NCBI GenBank assembly: GCA_030390025.1
Contig: CM059432.1
Coordinates: 77,936,001 to 78,000,000 of the forward strand
Direction of reading: 5' to 3'
DNA length: 64,000 nucleotides
From: Squalus acanthias
Lineage: Eukaryota
Shown here: positions 1 to 64,000 of the stretch, one piece after another
Position numbering within the stretch: position 1 is the first letter of the stretch
How the letters are laid out: every line of letters begins with the position of its first letter
Program-made: the position numbers and the translations under genes
The notes under the pieces: generated by a model
The model's database searches: none
The model's input: only the letters and a program-made list of their open reading frames with translations
Told to the model about the DNA's origin: nothing

Positions 1-489
1 GCTAACTCGCACCAAGTCCCGTTCACACATCACCTCTGTGCTCGCTGACCTACATTGGCACCCAGTTAAGCAATGTCTCAATTTCAAAATTCTCATCCAT
101 GTTTTCAAATCCCTCCATGGGCTCGCCCCTCCCCATCTCTGTAATCTCCTCCAGCCCCACAACCGAGATATGTGCGCTCCTCTAATTCTGCCCTCCTGCA
201 CATCCCTGATTTTAATCACTCAACCATTGGTGGCCGTGCCTTCAACTGCCTAGGCCCTAAGCTCTGGAATTCCCTGCCTAATCCTCTCCACCTCCCTTTC
301 CTCCTTTAAGACGCTCCTCCTTTAAGATGGTCCTTAAAACCTACCTCTTTGACCAAGCTTTTGGTCATCTGCCCTAATTTCTCATGTGGCTCGATGTCAA
401 ATTTTTGTCTTATAATACTCCTATGAAGCGCCTTGGGATGTTTTACTACGTTAAAGGCGCTATATAAGTACAAGTTGTTGTTGTTGTTG
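1..489 (+). mobile_element. L2-clade LINE, 3' end
   Basis: ORF 38-253 has the L2 ORF2 C-terminal motif LADLHWHPV..FKIL..FKSLHGLAP; ends in GGCGCTATATAA plus a (TTG)n tail. Confidence 0.85.
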
Positions 490-975
490 ATTTCACTAGA
501 GAGGGTACAGAGGAGATTTATGAGGATGTTGCCAGGACTGGAGAATTTTAGCTATGAGGAAAGATTGGATAGGCTGGGGTTGTTTGCTTTGGAACAGAGG
601 AGGCTGCAGGGAGACTTAATTGAGGTGTATAAAATTATAAGAGGCCTAGATAGAGTGGCTAGGAAGGACCTATTTCCCTTAGCAGAGAGGTCAATAACCA
701 GGGGGCATAGATTTAAAGTAATTGGTAGAAGGATTAGAGGGGAGTTGAGGAGAACTTTATTCACCCAGAGGGTGATAGGGGTCTGGAACTAAATGCCTGA
801 AAGGGTGGTAGAGGCAGAAACCCTCATCGCATTTAAAAAGTACTTGGATATGCACTTGAAGTGCCGTAACCTACAGGGCTATGGACCAAGTGGGTTTAGG
901 CTGGATAGCTCTTTTTCGGCCAGCAGTCACGATGGGTCGAATGGCCTCCTTCTGTGCTATAAATTTCTATGATTC
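490..975 (+). mobile_element. CR1 LINE, 3' end
   Basis: LERVQRRFMRMLPGL..YEERLDRLGLF..RRLQGDLIEVYK..WN; 3' hairpin GGGTCGAATGGCCT and TTCTATGATT tail. Confidence 0.9.
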
Positions 976-1509
976 AAAGATTAACCCTCACTTCCAGCAC
1001 AGTCAGCAACTCCTTCTCTGAACACCAACACAAAAGAAATTATTCAAAGCATCTGGCATTTCCCAGTTCCTCGATAACATCCCCATTTGATACCTTTCAA
1101 CAGCCCTGCTACTTTGATCACAAACATGATAAAGTAGGTTAACACAGATCCAGTAATGCCAACGCCACCGTCTCATAAATCAGGAGAAAAACTCTTAAAA
1201 ATCAAGAGACTGGGTATAAAAATCATGAGTTGCTATTTTTTTCCAAACATAAACCAATCTAGATTGACAGTTGATTTATAAACCTCACTAGTGGCTTATT
1301 TAATCTCCAACGGGTCACAACTTCTGCATCTGAAAATGCTTTACAAATAACTTAAAAAAAATTCTACCTGTTATCACCACGTTGCTATGTATCTCAGTTT
1401 AAGGTTACGATGACAGTTATTGGGATGACATCTGCTGGAGTGTTGCGCGCTTAGCAATTTGCAGTAGCTGTTGGGAAGGTTTCAGTTCATAGCAAGAGCT
1501 TTTATTAAA

Positions 1510-1633
1510 ATCTGAAAATATTGAAATGGCAGTGCCGTGTTTTAATAAGTATGGATTATATAAAAATATTAGCATAAATCCAGATTCACAGACCAAAAAA
1601 GGAGGAAGTTCTGCCATTTCAATATCTTCAGAT
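1510..1633. repeat. 23-bp inverted repeat (1 mismatch) with 78-bp spacer
   Basis: ATCTGAAAATATTGAAATGGCAG (1510-1532) versus CTGCCATTTCAATATCTTCAGAT (1611-1633). Confidence 0.8.
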
Positions 1634-2585
1634 GTATTTAGGCATCTAAATCACCCTTAGATGTGGATGGTAAACTTCCAGACAACTTTGTTATGGAACT
1701 GTGTAAAAAGGAGTAAAGATTTGTCTGGTACCCTTTGGCTAATATTCCTTACATGGCTTATGAATGAATTATCCAGCTGCAGCTTTATTACAGGATCCCC
1801 TACGTAGATGCCTCTAGATTAATATTCAGTATTACGAGCGATGTCCAAGTGTGTGATTATAGGGCTGAACAGTGGTCGATCTTGGGAAGAGAAAGGAAGG
1901 AGGGGGAGCATACTTAATTGAAATATTTTGCACAATGCCCCATCGGGACCATATACCTCCACCACTGAAGAGGCAACAACATGAAGTAACACCGTTCCTA
2001 CCAGAAACACTTGATTCGTCCTCAACTTCCCAGCTGCCGACCCCACAACATAGGCTCCAGAACAGGCGGCCTCGGGCAGGGAGGTAGTAATTCACGGCTC
2101 AAATACACAAACACCAGGCCACCACAGGCCTCGCACATACACAAGTCACCGAGTCCCAACAACTAGCAGCGTTAAGTAGTCGGTCCCACTGTCCTCCTCC
2201 CAGCCTGTGAAGCCGAGGCCTTGTCATGTCCCAACCCGACCCTTCGTCAGCCTTTGCTCCCAGACAGGAAATGCATTCGGCTGTCACTGACCGATTACTG
2301 AAATCACAAGGTGAGCGCGACCAGCTTTGCAAGGTGAGAAAAAAAAAAAAAAATCGCACGGTTTGACAGTTCTGTCGCAAGAGTTGGCAAGTCTGCAGAT
2401 CTCTAATCTCAGCCACACCGTCAAGGCACAGCATTTTGGAGGATGGAGGGAGGAAAGGGAAATTCGACTAGCTATCAACCCCTCTGCCTCCCTTTCCACC
2501 TTCCCCATACATGTCAACCATCCATGTTTAACACATGCACGAGGGCACTATCCAGGTTGTCCATGTTTGTGAACAAAAATCAGCA

Positions 2586-3088
2586 CTACTTTTGACTTCC
2601 CACCATAGTACCATTCCAGGACTCCGTCTCATTAGTCCTGATTTTTGAACTCTGCTGCACTTTATCAGGAGCTCTCCTGAGATCAGGCATTCCAGTGCAG
2701 TGGGTGGCTGTGCTCAAAATCAGAGCAGCAAAACCAGCAGCATTCACGAAGCTCAAAATTGGCCCCAAAGTTGGGGGGGGGAAATCGGGGGACAGAAAGA
2801 CAAGTGGGGCAAAAATAAAGGAAAGCCCGGCGAGTGCAGCGGGAATGAGGAGGGGGAAGGGGAGGGAGCGAGCAAAAAGAGAGAGCGCCAAAGATAGAAC
2901 GGGGCAAGGGAACGAAGAGGAAGAATAATGCTTGCAGGAACTCGTGGTGTTGGTGGAGGAAAAGGTGCTCGTGAAAGGGGAGGTGGAGTTGGAAGCCGAG
3001 AATGTCTTTGTCAACTGTGCTTGAGGGGACTGCCACTCTGAACTGGGGGAGGAGGAGCTTTCACCTGGAACCTTGGACATAGTGAAGT
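2586..3088 (-). other. Unassigned Ser/Thr-rich open frame, possible exon or UTR/promoter sequence
   Basis: Open frame after a TTTTCCAG acceptor-like site (DFTMSKVPGESSSSP...TFSSTNTTSS...); non-repetitive and CpG-richer than its surroundings; no recognisable domain. Confidence 0.2.
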
Positions 3089-3112
3089 CTGGAAAACATT
3101 GTCCGGCAATTT

Positions 3113-3185
3113 CCTGTGCTGGTTCTTTGAAAGAGCTTTTCAATTCGTCCCACTCCCCCACTCTTTTTCCCATGGCCCTGCAGTG
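3113..3185 (-). mobile_element. CR1 3'-end fragment
   Basis: Reverse complement resembles the CR1 3' region at 22380-22445 (CAGGGCCATGGG..GGGAGTGGGAC..GCTCTT). Confidence 0.6.
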
Positions 3186-3398
3186 TTATTCCACTTCTCC
3201 TTTGTCAGTCTATTCTGCACAGACAATGACGACAAGGAAAAATGCTGTTTTATTCTATAATTTATGTAGTAGTGCATAGATTATAACGTCCACAGCAGGT
3301 TTTTCAGCTCCTGTTCACACCGAGATGTGGAAAACAGCTGATTTTGGACTAGCTGAAGACACTCCATAAGCAGCTCAACTCTTCTATGCACGCACAAC

Positions 3399-4220
3399 GG
3401 GCTGGATTTTGAAGTTGGAGTCGGGAATCACACATTCTGGCTTGTGAACCCGCCTCCATCGAGATGTGGCCAACCCACTGTATTTTCCCTTGATTGACCT
3501 TGTTGAGCCCGCCCAGTGGGCTCAGCAGGCCAATTAAGGGCCACCCGGCAACAGGTGACGTCACAGACTGACATTTCATCTGTCAAGAGCTTTTGACAGA
3601 TGAAATATCAGCGTTTGACAGCTCTGTGAAGCTGTCAAACACTGACAGTATGATTTCTAACTTCAGTCCTTCCTTTCAGGCTGAGTTAGAAATCATTCCA
3701 CCACAGAAAACAGAAGGCTGCTGTTTTTGACAGGTCCACGGCTTTCCTGCTTTCTGTGCCGGTGAGATTTCTAACTCCCGAGAACTGAAGGGCTGACACC
3801 TGCAGGAGGAAGTTAAGGTAAATAAAACTTTTTCCAACACTTAGCACTTACCTTACACACTTACCTCTGCACACATGCACCCATCACTCACCTGCCCACC
3901 GGACATATCGACCCCTCCAACCCCTGCAGACCCACGGCCTGACCCGATAACTTGGCGTGGTTGCCACCTGTCGGGAAGCCCACACTTTTGTTTTTAAAAT
4001 AGGGATTATGCAAAAAACTGCCTGTTAACAGGCAGTTAATTGTCACTAATCCCTTCCCGCCTCGGGGAGTCAAGTCTCAGACCAGGTCGGGTACCCGCCG
4101 CCAGTGAAACTGGCATGGAGGCGGGTTGGAGTCGGGATGGGGTCGGGACCCCCGAATCTGCAACTTTAACCACCCCCCCACCTCCAAACCCGACTCCACG
4201 GGTCATTGAAAATCCAGCCC
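3399..4220. mobile_element. Non-autonomous DNA transposon (PIF/Harbinger-like MITE)
   Basis: TIRs GGGCTGGATTTT (3399-3410) and AAAATCCAGCCC (4209-4220); flanks AAC/AAT; second copy in the opposite orientation at 51766-52487. Confidence 0.85.
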
Positions 4221-5559
4221 AATGTTTCAGCATGTGCAGCAAAAATGAGCCGCATGGGTTATGGGGCATCTTCAACCATCTCAAAATCAGTCGTTTTCTA
4301 GGCCATCATACAAACGCATAAGTGGCAGGCTGGACTTTTTGATTATTCAGTTGCTCCAGACAATGAGCAGGGCAGAGAGCAGAGAAAGAGAGGTGTATCT
4401 GTTGCCTCTTGGAACACTGTAATTGAGTCACTCGTTCTACTGTCTGACGGATGAGCCCATTCTGGTTGTCACTAATGAGACATGGAAATATGTGTCTCTG
4501 ATAATGAAGAAAAATGATTCAAGAAGCATGGTTCTAATAGTTTACCATTCGTATTCTTCCTCAAGAATACTAATGATGGATCAAAGCCATAAAACAGAAA
4601 TTCCTTCAAGTCTTGTTCCTACACACAGATACACCTTTAAGCACGCTATGTATAAATTTATATTTATGTTTTGAATATAAGGTGCCATTGAGGTCTGGTT
4701 GTATTTTTTACCATCTGCATTAGATCACTTGATGCGTTTTATCATCAGTCTCATTCTGGGGTGCTTATATAGTAAGAAGTGTATTAGAAATAGAAACCAT
4801 CTGTGTTAAGGAGCACTAAATTATGGGGAAGTACTACACAGTTAAATACAAGTCAGAAGTCTCTAAAAAGAAATTAGGATAAGAATTCAAGAATTTCCAC
4901 ATTACTGGCATATTTTTGCCTAACTGTAAAAGATGACCTCACAAAATTGTCAGATACATTTGTGCTGCCGACAGTTTGGCATACTCTTCTGTTTAATTTT
5001 CAAAAACGAAAAAGCTTTCTAACCTACATAGAAAATGTGTCTCTTTCTCGCTCACTTTGCTCTGTCACCCTTCTCTCTGTGCCTCCCTTCTTCCTTACTT
5101 CTCTATTTCTCCCTCCTCTCCTGGACTTCCTTTTTTCTCCCTTATGTGTGTTTTCTTTTTTTCATTCTTCTCTATTTTGTTTCCTCACTTTCTCGTTAAT
5201 TTCTTTCTACCCTTTGGTGTTTCAAATTTGCAGTGGCATTTTTGCAGCAAGTCCCAGATAATGCTCACATTAGAATATGGGTTCTTCATGTTAGCCTATC
5301 CTTTCGGAACTTAAATCTCAATTGGGTTTTCGGAATATACACTTTTAGCATTTTCCCCTCTCCCCTCATAATAGGCCCTTAGAATAAAAAAAAATCAACA
5401 AAGAATTAATGCTGCCAGTTGTTAAAGGATTACCAAAACCATAAATAAATTTACAATAATGACATTTTAACTAATTTTTGGAACATTGTCAATTAGATAA
5501 TGGCATCCAGTTTTATAAACAGCTGAGCAGTCACTCAATGTGGTTTTGTAACAATGGGG

Positions 5560-5760
5560 TCACACACAACCAATGGCCCCTACTAGAAAGTGCATGTCTA
5601 TGATCATTGATAAGAACAGAATCGGACTTGGCTTTAATATCACCCCCTTCCCCGGCTCTGAAACCAATTGCAGTGCCCCAGCTGAGACTAGCTAACTCAG
5701 CACAGCCTATGGATTTGAAGTGGCACCTTTGTGCTCTGCTTTACTCAATGCCACACACAT
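5560..5760. mobile_element. Decayed ancient tRNA-derived SINE fragments (AmnSINE2-like, tentative)
   Basis: CAGCTGAGACTAGCTAACTCAGCACAG motif; related decayed pieces at about 9850-10010 (-), 44315-44470 (+) and 53040-53270 (-). Confidence 0.4.
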
Positions 5761-6849
5761 ACATGTCAAACATCCGCTTAACACACAAGACAATCAGATT
5801 TCTGAAATCCAATTCATATTGTCTGCATTTGTGACCTGAATCAGTGTGCACCACCAAACTCCTAGAACCCCAGCTCACTGCTCTGGAGTCCGATGGCTAA
5901 TGCACTGGACAGGGAGTTCTCATCTCCAGTATACAGAGCTGCCATTCTGGACTATCCCACTGCACTAATAATTATTCTTGAGCCAAGATCAATTCCCTAA
6001 TAAAAAAATGTCTGAGCTCTCCATTATTTTTGTGGCAATTACTTTTAAAATAATTAAATTCAGGAGATAAATTATTTTTATACGACCCCCAAAAAACCTT
6101 CATGGGGTGGGGGGGGGGGGGGGAATGGAGAACAAATTTGGTAAAAACTGACCTTTAAATGACACTTATACAGCCTTGTTTCCAGCTGAGTGCCAAGCTA
6201 TGTTCCATTTTACAATACTCCTTTGGTCTAGATGTACTCAAGTTGCATGGCAAAATGATTACTGTTAGTACAGTATTTTCCATTCTATTGTTAAACTGAA
6301 ACTCAAGTGTTTAACTTTCAACATTATGCCAATTCCATCTAGACACATTAAGCAACTTTCTGTTCTCAATTTTTCCAGCATGATATATTTTATTCCAATT
6401 TTGCATTCATTATTCTTTGAGAAACAAAAAGCATCACCAACAGCAAATCAGTACTGACAGTAATGCTTGCAGTCTTGTAAGTGCAATTAATAAAGCAAGG
6501 AACAGTCTAGTCTGCCACTTACATTATCCTAGACATCTTCATAATACAATGGAAAATATCTTTACTTCAAAAAATTATGAAACTTTATGATGAATTATTA
6601 ACTTAATTTTTGTGATGACATATGAGCTGAATTTTCCTCCGCTATAGTGCTCAAAATTGAATGGCGTAGTGAAGGAAACTTTAGAAAAATTGGGTCGGGA
6701 GGCCTACGAGTAGTTGGCACTTCTCCCTTTCCTAAAGCCCACTAACCTTTATTTGGCCTCGGCTCAGTCCAAGTCCTAAGAATAAAGTTATCCCCAAAGT
6801 GCTTCTATCCCTTAAATTTGGCATCTTTCCTAATCCCGGTGTAGAACCA

Positions 6850-8010
6850 TCTGCATTTTCATCCCCCGGCAGCAGCAGGCTCCACCTTCCTGGTGGCAAT
6901 CATGCCAGGAGCCTGCCCTGCATAAGCAACCCTGACCCAGGGAAATGGGTCAAGATCATGGCAGCAGGCAGATGGAAGTACAGCCTGGACCCTCTTCCAG
7001 TACAACAATACATAGGTTATGGGGTTGGTAAAAGGTGGTTGACAAGTAATGCCGAGTGTTGTCAGCATACATATGGAAACTGACCCCCTGCAACATGCAG
7101 ATGAGAAAAAGAGAGACAAGGCTATAACATTGGGGTAGATTGCAGAAGACTGTGTGGGCTGAGCAGAAGCCATTGATGGAGATCTGCTGGGACAGGTAAG
7201 AATGAGACCACACAAGGGCAGTCCTGTGAAAGTAAATCAGAGTGGAGGGGAGGAGATGGAGGAGGCCATAATGATCAACTGTGTTGAATGCCAACGATAG
7301 ATGGTGGGCAATTACCAACGCTATCATTATTTACTTTTAGTAGTGCAATTGTGGTGCTGTGGGCTGGGCAGAAACCAGACTGAAGGAATTCAGACTGGCT
7401 GCTATTGAAGAGATGAACACAAAGCTGCAAAATATCGGAGAACCTTAGAGGGGAAAAGGATGTTTGAGATAGGATGGTTAGAGAAGACAGAGGGATCATG
7501 GATATGCTTTTAAAGAAGAGGAGGTGATGACTGCAGTTTTGAAGGCAAAAGGAAGGGTGCTAGAGCAAAGGAGCTATCAGCAACATCAGTGAACATAGAG
7601 ATGTGGGGAGGGAAGAAGGAGGAGAGAGAAGAGAAAAAGAGACATTCATCTTTGAGCCAAAAGAGCCTATAAGCTCCTTACACAGGTCTTGGGAGGTGAA
7701 GGAGCAGAGATGAGGAATAATAAAGAGAATTGTCAACAAGAAAGGCTGAGCTTGTCCTTAACTTCCAGGATGATCCTGAAGTAGTGGGACGATTTGGCTG
7801 TAGAGAGGAAAACACATTATTGCTCAAGGTGGACTTGTCAGATCTGGCTGTGGTGGACAATTCCTGTAATGAATCAAGTGTGCTCCAGTCTTCAAACTGA
7901 AAGGGTGCAAAGATGATCAATGTACTGAGGGAGCTGCAGTAATGAGAGAAAAGGTTTGTAATTTTTATGCTGCCTTGGATAGCATAATTGGACCAGAGAT
8001 TCAAAAACAA
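6850..8010 (-). mobile_element. Old L2 LINE, reverse-transcriptase region
   Basis: Degenerate motifs LQSGFCPAHSTTIALLKVNND, LSLAFNTVDH and FHMYADNT (for YADD) in ORFs 7275-7499 and 6956-7327. Confidence 0.75.
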
Positions 8011-8034
8011 AGTTTTGCTTTGTTTCACTTTATT

Positions 8035-8085
8035 TAGGCTGACACTCAAAATGCAGTACCGAGGGAGTGCTACACTGTCGGAGGT

Positions 8086-8119
<34 letters not shown>

Positions 8120-8405
8120 CACCTACTCTCTCATGTAGACGTAAAAGATCCCATGGCACTATTTCGAAGAAGAGCAGGGGAATTCTCCCTGGTTTCCTGG
8201 ATAATATTTATCCCTCAAACAACATCAAAAACAGATTACCTCATCATTACTTCATTGCTGTTTGTAGGACCTTGCAGTGTGCAAATTAGCTGCCGTGTTT
8301 CCTACGTTACAAGAGTGACTTCACTTCAGAAGTACTTAATTGGCTATAAAGCATTTTGGGACGTTCCGAGGTTGTGAAAGGCAATATATAAATGCAAATC
8401 TCTTA
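8035..8405 (+). mobile_element. Deu-domain SINE (SacSINE1-like), 5'-truncated
   Basis: GGAGGTGCCGTCTTTCGGATGAG...GACGTAAAAGATCCCATGGCACTATTTCGAAGAAGAG core; L2-like tail GGCAATATATAAATGCAA. Confidence 0.8.
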
Positions 8406-8429
8406 GAATTATCAGAAAAATGTACACTT

Positions 8430-9127
8430 TAAATATTATTTCTCCTATGACGGGCGGGAGGTGGTCAAGGGGGGGGGGGGGTTTAAACCCTGAAAAAAAC
8501 AAATGGTGAACATGCCCCCTAACCGGCCACGTATGTGCCCAATGCTCTTTGTACGATGATGGGCTGTGAGGCTTTCGTGTGTCCTGTCTTGGAGAGGCAG
8601 GACACTTTATTATCATATTTAAATCCAGCTCCTACATGCAATTAGGAGCCCGACTTAAATTTAACAGCTGCTGGCTGGGTTTCCCAGGGCTTAGGATACC
8701 TGGCAGCAAAAGGAGGCAAGAGCTGCCAGCTCGAGAAGGTAAGTGCTTTTGTGGGCCAGGAGGAACAGGAGCGCGCTCCCCCCCCCCCCCCCCCCCCACC
8801 ACCGCCCCTCCGGGCCCCTCAAGCAAACCTTCAGCCTCCCTCTCTCCCCCCCGCTGCAATCGTCGACCTCCCCCACCCAACCCCCGATCGACCCCTCCCG
8901 CCCCCCCCAATCCCCCGGCCTGCCCCGTGATTGCTGGGGACCATCCAAGGGTCCTCGCCTGCAGCCAGCCTGTCAATTTGGCCAGCTGCCGGGTGTGATA
9001 CGGAAGAAAAAAAAGAGGTCCTGCTGTTAAATTCAGCAGGACCTCTGCATCCACAGCCTTGTCATGACTCTTCCCTTCCCCCCCCCCAACACGCACCTCT
9101 CCCCGCTTCCCAACAAATATTGAGGCC
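8430..9127. mobile_element. MITE-like element, same family as 34753-35350
   Basis: Right end AATATTGAGGCC; hairpin GAGGTCCTGCTG-TTAAATT-CAGCAGGACCTC (about 9015-9045); shared motif TTGTGGGCCAGGAGGA.CAGGAG. Confidence 0.6.
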
Positions 9128-9410
9128 AAAAAATTGCGTTCTTCCAGGTACAATGGGCTAATGGAGGACCTCAGAAGATCATTTTTCTAACAAGGAAGAG
9201 AGACATATCTCAGGATCTTCAGAATATATACAACAGCACCAGTTTGTTAAGAGTTCAACTGTAAGGAAAGAATCCTTCCTAGCTAAGGAGGTACACTAAG
9301 GTGTTGGTTTTAACAGCAGATAACTGGCTACAATTGGTGATGTCCTTCTGCATTACACATTGGCAAAGGACAAAAGCCATTTTGTTTCAATACCTTCTTT
9401 AAACAAAAAT

Positions 9411-9495
9411 GAGAAGTCGCACAACACCAGGTTATAGTCCAACAGATTTATTTAATTTTACAAGCTTTCGAAGCAGTTCGCTCCTTCTCCACATC
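9411..9495 (-). mobile_element. Short Penelope-type terminal fragment with degenerate hammerhead
   Basis: Minus strand GGAGA-A-GGAGC.GAACT.GCTTC-GAAA-GCTT followed by AATAAATCTGTTGGACTATAACCTGGTGTTGTG; CUGANGA box is broken. Confidence 0.45.
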
Positions 9496-10068
9496 ATGAC
9501 TTCTTTAAACAAAACAAGTTGTTTGAGGGAACAACTCTGCCTCAAAGATTGAAACCATAGACAGTTTTTGAACAGTAAAAACTTCAACCTGTTTCTCTTG
9601 TGCTCAATGGCCATAGGCTGTTTGCAGATCCCGATATATTCCTTTGTTCGAGGGACGCCAATATTAATTATGCCACATTAACTAAAGGGTAAATCCAGAT
9701 ATAATTAATATCCATAAATAATACTCCATTTTGCTTCTCTATGCTTTTAGCATTTTTCATGGAATTCATCAGTATTACTAGCCTTCATTTTATTGTATGA
9801 CCCCTTGTTACATTTTTGACCCAATTTCTGGAAAACAATCAGGTGTGGAAACCTGTCTTTCTTCTCCTAAACCAGAACACCAAGGCCTATTGTAGCATTC
9901 CTACTGCTGCCTCAGTTGCGAGCAATGAACCTAGTACAAATTTAGGAATTTAATCTATAACATTCCTGGTCTATATGGCTCAGCTACTCACCAGATGAAC
10001 TGCCAGCTATCCAGGGGACATCAACGTGGTTCACCGACAGAGAGAGAGGCCTACCGAGTGAGAGCACT

Positions 10069-10074
<6 letters not shown>

Positions 10075-10102
<28 letters not shown>
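10075..10102 (+). repeat. (AG)14 microsatellite
   Basis: Direct read. Confidence 0.95.
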
Positions 10103-10103
<1 letters not shown>

Positions 10104-10588
10104 TGCTACACACCAACCAAGAGAGATACGCACTGACTGAGGCGGTTTACCCACTGAACTCGTAGAGGGAGACTCACTTTTTTTTTAAAAAGGACAACTT
10201 CTGTTGGGTTTGTGAGCCTTGCCTTGTGAAATACTTCAGTATTTGGTAGAGGTTGTTGGTCCAGTGAAGGTTTGCACCTGTGGGCTGACAGTTGGTTTAT
10301 AAAATATTGTAACATTTATTGTAACAGCTAAGTTGTACGGAGTGTTCTGAGTGTAACAATTTTTGATCCATCCAATACAAGGCACCTGGAGTAAGGGGAA
10401 GGTCCTCTGTTTGCAACAAGGACATGTCTCTTCTAAATCTCTGCCATCACTATGTAACCTGAATTAGCTCTGTATATTCGACTCTACATTTTGGCTGAAA
10501 CTCCAAACTTGAGCTCATTACCAGTATCTCCTTTTTTTCAAGTTCTTGGCTCTGCTCTCCTTGAACGCCTCTCCCCAGTCCCCTCCAA

Positions 10589-11748
10589 TAACATAGGAAC
10601 AGGAGTAGGCCATTCAGCCCCTCAAGTCTGTTCCGCCATTCAATGAGATCATGGCTGAGCTGCGATCTAACTGCATATACCCGCCTTTGGCCCATATATC
10701 CCTTAATACCTTTGGTTAACAATAAAGCTATCAATCGCCAATTTAAAATTAACAATTGATCTAGCACCAATTGCCATTTGCGGAAGAGAGATCCAAACTT
10801 CTACCATCCTTTGTGTGTAGAAGTGTTGCCTAATTTCACTCCTGAAAGGTCTGGTTCTAATTTTTAAGACTATGCCCCCTACTCCGAGAATCCCCAACCA
10901 GCAGAAATAGGATAGATAGAGAGAAACTATCTGTTCCCCCCTGAATATCCTGAAAACTTCGATCAAATCACCCCTTAACCGTCTAAATTCTAGGGAATAC
11001 AACCCTAATTTGTGTAATCTCTCCTCGTAACTTAACCCTTGAAGTCCGGGTATCATTCTGGTAACCCTACGCTGAACTCCCTCCAAGGCCAATATATCCT
11101 TCCTAAGGTGTGGTGCCCAGAACCGCTCACAGTACTCCAGGTGTGGCCTCACCAGGGTTTTGTACAGCTGCAGCATAATTTCTACCCCCTTGTATTCTAG
11201 TCCTCTAGATATAAAGGCCAGCATTCCATTAGCCTTTTTGATTATTTTCTGAACCTGTTCATGACATTTTAATGATCTATGTACCTGGACCCCCCCCAAA
11301 GTCTCTTTGGACATCCACTGTTTTTAGCTTTTCACCATTTAGAAAGTACCCTGTTCGATCCTTTTTAGGTCCAAAGTGGATGACCTCACATTTGCTTACA
11401 CTGAAATCCATTTGCCACAGTTTTGCCCATTCACTTAATCTATCAATATCCCTTTGTAATTTTATGCTTTCATCTACACTGCCTGCAATGCCTCCTAGCC
11501 TTGTGGCATCGGCAAATTTGGATATATTATTTTCTATGCCATCACCTAAGTCGTTAATAAATTTTGTGAATAGTTGAGGCCCCAACACAGACCCCTGCAG
11601 GACACCACTAGTCACATCCTGCCAATTTGAGTAGCTACCCATTATCCCTACTCTCTGTCTCCTGCCGCTCAGCCAATTTCCTAACCAGGTCAATAATTTG
11701 CCCTCAATTCCGTGGGCTTCTACTTTAGATAACAGTCTCTTATGTGGG
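10589..11748 (-). mobile_element. CR1 LINE, 3' part of ORF2 and tail
   Basis: [25 protein letters not shown] and LYKTLVRPHLEYC in ORFs 11277-11777 and 10703-11314. Confidence 0.92.
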
Positions 11749-11749
11749 A

Positions 11750-12444
11750 GCGAGGAGTTCATGGACTTCTTTATCACTATGATTAAATCTATCCATTCAG
11801 CTCCCTCCTGCTTTCCCCTCTTCTCCTTGACAAAGCCAAACCTCTCCAGCTCCTCCCTACCCTAGCCCTGATCTTGCATCTTTCTCCAGTTTCAGATCTT
11901 ATCTCATCTCCAAACCCCTTGAACGTATTGACACCTCCCAAATCCATGCTCATCTTTTCTGCAACTCCCTGTTTTTATCTCGTCAATCTGGTTTCCACCC
12001 CTACCACAGCACCAAAATAATCCTAACCAAAGTCACAAATGACATCCTCTGTGACTTTGACCATGGTGCATTATCCCTCCTTGACCTTTCCACAGCCTTT
12101 AACATGGTCAGGAACACCATCTCTGCTCCGTGATCCAGCTCTCATTTGGTTCTACCTTTATCTATCAAATCGTAGCCCGAGCATCTCTAGCAATGGCTTC
12201 TCTTCCCACCCTGCACTATTATCTCTGGAGTCCCCCAAGGATCTGCCCTTGGCTCCCTACTCTTTCAAATATACAGGCTGCCCCTTGGCGACATCATCTG
12301 CAGACTTGGGGTCAGCTTCCACATGTACACTAATGACTCTCAGCTCGACCTCTCCTCCATCTCGCTCGACCTCTCCACCGTCTCTGTTGTCAGACTGCTC
12401 GTCCGATATTCAGTCTTGAATGAGCTGCAATTTCCTCCAGTTAA
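11750..12444 (+). mobile_element. L2 LINE RT fragment
   Basis: GGAGTCCCCCAAGGATCT (GVPQGS) and TTCCACATGTACACTAATGAC (FHMYTND); homologous to the L2 at 15048-16155. Confidence 0.75.
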
Positions 12445-14250
12445 GCACTGCCTCTCCTTGTGAAGATCAAGTACTGTCTTCATACTGAGGATACCTTCCA
12501 TTATGTTTTGTGGTACTACCACCATGCTAAGCAGGATAGATGAAGAGTAGGTCTAGCAGCTCAAAAATGGACATCCATGAGGCGCCATGGGTCATTAACA
12601 GTAGAACTATATTCCACCACAATCTGAAACCTTATAGCCCAGAATATCCCTGACTCCATCACCAGCAAGCCAGATGATTAACATTAGTACAATGGGGAGT
12701 GTAAAAGAGCATGACAGGAGCAGCACCAAGCATTCCTGAAAAGGAGGTGCCAACCTGGTGAAGCTACAACACAGGACTATATGCATGCTTAACAGCAGAG
12801 GCAACATACTATAGACTGAGTTAAGTGATCCCACAACCAACAGATCAGGTCAAAGCTCTGCAACCCTGAACATCCAGTCACGAATGGTGGAGGACAATTA
12901 AGCAACTAATGGGTGAAGGAGGCTACATAAACATCCCCATCCTCAATAATGGCAGAGCCCAGCACGTGAGTGCAAAAGACAAGGCTGAAGCATTCTCAAC
13001 CATCTTTAGCCAGACGTGCCAAGTGAATGATCCTTCTCGATCTCCTCCCATGGTCCCCACCATCACAGATGCCAGTCTTCAGCTAATTCGATTCATTCCA
13101 CATGATATCAAGAAACAACTGAGTGCACTGGACACAGCGAAGGCTACAGGTCCTGACAACATCCCGGCAGTAGTGCTGAAGACACTGCGTTCCATAACTA
13201 TCCATGCCTCTAGTCAAGCTGCTCCAGCACAGCTACAACACTGGCATCTACCCAACGTGAAAAATTGCCCACGTACATCCCGTCCACAAAAAGCAGGACA
13301 AATCCAACTCGACCAATTATCACCCCATCAGCCTACTCTCAATCAACAAGCAGCAAAGTGATGGAAGGAGTCATCAACACTGCAATCATAGAATCATAGA
13401 ATTATACAGCTCGAGAATGTTAATTGCTGGAAGGATGCCAGAATGTCTAGTGAAGAGTAGAGTAGTGAATGGTGAATAAGCCTCTCTGTAATAAAAACCT
13501 AAGGAGATAAGAGAGTGAAGATCCTAAAGGACAACCGTGGTTCTTCGTACATGTGGAATGTCCAGAGACCAAACAAACAGATAGAGATTAATGAGCATGC
13601 GTGATCGGGGCGAAGTGGTCCACGTGACTACTAACCTGCATACGTATCTACCCTGCGTATTTACGCATAACCGCAAGTATTAGGAATTCACTTATGTACT
13701 AACTTCACACTTACCTTACATAATTAACCATATAAAAAGGTACTACACACCATCACCTCCAAGTTACACATTTTAGGAACAGTAAGCATTTTTTATGAAA
13801 GTATCATGAGCAGTCAGAGAACACAGTTGACAAAGTCCGATAAATTCTTTGAGAGTGTATTTGACGTCGATCTCCAACACTGCACGTAGTGGGTTGCATT
13901 AGTGTGTCTATAATAATTATTAATCAGACGTCTCTCTCTCTCATCCACGAGGCTGTATTAAAAGTGATACAACCTAACCAGAGACCTCTACCACCTAGAA
14001 TGACAAGGGTAACAGGTGCATGGGAACACCATCACCTCTAAGTCACACACCATCCCGACTTGGACATACATCACCATTACTTCATCGTTGCAGTCAAACT
14101 CCTGGGACTCCCTACCTAAAAGCGTTGTGGGAATACCTTCCCCACATTGACTACAGCAGTTCAAGAAGGCCCACCACCACTTTCTCAACGGCAATTAGGA
14201 ATGGACAATAAACACCAACCTTACTAGGAATGACCATATCCCAAGAATGA
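12445..14250 (+). mobile_element. Non-LTR retrotransposon of the CR1/L2 group (distinct family, Crack/Zenon-like), RT core replaced by 13386-13977
   Basis: KAEAFSTIFSQ..LDTAKATGPDNIPAVVLK; 3' end GGGCAATTAGG..CAATAAA..(ATGA)n homologous to 53920-55015. Confidence 0.75.
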
Positions 14251-14264
14251 AGAAATATTTTGAA

Positions 14265-14730
14265 AGAGCAAAACCATCATCTTCTGCCCCCACCACAAAC
14301 TCCATACCCTTGCCACCAATTCAATCCCTTTCCCCGGCCATTGTCTCAGGCTGAACCAAATTGTTTGCAATCCCTGCAACCTTTTTGACCCCATATACTC
14401 TGCATCACAAAGACTGCCACCTCTGCAACATTACCCACCTCCACCCCACCTCATCCTTTATGTGCTGCAACCCTCATTATACCTTTGTCACCTCCAGACT
14501 CATCTAGTCCTATCCTTCCCTGACCGGCCCCCGATTCTCCATCCATCCAAATCTCTGCTGCCCGTATGCTATCCTACACTACGTCCCGCTTACCCATCAC
14601 CCCTGTCCTTGCTCACCTACATTGGCTCCCGATCCTCCAATGTCTCAAATTTAGAATTCTCATACTTATGTTTAAAACCCTTCATAGCCTTTCCCCTCAC
14701 TATCTCTGTAACCTCCTCCAGCCCTATAAT
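14265..14730 (+). mobile_element. L2 LINE, 3' ORF2 fragment
   Basis: PITPVLAHLHWLPILQCLKFRILILMFKTLHSLSPHYL. Confidence 0.8.
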
Positions 14731-14734
14731 TTTT

Positions 14735-14910
14735 TAAAAAACTCTTATGCTGGTAAAAGCAGGCTTTTACCAGGCGTAAGATTTTTTAAAGGTTTTCAGC
14801 GGGTGGAAGTTGTGCAGAAAGCGGCCCAGGTGGATGATCTGTCAAGAGGAAGTGCCGGGTTTTAGCGCATGCGCTTCGTACCCACCCGTGGGGGTCGGAA
14901 AATCCGGCCC
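14735..14910. mobile_element. Right half of a Harbinger-like MITE
   Basis: Ends in AAAATCCGGCCC; hairpin CTGGTAAAAGC-AG-GCTTTTACCAG shared with the MITE at 62524-63210. Confidence 0.65.
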
Positions 14911-15047
14911 ACTGTCATTCAACTCCTTTCAAGGCTCATGAATGAGTTTTTCTAATCTTTTCTGATAACTCAATCTTCTAACACGAGGGATCAGCCTTAT
15001 GACCATTCTCTGTTTTAATTCTAGGGTTCGAATGTTTCATTTGTGCT

Positions 15048-16155
15048 ACCAATGGTGGAGCAAAGAAAATCAGGGATGCGCAAAAGGCCAGAAATGGAGG
15101 AGCACAGATTTCTTGGAGGATTGTAGGGCTGGAGAAGGATAGAGATAGGGAGGGGCAAGGCCATGGAGGGATTTGTAAACAAGGATGAGAATTTTAAAAT
15201 CAAGGGTTTGCCAGACCAAGAGCCAATGTAGGTTAGCGAGCACAGGGGTGATAGGTGAACGGGACTTGGTGCGAGTTAGGATATGGGCAGCAGAGTTCTG
15301 GATAAGCTCAATTTACAGAGGGTGCAAGGTGGGAGACCGGCTAGGAGAGCATTAGAATAGTCAAGTCTAGAGGTAACAAAGGCATGGATGAGGGTTTACG
15401 CAGCAGATGAGTTCAGGCAAGGACCTAGATGGGTGATGTTACGGAGGTGGAAGTGGGAGGTCTTTGTTATGGAGAGGATATGGGGGTCGGAAGCTCAGCT
15501 CCGGGTTAAATAGGATGCCATGGTTGCGAACAGTCTGCTTCAGCCTAAGACAGTGGTCAAGGAGAGGGATGGAGTTGGACTAGGGAATGGAGGTTGTGGC
15601 AGGGACCAAAGACAATGGCTTCGGTCTTCCCAATATTTAATTGGAGGAAATTTCTGCTCATCCAATACTGGATGTCGGACAAGCAGAGTAACAAATCTGA
15701 GGCACTGTAGGGGTCGAGGGAGGTGGCGATGAGATAGTACTGGGTGTCATCAGCGTACATGTGGAACCTGATGTGTTTTCGGATGATATCGGCAAGGGGC
15801 AGCCAGCAGATGAGAAATGGGGGTGTGTGTGGCAAGGATAGAACCTTGGGGGAGTCCAGAGGTAACGGTGCAGGAGTGGGAAGAGAAGCCACTGCAGGTG
15901 ATTCTCTGGTTATGACTGGATAGATAGGAATGGAACCAGGCAAAGAGAGTTTCACCTAGCTGGACGATGGAGGAGAGGCTTTGTAGGAGGAGCTTTGTAG
16001 GAGGATGATGTGGTCAACCGTGTCAAAGGCTGCAGACAGATCGAGAAGGATGAGGAAGGATAGTTTACCACAGTCACATAGAATTTGTGATTTTGATAAC
16101 GGCCGTTTCAATGCTGTGCCAGCGGCAGAAACCCAATTGGAGGAGTTCAAACATC
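15048..16155 (-). mobile_element. L2 LINE, RT to C-terminus
   Basis: LLDLSAAFDTVDH, FHMYADDTQ and WMSRNFLQLNIGKTE. Confidence 0.9.
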
Positions 16156-16432
16156 ATAATCCTAAAATTAGAGCTAGACCATTTAGGGGTGAAATCCGGA
16201 AGTACTTTTTCCACACAAAGCGTAGTGGAAATCTGGAATTCTTCCCCCAAAATACTGTGGTTACTGGTAAAGTTGAAATTTTCAAGACTGAGATTGGCAG
16301 ATTTTTGTTACGGAAGGGTATCAAGTGATATGGAACAAAACAGGATAAATTGAGTTGCGGTATAGATAAGCCATGATCTTATTACATGACGGAATAGGCT
16401 CAAGGGGATCAATTAACTATTCCTGTTCCTAC
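16156..16432 (+). mobile_element. CR1 3'-end fragment
   Basis: KIRARPFRGEIRKYFF..VVEIWNS; homologous to 10589-10870. Confidence 0.75.
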
Positions 16433-16608
16433 TTTTAAACAGTAAAGGAAGAGTTAATGGAGGTAACTGAAGGTATGGTCAAAGAGGTAAATGTTGAGTA
16501 GATTTTTGAAGGAGGAAAGAGGGGTAGGATTAAAGAGTTGCACATTAATGGAGATTAGCAGTTAATGTCACTCAATATCATTTGGAATCAAAACATCAAG
16601 CTTTGGTA

Positions 16609-17022
16609 TAAAAACAGAAAATGCTGGAATACTCAGCAGGTAAGGCAGCATGTGTGGAGGGAGAAACAGAGTTAACATTTCAGATCGATGACCTTTCGTC
16701 AGAACTGGAAAAAGTTAAAGACGTCACAGATTTTAAGCAAGTGCCGGGGCAGGGAAAGGGGGAGGGGAGGAAAGAACAAAAGGGTAGGTCTGTGATAGGG
16801 TGGAAGGCAGGAGAGATTAAATGACAAAAGGTATGATTGTACAAAGCAAAAGGAGATGGTAATGTGACAAGTAAAGAAACAAAAGATGGGTCTAGAAGAG
16901 GTGTAAATGGGAATGGCAGAATCATCAACAGCTGTCATCTGAAAAAATAGGGGCAGAGGTTATCGTCTGAAATTGTTGAACTCGATGTTGAGTCCAGAAG
17001 GCTGTAAAGTGCCTAAACGAAA
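16609..17022 (-). mobile_element. Penelope-like element (PLE), 3' end and terminal repeat; piece 1 of 3
   Basis: Encodes ..FRLGTLQPSGLNIEFNNFR (end of the GIY-YIG domain); terminal sequence homologous to 55807-55941. Confidence 0.88.
16670..16706 (-). ncRNA. Minimal type-I hammerhead ribozyme motif (PLE-associated)
   Basis: AGUU-CUGACGA-A-AGGUC.AUC.GAUCU-GAAA-UG-UU-AACU: catalytic boxes, 5-bp helix II, helix I AGUU/AACU. Confidence 0.75.
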
Positions 17023-17781
17023 CACAGTGTGGACCTGAGCGGGAGCGGTGACACAAAGGGAGCTGAGAGGAGAAGGCCCAGAACACAGCATGGACCCGAG
17101 CGGGAGCAGGTGACACAAAGGGAGCTGAGAGGAGAAGGCCCAGAACACAGCATGGACCCGAGCGGGAGCGGTGACACAAAGGGAGCTGAGAGGAGAAGGC
17201 CCAGAACACAGCATGGACCCGAGCGGGAGCGGTGACACAAAGGGAGCTGAGAGGAGAAGGCCCAGAACACAGCATGGACCCGAGCGGGAGCGGTGACACA
17301 AAGGGAGCTGAGAGGAGAAGGCCCAGAACACAGCATGGACCCGAGCGGGAGCGGTGACACAAAGGGAGCTGAGAGGAGAAGGCCCAGAACACAGCATGGA
17401 CCCGAGCGGGAGCGGTGACACAAAGGGAGCTGAGAGGAGAAGGCCCAGAACACAGCATGGACCCGAGCGGGAGCGGTGACACAAAGGGAGCTGAGAGGAG
17501 AAGGCCCAGAACACAGCATGGACCCGAGCGGGAGCGGTGACACAAAGGGAGCTGAGAGGAGAAGGCCCAGAACACAGCATGGACCCGAGCGGGAGCAGTG
17601 ACACAAAGGGAGCTGAGAGGAGAAGGCCCAGAACACAGCATGGACCCGAGCGGGAGCGGTGACACAAAGGGAGCTGAGAGGAGAAGGCCCAGAACACAGC
17701 ATGGACCCGAGCGGGAGCAGTGACACAAAGGGAGCTGAGAGGAGAAGGCCCAGAACACAGCATGGACCCGAGCGGGAGCGG
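17021..17781 (+). repeat. Tandem array of about 12.5 x 61 bp at the CR1 5' end
   Basis: Unit GAGCGGGAGCGGTGACACAAAGGGAGCTGAGAGGAGAAGGCCCAGAACACAGCATGGACCC, nearly invariant. Confidence 0.97.
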
Positions 17782-18197
17782 CAGCAGCGGCTTAAAGGGA
17801 GCTGAGAGGCGGCTTAAAAAAAAGTGAAGTCACAGGAGAGCAGGAAGGTGATTGGTCTTTTGCTCTCTAGGTTAGGTAAGTGGATTAAATTCAGAGCTGG
17901 GAGAGTATTAACTACTTATAACTTTATTGAATTAATAACAAACTAAATTAACTAATTAAAACTAAAAATTAAATGTAAAAATAATCGTTTGAATGAGGCA
18001 GAGTATAAATCGAGGGGGAGGTCCAGAGAGAGTGCAGACCGGAGCAGCGGCGGCAGCGAGGAGACGGAGTACCTCCAGCGAAAACAACAATAAAAGCAAC
18101 AACTGCAAAACAGCTAAAGTGACGTCACAACCAGGGAAGTAGCCGATTGGTGAGTAGCTGTTAAGTGTTTCTAGTTAATAGTCGATTAAGTAAAGAC

Positions 18198-19137
18198 ATG
18201 GCAGGGTAGCCCAGTCCCGTAGAATGCACTTCCTGTGCCATGTGGGGACTCCAGGAAGCTTCCCATGTCCTGGACAACCAAATTTGCAGGAAGTGTCGTC
18301 AGCTGGAGGAGCTCGAGCTCCGGGTTTTGGAGCTTGAGCAGCAGCTGGCATCACTGCGGTGCATCCGTGAGGCTGAGAGCTTCGTGGATAGCACGTTTGA
18401 GGAGGTGGTCACCCAGCAGATAAAGAGTGTACAGGCAGAAAGGGAATGGGTGACCACCAGAAAGAAGAGGCGGACCAGGCAGGTAGTGCAGGAGTCCCCT
18501 GAGTGCATCTCGCTCTACAACCAGTATTCGGTTCTGAGTACTAGTAAGGGCGATGGTTCCTCTGGGGAGAGCAGCCAGAGCCAAGTCTGTGGCACCACGG
18601 GTGGCTCAGCTGTACAGGGGGGGGAGGAAGAAGAGTGGGAAAGCAATAATGGTAGGGGATTCGATAGTTAGGGGAGCAGACAGGCGTTTCTGTGGCCGCA
18701 GACCTGACTCCAGGATGGTATGGTGCCAGGGTCAAGGAGGTCACTGAGCGGCTGCAGGACATTCTGAGGCGGGAGGGTGAACAGCCAGAGGTCGTGGTCC
18801 ATATCGGTACCAACGACATAGGTAGAAAGAGGGATGAGGCCTGCAGGCAGATTTCAGGGAGCTAGGAAAGAGATTAAAAAGCAGGACCTCAAAGGTAGTA
18901 ATCTCCGGATTACTCCCGGTGCCACGGACTAGTGAGTATAGAAATACGAGGATAGCGCAGATGAATGCGTGGCTGGAGAGATGCTGCAGGAGGGAGGGCT
19001 TTAGATTCCTGGGGCATTGGGACCAGTTCTGGGGGAGGTGGGACCTGTACAGGTCGGACGGGTTGCACCTCAACTGAGCCGGGACCAATATCCTCGCAGG
19101 GAGGTTTGCTAGTGCTGTTGGGGAGGGTTTAAACTAA
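18198..19137 (+). pseudogene. CR1 ORF1: zinc finger/leucine zipper plus SGNH esterase-like domain
   Basis: CTSC..CRKC, LEELELRVLELEQQLASL, VGDSIVRG, VVHIGTND, DGLHLN; disrupted. Confidence 0.88.
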
Positions 19138-22100
19138 TTTGGCAGGGGGATGGGCACCAGGATGTAACATTAGAAAGGGGAAAAAAAGTGCTCAAAGGAT
19201 TGGGAGAGGCAGAGAGCACTAAAGTAAGAAATAGTAAGGTATTAGGTGGAGTCCAACTAAGAGAGAATACAGGATGGTCTAAGATGGGTTTATTGTGTAT
19301 GTATGTGAACGCACGAAGCATAGTAAACAAGTGAGCTGCAGGCACAAATAGCCACATGGGAATATGATGTTGTGGCAATAACTGAGACCAGGCTCAAAAA
19401 AGGGCAGGATTAGGTATTAAATATTCCTGGTTATAAAGTGTTCAGGAAAGATAGGAGGTGGTGTGGTAGTATTGGTCAAGGAGAATGTTACAGTGCTGGA
19501 GAGGGAGGATGTCCTGGAGGGGTCAAGGACACAATCTATATGGCTAGAGTTAACAAATAATAGAGGTGCCATTACACTACTAGGTGTATTCTATAGACCA
19601 CCAAATAGTGGGAAAGATAATGAGGAGCAAATTTGCAGAGAAATTACAAAAAGGTGCAAGTAACAATGGGGGACTTCAACGATCCTAATATAGACTGGGA
19701 TAGTAATAGTGTTAAGGGCAGAGAAGGGGAAGAAATTCTGATGTGCGTTCAGGAGAAATTTCTTGATCAGTATGTTTCTGGCCCGACGAGGGAGGAGGCA
19801 TTGCTGGATCTGGTTCTGGGGATAAAGGTAGGTCAAGTGGAGCAAGTGTCAGTAGGTGAGCACTTAAGGAACAGTAATCATAGTATAAGGTTTAGATTAG
19901 CTATAGAAAAGTATAGAGAGCAATCTAGAGTAAAAATGTTTAACTAGGGGAAGGCCAATTTCAGTGGGATGAGAACAGATCTGGCCCAGGTAAACTGGAA
20001 TCAAAGATTGGCAGGCAAAACTGTAATGGAACAATGGGCTGCCTTTAAAGAGGAAATAGTTCAGGTATAGTTGAGGTACATTCCCACTAGGAGGAAACAT
20101 ATAGAAACATAGAAGATAGGAGCAGGAGTAGGCCATTCAGCCCCTCGAGCCTGCTCCGCCATTCAGTGAGATCATGGCTGATCATCCAAATTCAGTACCC
20201 TGTCCCTGCTTTCTCCCCATATCCCTTGATCCCTTTAGTTTTAAGAAATATATCTAACTCCTTCTTGAATATATTTAATGAATTGGCCTCTACTGCCTTC
20301 TGTGGTAGAGAATTCCACAGGTTCACCACTCTCTGGGTGAAGAAATTCCTCCTCATCTCAGTCCTAAATGGCTTACCCCTTATCCTTAGACTGTGACCCC
20401 TGGTTCTGGACTCTAGTGGGAATGTACCTCAACTATACCTGAACTATTTCCTCTTTAAAGGCAGGGCAACTAAAGTTAGGGCTCCCTGGATGATGAAAGA
20501 GATAGAGAATATGAAGCAGCAGAAAAAGAGCGCGTATGACAGATGTCAGGTTGCAAATACATCGGAGAATCAGGCTATATATAGAAAGGTCAGAGGAGAA
20601 GTGAAAGAGAAAATAAGAGGGGCAAAGAGAGGGTATGAGAATAGAATGGCAGCCAACGTAAAAGGTAATCCAAAAGTCTTCTATGGACGTATAAATAGTA
20701 AAAGGGCAGTAAGAGGAGGGGTGGGGTCGATTAGGGACCAAAAAGGAGACCAATGCATTGAGGCAGAGGGTATGGCTGAGGTACTAAACGAGTACTTTGC
20801 ATCTGTCTTCACCAAGGAAGAGGATGCTGCCACAGACATAGTAAAGGAGGAGGTAGTGGAGATACTTGATAGGATAAAAATTGATAAAGAAGAGGTATTA
20901 GAAAGGCTGGCTATACTTAAAGTAGGTAAGTCACCAGGAGCGGATGGGATGCATCCTTGGATGCTGATGGAATTGAGGGAGGAAATCGCTGACGTACTGG
21001 CCATAATATTCCAATCCTCCATAGATACGGGGGTGGTGCCAGAGGACTGGAGAATTGCAAAGGTTACACCATTGTTCAAAAAAGGGTGTAAAGATAAACA
21101 CTAGCAACTGCAGGCCAGTCTGTTTGACCTCGGTAGTGGGGAAGCTTTTAGAAACAGCAATCAGGGACAAAATTAACAGTCACTTGGGCAAGTGTGGATT
21201 AATTAAGGAAAGCCAGCACGGATTTGTTAAAGGCAAATCGTGTTTAACTAACTTGATTGAGTTCTTTGATGAGGTAACAGAGAGGGTTGATGAAGGTAAT
21301 GCAGTTGACGTAGTGTACGTGGATTTCCAAAAGACGTTCGACAAAGTGCCACATAATAGGCTTGCCAGCAAAGTTGAAGCCCATGGAATAAAAGGGACAG
21401 TGGCAGCATGGATATGGAATTGGCTTAGTGATAGGAAACAGAGAGAGTAGCAGTGAACGGTTGTTTTTCGGACTGGAGGAAGGTATACAGTGGTGTTCCC
21501 CAGGGGTCGGTTCTAGGACCACTGCTTTTCTTGATTAATATTAATGACTTGGACGCGTACAGGGCACAATTTCAAAATTTACAGATGACACAAAACTTGG
21601 AAGTATAGTAAAGTGAGGAGAAGAGTGATAGACTTCAGGAAGATATAGACAGGCTGGTGAAATGGGCGGACATGTGGCAGATGAACTTTAACGCAGAAAA
21701 AAATGTGAAGTGATACATTTTGGTAGAAAGAATGAGGAGAGGACATATAAACTAAATGGTACAATCCTGAAGGTAGTGCACGAAGAGAGAGACCTGGGGG
21801 TATGTGTTCACAAATCGTTGAAGTTGGCAGGGCAGGTTGAGAAAGCAGTTAAAAAGGCTTATGGGATCCTGGGCTTCATGAATAGAAGTATATAGAGTAC
21901 AAAAGTATGGAAATTATGATGAACCTGCATAAAACACTGGTTCGGCCCCAACTGGAGTACTGTGTCCAATTCTGGGCACCACACTTTAGGAAGGATGTGA
22001 AGGCCTTAGAGAGGGTGCAGAAAAGATTTACAAGAATGATTCCAGGAATGAGGGACTTCAGTTACGTTGATAGACTGGAGAAGCTGGGGTTGTTCTCCTT

Positions 22101-22420
22101 GGAGCAGAGAAGATCGAGAGGAGATTTGATAGAGGTGTTCAAAATCATGAGGGGTCTGGGCAGAGCAGATAGAGGGAAACTGTCCCCATTGGCAGAAGGG
22201 TTGAGAACCAGAGGACACAGATTTAAGGTGATTGGCAAAAGAACCAAAGGCGACGTAAGAAAAAACGATTTTACGCAGCGAGTGGTTAAGATCTGGAATG
22301 CACTGCCTGAAAGGGTGGTGGAGGCAGATTTAATCACGGCTTTCAAAAGGGAGTTGGTTAAGTATCTGAAGGAAAATAATTTGCAGGGCTATGGGGAAAG
22401 GGCGGGGAGTGGGACTAGCT
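19128..22420 (+). pseudogene. CR1 ORF2: AP endonuclease plus reverse transcriptase
   Basis: [59 protein letters not shown]; multiple lesions. Confidence 0.92.
20094..20412 (-). mobile_element. Nested 5'-truncated CR1 from a younger subfamily
   Basis: (CTATGTTT)n tail; nearly identical to 37795-38110. Confidence 0.9.
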
Positions 22421-22499
22421 GAAGTGCTCTTGCAGAGAGCCAGTACGGGCTCGACAGACCGAATGGCCTTCTTCCGTGCTGTAACCATTCTATGATTCT

Positions 22500-23205
22500 A
22501 TGAGGTGCTGTTCCTTGAGCTTACGTTGAGCTTTGTTGGAACAGTTTAAGAGTCAGAGGACAGAGAGGTCAGTGTGGGAGTGGAGCGGAGAATTAAAGTG
22601 ACAGGTGACCGGAAGCTCGAGTCACGCTTACGGACTGAACGGAGGTGTTCCGCAAACCGGTCACCCAATCTGCATTTGGTCTCCCCAGTGTAGGGGAGAT
22701 TGCATTGTGAGCAGCGAATACAGTATACTAAATTGCAAGAAGCACAAGTAAATCGCTATTTCACCTGGAAAGTGTGTTTGGGTCCCTGGACAATGGGAAG
22801 GGAAGAGGTAAAAGGGCAGGTGTTGCATCTCCTCCGCTTGCACGGGAAGGTGCCGTGGGAAGGGGAGGGGTATTGGGGATGATTGAAGAGTGGACCAGGG
22901 TGTCGTGGAGAGCGCGGTCCCTTTGGAATGCTGTAAGGGGAGGGGAGGGGGAAGATGTGTTTGGTGGTGGGATCACGCTGGAGGTGGCAGAAAATGATCT
23001 GTTGAATGTGGAGGTTGGTGCGGTGAAAGGTGAGGACAAGGGGAACCCTATCGTAGTTCTGGGAGGGAGGGGGAAGGTGTGAGAGCAGAAGTGCGGGAAA
23101 TGGAACGGACATGGTCGAGGGCCATGTCAACCACGGTAGAAGGGAATCCTCGGTTGAAGAAAAAGGACGACATATCGTAAGCACTAGTATGGAAGGTGGC
23201 ATCAT
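22500..23205 (-). mobile_element. Penelope-like element, linker and GIY-YIG endonuclease; piece 2 of 3
   Basis: DRVPLVLTFH..GTFPCKRRRCNTC..NLVYCIRCSQC..YTGET..RFAEHL. Confidence 0.92.
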
Positions 23206-24389
23206 ATCATAGAATCATAGAAATTTACAGCACACAATCAGGCCATTTGGCCCATCTTGTCCACGCCGGTCGACAAAGAGCTATCCACCCTAATCCCACT
23301 TTCCAGCACTTGGTCCGTAGCCTTGTAGGTTATGGCACTTCAAGTGAATATCCAAGCACTTTTTAAATGTGATGAGGGTCTCTGCCTCAGGCAGTGAGTT
23401 CCAGACCCCCACCACCCTCTGAATGAAAAGATTTCTCCTGAACTCCCTTCTCAACATCTGACTAATTACTTTAAATCTATGACCCCTGGTTATCGACCCT
23501 TCTGCTAAGGGAAATAGGTCCTTCCTATCCACTCTGATTAATTACAGGCTTACTGGCCTGTAATTACTCGGTCGATCCCTTTCTCCCTTTTTAAACAACG
23601 GTACCACGTTAGCAGTCCTCCAGTCCTCTGGCACCACACCTTTCCTCTCTTACTTCTCTCGACAGTCTGGGATACATTTCATCCGGGCCTGGGGATTTAT
23701 CTACGTTCAAAGATGCTATACCCCTTAATACTTCCTCTTTCACTATGTTTATTTCACCTAATACTTCACACTCCTCCTCCCTGATTGCAATGTCAGCATC
23801 CTCCCTCTCTTTTGTGAAAACAGACGCAAAGTATTCATTAAGAACCATACCCATGTCTTCCGCCTCCACACACAGGTTACCTTTATGGTCCCTAATAGGC
23901 CCTACTCTTACTTTAGTTATCCTCTTGCTCTTAATGTATTTATAAAACATCTTTGGGTTTTCCTTGATTTTACTTGCCAATATGTTTTCATGCCCTCTCT
24001 TTGCTTTCTTAATTTCCTTTTTAATTTCACCCCTGCACTTTCTATACTCCTCTCGGCTTTCTGCAGTATTGAGTCCTCGGTATCCGTCACAAGCTTCCCT
24101 TTTTTTCTTCATCCTACCCTGTATGCCCCTTGACATCCAGGGAGCTCTAGACTTGTTAGTTCCACCCTTTTTCTTTAAGGGAACATACTTGCTGTGAACC
24201 CTCACTATCTCTTCCTTGAATGCCTCCTACTGCTCTGACACCGATTTACCTTCCAAGTTTCTGTCTCCAGTTCACTTTGGCTAAATCACCTCTTAGCTTA
24301 GTAAAATTACATTTTCCCCAATTGAGAACTTTTATTCCTGGTCTGTCCATGTCCTTTACCATAACTACCCTAAATCTAACTGAATTGTG
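23206..24389 (-). mobile_element. CR1 LINE, 5'-truncated with internal deletions, inserted in the PLE
   Basis: (TTCTATGA)n tail at 23206-23222; KENPKMFYKYI..LNEYFASVFT..KSPGPD; flanks ATCAT/ATCGT as a possible TSD. Confidence 0.9.
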
Positions 24390-24515
24390 ATCGTCAGAAC
24401 AGATGCGACGGAGAAACTGGGAGAATGGAATAGAGTCCTTACAGGAAGCGGGGTGGGAGAAGTGTAGCCCAGGTAGCTGTGGGAGTCAGTGGGCTTATAG
24501 TGGATGTTGGTAACC
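24390..24515 (-). mobile_element. Penelope-like element, RT thumb fragment; piece 3 of 3
   Basis: TNIHYKPTDSHSYL..CKDSIPFSQFLR..ICSD continues across the CR1 into DATFH at 23205. Confidence 0.82.
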
Positions 24516-24645
24516 TACTACTCAATACTTAGCTGAAACTTAACATCTATATATTTTATCTTAACACGTAGTTACAATGGAGAAGGAAATGAAGGGAATA
24601 GTGGCAGGGGGGAAATTCAATGACCACAGAATCATAGAACACTAG

Positions 24646-25515
24646 GGGGGAGAAATTCGGTATCGCCCCATTTGGGGTACAATTATCGGCCGTGCGCAAT
24701 GTTTAGTGCCTGGTGCTAATTATCGCCTCCAACTGCAAACTTGGCTTCTATCGCCCCTGGAGGTGATTGGAGCGCTAAATCAGGTGCTACACACCTCTCT
24801 TAAGGCGCTAACGCCGAGGAGCGAGGCGCTACCTCAGAGCGCTGGCGAAGCTCATGTGATGCCAGTCAGCAATGGAACACAGACACACTGGCGCCGGCCA
24901 GTTCTTAAAGGGGTGGGTCGATCTTGCTCTCCATCCACACCCTGCTTATTGCAGCCTTGAATCTCGGCCTGGAAAGACCTGTACATCAATTCTGCTGGAA
25001 AGAACGATGGAGAGGCCCAGGGAAAGAGCTCAGAGTGCAGCCCTCATAGCCTCTTCTAAATCGATGCAAGGAAGGTCAAATCAAAATGAACCTGCAAAGT
25101 GCTGCTCAGTACACAAAACTCCTTCTCTCCATTAGTCTCTCTCTCTCTCTCTCTCAGAATGCGTGGTGCAAAAATGTCGCCAACAAAAAAGGCAGGAAGC
25201 GGCCGCCTTTATATAGCGCTCCCCTAGTCCCTTCCCGACTGCAAAACGTTCCCCTCAACCTGTCATTGCTAGCGGCAGGCGGAAAAGGCAGGGGGCGCCA
25301 CTCAATATCCGGTCTGGGGTGCTACACGCTCAACTGAAGTCACGATCTGCGGGCGCAGGAGATCGTGGCAGTAGTGTTTAGCGCCGCCGCAAAATGTCTG
25401 GTCAATTTCGTGAGCGGCGCAAACATCGCCGCGCCCGGGCGCTAGTTGCTTTGCACCCAATTAGCCCCCTCTTAGGGTGCTAACGGGAGGAGCAAAGCAA
25501 CTGAATTTTTTCCCC
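24646..25515. mobile_element. PIF/Harbinger-like non-autonomous element
   Basis: Imperfect 15-bp TIRs GGGGGAGAAATTCGG / CTGAATTTTTTCCCC; 3-bp TSD TAG on both sides; CpG-rich interior. Confidence 0.8.
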
Positions 25516-26679
25516 TAGGAGCCCTAAAAATATTAGAAATGTGTTCAAAAACAGATAAATGCACTTCTGGAGAAAGAGGAGTTAAAGGGCAAATGACAGG
25601 AAGGTGTGGTTTAGATAAACAAAAGGCAGGGAGGCTTTTTGGCCAAATTATATTTCCTGTTCCTGAATTGACTGTTTCTGTGCATGGAATGTTTTCCCCT
25701 ATCATTCAATGTCTCCGAGGGACTCCTGCCTGCTAAACAGTAGCACAGCAGAATCTTGTCACCTAGTTAATGATCTGGTCTAAGTTTACACACTGGAACT
25801 TCAAGGACAATGGCTATAACTTACATAAATGTACAATGGGCAAGTGTCCAGTGGACAGCAATGAAAATTACATTCCTTCCCTGATTTGTGTGCGGCTCGG
25901 TAGAAGGACAGTATCACCATTTTAGAAGACATATGGATCTCCACTACTTTTGTTAGAAACATGTATGGGGCTTTTGGTCTATTCTTTTGAACCATTGTGG
26001 TGTTTCTAAGGCACCTAAATTAATATACCTTGAACCAGTGCAAGTTGTTTATGTATGAGACAACTGCGATGACATCTGCCCATAACAAAACAAAGACGGC
26101 CTCTATTATTGACCAGAAAGGTAGGCATGCTGGACTGTCTTGAAATCCCAACTGGTTGACAATCCTACACACAATCCATCTGGTTTATGTGTTATGGATC
26201 ATTTGTTCCCCAGCCCATGAAGGATACAGATATAAACAAATGGTGAGGAAGAGTGCATGTACACTTCCACTAGAATATTCTTTTTACATATCCACCGTTA
26301 GCAGGCTTCTATGAGAGACCGTCAGTGGACACACTCTACATTAATTCCAAGCTAGTGCAACTGTTTTGAGAGCTAGAGACTTTCACCTGGAGCTATGACC
26401 CTGGTTGCTGCCATCACTCCCAATTCTTGCATTTAAGTGTGCAACAAATTCACAGCCTCTGCCCCATGATAACTTGACTGCAGTTCCTATGCACATAAAT
26501 TTACAGTGCATGAAAATCTGACTATGCCATTCTTATCACATTACTGATCTCACACATCATTAATTCAAAACATGCAACTTTAACAGAAGCTGCCTCCATA
26601 ACATGGGAAATAAAATAAAAACTTACATCTGCCTTATTAAGGATGCTATTATTGCTGGTCTGTTTTACTTACAATTACA

Positions 26680-27260
26680 GAGAAATAGCAATATGGAAGC
26701 AGGCCATTCAGCCTAATCAGTCCCTGTTGGTATTCATCTTTCACAGAAGCAGTAGTCTTAAGACCATGTGCCTATCCGGTTCTCCTATCCTTTCATTGCC
26801 CTTTCCTTGAACTACCTATCCAACCTATTCTTAAATGTCACTTAACTCTGTTAGTGCACTCCACAGCCTCGTAACCCTCTGCCTAAAAGCATTTCTCATG
26901 CCCACAGTAAATCTCTTGCATTTAATCTTATATCAATGCATCCTCATTCTAGACCACTGGAAAGAGTCTGTTTCTATCTACTTTGTCCCTATCCCTTCAT
27001 AACTTTCAGCATATCATCCCATACCACCTGTTTTAATGAAACCCAAAGCCCCCACCCCCTCAATTTTTCAAGTCTTCCTTTGTATTTGTATTTCCTCATA
27101 TGAAGCAGTATCCTAGTGAATCTGCATAGTACCCTCTCTGGAAACCACACCGTACTGTGGAGCCCAAAGCTGCACAAAGTACTCACCATGGTCTTACTAT
27201 AGTTTTACATAGATTCACGATTACCTCTCAAAATGTTATATTCTAAACTTATTGCTATAA
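26680..27260 (-). mobile_element. Old CR1 3' fragment; continues at 31615-32130 beyond the inserted CR1
   Basis: ERVLCRFTRI..RLEKL; the right piece has the WQMEFN/KFAD region in antisense. Confidence 0.7.
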
Positions 27261-27643
27261 AACCTGAGAGGGAGCGAGAGCGGAACCTGAGGATATAAAG
27301 AGCGTGGCAAAGCGAGGCCAGAGAGCAGAGGCAGCGGACCTGAGAGGGAGCGAGAGTGGAGCCTGAGGATATAAAGAGCGCGGCAGGGCGAGGCCCGAGA
27401 GCGGAGGCAGTGGACCTGACAAAAAAAACAAGGAGTGATATCACAGGAAAGCAGGGAAGTGATTGGTTGGTCAGTATTTCTCTCTATCTTGGGCATTGGT
27501 TTAAATTAAGAGCCGGGATTAAAAACTAAATGTTCAAAAAGAGGGAGCTGATTGGTGAGTATCTGGTAAGTGTTTTTACTTGGCTTTCTTAAAGTTTTTA
27601 AGTTTATCCAGCTAGGTTAGTAAATAGTCTGTTAATTAGAGGT

Positions 27644-28587
27644 ATGGCAGGGCAGCTCACACCCATGAAATGCACATCCTGTGCCATGTCCTGGACACCT
27701 CCCGTGGTCTGGACGACCACATGTGCGGGAAGTGTCGCCAGCTACAGCAGCTCAAGCACCGGGTTACGGGGCTTGAGCGGCGGCTGCAGTCACTGCTGTG
27801 CATCCGCGAGGCTGAGAGCTACGTGGCTAGCACGTTTCGGGAGGTGGTCACCCCGCAGCTTAAGAGTGTGCAGGCAGAGAGGGAATGGGTGACCGTCAGA
27901 CAGAAGAGGAGAACCAGGCAGGTAGTGCAGGAGTCCCCTGAGCCCATCTTGCTCACCAACCAGTATTCGGTGCTGAGTACTAGTGAGGGCGATGGTTCCT
28001 CTGGGGAGTGCAGCCAGAGCTAAGTCCACAGCACCATGGAAGGCTCAGCTGCACAGGCAGGGGGGAAGAGGAGAGGGAGAGCAATAGTGATAGAGGATTC
28101 AATAGTTAGGGGAGCAGACAGGCGTTTCTGTGGCCGCAGACATGACTCCAGAATGGTATGTTGCCTCCCTGGTTCCAGGGTCAAGGATGTCACTGAACGG
28201 CTGCAGGGCATTCTGAGGGGGGAGGGTGAACAGCCAGAGGTCGTGGTCCATATCGGTACCAACGACATAGGTAGGAAGAGGGAGGAGGTCCTGCAGGCAG
28301 AGTTTAGGGAGCTAGGAAAGAGGGTAAAAATCAGGACCGCAAAGGTAGTAATCTCCAGATTACTACCAGTGCCCCGTGCTAGTGAGTACAGAAATAGGAA
28401 GATAGAGCAGATGAATGCATGGCTGGAAAGATGGTGTAGGAGGGAGGGTTTCAGATTCCTGAGGAATTGGAACCGTTTCTGGGGGAGGTGGGACCTCTAC
28501 AAGCCAGACGGGTTGCACCTCAACGGGAACAGGATCAATATCATCGCGGGAGGGTTTGCTAGTGCTGTTGAGGAGGGTTTAAACTAG
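27644..28587 (+). pseudogene. CR1 ORF1: zinc finger/leucine zipper plus SGNH esterase-like domain
   Basis: MAGQLTPMKCTSC..CGKC, IEDSIVRG, CCLPG, VVHIGTND, DGLHLN; one frameshift and one stop. Confidence 0.9.
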
Positions 28588-31530
28588 CTTGGCAGGGGAA
28601 TGGGAACCTAAGTATAGAGTCAATAGGGAGGGAAGAAAAACTGGAATTGGAAAACAAAAATGTAGAAAGTAAATTGGAAGGACAGAGGAATCAAGGGCTA
28701 GATAGTAGTCAACAAGGAGGTTTGCCTGTACTAAATGGTATATACTTCAATGCAAGGAGTACAGCGAACAAGGCAGATGAGCTGAGGGCACAGGTAGATA
28801 CTTGGGACTATGATATTATAGCTATTACAGAGACGTGGCTGAAAGAGGGACAGGTATGGCAACTCAACATTCCTGGTTACAGGATTTTCAGACAGGATAG
28901 AGAGGGAGGTAAAAAAGGGAGGGGGGGTCGCGCTATTGATTGAAGAAACTATTACAGCTGTGAGGAGGGATCAAACGAGGCCATATGGGTCGAATTGAAA
29001 AACAAAAAAGGGGCGATCACACTGCTGGGAGTGTACTACAGACCCCCAAACAGTGAGAGGGAGATAGAAGAACAAATATGTAGACACATTTCTGAGAAGT
29101 GCAAAAACTATAGGGCAGTAATAGTAGGGGATTTCAACTACCCCAATATTAACTGGGATAAAATTAGTGTGAAGGGTATAGAGGGTGTGGAATTCCTAAA
29201 ATGCATCCAGGAGAACTTTTTTAGTCAGTATGTAGCAAGCCCAACAAGGGAGGGGGCGGTTCTGGACTTAGTTTTAGGGAATGAAGCTGGGCAGGTAGAA
29301 GGCGCATCAGTGGGAGAGCATTTTGGTGCTAGTGACCATAATTCTGTTAGGTTTAAGGTAATTATGGAAAAGGACAAGGATAGATCAGGAATAAAAATTC
29401 TAAATTGGGGAAAAGCAAATTTTGCTAAGCTCAGAGGGGATTTAGCCATAGTGGACTGGAAACAGCTACTTGAAGGTAAATCAGTGTCAGAGCAGTGGGA
29501 GGTATTCAAGGAGGAGATCCAAGGGTTCAGACCAAACATGTGCCCTTAAAGAAAAAAGGTGGGACTAACAACTCTAGAGCCCCCCTGGATATCTAGAGAC
29601 ATATAGGGTAGGATAAAGAAAAAAAGGGAGGCGTATGACAGATACAGAGGGCTAAATACTCCAGAATTTTTTTTTTTTTTTTTTAAAGAGGAGTACAGAA
29701 AGTGCAGGGGGGCAATTAAAAAGGATATTAGGAAAACAAAGTGAGAGCATGAAAAATTCTTGGCAAGTAAAATCAAGGAAACCCAAAGATGTTTTATAAA
29801 TATATTAAGAGTAAGAGGATAACTAAAGAAAGGGTAGGGCCTATTAGAGATCATGAGGGTAATGTGTGTGTGGAGGCGGGAGATGTCAGTAGGGTTCTTA
29901 ATGAATACTTTGCGTCGGCTTTCACAAAGGAGAGGGGCGAAGCAGACATTGCTATCAGGGGGAGGAGTGTGAAATATTAGATGAAATAAACACAATGAGA
30001 GAGGAAGTATTAAGGGGTTTAGCAGCTTTAAAAGTGGATAAATCCCCAGGCCCGGATGAAATGTATCCCAGGCTGTTAAGCGAAGCAAAAGAGGAAATAG
30101 CAGAGGCCCTGACCATCATTTTTCAATCCTCTCTGGCTTCAGGTGTGGTGCCGGAGGACTGGAGGACTGCTAACATGGTATCCTTGTTTAAAAAGGGAGA
30201 AAAGGATAGACCGAATAATTACAGGCCAGTCAGCCTAACCTCAGTGGTGGGAAAATTATTGGAAAGAATTCTGAAAGACAGGATAAATCTTCATTTAAAA
30301 AGACACGGGTTAATCAAGGATAGTCAGCACGGATTTGTTAAGGGAAGGTCGTGTCTGACAAACTTGATTGAATTTTTTGAGAAAGTAACAAGGAGGGTAG
30401 ATGAGGGTAGTGCGTTTGATGTAGTGTATATGGACTTTAGCAAGGCTTTTGATAAGGTTCCACATGGCAGATTAGTCACGAAGTTAAAAGCCCATGGGAT
30501 CCAGGGCAAAGTGTCAAGTTGGATTCAAAATTGGCTCGAAGACAGGAAGTAGAGGGTAATGGTTGATGGGTGTTTTTGTGACTGGAAGGCTGTTTCCAGT
30601 GGGGTTCCGCAGGGCTCAGTACTAGGTCCCTTGCTTTTTGTGGTATATATCAATGATCTAGACTTGAATATAGGGGGTATGATTAAGAAGTTTGCAGATG
30701 ATACTAAAATCGGCTGTGTGGTTGATACTGAAGAAGGAAGCTGTCGACTGCAGGAAGATATCAATAAATTGGTCAGGTGGGCAGAACAGTGGCAAACGGA
30801 ATTCAATCCGGAGAAGTGTGAGGTAATGCATTTGGGGAGGACTAACAAGAAAAGGGAATACACATTAAATGGTAGGACACGGAGTAGTGTAGAGGAACAA
30901 AGGGACCTTGGAGTGCATGTCCACAGATCCCTGAAGGTAGCAGGCCAGGTAGATAAGGTGGTTAAGAAGGCATACGGAATGCTTGCCTTTATTAGCTGTG
31001 GCACAGAATACAAGAGCAGGGGGGTTATGCTTCAACTGTATAAAACACTAGTTAGCCCTCAGCTAGAGTACTGCGTGCAGTTCTGGTCACCACATTACAG
31101 GAAAGATGTGATTGCACTAGAGAGGGTGCAGAGGAGATTTACAAGGATGTTGCCGGGAGTACAGAATCTTAGCTATGAGGAAAGACTGGACAGGCTGGGT
31201 CTGTTTTCCTTGGAACAGAGGAGGCCGAGGGGGAACATTATTGAGGTGTATAAAATTATGAGGGGCATAGATAAAGTGGATAGAAAGGACCTATTTCCCT
31301 TAGCAGAGGGGTCAAAAACCAGGGAGCATAGATTTAAAGTAATTAGTGGAAGGTTTAGAGGGGATTTGAGGGGAAATTTCTTCACCCAGAGGGTTGTGGG
31401 GGTCTGGAACTCACTACCTGAAAGGGTGGTAGAGTCAGGAACCCTAACCACATTTATAAAGTACTTGGATGTGCACTTGGGATGCTCTAACCTGCAGGGC
31501 TATGGACCAAGAGCTGGGAAGTGGGATTAG
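28578..31530 (+). pseudogene. CR1 ORF2: AP endonuclease plus reverse transcriptase
   Basis: [59 protein letters not shown]. Confidence 0.95.
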
Positions 31531-32298
31531 GCTGGATAGCTCTTTGTTGGCCGACACGGACACGATGGGCCGAAATGGCTTCCTTCCGTGCTGTAACTTT
31601 CTATGATTCTATGAATATTGAATTAGGTTTATTATGGTTTTATCCACTTGAGGTACTGTTTTTAATGTCTTGTGAACCTGAATCCTATAAATCTCTGTTC
31701 TTCCACATCCCCAGTTTAAAATATAATTATCACATTTTTTTAAAACCAAAATGCACTACAGTACCTCACATTTTACTGACATTGAATTCCATTTACCACT
31801 TTTGTTGCCAATTCTACCATTTTATCAATATCCCCTTGCAGCTTCCTTTGGTTCTCATAATTATTTACTGTGGCTGCTATTTCAGTATTGTCTGCAAATT
31901 TGGACAACACTCCCTCTAGCCAGATATCCAAATCATTAATATACAGAGTGTACAGAAGCAGCCCCAGAACAGAACGTGTAGGAAACTGCTACCCACTTCT
32001 AACTACCCTGAAAAACTGCCCTTAACTCCTACTCTTGCTTCCTCCCTTCTCACTAGTTTTTAATCCAGTGCAGCATTGTTGCTTATTCAAGTTTGATACT
32101 TTTAACTTAAAAAAAAGCTTTCAAAAGTTTGGTACAGATAAGTGAAAATGTATTATAACCACACACTTAACATATATTATGCAAACCAATAAACAAGTTC
32201 TGTGTTTATACAATTTTTTGTTCCTTCTTATATCACATGACTGTTCTCAAAACATTTTTTCATACTGCTGCATTTCACAAACTTTTGACCATTTTTTT

Positions 32299-32334
32299 TT
32301 AACAGAGAAAGGTCTTGAGGTTGGGGAAGGTTAC
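32299..32334 (-). CDS. Candidate terminal coding exon (VTFPNLKTFLC*) of an unidentified host gene
   Basis: CATTTATAG acceptor; phase-compatible with 45604-45666; followed by AT-rich unique sequence, but no canonical AATAAA seen. Confidence 0.25.
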   Translation of the reverse strand, partial: VTFPNLKTFLC

Positions 32335-33279
32335 CTATAAATGTTGTGTTTTAAAGTATAATGAATTCACACAAGTTTAAAAAAATAAGACATTCAGACA
32401 ATAGGTAGTTAAGATGCTAATGAACTAGCTTTGATATTGTGGATAGACTGTGGCCGATGAGCTGTTCATTCGCTTGTCTCGATAAATCAATAAATAACGC
32501 GGCCATTTTGTTGGCCCCAGGCTCCTGGTATGGGAACTGGCAGACCTTCCCTTTCTGATAAAACACAGGCAGAAATGGCTGATAAATGGCTAGAATTTAG
32601 GAACGACTAGTCAGAAATCATTTTAAGTCAAGGCTATCGCTGATGTAGGGAGGCGTAGCGTATTACTAAGTGAATCTAATCATAACTATTGCTCAGAATA
32701 TTAACTCACTGTGAAATAAAGCAGCTTAATTATTTGTATCTGGCCTTATTTCAGCAATTGTTCACTCGGTCCACCTCCAAAGAGATTGAAGCAATACACG
32801 TGTAAAAGGCACGAACAGTCAGTCAGAAGAGGGTGTTATTGTTACACCCCCAGGCTATGTTATCGTGTAACTAGAGATATGGCAGTGTAAGTCAACTACC
32901 ATAAAACTAAGACACTCAGACTGCTTACTAAGACCACTGAACCAGAGAAGGTATCTGCAGCAAACGCAAATTGGGAACTACTATCAATTTCAAGTATGGT
33001 TACATGTATTATTATATCCCACAGTTTCTGCAATTTTAATTTCCTTTGTATCCCATCAGTTATTGTGAATTAGCTCTACTCTTATTTTAGCTTAGGTGGA
33101 TTGTGTGTTTGGTGGCTGCAATTATGCATAACTACCTCATTATATACTTATGGGGTTAATTTATTGGTTGCACCTGATCTTTATGCATTTTCCATTTTTT
33201 TTGTCTTTTATATTCTCTCACTCTAGTTTTTCTGTGGCCCATTCTCATTGTTATATCCTTCTTTATCTTCTAAGAAGAG

Positions 33280-34260
33280 GGACCAATCGTGACAAGAACC
33301 TTGCTGACTATTGGGAGGTGGCTGATCGGGCGGTAATTGATCAGGTTAGATTTCTCCTGCTTTTTCTGGATAGGGCACACTTGGGTAACTTTCCACATTA
33401 TCGGGTAGATGTCAGTTATGTTGTGCAGGTCATCAGCAGGGATGTTATCAAAACCCACATCCTTTGCTGTGTCCAATGTACCCAGCTACATTTTAATGTT
33501 ACTTAGAATGAACCTAATTGGCTAGATATCGGCATTCATGATGGTGGGGACATTATGATTGTTCACTTGCCACTTTTGGCTGAATACTTCAGCCTTGTCT
33601 CTTACACTCACGTGCTGGGCTCCACCATGGTTGATGATGGGGATGTTAATGGAGCCTCCACCTATCTCTTAGTTGCCGGATTGTCCACCACCATTCTCAA
33701 GTTTGCTCTGATCCATTGTTTATGGAACCACTTTTGTTATTTAGCATGCAGGTAGCCCTGTGTTATAGTTTTGTTAGGTTGGTGCCTCATTCTAAGGTAT
33801 GCCTGGTGCTGATACTTGCATTCCCTTCCAAGCTCTCATGAACTAAGCTTGCTGGAGGAGTGAGTAATGTGCCGGACCATGAAGTGTGGTGGTGTACAAT
33901 TCTACTGGTGACTTGTAGCACCATGTAGATGCCCAGTTTTAGGTTCCTAGATCTGTCGTACTTAGCATGGTGGTAGTGAGATAGAAGATCTCCTCACTGT
34001 GAAGGTGAGACTTTGTCTTCACAAGGACTGTGCACTGGCCATTCCCACAAATATTACGGACAGATATATCTCTGACAGAAAAGACGAGGTCAAATACATT
34101 ATTCCCTTACCAGCTATGGTATGCTCAGTCTGACAACAAGTTCCTTCAACACTTGGCCAGCTTAGTCAGTGGTGGTACTACTGATCCACTCACTGTACAT
34201 TTTGTGCCCTCAGTACTTCCTCCAAATGATGTTCAAGATGCAGGTGGACTAATTCATCGA
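33280..34260 (-). mobile_element. Old copy of the same LINE family as 12445-14250
   Basis: DTAKDVGFDNIPA..MWKVTQVCPIQKK..NYRPIS. Confidence 0.7.
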
Positions 34261-34329
34261 ATGAATGGTGCAATAAGTGGTTATCAGCAGGAGGTTTCTT
34301 GGCCTTGTTTGTGTTTTGAGGGTGAGTTT

Positions 34330-34545
34330 TTTTGAGGAGCAGGGTGATGATGGCAGTTTTGAAAGGGAGGAGGACAGCACCTGAGGAGAGAGAACCATTT
34401 ATAATGATAGCTAACACGGAGGCCAAGAAGCCAGATTGGGTGTTCATCAGTTTAATGAGAATGAGTTCAGCAGAGCCAGAGGTGCGTCTCACGGACAAGA
34501 TAAACTCAGACAAGGAATAAGGGGAGAGGATAGAGAAACTGGAGA
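34330..34545 (-). mobile_element. L2 fragment
   Basis: IINGSLSSGAVLLPFKTAIITLLLKK. Confidence 0.7.
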
Positions 34546-34752
34546 AAGGCTTGGAGCATCATATGTGGGCCAGCTCATGAAAGAAATGTGCACCATGTAT
34601 GGGACAGAACATAAATTCCACGACCCATACCACCTGTAAGCATCAGGCTTGGTGGAAAGAACGAATAGAACAGGTAAGACTATGCTAAAGGTGGTCATCA
34701 GAGAGACTGGGACCATAAAGTGCCCCTGATTTTGATGGTAATTAGAAAAAAC

Positions 34753-35350
34753 TGGCCCCGATATTAACAAGAAGGCAGGGATGTGCAGGGGAGCCCGGTA
34801 ACGGGCGAAGAATCCAAAAAGATCGGGGGTGTGGTGGTCCTGCCGATCTTAACGGCAGGTCCTCGTTTAAATAATTTTGTGCAGACTCCCATGCAACCGC
34901 TGATCAAATTGAGAGCCTGGCCAGCAGGCGCAAGGAAAAATTATCGGCAGGAGGACGCAGCCAGGGACCCGTGGGAATGGTCAGTGGGAGATGGGTAAGT
35001 CTTTGGGCTATGATCAGGATTGGGGGTGGGGGGGGGGGGGGGGGGAGGGGGCGTAATGAGCCAGCAAGATCGGGGCTGTAATGGGGGGGTGGAATCCAGC
35101 AAGATCAGGGCTGTGATTGGGATCTATCAAGATTGGGGCTGGTGTGCCGAAGGCTTCCTTGTGAGGACTAGGGGAGCACTCCTGCTCCTCCTGGCCCACA
35201 AGGAGCCTAATATCTTAACTGGGCCTCTTCTGACCAGTCAGCTCCTCCTGCCGTGTTGCTGCTGCTGGGCAGTATGGTGAAAAAAATAAGTCACGGCGCC
35301 AATGACATCAACGTGCTGCGACTTTTGAATTTTAACTAGACCCCCGCCTG
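34753..35350. mobile_element. MITE-like element, inverted relative of 8430-9127
   Basis: Starts GGCCCCGATATT; CCTGCCG-ATCTTAA-CGGCAGG hairpin; GGGGAGCACTCCTGCTCCTCCTGGCCCACAA. Confidence 0.6.
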
Positions 35351-35574
35351 CCTTTTGTTGTTGACTTTACTCGAAGAAATGCAGGAAAGGATTTAGATGC
35401 ATCATGGCCTCCAATAGTGTCAGAAGGTGACAGGAGTAAGAAGCATAAGACAATGGTTAGGAACAGGAGCCGCTGCAGGTACTGCTGCGTGGAATAGAAC
35501 TGACAATGTTGATGTGGGAACATGATGAGGATCATGCGAAAGCAATTGAAATGACTGCTTAAAGGAATATAAAG

Positions 35575-35750
35575 AATTAAATTGAGTAGACTAGTCCTAT
35601 ATTCCCTAGAGTTTATAAGAATGAGAGGTGATCTCATTGAAACATATAAAATTATTAAGGAGCTTCACAGGGCAGATGCTGGAGGATGTTCCCCTGGCTG
35701 GGGAGTCTAGAACTAGGGGTCACAGTCTCAGAATAAGGGGTCGCCCATTT
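35575..35750 (+). mobile_element. CR1 3' ORF2 fragment
   Basis: RMRGDLIETYKI..PLAGESRTRGHSLRIRGRPF. Confidence 0.8.
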
Positions 35751-38700
35751 AGAATCATAGAGGGGCAGGGAGAGCAGAATAGAAATGTGGTAGTGATAGG
35801 GGATTCTATAATTAGGGGGATAGATAGCATCCTCTGCAGCCAAGAACGAGAATCTCGAAGGGTGTGGTGCCCAAGGGATATCTCGTGGCAACTGGAGAGG
35901 AATTTGGAAAGGGAGGGGTAAATCCAGCTGTCGTGGTCCATGTCGGAACAAACGATGTGGGTAAGAACAGAGAGGAGGTCCTGCTGAGGGAATATAAGGA
36001 GTTAGGAGCTAAATTTAGAAGCAGGACCTCGAGGGTAATAGTCTCTGGATTATTGCCCGAGCCACGTGCAAATTGGCATAGAAACAGTCAGATCAGGAGA
36101 ATTAACAACGTGGTTAAAGGGTTGGTGTGGGAAGGAGGGGTTCCTTTTCATGGGACACTGGCACCAGTACTGGGACAGAAAGGAGCTGCACCGATGGGAC
36201 GGGCTCCACCTGAACCGGGATGGGACCCGTGTCCTAGCAAAAAGAGTAAATAGGGAGGTGACAAAGGCTTTAAACTAGTAAGACGGGGGAAGGAATCTAC
36301 AAGAAATTAAACCAGCCTAAATATAAACAAAACAGGAAAGGAGAGCATAGGAAGGAGTAAAGTAAGGGAGGACATTGATGACCAGGGAATAAATAGAGTT
36401 ATAGAACAGGAGTTTAAAAAGATGGTTAAAAATAAAGTGAGAGGAACTGCTATTAAAAATGAGTTAATCTGTCTGTACAGCAATGCACAGTGTCTGTAAT
36501 AAAACAGGAGAGCTGGAGGCAATCATGCGTTGGGAGGAACCAGACATAGTAGGGATTACTGAGACATGGCTACAGAAAAAGCAGGACTGGGAATTAAATA
36601 TTGCAGGGTATAACATATTTAGAAAAGATAGAGAGGGGGAAAAGGGGAGGTGGAGTAGCTGTACTTATTAGGGATAACATAATGGCAGTAGAAAAAAAGT
36701 GACACAGCTATCAGCAAGACAGAAATAGAATCCATGTGGACAGAGATAAAAGATAATAAAGGATTATTCACACTAATAGGGGTAGGCTATAGACCACCTA
36801 ATAGGGGAAGGGAGGTGGAGGAAGAAATATGCAAACAAATTAGGGAAATGAGTAAAAATCATAGAATAATAATCATGGGGTATTTCAACTATCAGATATT
36901 AATTGGACAGAAGAGGTAGGTAAAGGGGATAAGGGAATGGAGTTCCTAAAAAGGGTACAGGACTCCTTTCTAACCCAGTATGCAAAAAAGCCCAACAAGG
37001 GAGGAATCACTATTGGATCTAGTAATGGGGAATGAACCAGAGCAGATAAGAGAAGTAAAAGTAGGGGAACATCTAGGCAATAGTGACCATAATATAATAC
37101 GCTTTAAGATAATAATTGAGAAGGACATAGGTATGACAAATACCAGGATAATAGATTGGAGAAAAGCTGATTGAGGGGCTGAGAATAGCACTTGGGAAAA
37201 TAAAATGGACAACAGTATTGGCAAACAATGATGTAGAACAGCAATGGGAAACATTTAAAACGGTGTTCAACAGAGTCCAGGAAAAATATATTCCGCTAAT
37301 AAACAAGAATAAGCTAAACACTAATGAGACACAGTGGATGAATAAAGCCATTAGGGAAAATTTGAGGGTAAGGAAAGAGGCATACATTAAGTACATGGGC
37401 AGCAGGGGAGAGCATGATAAGGGAGAATATGAAGGGATTAGGACAGAAGTCAAAAAAATAATTAGGAAGGCAAAGAGGAACTATGAAATTAAATGTTCAA
37501 GGAACATAAAACAAAATAGTAAAATATTTTACAGGCAAATAAATAAAAAAAGGAAGGTCGGGATGGGAATAGGGCCACTAAGGTATGGAGAGGATAATAC
37601 CACAGGCAGCAATAGAGAGATGGCAAAGATAGTAAATAATTACTTTGCTTCAGCATTTACCAGGGAGATAGAACAGGTGCAGATGACATTGGATGATGAG
37701 ATTAGTAAATGAGTTAACTGCATTTAAAATAAAATAAGGAGATATACTAAATAAACTAATGAAGCTCAAAAAGGACAAAACCCCTGGTCCAGATGAAACA
37801 TAGAAACGTAGAAGATAGGAGCAGGAGCAGGCCATTCAGCCCCTCGAGCCTGCTCGCCATCAATGAGATCATGGCTGATCATCAAATTCAGTACCCTGTC
37901 CCTGCCTTCTCCCCATATCCCTTGATCTCTTTAGCTTTAAGAAATATATCTAACTCCTTCTTGAATATATTTAATGAATTGGCCTCTACTGCCTTCTGTG
38001 GTAGAGAATTCCACAGGTTCACCACTCTCTGGGTGAAGAAATTCCTCCTCATCTCAGTCCTAAATGGCTTACCCCTTATCCTTAGACTGTGACCCCTGGT
38101 TCTGGACTCCCCCGCCATCGGAAACATCCTTCCTGCATCTAGTCTGTCTAGTCCTGTTAGAATTTTATAAGTTTCAATGAGATCCCCTCTCATTCGTCTA
38201 AACTCCAGCGAGTATAAGCCCAATCGACCCAATCTCTCCTCATACGTCATTCCTGCCATCCCAGGTATCAGCCTGGTGAATCTTCGCTGCACTCCCTCCA
38301 TGGCAAGAACATCCTTCCTCAGATAAGGCAACCAAAACTGCACACAATACTCAAGATGTGCACACAATCACCAAGGCCCTGTACAACTGCAGCAAGACAT
38401 CCTTGTGCCTGTACTCGAACCCTTTCGCTACGAAGGCCAACATACCATTTGCCTTCTTAACCGCCTGCTGCACCTGCATGCTTACCTTCAGCGACTGGTG
38501 CACAAGGACACCCAGGTCTCGTTGCACTTCACCTTCTCCCAATCTATTGCCATTCAGATAATAATCTGCCTTCCTGTTTTTGACACCAAAGTGGATAACC
38601 TCGCATTTATCCACATTATATTGCATCTGCCATGCTTCTGCCCAATCACCCAACCCGTCCAAATCATACTGGAGTTTCTCGGCATCCACCTCACGGCACA

Positions 38701-40350
38701 CTCCCACCCAGCTTTCTGTCGTCTGCAAACTTGGAGATATTACATCCAATTCCCTCGTCTAGATCATTAATATATATTGGATTACATCCGTGCATTTTAA
38801 AAGAATCTAGGGAAGAAATAGCAGAGGCATTACTACACACATATTTAGTAATTCGTTAGAAAAAGGTGTAGTGCCAGAGGACTGGCAGATAGCTAACGCA
38901 ATACCTATATTTAAGAAGGGAGATAGAACATGTCCAGGAAACTATAGGCCAGTCAGCTTAACATCAGTGGTAGGAAAAATAATAGAATCCCTACTAAAGG
39001 AGAAAATAGAAAACATTTAAAAACGAAAAATATAGTAAATACTCAGCATGGATTTCAAAAGGGAAAGTCTTACTTGACCAATCTAATTGAATTTTTTGAA
39101 GAGGTAACAGAGAGAGTAGACAATGGTAATGCAGTAGATGTAATTTATCTAGATTTTCAAAAGGCCTTCAATAAGGTACCACATAATAGACGAATGAATA
39201 AGGTCAGGGAATGCAGAGTCAGAGGACAAGTAGCAGAATGGATAGTTAGCTGGCTGCAAGACAGAAAGCAGAGAATGGGGTAAAGGGTAGCTATTCAGAG
39301 TGGCAGAAGGTGGGAAGTGGTGTTCCAAAAGGATCAGTGCTAGGACCACTGTTGTTCACAATTTATATTAATGATTTAGACTTTGGAATCAAAAACACAA
39401 TTTCTAAATTTGCGGATGACACCAAATTGGGGGGCGGGGTGGGCGGAGAGATAGTCAATACTGAGGAGGACTGCAACAAATTACAGGAAGACATTAATAA
39501 ACTTGCAGAATGGACATATAATTGGCAAATGAATTTAAACACAAATAAATGTGAGGTATTACATTTTGGTAAGAAAAATAGGGAGGTCACATATTACTTG
39601 GAAAATAAGAATCTAAATGGGGTAGAGGAGCAAAGGGATCTCGGAGTATAGATACACAAATCACAAAGTATCGACACAGGTTAACAAGGCCATAAAAAAA
39701 AAAAACAAGCACTAGGGTTTATTTCTAGAGGGATAGAATTGAAAAGTCGAAGTTATGCTAAACTTGTATCGAACCTTGGTTAGACCACACTTAGAGTAGT
39801 GTGTGCAATTCTGGTCGCCATATTATAAAAAGGATAGAGAGGCACTGGAGAGGGTGCAGAGAAGATTTACAAGGATGATACCAGAAATGCGAGGGTACAC
39901 CTATCAGGAAAGGATGAACAGGCTGGGTCTCTTTTCTTTTGAAAAGAGAAGGCTGAGGGGTGACCTAATAGAGATCTTTAAAATCATGAAAGGTTTTGAT
40001 AGAGTAGATACAGAGAGAGTGTTTCCACTTGTGGGGAAGAGCAAAACTAGAGGCCATCAATATAAGATAGTCACCAAGAAATCAAACTGGGAATTCAGAA
40101 GGAACTTCTTTACCCAGAGAGTGGTGAGAATGTGGAGCTCGCTACCACAGGGAATGGTTGAAGCGAATAGTATAGATACATTTAAGGGGCGGTTAGATAA
40201 GCATATGAGGGAGAAGGGAATAGAGGGTTATGCTGATAAGGTTAGATGAGAAAAGATGGGAGGACGCTCAAGTGGAGCATAAACACTGGCATAGACTGGT
40301 TGGGCCGAATCGCCTGTTTCTGTGCTGCATATCCTATACAATCCTATGTA
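35751..40350 (+). mobile_element. CR1 LINE from the ORF1 esterase region to the 3' tail, with nested insertion
   Basis: VIGDSIIRG, VVHVGTND, DGLHLN, ITETWL, YRPP, SDH, DFQKAF, KFADDT. Confidence 0.92.
37795..38778 (-). mobile_element. Nested 5'-truncated CR1 from the younger subfamily
   Basis: Interrupts the host at KTPGPD|GLHP; WQMQYNVDKC..HLEYCVQFW..FFTQRVVNLWNSLP. Confidence 0.92.
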
Positions 40351-40418
40351 ACTTTTACTCTTGGTCTATCTTTGTCCTTTTGTATAACTACGCTAAATCT
40401 AACTGAATTATGATCACT

Positions 40419-40675
40419 ACTTAGGACTGAGATGAGGAAAGATTTCTTCACTCAAAGGGTTGTGTATCTTTGGAATTCTCCACCACAAAGGGCTGTGGAT
40501 GCTCAGTTGTTGAATATATTCAAGACAGAGATTGATAGATTTTTGGATACTAAGGGAACCAAGGGATATGGGGATAGTGCAGGAAGGTGGAGTTGAGGTA
40601 GAAGATCGTATTGAATGGCAGAGCAGGTTTGAAGGGCCGAATGACCTACTCCTGCTCCTGTTTCGTATGTTCTTT
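40419..40675 (+). mobile_element. CR1 3'-end fragment
   Basis: RTEMRKDFFTQRVVYLWNS; GGGCCGAATGACCTACTCCTGCTCCT. Confidence 0.8.
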
Positions 40676-41000
40676 AAATGCACAGACAGAAAACATAATT
40701 AAGAAACAACAGAATGCAGTAGTATTCATAAAAGAACTGATAGAAAGCATGGAAAAAGGTATGTGACAAGGTTAACAAGATGATTGATCAAACAAAATCA
40801 GGCATACCGTGATCAGAAAGTGTCTAAAGCCATTACGTGTAATCTGTATGGAGGTTTTTTTTTTACTTAATATTAGACCAAAAAGGATCAAATAACATTG
40901 AGAATAATCAGATCCCAAATTTCATTACGGAAAATCAAATGGTGGGTTGGAATGATGAAAAAATGCAAGATTGGTGTAAAGCAAGGAGGTATGGATTGGT

Positions 41001-41067
41001 ACATTAGAACAAGATGATAACATTGGAATACAGAGATAACATTGGAACAGGAAGATAACATTAAAAC
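41001..41067 (+). repeat. Degenerate 19-bp minisatellite, about 3.5 copies
   Basis: ACATTAGAACAAGATGATA / ACATTGGAATACAGAGATA / ACATTGGAACAGGAAGATA / ACATTAAAAC. Confidence 0.75.
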
Positions 41068-41413
41068 TCAGCAAAATTTAGACAATGTGCTAGCGAAGAA
41101 TGCTTGTTTTTAAAATGGCACAAAAGGAGGATACAAATCAAAACTCTTTAGAACTTTAGCTACCTTCAAGGCCTGGACAGGCAATCACTTGCAATTCCCG
41201 AGGAGTTCTTTACACGCGAGTCCCAGACGTAGGACTGGCGTGCACTGCTCTGTATGTAGTCTTAAGATGAATGTTTTGAAACAATAATAAATGTGGTTAA
41301 TTGTCAGACATATTACTGTCTCTAGCGTCCACAAATCTGTTATTAAAAGGATAAGGATTATCCAACACAACAGAGGCTGTCCTCAATCTTGGTGACAAAA
41401 TAATCCATGATCT

Positions 41414-41495
41414 CAACAACAACTTATATTTATATAGCGCCTTTAACGTAGTAAAACGTCCCACGGCGCTTCACAGGAGTATTTTAAGACAAAAA
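41414..41495 (-). mobile_element. L2 extreme 3' tail
   Basis: Reverse complement of 405-485. Confidence 0.85.
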
Positions 41496-42209
41496 AACGA
41501 TGAAACAAATGGCTTCCACCGATCAGATCCCTACTGAACTGTGTAAGTTTGAATGATTTATGTTTGGTTTAACACAAGTATATAATGATACCAGCATGCA
41601 TCACTTTCTTCATATCTAAAAGTGCGTCAGTCATAGGACATTTTTGAAAGAAATACAAAAAATAGCTATGCGCACTAATCTGTGCTCAGTAATTTATCTG
41701 TTGCCTGCTGTCTCAGACCGATTAAAAATTAGTAGTTTGAAATCTTATTACACTACACAGGAGAGATAGAAATTGGGGGGATATAAATTTTAAAATTATA
41801 CTGCATTCAGCAGATAATTAAATGAATGTAACCTTTTAGGACACAGTGAATTATGCAAATTATAATGCGTGAGATTTGAGATTAGTTCAAGAAGGCACAG
41901 AACACACAACTAAAATGACTATTTTAAAGAAGTGACATCCCAAGTGGACTGTGGAAAGCAGCATAATCTGGTGCAACTAGACAACTAAAGCATTAGTCAA
42001 AGTTCTGCACAAAGGGCAAAAACCTAAGCTCAAGCTAAGAAATTGTCTGAAGTGTACAAAGCTGCGGTACCATTTAAAAGGAGTTATGTCAGAGGAGAGA
42101 GGTGAACTGAATCGGGTCTCTGAGCACCTGGTGTTGGGACTCCTGTTGTTTCTAATTGAGACTGAAAACCAATACAAATTGAATCCAAGGTGGCTGCTCC
42201 AGAACTAAG

Positions 42210-44120
42210 TGGGCAGAAACAATGGCAGATGAAATTTAATACAGTCAAGCACGAAGTTTTGCACACAGGAAGAAAAAAAATGAACAGCATAAGCACTCCT
42301 CGAATGGTGTTAAAATAACAACGTATAAAGTTGAAAGAGATCGAGGTGTCTTAGCAGCAAACAAAGAAAATAGAATGCTTAACTATATAGTCAAATTGGC
42401 AGAATACAAGTCGGAGTATGAAGTTCTGCTCAAACTGTGTCGTGCTCTGGTCACACCACATTGAATATTATGTAGAGTCTGGTCATCGAGGCACAGTACA
42501 CCCTGGAGACAGTTCAGAGAAAAGCCAACAACAATTTGCACCCTGAACATAGAAGTACATCCCAAGGTGCATCACAGAGATGTAATGAAAGGAGATATTA
42601 GCAAGGTGGGTTTTAAGGATGGTCGTAAAGGAGAAGAGGGCACTAGAGAGGTTGGGGGGGGGGGGGGGGTTTAGGGAAGGAACTATAGAGTGTAGGGCCT
42701 AAGCAGCAGAAGGCACAGCTGCCAAAGTTGAGGCAAGGAGGGGGGGGGTGGATAATGAACACGAGGCCAGGGTCAGAGGATCAGAAAGTTTAGGTGGAGG
42801 GGGATTATAGGGCTGGACAAAGTTACAAGGGAGATTTAAACAGTAGGATGAGCCTTTTAAATTTGATATGCTGGGGCTGGGAGCCAACATAGTCAGTTAG
42901 GTGAGTGGGATTGGTGCAAGATAGAATAACAACAGCTTAAGTTTAGAGGGTGGACAATGAGAGGCCAGCCACAAAGGCAGTGGAATAGTTGGCTGGAGGT
43001 AATAAGGCAAGGGTCTCAGCAGCAAATGAGCTGAGGTAGGAGCGAAGGCAGGCAATGTTGCAAAGGTGGAAGTCGGCAGTCTTTGTGATGGAAAGGATAG
43101 AGACTCGGATGCTCAGCTTGGGCTGCAATACGACAACATGGTTAGAAATAGTCTAGTTCAGCCCGAGACAGTAGCCGGAAAGGGGAAATGGAATCAGTGG
43201 CGAGATACATAGTTTGTGGTGGGAGCCGAAGACAATGGCTTTGGTCTTTACAATGTTTAACTGGAGGAAATTGTCACTCATCCAAGACTGGATGTCGAAC
43301 AAGCAGTCTGATAACAGAGAGTAGAGAGGTCGAGAGGTGTGGTGCGGAGATAGAGCTATGTATTGTTAGTGTACATGTGGAAGTTGATGCCACGCCTGTG
43401 CATGATATCGCCAAGGGGCAGCATGTACATAAAAGATGAGCACAGATTTCAGAGGTGAGGAACATGGATGTCAGCTAGTATGGGGGCTAGAAAGGGAAAT
43501 TGGGTATCAGCAGTTTGGGTGAATGCAGCAAAGGCAGCTGAACAGATGATTTCCATCTTAGTGACGAAGAAGTTCATGAGCTCCTCGAACATGTTATTGG
43601 AAGCAAAGGTGGAGGGGTCAGGAGAAAGTGGTTTAAAGAGATGGTCGTTAGTGAGAAAATAAGCCAGGAGTGATTTATACTCTCCAGGATGATCCTCCAG
43701 TAGTGGGTTGTTTTAGCAGTCTGCAAGGTTAGCCTCCAGCACCAGAGCACTAAGGTACCAGGAAAGACTGGAAAATCTTGGCTTTTCAGCTTTAAAAGAA
43801 GGCAACGGAGAGGTGACCTTATAGATATATACAAGATAATAAAACAGTATAGAAAAGGTAGATGTGCAAAATTACTGCAGACTGAGAGCCGAGCAAGGTA
43901 AAACACGTTCAAACTAATAAAAGGCAAATTTACAACTGATGTCAAGAAATTTTCCATAGACTATTCTACACATCGAATGAGCTTCCAACTAGACTCGTGG
44001 AGGTAAAAACCCTGGAATCATTTAAGAAAAACACTGAATAATGTGATGCAGGTAATGTATGGTCTTTCCGGATGGATAAATTAATATGGGCTGAATAGCC
44101 TTTCTCATCCATATCCATCT
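42210..44120. mobile_element. Old CR1 (+) interrupted by an old L2 (-, about 42540-43730)
   Basis: WQMKFN motif at about 42220; L2 antisense homologous to 15048-15830; CR1 RRQRRGDLI motif resumes at about 43800. Confidence 0.65.
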
Positions 44121-45603
44121 TGTAAGCCAATTTTTTTTTTAATAAAAAAACTACATAAAATAAAAATCTAATTCAATAGTCACCACCACAACCAAAGTGA
44201 AACAAATGATCTTAAAACACATTACAGTGTAATGACAGACACATAATCAGAAATATAAATTGAAATATGTCTTTGAATCAATTTATACTTTCAAGTTTTT
44301 CCAAATGATGTTAACTGATGGCTCAGCAAATTTATCCAGTGAGTAGCTGAGTTTTCCAGGCCAGAAAATTTCAGTCAATCTTCAGTCTGAGCTGAGTTAG
44401 CTGCTCTGAACTAATGCTGTGATAGCAGTACTAAATTATCCTTGGTTCTCCCTGGTTTGGGAAATGCAGGGCCAGGGGCAGAAGGAGAAAAGTGACTAGG
44501 ACCCCAAATATGTTTGCAGTCTTGCCCTGTGCCCCCCACTACTGTTACTTGAATGCTTTTTGCAGGTCAGGCCTACCCCACTCAGGCATAGGGAAACTGG
44601 TGAAGCTAATAAAGCCAGAGAGTGTGGCATGTGATCATTGTGGGACATTGTAACAAAGCCAGGGGCACAGGCACGATGGGCTGAATGGTCGCCTTCTATG
44701 CTGGATCATTCTACGATTCTAGGAGAAGTGGGGCCGGGTGCGGGTGGCAGCTGCAGGTCAAGTGGCCAAGGCCCATGATAGTAGGAAGGAGTGGTCAGCT
44801 GGAGGTCAAAGCAGTATGAGCATTTTCAGAAGTCAAGTGGCGGTTTCCCAGTGCCAGGAAACTGGCGAAAATAAGCAGTCCAGTCATCAGAGAGTGAGTG
44901 CACATGGGGAGCCAGAACAGGGTGGAGCCAGAAGGTAAAAGAACTGTGCCTAGATTTAAAATGTTAAATTTAAAATATTAAGATGGATAACGGAAATAAA
45001 AACTTACCCGATATGGGCAGGGGGAGGGGAGATCAGGTGAAACAACACAATGGCAGGCATACCATCTGGAGGGCTGGAAGGTACGTTTAATGGTATTGCG
45101 TATATAAGCAGGCATTTACATTAGCAGGAATTCAAGCGTTACAACATAAAACTGGCAGAGTCCCAAGGCTTTTAATGTATTACTAGTTGATTTCCCGTAG
45201 TATCGCACAAAGGGAGTCAAGACCAAGTGTAAACTTCAGGTAAAGCAGGGTTAGAGGGAAGTGGATAATTGAACCAGTATGTGCAGATATAATTCAGTGC
45301 CTATTGTATAGTAATACATTCTGTCCTTATTTTTATATTTCCATTTTAAACTCCTCTGCCCACATGTAAAATGGAAATTGCCCGTGTAGACTTATCACTC
45401 TCTAATTACACCCTCTTGGCAGTGGTGGCGCTGTAGCACCTCTACTTACAAGTATGCTGAGGTAATTTCCATTATAAATGTAAACAGGAATTTATGATGG
45501 AAAAAGTTAAGATGTACACACAGACATGATTTTTTAAATAATATATACTTCTTGTTCACTTTTTCCATGTACACACACACACACATAAACACTACAATAG
45601 TAC

Positions 45604-45666
45604 CTCCAGGAAGCGTTCTTCCCACCCAGATGAAAGGATCCAAAGGTTAGAAGAGTTTGTGAAGGT
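45604..45666 (-). CDS. Candidate 63-nt internal exon (TFTNSSNLWILSSGWEERFLE)
   Basis: Strong acceptor TTTTTTTATTTTCTTATAG, donor GAG|GTACTA, length a multiple of 3, open frame, unique sequence. Confidence 0.4.
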
Positions 45667-45985
45667 CTATAAGAAAATAAAAAAAAGTATGTAGTACAAT
45701 ATCAAGCATCCAATAAATTTGTAGCCCCAGTATTTTCTCAAATTTTCCTTTTCCACAAAAGGAAAATTCAGGTTTCTACATAAGCCAACACGAGAACACC
45801 TATATGATGTTCAGTTAGCACATTCATGTTGCAGAACAACCTAGGCATTGTCATTACTAGAAAACAGCCTAAACTATTCAAATTGCTGTGCATCAACTTC
45901 AATTCACAGGATGATACTGAACCTTTAAACTTCACCTACACATCTGGAAGAAAAAACAACTTCAACTAGCAAGATGACACCGGCA

Positions 45986-46128
45986 CGGAGAATTTCCTCG
46001 AGGGTCCTCCTGATTGGCCGCCACAACTTCAAGGTTTACGCATGTATCCGGGGTTTCTGCTATTCTCCCGCCAAAGTTACAGCAGCCAATTGGGAGAGCC
46101 CCACCACCCCCACCCCGGAGATAATTCC
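45986..46128. mobile_element. Small palindromic MITE
   Basis: GGAGAATTTCC..CTCCTGATTGGCCGCCACAACTT versus AAGTTACAGCAGCCAATTGGGAG..GATAATTCCCC. Confidence 0.55.
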
Positions 46129-46509
46129 CAAGAATCTAGAATATCGTCGAAGGATCTGACCAAAAATGTTTAACAGTTACTAGCTGATCTCAATCGTCAC
46201 ATCACTTTTAAGTAATGAGAAATATTTTATATTAATGTGATCATCATCTATATGCCAAGAGCTATGAACAGTAGGAGGCCATTTTGCCCATCAAGCATGC
46301 TTTGCCACATCAGCAGCCCTGGCAGTTAACTCTTCAATCCTAATTTCCTACCCTCTCCTTTCATCTATTAATACCCTTACTTGCCATTATCTATATTTTA
46401 AATGTCGCAATTGAATGAGTCTGTGGTCTTCTGAGGCATTGCATTGCACATCCTCACACACTTTACATTAATTTTTTTTTTTTAAGTTCCAATTCTAAAG
46501 TCCTGTCCC

Positions 46510-48095
46510 CTTGTCTTCACAAAAGAGAGGGACGATACAAACATTCTAGTTAAGGAGGAGGAGTGTGAAATATTAAATGAGATAAACACAGTGAGAGAGG
46601 AAGTATTAAGGGGTTTAGCATCTTTGAAAGTAGATAAATCGACAGGCTCGGATGAAATGTATCCCAGGCTGTTAAGAGAAGCAAGGGAGGAAATAGCAGA
46701 GGCTCTGACCATCATTTTCCAACCCTCTCTGGCTACAGGTATGGTGCCGGAGGACTGCTGGCATTGTACCATTGTTTAAAAAGGGAGGAAGAGATAGACT
46801 GAGTAATTACAAGCCAGTCAGCCTAACCTCGGTAGGCAAATTACTGGAAAAAATTCTGAAGGACAGTATTAATCGTCATTTAGAAAGGCACAGATTAATC
46901 AACCATGGCTAACAAAAGAAATTAAGGATAGTATTAGATCCAAAGAGGAGTCATATAAAGTTGCCAGAAAAAGTAGCAAGCCTGAGGATTGGGAGCAGTT
47001 TAGAATTCAGCAAAAAAGGACCAAGAGATTGATTAAGAGGGGAAAAATAGAGTATGCGAGTTAACTTGCAACGAACATAAAAGCGGACTGTAAAAGCTTC
47101 TACAAGTATGTAAAAAGAAAAAGATTAGTGAAGACAAATGTAGGTCCCTTACAGTCAGAAACGGGAGAATTTATAATGGGGAACAAGGAAATGGCTGAGC
47201 AATTAAACAAATACTTTGGTTCTGTCTTCATGGAAGAGGACACAAATAACTTCCCAGAAATGCTAGGGAACCAAGGGTCTAGTGAGAAGGAGAAATTAAA
47301 GGAAATTAGTATTAGTAAAAAAAAGTGCTGGAGGAATTAATGGGACTGAAAGCCGATAAATCCCCAGGGCCTGATAATCCGCATCCCAGGGTACTAAAAG
47401 AGGTAGCCGTGGAAATAGTGGATGCATTGGTTGTCATCTTCCAAAATTCTATAGATTATGGAACAGTTCCTGCAGATTGGAGGGTGGCAAATGTAACCCC
47501 ACTATTTAAAAAAGGAGGGAGAGAGAAAACAGGGAACTACAGACCGGTTAGCCTAACATCAGTAGTAGGGAAAATGCTAGAGTCTATTATAAAGGATGTG
47601 ATAACAGAACACTTAGAAAATATCAACGGGATTAGACAAAGTCAACATGGATTTATGAAAGGGAAATCGTGTTTGACAAACCTACTGGAGTTTTTTGAGG
47701 ATGTAACTGGTAGAATAGATAAGGGAGAACCAGTGGATGTGGTGTATTTGGATTTTCAGAAGCCTTTGATAAAGTCCCACATAAGAGGTTAGTGTGCAAA
47801 ATTAAAGCACATGGGATTGGGGGTAATATACTGGCATGGATTGAAAATTGGTTAACAGACAGGAAACAGAGAGTAGGAATAAATGGGTCTTTTTCCGGGT
47901 GGCAGGCGGTGACTAGTCTGGTACCGCAGGGCCCCAGCTATTCACAATATATAACAATGATTTGGATGAGGGAACCAAATGTAATATTTCCAAGTTTGCT
48001 GATGACACGAAACTAGGTGGGATTGTGAGTTGTGAGGAGGATGCAAAGAGGCTTCAAGGCGATTTAGACAAGTTGAGTGAGTGGGCAAATACATA
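46510..48095 (+). mobile_element. Two abutting CR1 ORF2 fragments from different subfamilies (junction about 46900)
   Basis: The KSTGSDEMYPRLL region is followed by a second KSPGPD..NYRPVSL..QHGF..KFADDT. Confidence 0.88.
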
Positions 48096-48404
48096 TCAAT
48101 CAGATCATCCATTAACCTCCTAATCTCTAGGAATCTAGCTCAAATCTATCCATTCGAAGTCACCTAATCTTTCTGGTGATTTGTTACTGGCTTTCTTCTA
48201 AGGCTTCCTACGGTAGGGTGTCCAAAGGTGAACACAATCCTCCAAATAAGGTCTGACCAGCACGCTATACAACTGTAATAATACTGTCTTGCATTTGCAT
48301 TCTATATGTCTCGTGAGAAAGTCTGCATCCTATTAGCTTTTTTGATTGCTTTTTAATGACATACATATTCTGATTCCTAAATCCCTCGTATCATCAGTCC
48401 GAGC

Positions 48405-49980
48405 CTTTACCAACCTTATTGAATTCTTTGAAGAATTAACAGAAAGAGTAGACAAGGGTAATGCAGTAGATGTAAAATATTTGGATTTTCAAAAGGCCTT
48501 CGATAAGGTACCGCATAGTATACTCATGACTAAGGTTGGAGCATGGAGTCAGGGGACAAGTAGCAGATTGGATAGCAAGCTGGTTACGAAACAGAAAAAA
48601 TAGTAGTAAAGGGTAGCTACTCGGACTGGCAATAGGTGGGAAGTGGTGTTCCACAGGGATCGGTACTGGGATCACTGTTGTTGACCATTTACATAAATGA
48701 TTTGAACTTGGGAATCGGAAGTACAATTTTAACATTTGTGGATGACACCAAATTGGGGACGGTAGTTAATGCAAAGGAAGTACAGGAAACTCTTTATTAA
48801 CCGGCACCGACGGGACCGGCGTGGTGCCGGTTAATCAAAAAGTCCGGATAACGGAGAGTTATATCTCCCAACGTACGAGAGCCCTGTACACATTGACATG
48901 CGCCTGCATTCGGAGCTCCGTCTCCCCGGGGACCGCCAGCTGACCATCTGTCGTGTCCGCTGCCTACCCGGGCTGCACATTTCCCTCCCAATCTACACGC
49001 TCCGATACAAGGCAAACGCCTCGGGGTGTTTTTTAAAGTTAATTTTAAACGAGAGATGAAGGAAAACCCCGGTTACCTACTCAAGAATTTTGACGGTTAA
49101 GAGAGATTTCCGGATATTTGGGTGCCGGTTAATAAAGAGTTTCCTGTATACGACAAAATACAAGATGACATTAATAAACTTGTAGAATGGGCATTTAATT
49201 GGCAAATGAACTTCAATATAGAGAAGTGAGGCGGTGCCTTTTGGTAGGAAGAAAAAGGAGGCAACATACTGCTGAGATAATAAGAGTCTAAATGAGGTAG
49301 AGGAGAAAAGAGATCTAGAGGTATAGATACACAAATCACTAGAAGTAGCGACGCAGGTTAATAAGGCCATTAAAAAAAAGCAAACCAAGCACTGGGGTTC
49401 ATTTCTAGAGGGATAGAATTGAAAAGTAAAGAAGTTATGCTAACCTTGCATAGAACCTTGGTTAGACTACACAAAATACTGTGCACAGTTCTGGTCTCCA
49501 TATTATAAAAAGGATATTAAAGGCACTGGAGAAGGTGCAAAAATGATACCAGAACTGACAGCATATGCTTATCAGGAAAGGCTGAACAGGCTGGGGCTCT
49601 TTTCTCTAGAAAATAGAAGGTTGATGGGTGACCTGATAGAGATCTTTAAAATGATGAAGGGGTTCAATAGGGTAGATGTAGAGAAGATGTGGAGGAGTCC
49701 AAAACAAAAGGTCATAAATATAAGATAGTCACTAATAAATCCAATTCTTTACCCAAAGAGTGATAAGAATGTGGAACTTGCTACCAGAAGGAGTAGTTGA
49801 AGCGAATAGCATAGATACATTTAAGGGGAAACTAGATAAGCACATGAGGGAGAAAGGAATAGAAGGATAAGCTGATGGGGTTAGATGAAGAGGAGTGGGA
49901 GGAAGCTCATGTAGAGCATAAATGTTGGCATAGACCAGTTGAGCCGAATGGCCTGTTTCTGTGCTGTAGATACTATGTAA
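48405..49980 (+). mobile_element. CR1 3' half (same family as 39070-40350) carrying a MITE
   Basis: TNLIEFFEE..DFQKAFDKVPH..YQERLNRLGLFSLE; 3' UTR matches 40250-40350. Confidence 0.9.
48783..49146. mobile_element. pogo/Tigger-like MITE (Tc1/mariner superfamily), 364 bp
   Basis: Perfect 26-bp TIRs CAGGAAACTCTTTATTAACCGGCACC (48783-48808 / 49121-49146); TA TSD on both sides. Confidence 0.93.
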
Positions 49981-50897
49981 CGCCTAATACATCACCATTT
50001 AGACTGTATTCCCTTCTGCAGAACTTATATCTACTGTCTAGTACCCTGTACTTCATTATGTTACACAGCCTCTGCCATTTTTTTTACCCATTAAATCTAT
50101 CCTTTTGCAATTTTTGTTCTCTTTCTCAGTTCATTGTACTTCCTATCCTAGTATGATTTGCAAATTTGGACATCTTTCCTTCTATTCCCAAATCCACGAG
50201 AGTCCTCAGATAAGATTACAGCATTTCCATTAAGTGCTCCAGAATACTATTAAAAATCAACCAAATACAAAATTTATTATTTGATATTTTCCTGAGAAAG
50301 CAGTATTTTATGTTCTTTGTATTCAATATATTTTCAGTAAGAGGTTTTTTGGAAACTATTAGCAATGTTGCAGCTTTCTATTGTGTTGCGGAGAATTCTA
50401 ACAAAGACAAAGTCAAATAGTGTTCAACCCCATTATTATACTAATAGACTTTGTCCAGCTGTATTTAAAAAAAAAATCAATTTCAGTAGGGTTTACCATC
50501 ACTTCTTAACCAGTGATTTAAATGTAGGCCTAGTTCATTACGGAGGTGAATAAGTAACCAAATTGGTACTAATTAATTATACTGGTCCTATATACCCTTC
50601 TATTGCATAACTAAGCTAATTTTATGGTGTAGCCTTCAATGCAACAAACAATACATTACACCTGGAAATTTGGAAATGGAGTTAGTCATGTGCATGACTT
50701 GGTTTTGAAGTATAAACTAAACAAACATGCTCTCAATAAGTCCCAAATGACAGTCAGCTGGCTCTGCATCACTTTTTCAACAGGGTACGTGGAGCTCTGT
50801 GTACCAAAGCTCATCTGTCCAGTTGGCTCTCTGCTAACAGTAAAACTAAGGTTTAAGACACTTCCACTCATGTCGCCTGGACCACTTGGGAACTTAC

Positions 50898-50943
50898 CAA
50901 ACTTTGTTTTACTAGTTGAGGGTATAATAAAGCTGGAGTGAAG
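50898..50943 (-). CDS. Candidate short exon (FTPALLYPQLVKQSL); acceptor uncertain
   Basis: Donor TTG|GTAAGT; possible acceptors at 50944 or 51029; phase 0 end compatible with 45666. Confidence 0.2.
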
Positions 50944-51199
50944 CTGAAGCAGCCTTAGACAAGCTCCCCATGGCAATCTCACACGGCTTGCCAATGTCAA
51001 CTTGGGCGACTTCATGCTCGAGTTACACTACATATTAAAAATTAGATGTAAACTCTCATCAATGCAAAAAATATAGTATGGCTTGCCGATAAGATACTTA
51101 CTGAACTAAACGATTCAAAGATGTAACTTGTTTCAAATAAGAGAATGCTGTCTGTGGAATCACCATTTGCTAAAATTGTTAAAACTGTACAAAATGTTT

Positions 51200-51760
51200 T
51201 AAAATAAAACAGTAAATGCTGGAAATATACTGTAGTTGGCATCTGTAAAATAGGTTATGACTTTTCAGGTGTGTACTCTTCATTGGACTAAAGGCCAAGT
51301 GACAAACAGGCATTTAAGTTTTAAAAAAGAGTGAAAGGGGGAGAGGGGGGGGGGGGGTGGAAGGGAAGAAGAGAACCAACAGATACACAACTCACTGAGA
51401 AGGAGTAAATTCGTTAAATAACTTGCAAACTGCTAAACAGAAAAAGGTCGTCAATGAGATAATGCAGACATGTAGAGAAGACAAAAGAATGTGCAAATAG
51501 TGGGGGTTGAGGAGACACAGGAAAGGTCCGTGTACAACTAGAGCATGAGAAATAAACAAACAAGAAAAATGAAAGTGAAAAATTGTGGGTGCCAACAAAC
51601 ATGAAATTAAAAAAGAAAATGCAAACAAAACACTGTCAATATGCCAATTGTGAAGAGAAAAAAAACCCAGGTCCACACCATGGGCTCAGATACCACCAGC
51701 GCTGTGCTCTGATGAGGGGTCTCCAACCCAAATGTCAAATGGCTTGCCCTCCTTCCAAAC
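51200..51760. mobile_element. Decayed Penelope-like remnant with two oppositely oriented terminal motifs
   Basis: AAAACAGTAAATGCTGGAAATA resembles 16611; CTGATGA-GGGGT.CTCCA.ACCC-AAATGTC at 51709-51736. Confidence 0.5.
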
Positions 51761-51765
51761 ACAAA

Positions 51766-52188
51766 GGGCTGGATTTTGAATGACCCATGGAGTCGGGTTT
51801 GGAGGCGTGTGGGGGGTTAAATTTGCGGGGTCGGGATTTCCGACCCCATCCCGCCTCCACGCAATTTGACAAAATCAGTCGCGGGGTTCCCGACTCCATC
51901 CCGCCTCCAAGAGGCGGGAGAGGCCATTAAAGCCCTTAACAAGCTCTAAATTGGCTCTGTAATGCCATTTTGAAACGTTGTAGCTAGTTTAACCCTTTTC
52001 TGACGTGAAGCACGCCTGGTGTGAAACACTCCAATGAAACCTGGCGGGAGCACAAGTGGATAGCTGACTATCGGCTGCAGGTCCACTATTACAACGGAGA
52101 TGTGATGAAGGTAGTAGTAGTATTAGGTCTGAAAGTCGCCTCTGATGCTGCTGCATTGAATGTCTTCAGAGACTGCCTGGGAGGACGG

Positions 52189-52224
<36 letters not shown>

Positions 52225-52487
52225 GTTTTGCATCCAGGTCCACTCACATCAAAAGCAAGCCAGGCAGGTCCTCTCTCACCAACAGTCTCTGAGACTAGGC
52301 AGTCAGCAATGATGACATCATCAGAGGTGACTTTCAGACTGAAAACACTAATTAGTTCATGGGTTCCCACATGCTGCAACTCAATTGCCCAATTAAGTGA
52401 AAATTGCATCAGGCATCCACATTAATCTGGAGTCGGGGGGGGAAACACGAAATGCGGATTACACGACCCCAAGACAAAATCCAGCCC
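51766..52487. mobile_element. PIF/Harbinger-like MITE, relative of 3399-4220
   Basis: TIRs GGGCTGGATTTTG / CAAAATCCAGCCC; 3-bp TSD AAA; left about 100 bp matches the reverse complement of 4120-4220. Confidence 0.88.
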
Positions 52488-52530
52488 AAAGACTCTCCTC
52501 CCCACCGCAAGCACCCAATGTTGTGAAGAA

Positions 52531-53101
52531 AAGGGTGATTACACAATGAAACTGTATTGCAGTATGAGGGAAGGCAAGAAGGTAAGACTGGCTATAGTAA
52601 GTAATTCTCATTCTTCCTTAGTCATTCAACCTCTGTACACAATTAGGAACTATGCCTGGGAGGTCAACATGGCTCAGTTGGAAGTATTATTGCCTCGGAG
52701 TCAGAAGGTTGTGGGTTCAAGCCTCACTTAGGACTGGAGCATGTAATCTAGGCTGACAATTCAGTGCAGTATGAAGGAAGTGTTGCATTGTCAGAGATGC
52801 CATCCTTTAAATGAAATGCTGAACTGTGACCCTATCTGCATAAAAAGGTGGGTGTATAACATCCCATGGCACCTTTTTGAAGAACAGCAGGGAAGTTCCC
52901 CTGATGTCCGGGCCAGCCTCCATCCTTAAATATAAAACCACCAAAAACACATTAACTGCTTATTCATCTCATTGTTTTTTTGGGGGGAGGACCTTGTTGT
53001 GCACAAATTGTCTGCTGTATTTGCCTGTATAACAACATAGCCAGTCTTACCTTCTTGCCTTCCCTCATACTGCAATACAGTTTCATTGTGTAATCACCCT
53101 T
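52531..53101. repeat. Perfect 65-bp inverted repeat pair (52531-52595 / 53037-53101)
   Basis: Base-by-base reverse-complement identity. Confidence 0.97.
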
Positions 53102-53350
53102 CACTACCTTGCCCAAATGAATTTTGCATGTGTGAGCCTACAATGCGAGTGTCTGCAGGTATTTTGATTTTGGGGTCATCCTAGCTGAGCACAAAACTGT
53201 CCTTGGCCTGTATCCACACAGGCACTTTACAGTAAGAGTGGATAGCAATCAGGAGTGAGAATTGTGGCTGACCTTTAAATAATTTATTGGCTGTAAAGTG
53301 CATTAGGACATACTGGGGAAGTGAAAGACACTATATAAATGCAAGTTCTT
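52668..53350 (+). mobile_element. Deu-domain SINE with tRNA-like head, interrupted at 53037-53272
   Basis: A box TGGCTCAGTTGG, B box GGTTCAAGCC, Deu core; tail resumes at about 53275. Confidence 0.8.
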
Positions 53351-53419
53351 TCCTTCTTTGGAAGCAACAAAAAGAAACTGGTAAACCAGGCACATTGTCT
53401 GCCCAGCTTGAAGCATACC

Positions 53420-53905
53420 AACAATCAGCATTCATACAATGCCGTTAATGTAGAAAAAGTGTCAAACTTCGCAGAAGAAAGAAATAGATGCCGAGCCCTT
53501 TATAGAGGGATTAGATTGAGAGCTGACCAAAAGCTTGATTGAAGAGATGGGTTTTAAGCAATGAGTATTAGGTATAGGCTTTTAAAGGAAGCAGTGAGGC
53601 AGAGTGTTTAGGGAAGGGGTTCCAGTAACTAGGGCAAAGTTGGCTGACATATCTGCCACCAATAGTGGAAAGGATGGAAGGGTTGCACAAAAGACCACAA
53701 TCAGAGGACCAACAGGTGCGACTGGGATGCAAGGCTGGAATGGGTTCCTGAGGGAGAGTGGAGCAAAGCCATGGAGAAAGGATGAAGATTTGAATTCAAC
53801 ACCTTGGAGTACAGTGAGCCAGTGTAAGTCATCGAAGAAGAGGGTAATGGGCAAACAACACTTAGTGCAGGGCAAGATGTGGGCAGCTGAGTTCTGAACA
53901 AGCTG
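53420..53905 (-). mobile_element. Old L2 3' end
   Basis: QLVQNSAAHIL..PITLFFDDLHWL. Confidence 0.75.
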
Positions 53906-53919
53906 ATGTTTATATTTTA

Positions 53920-55015
53920 TAGAAGTGAGAGTGACTGCTCTTGACATCAAGGCAGCATTTGACCAAGTGTGGCACCAAGGAGTCCTAGTAAAATTGAAGT
54001 CAATGGGAATCAGGGGGAAAACCGCTCCATTGGCTGGAGTCATACCTAGCACAAAAGGAAGATGGCTGTGGTTGTTGGAAGCCAATCATCTCAGTCCCAG
54101 GACATCGCTGCAGGAGTTCCTCAGGGCAGTGTCATAGGCCCAACCATCTTTAGCTGCTACATCAATAACCTTCCCTCCATCATAAGGTCTGAAGTGGGGA
54201 TGTTTGCTGATGATTAGTGTTCAGTTCCATTTGCAACTCCACAGATAATGAAGCGGACCATGCCCGCATGCAGCAAGACCTGGACAACATTCACACTTGG
54301 GCTGATAAGTGGCAAGTAGTATTAGCGCCACATAAGTGCCAGGCAATGACCATCTTCAACAAGAGAAAGTCTAACCATCTCCCCATGACATTCAATGGCA
54401 TTACCATTGTCGAATCCCCCACCAACATCCTGGGGGTCACCATTGACCAGAAACTTAAATGGACCAGCCACATAAATACCGTGGTTACAAGAGCAGGTCA
54501 GAGGCTCATTATTCTGTGGCGAGTGACTCACCTGACTCCCCAAAGCCTTTCCACCATCTACAAGGCACAAGTTAGGAGTATGATGGAATACTCTCCACTT
54601 GCCTGGATGAGTACAACTCCAACAACAGACAAGAGGCGCGACACCATCCAGGACAAAGCAGCCCGCTTCATTGGCACCCCATCCATCACCTTAAACATTC
54701 ACTCCCTCCACCACCGGCGCACCGTGTCTGCAGTATGTACCATCTACAAGATGCACTGCAGCAACTCGCCAAGGCTTCTTCGACAGCACCTCCCAAACCC
54801 GCGACCTCTACCACCTAGAAGAACAAGGGCATCAGGCGCATGGGAACACCACCATCTCTAAGTTCCCCTACCAAACAGCATTGAGAGTGTACCTTCACCA
54901 TACGGACTGCAGCGGTTCAAGAAGGTGGCTCACCACCACCTTCTCGAGGGCAATTAGGGATGAGCAATAAATGCTGGCTTTGCCAGCGATGCCCACATCC
55001 TGTGAATGAATAAAA
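53920..55015 (+). mobile_element. CR1/L2-group LINE (Crack/Zenon-like), RT to 3' end
   Basis: ALDIKAAFDQVWH, GVPQGSVIGP, MFADD, YKAQVRSMMEYSPLAW; tail GTGAATGAATAAAAAA. Confidence 0.88.
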
Positions 55016-55017
55016 AA

Positions 55018-55462
55018 GACTTGAAAGACTTGCATTTATATAGTGCCTTTCACGACATCCCAAAACATTTTACAGCCAATGAAGTACTTTTGTCGTGCAG
55101 TCACTGTTGTAAGGTAGGCAGTCAATTTGCGCACAGCAAGCTCCCACAAACAGCAACGTGATAATGATCAGATAATCTGTTTTAGTGATGTTGATTGAGG
55201 GATAAATGTTGGCCGGGACACAAAGGATAGCGCCCTGCTCTTCTTCAATATAGTGGCATGGGATCTTTTACATCCATCTGAGAGAGCAGACGGGGCCTGG
55301 GTTTAACATCTCATCCGAAAGTGGGCCCCTCCGACAGTGCAGTACTCCCTCATTACTGCACTGGAGTGTCAGCCTAGATTTTTGTGCTCAAGTCTCTGGA
55401 GTGGGACTTGAACCCACAACCTTCCGACTCAGAGGCGAGAGCGCTAACAACTGAGCCACCGT
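55018..55462 (-). mobile_element. Full-length Deu-domain SINE (SacSINE1-like)
   Basis: tRNA-like head GGTGGCTCAGTTGTTAG..GGTTCAAGTCCC, Deu core, L2-like tail with (TCTT) repeats. Confidence 0.88.
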
Positions 55463-55496
55463 GCAGGAGGCAGTGCGGCTTACGGGGAACGTTGCC

Positions 55497-56082
55497 CATA
55501 ACCCCTGTGCTTGCTGACCTACACTGGCTGCCGTTCGGCAACACCACGATTTGAAAATTCTCATCCTTGTTTTCAAATCCCGCCATGGCCTCGCCCCACC
55601 CTATCTCTGTCGCCTCCTCCAACCCTCTGAGATCTCGGCGCCCCTCCAATTCTGGCCTCTTGCGCATCCCCAATTTTAATTGCTCTATCACTGGCAGCCG
55701 TGCCTTCAGCTGCCTAGGCCGGATGCTCTGAAATTCCCTCCCTGAACCCCTCCGCCTCTCTACCTCTCCTCCTTTAAGACACTCCTTAAAACCTACCTCT
55801 ATGACCTCTGACGAAAGGTCATAGACATGAAATGTTAACTCTTGTTTCTCTCTCCGCAGATGCTGCCTGACCTGCTGAGTATTTCCAGCATTTTCTGTTT
55901 TTATTTCAGATTTCCAGCATCCGCAGTACTTTGCTTTTGTATCTATGACCATGCTTTTGGCCATCTGTCCTAATATCTGCTGATGTGGCGCAGTGGCAAA
56001 TTTTATTTGATAACGCTCCTGTGAAGCGCCTTTGGATGTTTTACTACGTTAAAGACGCTAATAAATGCAAGTTGTTGTTGTT
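55497..56082 (+). mobile_element. L2 3' end carrying a PLE terminal insert
   Basis: Colinear with 30-489; (TTG)n tail. Confidence 0.88.
55807..55941 (+). mobile_element. Solo 135-bp Penelope terminal unit with hammerhead motif
   Basis: TSD TCTATGACC (55798-55806, 55942-55950); CUGACGA-A-AGGUC.AUA.GACAU-GAAA-UGUU-AACU. Confidence 0.88.
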
Positions 56083-56489
56083 GATATGACATGATTGTAT
56101 TGGGCGGGAAGAGAACCCATTGCTGGAGATGCGCTAGCTGCATTAGATACAGGTAGGAGTGGATCCAATGGGAGTCCCAGAAAGAGAAATGGTGGACAGA
56201 ACATAGTCAAATGTCACAGGGAAACAGCGAAGGATAAGGAGGGATAACACACCATGGTCACAGTCACAGTGGATATAGTTGTTGACTCTGATCAGGGTGT
56301 TCAAGCAGTGAGCATCACAGAAAGTAGAATGAAGAGATTCAAGCTGTAAGGAGAGGTAGGCACAGAGCTGGGATATAACACTTAGAAAAGCAGGATTAGT
56401 TCAGCTGGAAAAAGTGGGTTTCTGAGAGGAGTCATGAACCAAGTGTGCAGGGGATAGCCTTTGTCCCAAAGCAGCCAACCTCTCAATTG

Positions 56490-59410
56490 CTGTGCAAGGG
56501 CAAAGAATGCAAGGGCATCCTCAAGTACCCATCAAACTCCCTTTTAAAATTATTTATGGAATCAGCTTCCACCACCTTTTCAGGTAGGGCGTTCCAGATC
56601 ACGACAACTCGGAGTGACAAAAAACTCCTCCTCTCCCCTCTAGATCTTTTGCCAATGATTTTGAATCTATGACCTCTAGTTATTGACCTACTCGCCAGAG
56701 GGAATAACTTTTCTCTATCTACAATTTTGTATCCATACCGCTACTTTCCCCTTAATTCCATGGGCTTCCACTTTCTTAATAAGCCTCCTGTGTGGCACTT
56801 TGTCGAATGCCTTCTGAAAGTCCATATATACATCTACTGCACTACCTTGATCAACCTTCTCTGTTACATCATCAAAGAATTCAATCAAGTTGGTCAGACA
56901 CGATTTGCCTTTCACAAATCCATGCTGGCTCTCCTTAATTAACATATGCCTTTCCAAATGAAAGTTTATTATGTCCCTGATAATAGTTTCCAATGACTTC
57001 CCCACCACCAATGTTAAGTTGACCGGCCTGTATTTTCCTGGTTTATCCCTCTCCCCTTTCTTGAATAGTGGTATAACATTAGTAACTCTCCAGTCTGCCA
57101 GCCCTACTCCTGTATCCAATGAGGATTGAAAAATGACCAATGCCTCTGCTATTTCTACCTTTGCTTCTTTCAACAACCTAGGATGCATTCCATCTGGACC
57201 AGGTGACTTACCAACTTTCAGTAATGCTAATCTTTTTAATACGCCTTTTCTATCTATTACTATCCTACTTGTAACTTCCCGCTCCTCTTTTAGTGTAACC
57301 TTCACATCATCCGCTTCCTTTGTGAAGACAGATACAAAGTACTCATTTAATACTTTAGCCATGTCCTCTGCTGCTACATGAAAATTTCCCTTTGGGTTCA
57401 TAATAGGTCCAATTTTTTCCCTAGCTAACCACTTACACTTTATATGTTTTAGGGTTCAATTTAATGTTGCCTGCTAATCTTTTCTCGTAACCTCTCTTTG
57501 CATCCTGTATTAACTTTTTCAATTCACTCTTGTACTTTCCATAATCTTCCGGGTCATTAACTGAATCTTGCTCCTGACATTTGTCATAAGCCTCCTTTTT
57601 CTGTTTTATTTTAACTTTTATTTCCTTTGTCATTAGCTTTGGATGCTCTACCTTATCCCTTCAAAGGAATATGCCGAGTTTGCACCTGAACTATCTCTTT
57701 CCCGAATGCCCTCCATTGCTCCGTTATTGCTTTACCCTGCAATCGCCTTTTCCAATCTACCTATGCTAGGTCCCTTCTTAAATCAATGAAGTTAGCTCTT
57801 TGATATTTTCTGGTCTCTTTCCATAATTACTTTAAACCGAATTATGTGGCCATCACTGTTACCTAGATGATCTCCTACTGTAACACACTCCACTTGTCCT
57901 ACTTCATTTCCCAGAACCAGATCCAACACTGCTTCCTTCCTTGTTGGACTGGAGATATATTGATCGAGAAGGTTCTCCTCTACACATATCAGAAATTCCT
58001 CCCCTTCCCTACCCTTAGCACTATATTTTTCCCTGTCTATATTAGGGTAATTATACTACTACTCTATTTTTGTTACACACCTTTGAAATTTGCCAACAAA
58101 CTTCCTCATCTATCTCCTTCTCACTATTTGGAGCTCTATAAAAAAAAACTCCCAACAATGTAACAGCTCCCCTTTTGTTGCTCAACTCAAGCCAAATAGA
58201 TTCAGCACTCGAACCATCCAGTATATCCTTTCTATTTAGAGCTGTAACTTTTTCCTTCTCTATCATTCCTGAATACTTGATAACCAGGAATATCAAGAAC
58301 CCATTCCTGGCCTTTTTTGAGCTATGTCTCTGTTAAATGCAACCACGTCATAATCCCATGCATCAATTTGTGCCTGCAGCTCACCAACCTTATTAGTTAT
58401 ACTATGGACATTGACGTACATACAATTTAATACCTCCTTCGTCACTTTTGCTATTTTCCCTCAATTTGATCCCTGCTATTATTGGGATATTTCAAATTTT
58501 ACTGCTGTTTATATCTCTATCATCTGATCTCATTTCTGTTCCTTTCTGCTAATTTCTAGTTCCCCTCCCCCAGCCAAATTAGTTTAAACTCTTCCCAACA
58601 GTTCTCGATAACCTCTCAGCGAGAACATTGGTCCCAGCTTTGTTCAAGTGCAACTCGTCCATCTTGTACAGGTGCCCCTTCCCCCAGAATCGGTCCCAAT
58701 GCCCCAAGAATCTGAAACCAACCCTCCCTCCTGCACCACTTCTCCAGCCACACATTTACCTGCATTATCTTCCTGTTTCTATACTCACTAGCACATGGCA
58801 CTGGGAATAATTCCAAGATTACTATCTTTGAGGTCCTTTTCCTAGCTCCTGAAACTGTGCCTGAAGGACCGCAAAACTTTTTCTACCTATGTCATTGATT
58901 CCAACATGGACCACGACTTCTGACTGTTCCCCTTCCCCTCGCAGAATGTCCTACACCTGCTTAGTGATATCATTTACCCTGACACCAGGGAGGCAACCTA
59001 TCATTTGGGAATCACGTCTGCGGTTACAGAAACACTGGTCTATGCCCCTAACTATCGAATCCCCTATGACTATTGCATTTCTACTCTTTTTCCAGCGTGC
59101 AGTCAAATCTCCCGTGGTGCCTGGGGTTTGTCACTCACTGCATTCCTCTAAGAAGTCGTCACCCTTCCCAGTATTCAAAACTGAAAACCGGTTAGCGAGT
59201 GCACTGGCTTGGAGATTCCTGCACTACCTGCGTCTTCCTCCTACCCTGTCTGGTGGTCACCCACTCCCCACTTCCTGCACCTTCTGTAAGTTGTGGGGTG
59301 ACCACCTCCTGGAAAGTGCGCTCGAGTAAACTCTCCGACTCCGCAAACTTCGAAACTCAGATCTGGAGCTCAAGCAACTGGCGGCACTTCTTGCTTACAT
59401 GGTTATCCAT
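56490..59410 (-). mobile_element. CR1 LINE with ORF1 and a deleted ORF2
   Basis: CRQL zinc-finger region, GDSIVRG, VVHVGIND, DELHLN, YVNVHS, KSPGPDGMHPRLL, QHGFVKGKSCLTNL, DFQKAFDKVPH. Confidence 0.9.
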
Positions 59411-60159
59411 GTTCTTTCCCTAAAGATTAACAGCTTGTTCAGAACCAAATTCAAAGCGTATCTGATAAACAAAGGTGCAAAGTAGCAATTCATCAATGTT
59501 CTCCCTTTGCCATTACTCCGAGAAGTGGGGATTAGTTAGAAATAACAGCAACATGAACTCGGACAGTTTGGAGTCTGCTGTCCAGCAACATTTAACAGTA
59601 ATAAGGAAGGGGGAGGGGGGGTGGAAGATTTAAGAGAGCAGAAAAAAAAAGAAAGAATTATTGGCAACATATCACATCCTCACACCCCCTTGCATTAAAA
59701 TAGTCATGACATCAACAGGCAAAGCACTTCCACTTAGCATTTTAACTCATTAATTAAAGATTTTCCTGGAAGCCAGCTGTGTCGATACAACCAATGGCTA
59801 GAACCATAGTCTTCCAAGCAGACCTTTTCAAAACCCTTGCGATCGACTGAAAGCTCTTGAAATTGCTGTTCCAGTTCCAACTACCTTTTGGTCAGGTGGC
59901 TTTCCCTGTTCAGCATTCTAATGGGTCTGTTGGAACTAAAGCAAAAGATTGAGAACTTGTTCTTCCTGGCCAGTAAGAAGTTACTAGAATTACCATCATC
60001 TGTGCCTCTCCAATCTTCAGGAGAAATGGAGAAAAGGCAGGGAGGACAGTCTATTCAATGCTACTGACCAGACAACCTGGAAGCTGATGCAGAAGTCTTG
60101 TTCATGAGGTTTAGGTCTATGTAGCTCCATCTGTTTCAAATGGTGTTGGTTTTCCATAC

Positions 60160-62120
60160 CAGTAGTGAGAAATGATCTTGGCTCGGAAGATCAAGATGTA
60201 GAATCAGTTTGGGTGGAGATAAGAAATAGTAAGGGAAAGAAGGCACTGGTGGGAGTAGTCTATAGGGCCCCCTAACAGTAGCTACACTGTAGGACAAAGT
60301 ATAAATCAAGAAATAATGGGGGCTTGTAAGAAAGGTACTGCAATAATCATGGGCGATTTTAATCTTCATATAGATTGGACAAATCAAATTGGCAAAGGTA
60401 GCCTTGAGGACAAGCTCATAAGAGTGTATTCAGGACGGTTTCTTAGAACAATACGTTGTGGAACCAACCAGGGAACAGGTTGTTTTAGATCTGGTAATGT
60501 GTAATGAGACAGGATTAATTAATGATCTCATAGTAAAGGATCCTCTAGGAAAGATTGATCATAACATGATAGAATTTCACATTCAGTTTGAGGGTGAGAA
60601 AGTGGATGCATTGGTTGTAATCTTCCAAAATTCCCTAGATTCTGGAAAGGTCCCAGCGGATTGGAAAACCGCAAATGTAATGCCCCTATTCAAGAAAAGA
60701 GGGAGACAGAAAGCAGGAAACTACAGGCCAGTTAGACTAACATCTGTCATTGGGAAAATGCTGAGATCCATTATTAAGGGAGTAGTAGCAGGACATTTAG
60801 AAAATCATAATACAATCAAGCAGAGTCAACATGGTTTTATGAAAGGAAAATCGTGTTTGACAAATTTATTAGAGTTCTTTGAGGATGTAACGAGCAGGGT
60901 GGATCAAGGGGAACCAGTAGATGTAGTGTATTTGGATTTCCAAAAGGCATTCGATAAGGTGCTACATAAAAGGTTACTGCACAAGATAAGAGCTCACAGT
61001 GCTGGGGGTAATATATTAGCATGGATAGAGGATTGGCTAACTAACAGAAAACAGAGAGTCGGGATAAATGGGTCATTTTCAGGTTGGCAAACTGTAACTA
61101 GTGGGGTGCCATAAGGATCAGTGCTGGGGCCTCAATTATTTACAATCTATATTAATGACTTGGATGAAGGGACCGAGTGTACTGTCGCCAAATTTGCTGA
61201 CGATACAAAGATAGGTGGGAAAGCAATTTGTGAGGAGGACACAAAGAGTCTGCAAAGGGATATAGATAGGTTAAGTGAGTGGCCAAAAAATTGGCAGATG
61301 GATATAATGTGGAAAAATGTGAGGTTATCCACTTTGGTAGGAAGAATAGAAAAGCAAAATATTATTTAAATGGAGAGAGACTACAGAATGCTGCGGTACA
61401 GAAGGATCTGGGCGTCCTCAAACTTGAAACACAAAAATCTAGCATGCAGGTACAGCAAGTAATTAGGAAGGCAAATGGAATGTTGGCCTTTATTGCAAAG
61501 GGGGATGGAGTATAAAAGTAGGGAAGTCTTGCTACAACTGTACAGGGCGTTGGTGAGACCACAACTGGAGTACTACGTACAGTTTTGGTCTCCTTATTTA
61601 AGGAGGGATATACTTGCATTGGAGGCAGTTCAGAGAAGGCTCACTAGGTTGATTCCTGAGATGAAAGGGTTGTCTTATGAGGAAAGGTTGAGCCTATACT
61701 CATTGGAGTTTAGAAGAATGAGAGGTGATCTTATTGAAACATATAAGATTCTGAGGGGGCTTGACAGGGTAGATGCTGAGAGGATGTTCCCCCTCGTGGG
61801 GAAATCGAGAACTAGGGAGCATAGTTTCAGGATAAGGGGTCGCCCATTTAAGACGGAGATGAGGAGGAATTCTTCTCTCAAAGGGTCGTGAATCTTTGGA
61901 ATTCTGTATCCCAGAGAGCTGTGGAGGCAGAGTCAGTGAATATATTCAAGGCGGAGATAGACAGATATTGGAGCTACAGGGGAGTCAAGGGGAACAGGCA
62001 GGAAAGTGGAGTTGAGGCCAAGATCAGATCAGCCATGATCTTATTGAATGGCGGAGCAGGCTCAAGGGGCCAAATGGCCTACTCCTGCTCCTATTTCTTA
62101 TGTTCTTACGTTCTTATGTA
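60160..62120 (+). mobile_element. CR1 ORF2 to 3' tail, with internal deletion at about 60600
   Basis: MGDFN, IDHNMIEF fused directly to VDALVVIFQ, KFADDT, (TTATGTTC)n tail. Confidence 0.92.
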
Positions 62121-62523
62121 CCACCTTTCCCAAGACTCACCTAAAGAGATGGTTCAACAGTGCAAGAATGCTGTGTCAGCTCCAGTCAAACTAATAGAGA
62201 CACCACCACCCCAGAATCCACTGAGCATAACTGCTTTGCAAGTGCTTAGACACATGACACCAACCCTCAGCCTCTTAGACTTGCACCAGTAAGTAGATAC
62301 AACATATGCAGCTTGATAAAATTGCCAGCACATAGCAAGTACTCTAGCCGCCCCCAAAATTCAAAGCACCACTGAACATTACATATAATATAATGCTGTG
62401 TGTCCAACTTAACCTGGTATTTACTGCATTTCACTTGTGACACTAATTAAGTGTAGCATAGCTGGTAGCTACAGGGGATGCAGCCACTAACATCTGCTCT
62501 TTATAGTTCCAGGCTAACTCAGT

Positions 62524-63210
62524 GGGCCTGAAATTACGGTGCCGATGGCAGCGTACGCTGTTGGAAGCCTTGTAAAAGGCCACGCAAGTTCCGGGTTTCC
62601 GTACGCGCTGCGCATGCGCGGAAATCCGGAACTTGCAATCGGTCAAGGTTCACTGGCGCAGAGTTGGGCTCTACTGCCCAGCAAATGCCCACAAAACCCT
62701 TACTCCTGGTAAAAGCAGGTGTAGGGCCTGCTTTTACCAGCGTAAGGGTTAAAATAAATGTTAAATAAAATTTTTTAAATGATTAAAACATACAAAAACA
62801 TTTAAAATTAGTTTATGTAAATTTTGGCCCAGATTAAAATGTTTAAAATTAAATTTTTATTTTAAATGCTTAATTAAAGGGACTTTTAATAAATTTTGGA
62901 CATGGGAACATTATTTTTATTTCAGTTGTGTTACTTATTTATTTATTTGGAGATTTCTTATAAGCTTTGGGGATTCCATTCGTAAATGGAATTCCCATAA
63001 GCTTATGAGGAATCCCCCTTTCTAATTGTTTGGCTTGGCCTACGTGATAGCAGGGACGCTTCCAAACCGCCTGTGTCCCTGGGTCTTTACGCAGGCATAC
63101 GCCTGGAGGCTCAGGACCCGAAGACTCCGAAGCCCAGGAGCTAGCAGGTAGGTTCGGATCAGGTCGGAGGCCTACTCCGGAGGTACGCCTCCGACCACAA
63201 ATTTCGCCCC
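62524..63210. mobile_element. PIF/Harbinger-like MITE with multiple internal hairpins
   Basis: Imperfect TIRs GGGCCTGAAATT / AATTTCGCCCC; flanks AGT/ATT; CpG-rich. Confidence 0.75.
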
Positions 63211-63540
63211 ATTGTTTAATAGCTTCCAAACAATACAAACAGTGGATTAATTTTCTGAAATTCTTAGTTTTGTCTTCGTATTGTTGCACACAGCCTTACA
63301 TATATATCTACATAATGAGACCATACTTCAGTTTATATTTATCTACAACAAGAAAAGATATGGAGTTGTGATTTTCCTGATCCGAAAGCAACTTAATCTT
63401 TGTGAAGAATTTAAGAGTAATACTTAGTGATAGTCAATGAGACACTGGTACAGTTCACTAACCTGCAACAGAGACCAAAGCGATCCAATTGTCTTATTTC
63501 AGGTTCGGGATCTTGATTACAAATTATCGTAAGAGTATAA

Positions 63541-64000
63541 GAACAGTTCCCATGGATTGGAGGGTAGCTAATGTAACCCCACTATTTAAAAAAGGTGGTA
63601 GAGAGAAAACAGGGAATTATAGACCAGTAAACCTGACATCGGTAGTGGGGAAAATGCTAGAGTCCATTACAAAAGATGTAATAGCAGAGCACTTGGAAAA
63701 CAGTGACAGGATCGGACAAAGTCAACATGCATTTACAAAAGGTAAATCATGCTTGACTAATCTACTGGAATTTTTTGAGGATGTAACTAGTAGAATAGAT
63801 AAGGGAGAACCAGTGGATGTGGTGTATTTGGACTTTCAGAAGGCTTTCGATAAGGTCCCGCATAAGAGATTAGCGTGCAAAGTTAATGCACATGGGATTG
63901 GGAGTAAGGTACTGGCTTGGATAGAGAACTGGTTGGCAGACAGGAAGCAAAGAGTTGGAATAAACAGGTCTTTTTCCGAGTGGCAGGCAGTGACTAGTGG
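63541..64000 (+). mobile_element. CR1 RT fragment, runs off the window
   Basis: DWRVANVTPLFKKG..NYRPVNL..KSCLTNLLEFF..DFQKAFDKVPH. Confidence 0.9.

Follow-up and report, generated by a model that had tools for sequence, protein, structure and literature searches.

A conserved U_UUA_AAC heptamer as a predicted programmed -1 frameshift site at the ORF1/ORF2 junction of esterase-type CR1 LINEs in Squalus acanthias

Elements of the CR1 group are described as the dominant retrotransposons of most vertebrates (PMC13343379), and reviews treat the mode by which the second open reading frame (ORF2) of LINEs is translated as an open question. The closest described relatives of the element reported here are the vertebrate canonical CR1 elements with an esterase ORF1 (CR1 subgroup 7, ORF1 type IVB, PMC4120745; survey PMC13343379), with which it shares a zinc-finger and esterase ORF1, an APE-RT ORF2 and a tandem-repeat tail. 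The words frameshift and overlap are absent from the main texts of these two papers, which were not found to address ORF2 translation, and no published account of a heptamer or of frameshifting in CR1 was found in the literature covered, to which the original chicken and turtle CR1 papers do not belong. U_UUA_AAC belongs to the heptamers most prone to shifting, and in viruses a stop codon located 3 nt past the shift site can be required for the shift (PMC5009743). A canonical -1 signal also requires a stimulator 5-9 nt downstream (PMC3542737).

The window, here the whole analysed stretch of 64,000 nucleotides, holds a CR1 LINE of almost full length (copy B, family F00) at 27262-31614 on the plus strand, delimited by the match starts of its relatives, its tail repeats and tblastn. 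The long matches of 4 of the 29 queried relatives start at 27261-27263, the tblastn matches of ORF1 and ORF2 fall between the two ends, and the 3' end is formed by TTCTATGA tail repeats, present twice at 31599-31614 and ending at 31614. This 3' end is thus a short tandem repeat with no poly(A), and related copies have similar tails. The element is assigned to the esterase-type vertebrate CR1 LINEs rather than to L2 because of its homologs in ORF1 and because, according to the survey, L2 elements of chondrichthyans are without ORF1 (PMC13343379). Copy B itself is dead, with stops and frameshifts in both ORFs.

ORF1 (27644-28587, plus strand), identified by sequence, Pfam and PDB 4C1B, encodes a zinc-finger region and an SGNH esterase; a frameshift (near 27690) and a stop codon (TAA, 28021-28023) break it in copy B. 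The esterase matches Pfam Lipase_GDSL_2 (E=7.5e-13), the alignment of family copies matches the ORF1 esterase of PDB 4C1B (E=3.7e-35), and N-terminal CxxC pairs are present in the intact ORF1s. ORF2 (28578-31530, plus strand), assigned from Pfam and the ORF list, lies in the -1 frame and encodes an APE endonuclease and a reverse transcriptase (Exo_endo_phos, Exo_endo_phos_2 and RVT_1 matches); it has several breaks in copy B, and its YFNARS motif is at 28743.

At the junction, an earlier note had read GGT TTA AAC TAG at the end of ORF1, and the sequence at 28576-28587 bears this out: T_TTA_AAC (28578-28584, plus strand) stands in X_XXY_YYZ register as the last two ORF1 codons (Leu, Asn), and the ORF1 stop TAG (28585-28587, plus strand; TAA or TAG across families) is directly 3' of it. 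The linker that follows (28588-28742, plus strand) is open in the -1 frame only and has no ATG in that frame. Within it lies a G-rich tract (28591-28604, plus strand), in which some five consecutive G, the first of them 9-11 nt past the heptamer, are read as G-x-G in the -1 frame. The further claim that the heptamer and a stop recur at every other CR1 junction retained here was also borne out (4 of the 4 ORF1 C-termini found by tblastn in the window): heptamer and TAA at 19128-19137 on the plus strand in copy A, family F01 (heptamer 19128-19134); heptamer and TAG at 36269-36278 on the plus strand in the divergent copy C, family F04 (heptamer 36269-36275); and heptamer and TAA at 58579-58588 on the minus strand in the older copy D, preceded by the Ser codon AGT (heptamer 58582-58588). 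About 46% of the aligned ORF1 residues differ between the families of copies C and B. The word TTTAAAC occurs 29 times on both strands of the window and is therefore common, but its placement at every ORF1 end is not chance.

Since ORF2 lies one base back, and often lacks a start codon, the enzyme is likely to be made by ribosome slippage and fusion. From the sequence evidence, we consider it likely that the conserved U_UUA_AAC works as a programmed -1 frameshift site giving an ORF1-APE-RT fusion. Most ribosomes would stop and release ORF1p (~310 aa), while on a smaller fraction of ribosomes tRNA-Leu and tRNA-Asn would exchange their pairing with UUA/AAC for UUU/AAA, one base back, and reading would continue from CUA. 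The predicted product is a Gag-Pol-like fusion of ~1,270-1,300 aa comprising zinc finger, esterase, linker, APE and RT, and the predicted junction in the family of copy B is G-L-N-L-A-W-Q-G, not the conceptual F-K-L. The pause would not be accounted for by local RNA structure, the candidate stimulators being the adjacent stop and the short G-run.

The frame relationships fit such a signal. Between the heptamer and YFNARS (codon 55, 28743), the -1 frame of copy B contains neither a stop nor an ATG, as had been noted; copies A, C and D carry decay stops in the -1 linker, so that the open frame is to be taken as a property of the family. Ten families could be resolved, family FT being left out as too decayed. 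In 10/10 of them the heptamer-to-endonuclease stretch is stop-free and the endonuclease is in the -1 frame; the linker comes in 8 different lengths, which place the N of N-x-R-S at codon 47-89. The other two frames contain 4-13 stops in the 6 families whose majority sequence is in register. In 8/8 families the -1 frame has a stop 1-5 codons upstream of the heptamer, and a shift is thus possible only there or at the heptamer itself, not further upstream. The linkers themselves are, as the earlier note had held, unalignable: past ~25 nt (~9 codons) the four linkers align no better than shuffles in 6/6 pairs, with 14 to 186 of 200 shuffles reaching the real score. Intact young copies have the same layout, with the endonuclease beginning near codon 47-54. 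In family FZ (3/10 copies intact) ORF1 has 308 aa and the -1 frame runs open through 968 codons, its first Met being at 166; in family FY (3/10) the figures are 315 aa, 983 open codons and a first Met at 255. The first Met of these copies thus falls within the endonuclease or beyond it, and no usable ATG is available to them. Two apparent exceptions were rejected. A 0-frame (readthrough) layout in 5/7 copies of cluster F06 did not hold genome-wide, where the modal G-run, shorter by one base, restores the -1 frame (21/30 new loci have the modal length), and the fused ORFs in the majority sequence of cluster F03 likewise gave way to the standard layout at the modal G-run.

The absence of an ATG before the endonuclease, noted in copy B, stands for its family but not for every family, since 5/10 resolved families have one; these are at non-homologous codons (3, 16, 51, 57 and 58), and ORF2 has no conserved ATG. 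This bears on the best of the alternatives, in which a separate ORF2 protein is made by termination-reinitiation at or just past the ORF1 stop, either AUG-independently as proposed for L1 or through UAAUG as in SART1, the heptamer then being part of a context for termination or reinitiation. The L1 ORF2 is reported to tolerate loss of its ATG (PMC1965478) and SART1 to use UAAUG (PMC5972666, PMC3708506); an open linker is expected under reinitiation as well, and in cluster F02 a TAATG with its ATG in the ORF2 frame occurs in 12/17 copies. The frameshift fusion is supported, in that none of the testable observations against it turned up, but with the qualification that the UAAUG of this one subfamily fits reinitiation. 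Even there, however, the heptamer is retained, and none of the other 10 families has a UAAUG or near stop-start in the ORF2 frame. In an intact F03 copy, the -1 frame upstream of the endonuclease is free of ATG, CTG, GTG, ACG and TTG alike. Upstream of the junction, no conserved UGGGA reinitiation motif was found (0/10 FY, 1/13 F03 and 1/16 F01 copies, yet 14/14 F04 and 10/10 FZ). Reinitiation leaves unexplained both the exact retention of the X_XXY_YYZ pattern, including its silent first base, and why ORF2 is always in the -1 frame. We regard it as improbable.

The silent positions deserve closer consideration. The exact heptamer is found in 28/30 copies of the family of copy B and is retained in 11/11 sampled multi-copy families, in which the preceding residue varies (Gly, Ala, Thr, His) while its codon always ends in T. 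Across families of this genome that codon is GGT, GCT, ACT, CAT or AGT; it is GTT in an amniote-like CR1 with 34% ORF1 identity, non-chondrichthyan junctions being represented at the DNA level by a single decayed locus (L264). Genome-wide, 11,042 DGLHLN-anchored sites have the heptamer at the exact spacing and a reversed control pattern has 0; the synonymous variants total 728 (254 with a non-T first base, 26 CTN, 93 TTG and 355 AAT) and are spread over many families among the matches listed, genomic copy counts not being equivalent to independent events. The check for synonymous freedom found no amplified family with CTN, TTG, AAT or a non-T preceding base. One suspected family with a non-T first base was rejected, T being present in 98/100 copies among the matches listed. 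In a random 400 kb next to the window, no more than 5 further ORF1 ends turned up: 3/5 have the heptamer in register, one has it displaced by a longer G-run and one has lost the junction. A search of viral contigs found no relatives, and six metagenome loci comprised two amniote-like CR1 (one without an ORF1 end) and four other SGNH proteins.

A second alternative holds the heptamer to be a by-product, owed to shared ancestry and to constraint on the protein sequence at the C-terminus of ORF1 (Leu-Asn-stop), with ORF2 reached by an unrelated route such as internal initiation. Leu-Asn, counting IN, does end 53/68 ORF1 homologs, and the two main family groups differ at only ~40% of four-fold sites, and about one third of synonymous columns are invariant anyway: 19/54 invariant columns also hold one codon in all 8 families, 9/29 four-fold columns retain their third base across the 8, and another Asn is AAC in all 8. 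Against this, 9/11 other invariant Leu columns use more than one codon, and the match to the solved structure of a LINE esterase (4C1B) does not extend to the last 7 residues of ORF1. Eleven different amino acids occur at the position before Leu-Asn, and yet those without a U-ending codon (E, Q, K, M and W) are avoided. Among the 53 proteins ending in LN or IN, which span sharks to frogs and turtles and are related to one another, this position holds one of them in 1/53, versus 31/53 and 28/53 at the next two positions; after the set was collapsed, the comparison is 0/22 versus 27/110 (Fisher p=0.004). It also counts against this alternative that the first in-frame ATG of intact FY lies ~200 codons past the endonuclease start. 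The by-product explanation is thus very unlikely. The putative shift site is conserved at silent positions, modestly when judged within this genome alone and more strongly when the protein-level test is added.

The G-rich tract which the earlier note saw past the heptamer is real and conserved: counted from the heptamer, the positions +11 to +15 are G in 10-12 of 12 family representatives, five G are present in 26/30 relatives of copy B (which has four), and three database proteins whose sequence continues across the junction, including two from a ray, have G-x-G at the same offsets. The stimulator role given to it did not gain support, as no hairpin, universal G-quadruplex or covarying long-range partner was found. 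No stable local structure was detected 3' of the heptamer (z-scores -1.8 to +2.4 in 24 folds of 12 representatives, by a program without pseudoknots), and a local hairpin was hence rejected. G-quadruplexes stimulate frameshifting in constructs (PMC3919603), but a universal one was rejected: the two-tier motif occurs in most copies of the other 9 families and in 0/14 F04 and 0/10 FY copies, and the three-tier motif in 9/136 copies. Pairing between the sequence 3' of the junction and the 3' tail of the element was also considered. The tail was the best of 869 windows, but likewise for 25/25 shuffled queries; 54/1000 shuffles reached the real pairing energy, family-specific pairing was absent (p=0.40 and 0.24), and pairing was weak in intact FZ. 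Of 651 windows, the tail has the highest pyrimidine content, and base composition probably accounts for the pairing.

The least probable alternative, that splicing, or slippage of the polymerase at the junction, creates the fusion or a monocistronic ORF2 message in the RNA, could draw on the unstable length of the junction-flanking G-runs (by hand count, some half of 100 listed F03 copies depart from the modal length) and on genomic copies that fuse the ORFs, but F03 and F06 have the standard layout at the modal G-run, slippage in a G-run that lies downstream of the ORF1 stop could not circumvent that stop, and 343 and 572 reads across a young family's junction in two RNA runs, in both orientations and possibly from a related species, hold no indel at 1% or above and no joint. 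A splice acceptor after the stop was rejected, there being no polypyrimidine tract and no joints among the RNA reads.

If programmed frameshifting is the true mechanism, the CR1 enzyme would be made as an ORF1 fusion at a fixed ratio, as in retroviruses, with the membrane-binding esterase directly linked to the RT; the annotation of ORF2 starts and the recognition of intact copies would change, and studies of recoding would gain a useful natural test case in a shift site that has no folded stimulator. A wider reading, offered tentatively and held at somewhat below even chances, is that all jawed-vertebrate esterase-type CR1 may make their RT as a Gag-Pol-like fusion through a >400-million-year-old signal without a folded stimulator, consisting of the heptamer, the adjacent stop and a five-G run that might bind a protein or the ribosome.

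The junction resembles the U_UUA_AAC sites of viruses (IBV and other coronaviruses) and retroviral gag-pol in heptamer, register, -1 enzyme ORF and predicted fusion of a structural protein to a polymerase (PMC5009743, PMC3542737). In contrast to the viral sites, the junction has no evident 3' stem-loop or pseudoknot (by a folding program that covers pseudoknot-free structures), and the 0-frame stop adjoins the heptamer and is followed by the short G-run. L1 and SART1 likewise have a bicistronic LINE RNA with a poorly expressed ORF2, the L1 mode being AUG-independent and the UAAUG of one CR1 subfamily being like that of SART1. L1, however, is described as having a 63-nt spacer and separate proteins, whereas in these CR1 elements a slippery heptamer marks the overlap of the two ORFs and a stop-start is missing from most families. 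The 2A/StopGo sequences of CR1, L2, Rex1 and Ingi elements are also virus-like recoding signals upstream of the APE in non-LTR elements, but 2A acts within one frame and mostly in elements without ORF1 (PMC3708506), while the CR1 elements here are predicted to shift frame; inspection by eye saw no NPGP motif in their linkers. In Dictyostelium, the APE-type non-LTR elements TRE5-A and TRE3-A, which differ from CR1 in clade and in ORF1, are stated in a review to need a -1 frameshift for ORF2 translation (PMC5911963), and a frameshifting LINE therefore has printed precedent.

The flagged copy of the CR1 LINE (copy B of family F00, about 27262-31614, + strand) encodes in ORF1 an SGNH esterase (Pfam; PDB 4C1B) C-terminal to a CxxC zinc-finger region and in ORF2 the APE and RT domains, and ends in a tandem TTCTATGA repeat. 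Among named proteins, the closest belong to sharks and rays, and the element fits the vertebrate esterase-type CR1 described in PMC13343379 and PMC4120745. The copy is dead, with one frameshift and one premature stop in ORF1 and several breaks in ORF2. CR1-type fragments crowd window positions 490-64000 (>60 ORF2 tblastn segments), several being nested in opposite orientation (e.g. 20195-20428 and 37891-38777), and four ORF1 ends lie in the 64-kb window versus five in the flanking 400 kb. On the - strand at 16925-17829, three open frames that overlap one another, with lengths of 266-289 codons, are probably simple or tandem repeat. Downstream of a shared GGCC hairpin the tails are of two types (3' ends of loci L165-L262; window 31567-31614), which do not track the ORF1 grouping, family FY having an F00-type junction but the tail of F02, F04, F06 and F07, which hints that CR1 lineages exchange modules.

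At the end of ORF1, window 28576-28587 reads GGT TTA AAC TAG, which places the heptamer T_TTA_AAC (28578-28584) in ORF1 register with the stop immediately after it, and from there the -1 frame is free of stops and ATGs as far as the endonuclease motif YFNARS (codon 55), as the earlier note had described. The same heptamer and stop were found at all four CR1 ORF1 ends detected by tblastn in the window, and the four linkers are indeed unalignable, alignment beyond ~25 nt being no better than for shuffles.

In a set of 30 made up of the flagged copy and those most similar to it, the exact heptamer is present in 28, the -1 frame is stop-free over 60 scored codons in 26, and no Met precedes the endonuclease motif in any of the 27 where it could be placed. 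Junctions were further anchored on the upstream esterase motif DGLHLN, and the sampling therefore does not select for the heptamer. This pattern matched 17,326 sites in the 3.7 Gb genome; in the first 90 among the matches listed, the heptamer lay near the expected place in 67 and at the exact spacing in 48, the remaining sites showing decay or indels. A tandem repeat with a ~26-nt unit (L111-L119; G000:C1:16798031-16801811) matched the DGLHL pattern by chance. Clustering of the sites with earlier loci gave eight multi-copy clusters and nine singletons, and targeted patterns added three families, making 11, all of which keep T_TTA_AAC followed by TAA or TAG. The families have GGT, GCT, ACT or CAT as the codon preceding TTA, and window copy D has AGT; the residue varies and the final T is constant. 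The junction is real and conserved.

Counted as copies and not as independent events, the genome holds at the exact spacing 11,042 exact heptamers, 254 sites with a first base other than T, 26 with a CTN Leu codon, 93 with TTG and 355 with AAT. The variants viewed (all 26 CTN, all 93 TTG and the first 100 each of the non-T and AAT sites) are scattered over many families and look like post-insertion mutations. Seven similar TTG-for-TTA junctions at ~48.7-63.6 Mb of G000:C17, five of them within 0.8 Mb, may represent local or segmental duplication of one mutated copy. Retention in every family bears out the synonymous constraint that the earlier note suggested testing. The family-level test taken alone is modest: a single codon is used by all eight clusters in 19/54 invariant columns, and the third base is kept in 9/29 four-fold columns.

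The endonuclease lies in the -1 frame in 10/10 resolved families, with eight linker lengths (family FT is too decayed), and this frame is closed 1-5 codons upstream of the heptamer in 8/8 clusters, so that any shift is confined to the heptamer region. Two families are very young, their copies differing pairwise by a median of 0.7% and 1.7% across 300 nt, and include copies intact in both ORFs. In three of ten FZ copies (L243, L250, L251) ORF1 is 308 aa long and the -1 frame stays open over 968 codons, its first Met at 166; in three of ten FY copies (L255, L256, L261) the figures are 315 aa, 983 codons and 255. As the endonuclease starts near codon 47-54, AUG initiation would truncate it, and these intact copies have no usable ATG. 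RNA reads cover FY, whose esterase motif is DGLHLC instead of DGLHLN.

That ORF2 is made by reinitiation is unlikely. The absence of an ATG holds for the family of the flagged copy but not throughout, as five families carry an ATG in frame ahead of the motif; these sit at different places, and a conserved ORF2 ATG was not found among them. In 12/17 F02 copies (L141, L155, L158, L178 and others) the ORF1 stop reads TAATG, its ATG being in frame with ORF2 and the heptamer intact, and this subfamily may be a lineage able to use both routes, or switching. F03 (e.g. L130, L151, L198) has an eight-G run just upstream of the heptamer whose length changes often; with one G more, ORF1 and ORF2 share a frame, and the database gene models P0023, P0031 and P0057 are fused readings of such kind.

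Among 68 protein homologs of at least 297 residues, 53 have LN or IN at the C-terminus, and sharks, rays, bony fish, frogs and turtles are among the named sources. A requirement for U before TTA would bar E, Q, K, M and W from the preceding position; these occur there in 1/53, against 31/53 and 28/53 at the next two positions, and with similar ends collapsed in 0/22 versus 27/110 (p=0.004). The same residues are also low elsewhere in this helix (2 to 4 of 53 at -6, -7 and -9), so structure could contribute, but protein constraint alone is a very improbable source of the heptamer, given that the residue before LN/IN takes 11 identities, both polar and non-polar. Three database proteins crossing the junction carry F-K-L and then G-x-G at the same offsets, and an amniote-like CR1 from a metagenome record (L264; 34% ORF1 identity), its linker decayed, reads GTT TTA AAC TAG. 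Splicing or slippage at the RNA level is least credible, 343 and 572 reads over the young FY junction giving no indel at or above 1% and no joint, a weak negative because 24-31% of each run was read, in both orientations, and the species may differ (both runs bear the species label of a DNA run that contains 59% of the window stretch's words).

We infer that a putative programmed -1 frameshift at the heptamer probably produces an ORF1-ORF2 fusion. tRNA-Leu and tRNA-Asn would slip in tandem from UUA/AAC to UUU/AAA and translation would resume at CUA, yielding a fusion of ~1,270-1,300 aa alongside free ORF1p. The G-rich tract reported downstream was confirmed, positions +11 to +15 being G in 10-12 of 12 representatives; a sister of F06 has five G from +9. 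The tract may serve as an RNA signal or, read in the -1 frame, may code a G-x-G hinge; the hinge, if true, would imply translation upstream of any start codon. G-quadruplexes can stimulate frameshifting in constructs (PMC3919603); a two-tier quadruplex motif was absent from F04 (0/14) and intact FY (0/10) copies, and local folds 3' of the heptamer were no stabler than shuffles (24 folds, z -1.8 to +2.4). Apparent pairing with the 3' tail may reflect base composition: the tail, the most pyrimidine-rich window, was the best of 869 aligned windows, yet also the best for 25/25 shuffled queries, its energy was reached by 54/1000 shuffles, and pairing was no better in matched than in mismatched families.

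A programmed shift goes unmentioned in the passages found of PMC3905857, on the esterase structure, and of PMC4255032, on the coelacanth. Among the papers listed by full-text searches on CR1 or LINE frameshifting and on non-LTR ORF2 translation, none described the signal in its title or displayed abstract. The 1997 chicken and turtle CR1 papers or Repbase notes may already mention the overlap or propose a shift. U_UUA_AAC ranks with the most shift-prone heptamers, and one plant virus needs a stop 3 nt past its shift site (PMC5009743). According to a review, a -1 frameshift is required in Dictyostelium TRE5-A and TRE3-A (PMC5911963). L1 and SART1 are described as using reinitiation (PMC5972666, PMC1965478, PMC3708506), and the TAATG of F02 is a stop-start overlap of the SART1 type.
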